Of a DNA stretch of 13,892 nt, positions 1 to 13,892 are shown piece after piece. The notes below the pieces were generated by a model that saw nothing but the letters and a program-made list of their open reading frames with translations, had not been told where the DNA came from and searched no databases. A program made the position numbers and the translations under genes. This DNA comes from Octopus sinensis (lineage: Eukaryota): positions 1 through 13,892 of the forward strand of contig NW_021825929.1 of NCBI RefSeq assembly GCF_006345805.1. The letters run 5' to 3'. Positions within the stretch are counted from its first letter, which is position 1. The number at the start of each line of letters is the position of its first letter.

Positions 1-89
1 TTACACTGCACACCGCAAAATGTGGGAGTGGTTAGGAATCTAAATCGAAGGGACAGACACTCACACAACTACAGTTTTATATATATAGA
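1..89 (-). mobile_element. 5' terminus of a small minus-strand Helitron family (continues left of window)
   Basis: Minus strand reads A|TCTATATATATAAAACTGTAGTTGTGTGAGTGTCTGTCCC from 89; near-identical to the 5' end at 3162 and related to the one at 2646. Confidence 0.7.
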
Positions 90-524
90 TATATTTCTCT
101 GTTATATTTTCTTTTTTAGTTTTGTTTTTGGCTTTTCACTGTTGATTTGCCTATTAGTGGTTTTTATCTCTAATTTAATTTATACAGATATATATCTCAT
201 TTGTATACATTTGTATATATAATGCGTGCACCACACCACACACATATATATATATACACTAATATATAATGTGTGCATTACGTAGTCGGTCGATTCAGCT
301 GAAAATATGCACACTATGTTTAAGGTGCTGACAAGTTTGCATGTCAACTATTTTGTTCCTCAAATGAAAGGCGTCACCTCGAGTACAAAATTCCTCATCT
401 TATAAAATGTGGCCCCAGTAGACCCGAATGAAATCGGGTTATATTAACCAAAATGTGAGAAGGGGTCTAAATGGGGCTGGAAGGGGATTAAAATTTCTAG
501 GAGTGGGTGTTTAGGAATTCTCTG

Positions 525-810
525 TTACATCAAGCTAAAAAATTTGCGCCAGCCTTTTAATCGTCAATGTGTTGCCGTCCATGATAAAGAAGTTTTGAAT
601 GCTTGCCATGGTGAGTCTACTGTCGTGAGAAAGAATCACTTCAAACTTGGTGTTTTACGAATTTTCTTTTACATCAAGTTCAAATTTTACGCCAGCCGTT
701 AAACTGTCACTACGTTGCTGTCCATCGTTAACAAATGCCAGCCATGGTGACTCTACTATCCTCAGATTCTATCCCTTCAAACTTTGGTTTCCAATATTTT
801 ATTATTTTTA
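525..810 (+). repeat. Degenerate two-copy 144-bp subrepeat inside the Helitron unit (also 3613-~3900)
   Basis: TTACATCAAG at 525 and 669 (3613 and 3757 in the other copy), each followed by related GCCAGCC, GTTGC, GCCATGGTGA-TCTACT and CTTCAAACTT motifs. Confidence 0.7.
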
Positions 811-1079
811 TTCAGCTCGCAAGTTCGTCTGTCCCTTTAAATGTTAGCGTTTTGCTATCTGCCTTGAAGCAGACCTTTCCATTGCCACTGCCTCATATTT
901 CTGATTGATCTTTCTAAATATTTTATTTCTCAACTTACTCAAGATCTTCTGTTGTTTATAAATGGGAGAGAGATAGATAAAGATAGAGAGTAAGAGAAAG
1001 CGAGGGAGAGTCCGAGAGAAAAGAAAAAGTAAGAGAGTGGGGAAAGTGAGAGAGAAAGGAGAGAGAAACAAATAGGAGA

Positions 1080-1384
1080 ATCATCATCATCATCATCATT
1101 TAACGTCCGTTTTCCGTGCTAGCACGGGTTGGGCAGTGTGACCGGGGTCTCGGAAGCCAGGAGGCTGCACCAGGCTCCAGTCTGATCTGGCATGTTTCTA
1201 CAGGTGGATGATCTTCCTAACGCCAACCACTCTGTGAGTGTAGTGAGTGCTTTTTTCGTGCCGCCGGCACTGGTGCCAGGGGGCTCGCAGTGGAAACAAT
1301 CGGTGGTGCTTTTTACGTGCCACCGGCACAGAACAAGTCAAGGCGGTGCTGCAATCGGCCACGTTCGGATGGTGCTTTACGTGC
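1080..1384 (-). mobile_element. 5'-truncated SINE-like retroposon with (GAT)n tail, nested in the Helitron unit
   Basis: Minus strand has three GCACG(T/A)AAA(AA)GCAC internal repeats, then GTGGTTGGCGTTAGGAAG and GGAAAACGGACGTTAAA, ending in a (GAT)6 tail (ATC x6 at 1080-1097). Matches my recollection of an abundant octopus SINE; no tRNA head present. Confidence 0.75.
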
Positions 1385-1856
1385 TGAAAGGAAGGAAGGA
1401 ACAGAAAGTAACACCCACACTCTTACCCGCGGTAGAGCGGGTCACTTCAGCTAGTCTCTATAATAAAAATGAATGCGTTTTTACCGCTTGGTCGCTTTCA
1501 ATGCCACTACATCCCGTCCGATTCGCTCCAAAATTTACAGGGACATGTAGAATGAGGTGACGATGCGCGTGGGCTACCTTAGAAATCCCTATCTAAAAGC
1601 TGTGGTTGCTAGGGGCCATCTTCCTACCCTCACCCTATTCCTCCTTTCCCTCTCTTACTCCTCTTCATAACTTTCAGAATGCCACTACGGTTATTTAAAT
1701 ATCTGTCACTATCGCTATTTCCTTTCTTTTTCACTGACTCTGTTTCCTACCTTCCTATCACTTCGCGGCGTTCTTTTAAGTATCTGTCTGTCACCAACAA
1801 CAAACACGAGATGATGAGAACAAATATTATGAATCAGATATTCTTGCGTTCATTTA

Positions 1857-2108
1857 TATGTGTGTGTGTGGTGTGTGGTGTGTTCTATATAAATATGTAT
1901 ATATAATGTATGTGTGTGTGTGGGTGTGTGTTCTATATATAAATAGTATATATATAATGTATGTGTGTGTGTGTATGTGTGTCTATATATAAATATGTAT
2001 ATATAATGTATGTGTGTGTGTGTGTTCTATATATAAATATGTATATATAATGTATGTGTGTGTGTGTGTGTGTTCTGTATATAAATATGTATATATAATG
2101 TATATATA
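1857..2108 (+). repeat. Compound minisatellite, 5 units of 44-50 bp: (TG)n-TCTATATATAAATATGTATATATAATGTA
   Basis: TCT(A/G)TAT anchors at 1884, 1932, 1982, 2026, 2074. Confidence 0.9.
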
Positions 2109-2249
2109 CAAAGTGCATATATCTGTATTTATGTATATTAAACTTTTTCATACTTTTTCATAGTTATATATATTTTTAAACAAATTATAAATATAATTTA
2201 ATATTTTTATTTTCAATTTAAATAATTTAAATTTTCATTTTATATTTTA

Positions 2250-2646
2250 CTAGCAGTATCGCCCGGCGTTGCCCGGGTTTGTAAGGGAAATAACTATATA
2301 AGCATTTTTAGTGAGTTATAGCAAAAAAATAGCAAAAAATGCATTAAAAATGGAATAAAAAATGATGGTAATTTTTTTTTTAATCGTTGACTCATCGTAG
2401 ACATTTTTAGAGAGTTACTTCCCTTATATAATAACGAAAAATGCATTAAAATGGAATAAAAATGATGGTAATTTTTTTTTTAAATGGTAGACTCATCGTA
2501 GACGCGCGCTAATACCCAGAAGGGCTCGATATGAATCACGACTATAAGATACCCGGTTTTGGTTACACTGCAACGCAAAATGTGGGAGTAGTTAGGAATC
2601 TAAATCGTAGGAGACAGACACACAACCTTACTTTTATATATAAAGA
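2250..2646 (-). mobile_element. Complete 397-bp non-autonomous Helitron nested in opposite orientation
   Basis: Minus 5' end TCTTTATATATAAAAG at 2646; 3' hairpin CCCGG/CCGGG (2262-2277), 8-nt spacer, CTAG (2253-2250). Sits between A(2249) and T(2647) with no TSD. Internal ~102-bp subrepeat (GCATTAAAA at 2341 and 2443). Confidence 0.85.
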
Positions 2647-2939
2647 TTTGTACAACTAAAACATTCGGTTGTGCAAATTGTTTGCACAGGAAACCTGCCC
2701 TGTGTGGCGGTTTTTGCCGTTTTTGTGGATCTGTTTCAGCTTTTTTAGCGATTTCTGTTTTGGCGACTTCAAGCCATGAAGTCGTTGTTCTAAAAGAACG
2801 CTGGTCTCCTTGACAACGCATTACGACGTTGATTTCCTTACACTCCCTTCACACACAGCTTCACGAGGGAGGGAAGAAGGGGGAGAAGCAACACAGGTGC
2901 AGGCGTGAGCGTGGACGCCAACTCCGCCGCCATCGACAC

Positions 2940-3162
2940 ACGAAAAAATATGCATTAAAATGGAATAAAAAATGATGTTAAATTATTTTAAATCGTAGAC
3001 TCATCGTAGACGCGCGCTAATACCCAGACGGGCTCGATATGAATCACGACTATAAGATACCCGAATTTGTTTAAACTGCACCGCAAAATTTGGGAGTAGT
3101 AGTTAGGAATCTAAATCGAAGGGGACAGACACTCACACCAACTACAGTTTTATATATATAGA
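2940..3162 (-). mobile_element. 5' half of a related minus-strand Helitron, lacking its own hairpin/CTAG
   Basis: Aligns to ~2434-2646; 5' A|TCTATATATATAAAAC at 3162. Similarity stops at ACGAAAAA (~2940). Confidence 0.75.
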
Positions 3163-4141
3163 TATATTTTCTATGTTATATTTTGTTTTTTTATGTTTTT
3201 GTTTTTGTTTTTCAATGTTTGATTTGCCTATAGTGGTTTTTATCTCTAATTTAATTTATACAGATATATATCTCATTTGTATACATTTGTATATATAATG
3301 CGTGCACACACACACACCACACACACACAATATATATATACACATATATATATATAATGTGTGCATTACGTAGTCGGTCGATTCACCTGAAAATATGCAC
3401 ACCTATGTTAAAGGTGCTGACAAGTTTGCATGACAACTATTTTTTCCTCAAATGAAAGGCGTCACCTCTAGGGCAAAATTCCTCATCTTATAAAATGTGG
3501 CCCCAGTAGACCCGAATGAAATCGGGTTATATTAACCAAAATGTGAAAAGGGGTCTAAATGGGGCTGGAAGGGGATTAAAATTTCAAGGAGCAGGTGTTT
3601 AGGAATTCTCTGTTACATCAAGCTAAAAAATTTGCGCCAGCCTTTTAATATTCAATGTGTTGCCGTCCATGATAAAGAAGTTTTGAATGCTTGCCATGGT
3701 GAGTCTACTGTCGTGAGAAAGAATCACTTCAAAAATTGGTGTTTACGAATTTTCTTTTACATCAAGTTCAAAATTTTACGCCAGCCGTTAAACTGTCACT
3801 ACGTTGCTGTCCGTCCGTTAACAAATGCCAGCCATGGTGACTCTACTATCCTCAGATTCTATCCCTTCAACTTTGGTTTCCAATATTTTATTATTTTTAT
3901 TCAGCTCGCAAGTTCGTCTGTCCCTTTTAAATGTTAGCGTTTTGCTGTCTGCCTTGAAGCAGACCTTTCCATTGCCACTGCCTCATATTTCTGATTGATC
4001 TTTCTAAATATTTTATTTCTCAACTTACTCAAGATCTTCTGTTGTTTATAAATGGGAGAGAGATAGATAAAGATAGAGAGTAAGAGAAAGCGAGGGAGAG
4101 TCCGAGAGAAAAGAAAAGTAAGAGAGCAACAAAGAGGGAGA

Positions 4142-4443
4142 ATCATCATCATCATCATCATCATCGTTTAACGTCCGTTTTCCGTGCTAGCACGGGTTGG
4201 GCAGTGTGACCGGGGTCTCGGAAGCCAGGAGACTGCACCAGGCTCCAGTCTGATCTGGCAGTGTTTCTACAGGTGGATGACCTTCCTAACGCCAACCACT
4301 CTGTGAGTGTAGTGGGTGCTTTTTTCGTGCCAGGGGGGCTCGCAGTGGAAACAATCGGTTGATGCTTTTTACGTGCCACCGGCACAGAACCAAGTCAAGG
4401 CGGTGCTGCAATCGGCCACGTTCGGATGGTGCTTTTTACGTGC
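4142..4443 (-). mobile_element. SINE-like retroposon with (GAT)8 tail, second copy at the same position in the Helitron unit
   Basis: Co-linear with 1080-1384 with a shared 5' truncation point (ACGTGC|TGAAAGG); ~15-bp deletion relative to copy 1; ATC x8 at 4142-4165. Confidence 0.75.
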
Positions 4444-4511
4444 TGAAAGGAAGCAACAGAAAGTAACAACCACACTCTTACCCACACGTAGAGCGGGTCA
4501 CCTTCAGCTAG

Positions 4512-4628
4512 TATATATATATATATATTGTATATATATATTATATATATATATATATATTATATATATATATATATATGTATGTATATATAGATATTAT
4601 ATATATATATATATATATATAATGTATG

Positions 4629-4662
<34 letters not shown>

Positions 4663-4798
4663 GTATATAAATATGTATGTATATAATATATTTATATATT
4701 AATATATATATATGTATATATATATATATGTAAATATATATATGTATATATATGTATATATATATATATGTAAATATATATGTATATATATGTATATG

Positions 4799-4858
<60 letters not shown>
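4512..4858. repeat. Long imperfect (TA)n microsatellite, ~350 bp
   Basis: Directly visible; begins at the T following the Helitron CTAG. Confidence 0.95.
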
Positions 4859-5603
4859 CAAACTAGCTATATGTTCTTTTGTGTGTGTGTGTGTGGACTG
4901 TGTGCATGTCTGTGTATCTCTATGTTGTGTGCCTGCATGCATTCTTTTGAGTTTGTGTGCATGCATATTATATACATATTTTTGGGCCGTTTTTTTTTTC
5001 TACTAGAAAATCTAACTGCCTTTTGGACACACTTTCCTATATACATCAGCAACGACTTTCTTACTGATAACACTTTCCCTGTATATTCCAAGTATGTAAT
5101 TATTTTTTCCCAAATAAATTGCACTTCATATTGGAAGCTCCAATGAAGCTTTTGGATGTTATCCAGGCACTCAATTAAGAGTCCACCGCATCTTATGGCA
5201 GAAACAGCTGTAAGCTAATGAAGTTCATAATGTAACCTTTATTTTCTTGTCTCATCTCTTTTTCTCATTACTGCTGTATACTCATTGGACACTTTGTTCT
5301 GAAACATACATATATTGAGTTCTACAACAAGTTATAAGTATCAAAATGCCTAAGCGAAATATTAAAAATATATATATATCATGTACTTATGTAGCTTTCT
5401 GCTTAAGGAATTGATGTTCATAATTTATTTTGACATATATGTTCTGATGTGTTTTTACTAAGTGACATCATCATCCAATTATTATTCAAATGTTAATTTC
5501 ATGGAGTAGGGTACACACTTTATAGGTTCCAGATAACACCATTCTTTCTCTTCTAATTCAAAACTTAAATCAGAAAAACTTGATAAAAATATGAGAAACT
5601 CAC

Positions 5604-5725
5604 CAATGAATAGCTTGTTCTAGTGACTTCTGATCTGTGTACTCTGACTGAACAAATTTATCCTTGTATATGCGGCCACATAAACATAACATATCAGATA
5701 CAGGTGGATTGCTTTGTTCAATTGC
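5604..5725 (-). CDS. MAP3K15: ASK-family MAP3K (ASK1/MAP3K5, MAP3K15-like), 4th exon in window: [40 protein letters not shown](W)
   Basis: Acceptor ttttttag|GCA, donor TG|gtgagt; 122 bp, phase 0 in, phase 2 out. [12 protein letters not shown] matches the ASK motif DMxCLxGRIYKD. Symbol is family-level; invertebrates typically have one ASK ortholog. Confidence 0.95.
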
Positions 5726-5864
5726 CTAAAAAATTATCAAGAAATGAATGTAACCTAGATTTAACAACAGTATATTTCAAATATAGCTTTGAATATATGC
5801 AGCAATCATCAAAACATTTGTTTGTGAGTGTGCACATGCATTTCTATATATGACACTTGCAATT

Positions 5865-6485
5865 ATGGTCAAGAAGCAGACTAATGATCATGAACAGGTT
5901 CTCATACCTTGACCATACTCCTTCATAAATCATGTACCTCACCAATGAAGTCAACAGTAGAACTGCCAAAGTCAGCATTTCCTTCAACAGACATTGCAAG
6001 ACATTTGGACACAAAAAGGCTTACAAACCAGACTGTAGGTCTACAGAGTTGGTGTGCCACTTTCTGTGTATGTCAGTGAAAATTGGCCTGTTTGCAGTAG
6101 ACACACCATAAATGGAATTCAATGGAACTCACCTAAACTATCTGCACAAAGTGCCGTACATTCATTGACAGTTTAAAGTTTTAAACACTGATATCCTCAA
6201 ATGTTCAGAGCTACTCAGGGCCCACATTCTCCTATAGAGATCCCAGCTCTTCCAGTTTTATTACATGACTATAAAGGACAATGAAAGCTTTCCAAAACAT
6301 CTTTTCTACAGTGAATTTTTAAGGGAGAAACCTTTATACAAAGGGCTGCACATATGCTAAAAGGACACTCTCGTGATCTCTCTAAAGTATTTCAACATCA
6401 ATCAAGAGTAACAGGAGGGCATTGCTTCTTAAGAGATCTTCTTGGCAGAAACTTAGAAAAACTGCCAAGGCATCTGAGCAAGCCA
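5865..6485 (+). mobile_element. Decayed RTE-clade LINE fragment (C-terminal part of RT ORF)
   Basis: Broken translation: NRFSYLDHTPS*IMYLTNEVNSRTAKVSISF, then VYRVGVPLSVYVSENWPV, then ESFPKHLFYSEF and KDTLVISLKYFNI. Resembles RTE motifs FTYLGS..DEVNARIAKAS, VYRAVVLPTLLYACETW and LPKxLFYGEL..YKDTLK. Many stops and frameshifts. Confidence 0.75.
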
Positions 6486-7278
6486 AAAGTAGATAAATCA
6501 TGGGAAATGTAAATGGAGGATTTATTTCCTACTTATGATTCAATCAATTGCTATAATAATTAAAAACTACTTTACTTCTACTTTTCTAATAACTAAGTTG
6601 CTTCTACTGAAATTAAGATCATCATTATCTATCAACTACAGCTTGTATTTACATCATGTACAAAGAGAGATGCACCACATATCACATTCTATTATCAGTG
6701 TCCTGGCTTCAGATGTTGCAAAGCCAGCCATCGGGGTTTTGATTGTGATTTTCAAAGGATGTCTTTAGTTCATCTTCTCATGGAGTGATTTTCAAATGAT
6801 GGTTTGGTTATTAGGTAACTCTCATATGAACTCTGGGTTTGCAGACAGTCTCTAACATGTTGCAGCCATCTTTAAGGTCTCTTAACTAGGAATGGTCATG
6901 TTATGCATCAAAAAAATATTGAAAGATATTCAGAGCATCCAGCAGGGCAAAAAGAAAGCAATATGGGACTGCTTATGGATCAAGTGAAAGTTTAACTCTC
7001 TAGTGAAGAATTGTTTCTATTGCTACAAAGATGCTTTACTTGACAGAACTTTGCAAGTAAGGCTATATAAGCATCCCAATATTTCTACCGTAGTCTGCCA
7101 TGAATGAAATTAGAATACAGCTTTATATAAATTTAGGAATTATATTTGATGAATGAAATACATAAAGTGAACAGACTATCAAACAAACAAGATTTCTAAT
7201 GGTAGTGAATACAGTTTAATATCATTAAAACCAAGTAAAAGAGTTGTAAGAAAAAAATAAACAGAAATATATACTAAC

Positions 7279-7327
7279 CTGTTGAATAACCTTCAAAGCT
7301 TTATCACTGTCGCCTTTTTTGTCACGT
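7279..7327 (-). CDS. MAP3K15: ASK-family MAP3K, 3rd exon in window (49 bp): (R)RDKKGDSDKALKVIQQ
   Basis: Acceptor tatatag|A, donor CAG|gttagt; phase 2 in, phase 0 out, exactly bridging the neighbouring exons. Matches ASK RRNxxGDRxKAL. Confidence 0.92.
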
Positions 7328-7559
7328 CTATATAATTCAGAAGAAAAGAAACAGGTATGTTTAGAAACACATAGACACCTAAGGAATTCTTTCAATTATA
7401 ACCTGATTGCATGAAAATTTTGCAGTGAAAATATTTAAATCATATATAAGTGTACAGGAAGCTATATGATTACGAAGTTTACTTCCCAACTACAGAGTTT
7501 CAGATTAGCTCCAATGGAGAGGGATCTTGAGTGATTTCTAGGATGGTTTTGACTGTGAG

Positions 7560-7719
7560 AGGAACTACTGGGTTCCACCAATTTTTTGGTGACCGACAAA
7601 AACAGCCTGACATTGCTAGTGCAAACCGAGCTAAACTGTGTGTCTTGACCCCTGCCAAACCACTGAGACTGACTCAATGAACTCCTGGGGTTCAATCAGA
7701 CCCATGTTAAAAACCACTG
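7560..7719. mobile_element. Probable one-ended hAT-type MITE remnant
   Basis: Ends CTCCTGGGGTTCAATCAGACCCATGTTAAAAACCACTG, resembling the ...GTTAAGAACCACTG termini of hAT/Charlie-like MITEs (from memory). No matching left TIR found; left boundary approximate. Confidence 0.4.
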
Positions 7720-8223
7720 CCCTAAAGCCTATAGATTTACAAAAGAATCTGCTTCAGTACAGTACAGGCTAGGGCCACTGTTTGAAGAAAATGGCTTGCT
7801 TACTGCAGACTTCCAAAGGATAAGTGAATGTGCAATATGTAAGTGTTTTAACAAATCTGTTGGAACATTTACAAATAGCTATGGCTGATGAGTTCTAGAA
7901 ACTACAGCTCTATAGCTGGCAATTATTGATTGCATCAAAATAGAGGATCCTTAGCCTCACAGCCTTTGTGCATTTTTCCAGATAAAATTCCTAAAATCAT
8001 ATTTGTAAATGTATATATACACAAAGTACCTTTATTAACTGTTAGAATTTCTTCATATTAAGATTTATCTTCTATTTTCTATGTATATCATTTCTATGTA
8101 TACCATTTTGGTTATTCTACTTCTAACAACCCTACATTTACAAAATCACAAAACCAACATTTCTTTCTTGTCAATAGCTCCACATTAAATTGAAAGAAAG
8201 TTTATTTGATTACTGAAATATAC

Positions 8224-8330
8224 CTGTTTAATGCAAAAGCATAAAGATGTTGAATATTGGGCATATTTGTGATGCGATTCTTTGGGACATGTGCAAGATC
8301 TTCCACTAACTTCACCATTGCGTGGTAGTC
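8224..8330 (-). CDS. MAP3K15: ASK-family MAP3K, 2nd exon in window: DYHAMVKLVEDLAHVPKNRITNMPNIQHLYAFALN(R)
   Basis: Acceptor ttctctttgctag|GAC, donor AG|gtatat; 107 bp, phase 0 in, phase 2 out. Matches ASK DYDxxVKLVE...YAFALNR. Confidence 0.95.
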
Positions 8331-8597
8331 CTAGCAAAGAGAATGAAATAAATACAATTTTCTGATAAAATAAATAATATTTCATAAAAAAGGGGCCTTG
8401 TCATACTAACTTTATCTCAGTAAAGTCATAGTTGAACATGATCCTTAATAATCAGAAATTTTATTTACCTAAATAATAACAAAACTGTAACATTGAGCTG
8501 GTCATACTATGTAAGTATTAATACTATGATAACATCAAGAGAACAATTGATACCACATCTGGAAATAAATTCATTTCCCTCCTTTTATTATTTGAGG

Positions 8598-8700
8598 ACC
8601 AGAAACACTGTCACAGCATCAGAAAAAATACTTTGTGCTATTTGTTCAAGTTCTGAGTTCAAATTCTGCCATGGTTGACTTCGCCTTTTATCCAATTGGA
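8598..8700 (+). mobile_element. Decayed 5' fragment of a tRNA-derived SINE
   Basis: GTTCTGAGTTCAAATTCTGCCATGGTTGACTTCGCCTTTTATCC contains a B-box-like GTTCAAATTC and resembles a cephalopod SINE head as I recall it; boundaries approximate. Confidence 0.45.
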
Positions 8701-8856
8701 ACTAACTCCTTCCCATTAAATTTCTGACTTTGTTCCTATGTTAGAAACACTTCTTTAATCAGTATGTCTAACACCATCTATATTTATTCCTGATTCAGTA
8801 GTCAAATCACTATCATTCAATGCCCAAAGGTGTGATTCTGCATTTTGTTTAATATC

Positions 8857-9900
8857 AATTTCTACAACTTCACCAGCCCCAATTTCTGGTCTCCTAATTC
8901 CTCTGATTGAAATCCCATGGATAACTATGCATAGGGTGCAGTTGAGAAAGACACCAACCGCTCTACAACACCAAGGATGAGCTAGTAACCAAGATCAAGT
9001 AGATGTTTGAAGATCTTCCCTGGAACACAATGGGGAATGCATGCACCAGGTTTTGGAGCCATGGTGGAAGATGAGGGCCACTACTTTGAATAAATTGTAT
9101 ATCTCAGCCTTAATCTAGTTGAAAATTTTTGATTTTTTTATAAATACTTTTATTTTTGGTAAGGATATTGTTTCTTTTCCTTTAATGCAAACTTCAACCA
9201 ACTCCTAAACCAGCCATCTACTGTTGACCAGGAAGCATTGCAGCAAATACCTCAGAAGCTTCTACTCAAAGACCTTGACCTGCTGCCTAATGTAAAAGAA
9301 ATCAAGACTGCCATAAAAGAAATGAACTGTGACAAAGCTCCAAGAGCAGATGGAATTTTTGCAGAGCTGTACAAGGCACTTGGTACCACGGCTTTCAGTG
9401 CATTCCATGACATCCTTGTATCCATTTGAAAGGAAGAGAGTATACCTGCAGACTTCCAAGACACTATCATAATTACACTCTACAAGAACATAGGGGCCAA
9501 GTCAAACTGCGGAAATTACATGGGCATTTCCCTGCTTTTTATTGCTGGGAAAATCCTGGTTTGCATCCTCTTTAACAGGCTCATCACCAGCATCTCTGAC
9601 AACAATTTGCCTGAAGCCCAGTGTAGCTTCCGCTCTGGTCGCAGCACCATAGACATGTTGTTTGCTGTGTGTCAAGTCATGGATTTGTACACTGTATTCA
9701 TAGACATGACCAAAGCTTTTGACACAGTCAACAGAGAAGCTTTGTGGAACATCCAAACTAAGCTGGGCTGTCCACACAAGTTCACCACATTAGTAAGACT
9801 TTTTCATGACAATATGACCAGTCAAGTTCTTTGCAATGGCGACTGCACCAACTCTTTCAACATTTCCAATGCAAACTTTAAATTTATCCCAAACACCCTG
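8857..9900 (+). mobile_element. 5'-truncated Tc1/mariner-superfamily DNA transposon remnant (transposase C-terminus 8857-9093 plus right TIR), interrupted by an RTE fragment
   Basis: Translation NFYNFTSPNFWSPNSSD*NPMDNYA*GAVEKDTNR, then YNTKDELVTKIK*MFEDLP..NACTRF and VEDEGHYFE* (TAA 9091-9093) shows the WPPNSPDxNPxD catalytic motif and GGxFE-type end. TIR-like AAATTTATCCCAAACACCCTG ends at 9900 (reverse complement starts CAGGGTG). No left TIR seen. Confidence 0.75.
9190..9871 (+). mobile_element. RTE-clade LINE internal fragment (N-terminal half of reverse transcriptase), pseudogenised
   Basis: One frame joining ORFs 9238 and 9520: NFNQLLNQP..KAPRADGIFAELYK..SI*KEESIPADFQD..NYMGISLL.IAGKIL..LPEAQCSFRSGRSTIDM..FIDMTKAFDTVNREALW..LGCPHKF..FHD. 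Single stop (TGA 9427-9429 at a conserved Trp) and an in-frame deletion of about 7-8 codons after VCQV. Confidence 0.92.
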
Positions 9901-10053
9901 CATTAATAAATTCCAACTCTGATAATGCATCAACATTTCAAATAACATATTCATAATCAATTGCTGACATTAATAAGACCGAGCTTAAAATGAGTGCAAA
10001 TTTCAACTTTTAACAAACCATAAATTTTGATAAAAGTAAATTCTAGAAGGATT

Positions 10054-10483
10054 GGCACAGGAGTGGCTGTGTGGTAAGTAGCTTGCTAACCAACCACATG
10101 GTTCCGGGTTCAGTCCCACAGTGTGGCATCTTGGGCAAGTGTCTTCTGCTATAGCCCCGGGCCGACCAATGCCTTGTGGGTGGATTTGGTAGACGGAAAC
10201 TGAAAGAAGCCTGTCATATATATGTATATATATATGTGTATGTATGTATGTGTTTGTGTGTCTGTGTTTGTGTGTCTGTGTTTGTCCCCCTAGCATTGCT
10301 TGATAACCGATGCTGATGTGTTTACGTCCCCGTCACTTAAAGTTCGGCAAAAGAGACCAATAAAATAAGTACTGGGCTTACAAAGAATAAGTCCTGGGGT
10401 CGATTTGCTCGACTAAAAGGCGGTGCTCCAGCATGGCCGCAGTCAAATGACTGAAACAAGTAAAAGAGAGAGTAAAGAGTAAG
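10054..10483 (+). mobile_element. Full-length tRNA-derived SINE (octopus-type, CORE-like segment) with internal (TA)/(TG) microsatellite
   Basis: A box TGGCTGTGTGG (10064-10074), B box GGTTCAGTCCC (10107-10117), CORE-like CTTGGGCAAGTGTCTT, 3' end GGCGGTGCTCCAGCATGGCCGCAGTCAAATGACTGAAAC plus an AGTAAAAGAG-type tail. Confidence 0.88.
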
Positions 10484-11047
10484 CTAAACAGAAAATATTG
10501 TGCTTTTCAATCACAATATACAATTGTCAAGACTTCATTTTCAATATTTGAATATATTGTTTCAACTGTAGTTATATATAGTAGTTATATAGGAAATTAA
10601 GGTGCTTGCTTAAATCTTTGCAAACGAAATTTGGAATCAGGTTTCTATTAACATATGACACAATGACATCAAGATTACCCTTGCTTTCACTATTTTCATG
10701 TGTTTATTTTTTGCTTACAGCATTCAAAATTTAGAAATCATCTCAAGTAGAATGCATTTAGTGCTTTGCATCAAGCATCTCATTACCTGATTGAAGATAT
10801 TGTAATGCTTTTACACAATGTTGAGACGACTGTGTGCCTATACCATCTTCTACACTCAGTTCTTCAGTTCCAATTTTTACCAAATTCACACAAATGATCT
10901 GACTCATAACTTTTGATAATTGGCTATATCAGAACGTAATGATATAAGAAACTGACCCTTTTAGTAATTATCAATTTCTCTTGGGAACAACTGATTACAG
11001 TATCACAGATGCTATACAGAAACTTTTCATATGACTGTAATATTCGT

Positions 11048-11108
11048 TTTCTTTTATTCTTTTCCTTGTTTCAGTCATTTCACTGTGGCCATGCTGGAGC
11101 ACCACCTT
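11048..11108 (-). mobile_element. 3'-terminal fragment of the same SINE family, inverted
   Basis: TTGTTTCAGTCATTTCACTGTGGCCATGCTGGAGCACCACCTT is the reverse complement of ~10418-10460 with few mismatches; pyrimidine-rich tail to its left. Confidence 0.8.
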
Positions 11109-11801
11109 GAAAAATATCAGTGCTGATTAAAAGAAAAAAAATTATTCTTTTCTTCTTTTTTAAATCATGAGTGTTCATAAGTTTTCCCACTCTTGCTGCT
11201 GCAGCAAAGCCTTGGTGGAAGTTCATTTCTATTGGTAATTGGTGATGCCATTGTTTTGTATTAAGTTTATCCTTGCAAAACTGAAGTCCTTCATTGCTTT
11301 TTTTTTTCATCTCTTTTCGATAGGAAAGAAAGTAGTGACCATGACCATTTGCAGGGACTCCAAGATTGGTGGAAAAGGAGGATGGTCTGAATGTTTGCAA
11401 TGGAAAATGCAAACAACTCCACTAAAAGCATCTGAGGACTAGAATATGATATCAAACTGAGCAGCAGATTAATGATTAATGGACTAAATAACCAACCTCC
11501 AATATTAAACTAGTAGCCTCCTTACATAATTTTGTTGAGCATGTAAAATGCATGCAATGGCTCAACAATATTACCATAACAACGATAATATAAAACTTGT
11601 AAAAATTGCAAGACAATAGTAAATCTAAACTTCACTATTTAATCATTTGTACTCCAGACACTACATTCACTGTTTTGATTAGCAAGGCCTCCCTTTATAT
11701 CAAATTTTAAAATTTACACAAAAAAGTATTTCGAATTCTGAAGTGATTTCAAAGCAATTTTAAATGATAATATAAAAAAAAAAACATAAAATCTCTCAAA
11801 C

Positions 11802-11894
11802 CTGGATATCTCGATAAGATATCAACATATTCCAAATAATTTCTGGTGATAAAAGCTGGGGATCATCTAGGCGCATCTGAAAACTATGCAATGC
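11802..11894 (-). CDS. MAP3K15: ASK-family MAP3K, 1st exon in window: ALHSFQMRLDDPQLLSPEIIWNMLISYRDIQ
   Basis: Acceptor ttttattcgtctag|GCA, donor CAG|gtttga; 93 bp, phase 0/0. Matches ASK R(L/V)DxxxxLxxDIxxNLLLSYRDIQ and joins in frame to the DYH exon. Confidence 0.95.
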
Positions 11895-12204
11895 CTAGAC
11901 GAATAAAAAATAGTTATATGGCAAAAAGTTATTAAGAAAATTTAAGGCCCAAGAAAGTACCCCAAATAACAGAGTCCCAAAAATAAAGAAAATTTTAATT
12001 CTTGCATTTTTGATTAGTATCGTTAAATTCATTGGGAATTTGTTTTAGAATGAGGAAGTAGAGCAAGAAGTGAAGGAATACACATTGTATATTCATCTTT
12101 TGAATTTAACAATTGGTAGAATTGGATTAGTGTAGCTAAAGGCAGAAAGGGTACAGGATTAAACTTTTAGGATAGTATCTAAAGCATGTCACAGTAAGAG
12201 TGAA

Positions 12205-12300
12205 ATGAAAAGTGCAAAGATGTTATAGCTATTTAGCCTTCAGTCAGTGCTGATCAAGCAGACATACGATCAAAAGTATTCTAGCCATGACCATCTTCTT
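12205..12300. repeat. Decayed fragment of an interspersed repeat
   Basis: CTATTTAGCCTTCAGTCAGTGCTGATCAAGCAGACATACGATCAAAAGTATTCTAGCCATGACCATC resembles a recurrent octopus repeat from memory only; class unknown. Confidence 0.35.
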
Positions 12301-12584
12301 CACATCCTTTTTATGTTCATTATTCTAAACTGACATGGACTGGACAAGCCTGTTCTGGTGCAAAATCTCACAACATATGACCCTCCATCATTTGAAACAT
12401 ATTACAACAGAGAAAACTGCCATAATTGGTTGTAGTCTGCCATGTCTTTCTTTTTTCTTTTTTTTTACCTTTCCTATCACCATTTTAGAGCATGAACTGG
12501 ATGCACTTTATTCTTCTGCACACTAGTGCAGTTGTCTGCCAGGACTAATATGTTTCCTTTACCTTGTATTAGATTTTATTTATT

Positions 12585-12812
12585 ATTCAGATTATGCTCT
12601 CAGCATTCAGATTATGCTCTCAATTGTAATGCTTTTTCATTCACATTGTTTTTAATTAATCATGCATTATTTCGTGACTTCGAAATTTGGATGGTGTGAT
12701 TGTATATTTTAGAATGGTATTGAAGAGTAGGTGTGATAGGCTGGATCTGGCTGGTTAAAATATAAAACAGGTAGCATTTTGGGGCTGGATATGGCCAGTT
12801 TAAATGCTAAAG
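12585..12812. mobile_element. Decayed MITE-like element with eroded TIRs and a 20-bp tandem duplication at its left end
   Basis: AGCATT near the left end (12602) and AATGCT(AAAG) at the right end are inverted; ATTCAGATTATGCTCTCA occurs at 12585 and 12605. Resembles a TTAA-flanked octopus MITE as I recall it; TTAA not preserved here. Confidence 0.5.
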
Positions 12813-13892
12813 TGATTTCAAACCAATTTTAAAAGATAATATAATACTTATGCTCCCCTACTTGCCTTTATAGATTATATTTACTGTGGCTTGCACAGTT
12901 CATGCCTTGTGCAATTTAATTAGGGTAGGATGCTTTTAAAATACAATTGAGTTTCTTCAGAGTATCCAAATTTTTAGATACACCACTTTCACTAAGGGTG
13001 AGAAGCTTCATGATGTTGGGAGGTAGTTAAGTAACTACAGCATGTACTTTCAGAGAATAAAGGTTATTTCTGTTATGTCAGTGGAGAGGAAGCTTATAGT
13101 GGTGGTGGTCTGAGGCGATTAGAAATAATACTGTTGTCTTGGTACAGGTAGAAGCTGAACGTTTAGCTACCAAGAGAACTTATCCTAATAAACTAATGGT
13201 GGTGGAGCCAAGATTGTCAAGTTCTGTGGAAAATGTATTTGTTGCCTCCAAGTTCAAACATTCAGATAACGATAATCAAAATCTACTCCAAAGTTTCACC
13301 AACAGTGGCTTAGACTGTTTGGTTAAGTTTCAAGTTTGTACATATGTACTCACACAAATATCAGATTCAATAATATGCATTTATCCCATCATTTTTTCAA
13401 ATATGGTGTATATCAATCTATTGTCAATTAAGCAGATGTATATTACTTGTACTATATACAGAAAATCTATATATGGTACAACACTACCCAGTGAAAAGTA
13501 TTACCTAAATATAAAGCATGCTGTGGTTTGGTATATCATTCTAATTTTAGAATATCTAGTTCCATTTAATATAGCTTAAGTTTACTTTCACAAACTATAT
13601 ACCTTGAAGAGATATGCATTAGTTCATCTCATCACTTCACTCTGTATAGTTAATTCATACATATGAACATTTCTGAACTGCACCTATCTACTTCTACACA
13701 AATTTTCTTTGCATTTTCTGTTCCTGCATACGACTAATTGTTAGCTGATGACCTCATAGGTCAAATACATTAATTCCTTTATGCAGAATTAATTTCTATT
13801 ATAACAAGACATTTACACATGTATTGTACAAATTTTAATTGTATTCTTTGAGTACATTGAAGAACATTAATTATATCAAAAGGATTTATACA

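What the first reader, a model, noticed from the sequence alone, without database searches (positions are those of the whole stretch)
1..4511. Head-to-tail ~3.06-kb Helitron concatemer with an exact CTAG|TC junction
What looks like a segmental duplication has breakpoints exactly at Helitron termini. A hairpin plus CTAG ends at 1454, the next base starts a TC 5' end (1455), and that unit ends at the homologous CTAG (4511), so period equals unit length (3057). A 3'-to-5' end joint is the junction expected of Helitron circular or rolling-circle intermediates (established), so this may be an integrated concatemer or the seed of a Helitron-derived macrosatellite (inference). Alternative: a sibling copy inserted at the A|T formed by the older copy's 5' junction, which gives the same joint. 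The copies differ by ~3% by eye, many as homopolymer indels.
Basis: partly seen in the sequence, partly recalled or inferred. Interest (0 to 1): 0.78.

Follow-up and report, generated by a model that had tools for sequence, protein, structure and literature searches.

The report
Head-to-tail pair of Helitron transposons
Two neighbouring copies of a 3-kb non-coding Helitron transposon are joined exactly end-to-start inside an intron of an animal kinase gene; such joints are already known from bats, maize and flies, so this is a tidy but ordinary example.

Summary
Window 1-1454 is a diverged copy of 3071-4511 (97.4% identical at aligned bases, 40 indels). Homology stops at CTAG in both copies (1454 and 4511). 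Base 1455 starts TCTCTATAATAAAA. The outer copy is followed by T and 347 bp of (TA)n.

Nested in the unit on the minus strand is a complete 397-bp canonical Helitron (2646 to 2250, a|TC...hairpin...CTAG|t). It has the same 5' motif and the same 3' geometry: a 6-nt loop, with the hairpin ending 12 nt from the terminus. The 5' motif occurs only at the four predicted 5' ends in the window (0.005 expected).

The unit is non-autonomous (no Pfam domain in six frames) and composite. Its nested elements are shared by both copies, so they predate the doubling.

Three things remain unshown:
- whether the left copy is full length, because the window cuts it;
- whether the joint came from a rolling-circle multimer or from a sibling inserting at the resident's A|TC site.

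The outer 3' hairpin is degraded, and the indel:substitution ratio (40:36) suggests a noisy assembly. Head-to-tail Helitron junctions are already published for Myotis, maize and Drosophila. Verdict: real, a new member of a known kind, modest interest.

The parts
1..1454 (+). Left Helitron copy. Only its 3' 1.45 kb is visible because the window start cuts it. It is homologous to 3071-4511.
   Evidence: 1371 matches, 36 mismatches, 40 indel events.
1425..1454 (+). 3' terminus of the left copy: hairpin ACCCGC-GGTAGA-GCGGGT (1425-1442), 8-nt spacer, CTAG (1451-1454).
   Evidence: -6.7 kcal/mol, matched by 4 of 200 shuffles; a composite 3'-end site.
1451..1470 (+). Head-to-tail joint CTAG|TCTCTATAATAAAAAT with no intervening base; the break lies between 1454 and 1455.
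   Evidence: The motif occurs only at predicted 5' ends.
1455..4511 (+). Complete 3057-bp unit: a non-autonomous composite Helitron with 5' TC, 3' CTAG and no coding capacity.
   Evidence: no Pfam domain in six frames; no terminal inverted repeats; the termini.
4480..4511 (+). 3' terminus of the right copy: degraded hairpin (CCCACACGTAGAGCGGG), spacer, CTAG (4508-4511).
   Evidence: -1.8 kcal/mol, matched by 100-138 of 200 shuffles; the differences cluster at 1429-1431.
4512..4858 (.). 3' flank: T, then a (TA)n microsatellite. This is the presumed A|T target context.
   Evidence: period 2, 178 copies..
2250..2646 (-). Nested complete 397-bp canonical Helitron on the opposite strand: a|TCTTTATATATAAAAG ... 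CCCGG-GCAACG-CCGGG + 8 nt + CTAG|t.
   Evidence: Flanking A (complement of 2647) and T (complement of 2249).
2647..3162 (-). Second minus-strand Helitron 5' end (a|TCTATATATATAAAAC at 3162). Its first ~217 nt are 87% identical to the 397-bp element. The next 299 nt are unrelated and lack a CTRR end, and they abut the next a|TC.
   Evidence: 2437-2647 vs 2946-3163, 87%.
1..89 (-). The same nested minus-strand 5' end in the left copy, at the same insertion point. The nested insertion therefore predates the doubling.
   Evidence: 1-90 matches 3071-3163 better than 2563-2647 (83%).
1079..1400 (-). Nested retroposon-like segment ending in a (TGA)n tail on the minus strand, seen as (ATC)n on plus. 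Its homologue in the right copy is at about 4141-4440. Read by eye; the boundaries are approximate.
   Evidence: sequence shared by both copies. The classification is an inference and was not tested.
1858..2103 (.). 48-bp (TG)n/(TA)n minisatellite inside the unit.
   Evidence: 5.1 copies, 87% matches.

Best explanation
The region is a same-orientation, head-to-tail pair of a 3.06-kb non-autonomous canonical (HLE1-type) Helitron. It lies in an intron of an ASK1/MAP3K5-like gene of an animal genome that looks cephalopod-like. The 3' CTAG of the left copy is ligated directly to the 5' TC of the right copy. The array ends in CTAG|T within a (TA)n tract.

Shown: the duplication, the exact joint, the terminal features, the absence of coding capacity, and the fact that both copies share nested older elements. 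The composite was therefore doubled as a unit.

Inferred mechanism: a RepHel transposase supplied in trans nicked at the TC and displaced one strand. On a circular or tandem template it failed to terminate at the first hairpin-CTAG. It ran a second time round, and a dimer or longer multimer was integrated at one A|T site in a single event. The two units have since diverged by about 2.6% in substitutions. That is roughly 3-4 My at the rate implied by PMC13282606, and less if part of the difference is assembly noise.

I put about 0.7 on 'Helitron pair joined by Helitron transposition machinery' and about 0.4 on the single-event multimer route specifically.
For: Duplication and boundaries.

Inner 3' end: hairpin, 8-nt spacer and CTAG. 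Composite 3'-end sites are rare, 3 in 27,784 positions.

5' motif: TCTNTATA(TA)ATAAAA occurs only at 1455(+), 2646(-), 3162(-) and 89(-), against 0.005 expected. The 5' end of the large unit resembles the 5' ends of the independent small Helitron; only 5-6 of 2000 shuffles reach that score.

The small element is a textbook a|TC...hairpin...CTAG|t with the same 6-nt loop and the same 12-nt distance to the terminus.

Other Helitron features: no terminal inverted repeats, a T flank within (TA)n, and no protein domain, so the unit is non-autonomous.

Literature: Helitron hallmarks, and circles with a precise TC/CTAG joint that are competent for transposition (PMC4778049). Head-to-tail junctions and tandem arrays in plants and bats are taken as footprints of rolling-circle transposition (PMC5876387). 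Tandem Helitron-1_DPe is reported on the D. pseudoobscura Y chromosome. Octopus vulgaris carries recently active Helitron families (PMC13282606).
Against: Only 1.48 units are visible, and the 5' 1.6 kb of the left copy is off-window. No other genomic copy could be retrieved, so the boundaries rest on two adjacent copies.

TC and CTRR signals alone are notorious for false positives (PMC11417382).

The two families' 3' ends are not significantly similar in sequence; 186 of 2000 shuffles reach the score.

A read-through model would predict a weak inner terminator. Here the inner hairpin is intact and the outer one is degraded, although decay after insertion could explain that.

The joint cannot distinguish a multimer from a sequential insertion (PMC2267711).

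The indel:substitution ratio of 40:36 and the transition:transversion ratio of 15:21 look like a noisy consensus. The divergence and age estimates are therefore soft.
Confidence: 0.4

Rival explanations
1. Two separate transposition events. [quoted passage not shown] That is the very site the transposase nicks to start transposition. The result is the same CTAG|TC joint.
For: This model was proposed for the maize head-to-tail pair, where PCR across inbred lines supported two independent insertions (PMC2267711). The inner 3' hairpin, which would belong to the younger copy, is intact, and the outer one, belonging to the older copy, is degraded. The 2.6% substitution difference plus several multi-base indels is compatible with two different donors. 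The left copy need not be full length.
Against: The maize pair consisted of dissimilar elements, whereas these two are 97.4% alike over 1.45 kb and share the same nested insertions. Hitting one specific A|T needs a targeting preference that has not been demonstrated. Nothing in the window discriminates between the models.
Confidence: 0.3
2. A transposase-independent tandem segmental duplication (replication slippage or unequal exchange). It would be either of a resident single Helitron, or of ordinary DNA whose breakpoints only look like Helitron ends.
For: The period equals the unit length by construction, for any tandem duplication. The unit start (TCTCTATA) and the 3' flank (TATATATA) share a 1-nt microhomology and A+T-rich similarity. 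TC and CTRR signals are common in genomes.
Against: Both breakpoints would have to fall exactly on a hairpin-CTAG|T site and on a rare 5' motif. Their frequencies are about 1e-4 and less than 1e-5 per position. Unequal exchange between flanking (TA)n tracts would leave (TA)n at the joint, and none is there.
Confidence: 0.1
3. Assembly artefact. A repeat-induced loop or a haplotype mis-join in a noisy long-read assembly created a false second copy.
For: There are more indel events than substitutions (40 vs 36). Twenty-six of the indels are single-base and most lie outside long homopolymers, and transversions exceed transitions. This pattern is more typical of consensus error than of neutral decay. 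Repeat ends are where assembly graphs form cycles.
Against: The copies are separated by 1.6 kb of unique unit sequence, so they are not simply abutting. The copies also differ by multi-base indels of 12 and about 14 nt at short direct repeats, which look biological. A CTAG|TC joint must exist in some read for it to be assembled.
Confidence: 0.08

Closest known systems
[quoted passage not shown]
   Same: A perfect CTAG|TC joint with no host A between two copies of the same non-autonomous canonical Helitron. It was interpreted as a rolling-circle footprint.
   Different: The host here is a cephalopod-like invertebrate. Only 1.48 units are seen. The unit is a 3-kb composite carrying older nested Helitrons and a retroposon. 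Family-wide data are lacking.
[quoted passage not shown] 2008, PMC2267711)
   Same: The same G/T joint (CTAG followed by TC), and the same two competing models.
   Different: The maize neighbours are dissimilar elements carrying different gene fragments, and PCR across inbred lines supported two independent insertions there. Here the neighbours are 97.4% alike and collinear.
Helraiser/Helibat1 circles (Grabundzija et al. 2016, PMC4778049; 2018, PMC5876387)
   Same: A precise junction of 5' TC to CTAG 3', and a palindrome about 11-12 nt upstream of the 3' end that acts as the terminator. From memory and untested here, the Helraiser left end also begins with a closely similar TC..TATA..ATAAAA motif.
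   Different: Those joints are on episomal circles made in cell culture. This one is chromosomal and a few million years old. No transposase gene is present.
Tandem Helitron-1_DPe clusters on the Drosophila pseudoobscura large Y chromosome (bioRxiv 10.1101/2021.06.02.446622)
   Same: Tandem head-to-tail junctions that can be found with a chimeric query made of the last 50 bp fused to the first 50 bp.
   Different: Those are megabase-scale heterochromatic accumulations. This is a two-copy intronic locus.
IS91 one-ended transposition giving tandem multimers (bacterial HUH transposon; background knowledge, cited in PMC4778049)
   Same: Failure to terminate at the 3' end yields multimeric insertions.
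   Different: That system is prokaryotic and plasmid-based. It is a mechanistic analogy only.

Membership tests
Canonical Helitron (HLE1) | 5' terminus TC | tested here: met
   The unit defined by the homology boundary starts TCTCTATAATAAAA at 1455. Its first 7 nt fit the maize HelitronFinder 5' consensus TC[TC][CA]TA[CT].
Canonical Helitron (HLE1) | 3' terminus CTRR | tested here: met
   CTAG at 1451-1454 and at 4508-4511. Homology between the copies stops there.
Canonical Helitron (HLE1) | Short GC-rich hairpin about 10-15 nt upstream of the 3' end | tested here: met
   Inner copy: 6-bp stem, 6-nt loop, ending 12 nt from the terminus, -6.7 kcal/mol, matched by 4 of 200 shuffles. The outer copy's hairpin is degraded (-1.8 kcal/mol), so the feature is met in one of the two copies.
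Canonical Helitron (HLE1) | Insertion between host A and T without a target-site duplication | tested here: inconclusive
   The 3' flank is T within (TA)n (4512 onward). The 5' flank of the array is off-window, and no empty site is available.
Canonical Helitron (HLE1) | No terminal inverted repeats | tested here: met
   The 5' 30 nt against the reverse complement of the 3' 30 nt scores 1, and 1765 of 2000 shuffles reach that score.
Canonical Helitron (HLE1) | Multiple dispersed copies with the same two boundaries | not testable with these tools
   The source genome is absent from the reachable collections: no ORF hits; best host-gene hit 62% identical; metagenomes: nothing, or a chance 23-mer in a bacterial contig; nothing.
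Canonical Helitron (HLE1) | RepHel transposase, or termini shared with an autonomous partner | tested here: inconclusive
   No Pfam domain in any of the six frames of 1455-4511, so the unit is non-autonomous at best. No partner could be searched for. A related 5' motif is shared with the nested 397-bp element.
Helitron2/Helentron (HLE2) | 12-18 nt terminal inverted repeats and T|T insertion | tested here: not met
   No terminal inverted repeats. The terminus is CTAG|T, not a T|T site with inverted repeats (definition).
Tandem (head-to-tail) Helitron array | 3' CTRR joined directly to 5' TC with no host base between | tested here: met
   CAGCTAG|TCTCTATAAT at 1448-1464.
Tandem (head-to-tail) Helitron array | Neighbouring units are collinear copies of one family over their full length | tested here: inconclusive
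   The visible 1.45 kb is collinear at 97.4% and includes the shared nested insertion point. The remaining 1.6 kb of the left unit is outside the window.
Rolling-circle multimer (single integration event) | Units are each other's closest relatives and share private changes; three or more units, or no single-copy allele | not testable with these tools
   This needs the family's other copies, the upstream sequence and orthologous loci.

The most novel reading that the evidence does not exclude
The locus is the right-hand end of an integrated rolling-circle multimer with two or more full units continuing leftwards. The unit would be a composite Helitron that was mobilised with its load of older nested transposons. 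That would make it a direct chromosomal footprint of multimeric Helitron transposition in a mollusc, and a young 3-kb macrosatellite seed inside a gene intron.
Probability: 0.3. Interest if true: 0.45.

Novelty: new member of a known kind. Interest (0 to 1): 0.3.

Why it matters
If confirmed genome-wide, the locus adds a lophotrochozoan example to the few lineages where head-to-tail Helitron joints are documented (bats, maize, Drosophila).

It also offers a clean case for asking whether such joints arise by terminator read-through or by insertion at a resident 5' nick site. The unit's nested elements and the two unequal 3' hairpins are useful markers for that test.

In practice it is a caution for repeat annotation. 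A 3-kb 'segmental duplication' here is really a transposon pair, and the unit is a mosaic of at least three transposon families. None of this changes current understanding of Helitron biology.

Tried and rejected
1. Extending the window or finding other copies.
- The exact-protein look-up of the junction-spanning ORF 1192-1560 found nothing on record.
- The homology search with that ORF gave no hits.
- A query built from the host-gene exons gave best hits of only 62% identity, so the source genome is not in the protein or contig collection and the gene locus could not be fetched.
- The metagenome scan with the 3' end gave 0 hits.
- The metagenome scan with the 5' 23-mer gave one hit, L001. On reading it is a bacterial contig (dihydrouridine-synthase-like and rsmE-like genes, identified by eye) with no homology beyond the 23-mer. 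It is a chance match.
- Scans of genome contigs and viral contigs with internal segments of the large and small elements gave 0 hits.

2. Coding content. Translations of all six frames of 1455-4511 have no Pfam match, so there is no RepHel remnant and no recognisable captured gene.

3. Structured RNA. There are no Rfam families and no tRNAs in the window.

4. A minus-strand reading of the array. The minus-strand 5' ends at 89 and 3162 are preceded by ATATA, not CTAG, and no hairpin-CTRR precedes them. The tandem phase is therefore a plus-strand feature.

5. Unequal exchange between flanking (TA)n tracts. Rejected because no (TA)n sits at the joint.

6. Sequence similarity of the 3' ends between the large and small elements. 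Not significant. Only the architecture is shared.

7. Pritham & Feschotte 2007 could not be read and is cited second-hand.
Full report

Yes. Self-BLAST aligns window 1-1462 with 3071-4519. A global alignment of 1-1454 against 3071-4511 gives 1371 matches, 36 mismatches and 81 gap columns in 40 events. Aligned bases are therefore 97.4% identical, and identity is about 92% when gaps are counted.

Just 12 of the 40 indels sit in homopolymer runs of 3 or more.

Homology ends at CTAG in both copies (1451-1454 and 4508-4511). The next base is T in both. After that the sequences are unrelated: TCTCTATAATAAAAATGAATGCG at 1455, against a 347-bp (TA)n tract from 4512.

The spacing of 3057 bp equals the length of 1455-4511 by construction. 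What carries information is the kind of sequence sitting at the two breakpoints.

The window start cuts the left copy, so only 1.48 units can be seen.

**2. Are the breakpoints Helitron ends?**

The inner 3' end has these features:
- a 6-bp GC-rich stem (1425-1430 paired with 1437-1442) with a 6-nt loop;
- an 8-nt spacer followed by CTAG;
- a fold of -6.7 kcal/mol, which only 4 of 200 shuffles match.

This fits the published hallmarks: 5' TC, 3' CTRR, a palindrome 10-15 nt upstream of the 3' end, and A and T flanks (PMC2267711; PMC4778049; PMC11417382).

I scanned the window for the combination of CTRR, a following T and a hairpin with a stem of at least 5 bp lying 5-15 nt upstream. It occurs 3 times in 27,784 strand positions. 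One is at 1454. One is a presumably fortuitous site at 9638, inside a reverse-transcriptase fragment. The third is on the minus strand, ending at 2250.

That third site turned out to be the 3' end of a complete 397-bp canonical Helitron nested in the unit on the opposite strand. It reads a|TCTTTATATATAAAAG ... CCCGG-GCAACG-CCGGG-CGATACTG-CTAG|t, running from 2646 down to 2250. It has the same 6-nt loop and the same 12-nt distance from hairpin to terminus as the large unit.

A second minus-strand 5' end of the same family sits at 3162, and its homologue in the left copy sits at 89.

The motif TCTNTATA(TA)ATAAAA occurs exactly four times in the window: at 1455(+), 2646(-), 3162(-) and 89(-). Dinucleotide shuffles give 0.005. 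The motif was defined after seeing the sites, so the number is indicative only.

The 5' end of the large unit aligns with the small elements' 5' ends at a score reached by only 5-6 of 2000 shuffles. The two families' 3' ends share architecture but not significant sequence similarity (186 of 2000). Neither element has terminal inverted repeats.

The Helitron reading therefore rests on more than TC and CTAG. This genome region carries an independent, textbook Helitron with the same style of termini.

The caveat remains that terminal signals alone give many false positives. No dispersed copy of the large unit could be examined.

**3. Anatomy of the unit (1455-4511)**

- It has no protein domain in any frame, so it is non-autonomous.
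- 1455-1857: unique 5' region.
- 1858-2249: a 48-bp (TG)n/(TA)n minisatellite followed by A+T-rich DNA.
- 2250-2646 (minus strand): the 397-bp Helitron.
- 2647-3162 (minus strand): a second 5' end of that family followed by 299 nt of unrelated sequence. It lacks a recognisable 3' end and abuts the first element's a|TC.
- 3163-4140: A+T-rich sequence containing two degenerate repeats of about 140 bp.
- About 4141-4440: a segment that reads on the minus strand as a retroposon 3' part with a (TGA)n tail. This is a by-eye inference.
- The last ~70 nt: the Helitron 3' end.

The nested 5' end and the retroposon-like segment occur at the same places in both copies. The composite therefore existed before it was doubled.

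The two small-family 5' segments are 87% identical, whereas the two large copies are 97.4% identical. A repeat survey of Octopus vulgaris equates a Jukes-Cantor distance of 0.09 with about 25 My (PMC13282606). At that rate the doubling is roughly 3-4 My old, and the small-element insertions are several-fold older. This is rough. The window's species is not established by any tool; I infer a cephalopod from repeat sequences I recognise from memory.

**4. Context**

The array lies between exons of a minus-strand gene. The concatenated exon translations (about 11799-11894, 8205-8330, about 7270-7330 and 5603-5725) match the Pfam MAP3K_TRAF_bd domain at 1e-52. They also hit proteins named mitogen-activated protein kinase kinase kinase 5.

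The array is therefore intronic, or at least flanked on the right by exons, in an ASK1-like gene.

**5. Mechanism**

The joint CTAG|TC is what Helraiser produces on its circular intermediates, which can themselves transpose. Genomic head-to-tail joints and tandem arrays have been read as rolling-circle footprints in bats and plants and on a Drosophila Y chromosome.

Two transposase-based routes give the same joint:
- (a) one event, in which replication passes the first hairpin-CTAG terminator and integrates a dimer or multimer;
- (b) two events, in which a sibling integrates at the host-A|T(C) of the resident's 5' junction. This was discussed for maize, where PCR data supported independent insertions of two dissimilar elements.

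The high similarity, the collinearity and the shared nested insertions fit (a), but also fit (b) if the family is young.

The inner hairpin is intact and the outer one is degraded by a small cluster of changes at 1429-1431. This is the reverse of what a weak-terminator read-through would predict, and it fits (b) slightly better. A single decay event after insertion would explain it equally well.

My split is 0.4 for (a), 0.3 for (b), 0.1 for a transposase-independent duplication, 0.08 for an assembly artefact, and the remainder for other explanations.

The transposase-independent duplication would need both breakpoints to land on rare motifs. Unequal exchange between (TA)n tracts would also leave (TA)n at the joint, and none is there.

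The artefact is kept alive by an odd mutation spectrum: 40 indel events against 36 substitutions, and 15 transitions against 21 transversions. That looks like long-read consensus noise. Against it, several indels are multi-base deletions between short direct repeats, which look biological.

**6. Comparison and novelty**

By the features testable here, the element qualifies as a canonical HLE1-type non-autonomous Helitron, and it fails the HLE2/Helentron definition.

The defining population-level features could not be tested, because the source genome was unreachable. Those features are dispersed copies with the same ends, empty sites and an autonomous partner.

Head-to-tail Helitron pairs and arrays are published, so this is a new member of a known kind. 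Interest is modest (0.3).

The most novel reading still open is that this is the visible end of a longer integrated multimer. It would be settled at once by reading 1.6-5 kb to the left of the window.

Noticed in passing
window 2250-2646 (- strand): A complete 397-bp canonical non-autonomous Helitron nested in the large unit: a|TC...GC hairpin-8 nt-CTAG|t. It contains an internal ~100-bp direct repeat (2303-2402 vs 2402-2503, 84%).
   Followed up: yes
window 2647-3162 (- strand); homologue of its 5' end at 1-89: A second 5' end of the same small family, followed by 299 nt of unrelated sequence. That sequence has an 8-bp-stem hairpin but no CTRR end, and it directly abuts the next element's a|TC. 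The result is two left ends in direct repeat, reminiscent of the double-LTS elements mentioned for Xenopus in PMC11417382. It could be a 3'-truncated copy, a chimaera or an end-bypass product.
   Followed up: partly
window 5603-5725, ~7270-7330, 8205-8330, 11799-11894 (- strand): Exons of an ASK1/MAP3K5-like kinase gene (Pfam MAP3K_TRAF_bd 1e-52, TPR-S 5e-21). The best database relatives are only 53-62% identical, so the source species is not in the protein collection.
   Followed up: partly
window 9208-9900 (+ strand): A decayed non-LTR retrotransposon reverse-transcriptase fragment (Pfam RVT_1, 3e-10) with an in-frame stop.
   Followed up: partly
window ~10046-10460 (+ strand), with a possible inverted fragment at ~11040-11110: A SINE-like repeat with an internal (TA)n/(TG)n tract, which I recognise from memory as a common octopus SINE. 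ARAGORN and Rfam report nothing there.
   Followed up: no
window 1079-1400 and ~4141-4440: A segment that on the minus strand ends ...GGAAAACGGACGTTAAA(TGA)n, like a retroposon 3' end with a microsatellite tail. It has three internal ~60-bp sub-repeats (GTGCTTTTTACGTGCC.CCGGCAC) and is nested in both copies.
   Followed up: no
window 1-1454 vs 3071-4511: An unusual difference spectrum between the copies: 40 indel events against 36 substitutions, 26 of the indels single-base and mostly outside long homopolymers, and 15 transitions against 21 transversions. This suggests consensus noise in the assembly over this repeat.
   Followed up: partly
L001 1409-1431: The 23-nt 5'-end query hit one JGI metagenome contig. 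It is bacterial and shares nothing beyond the 23-mer, so it is a chance match.
   Followed up: yes
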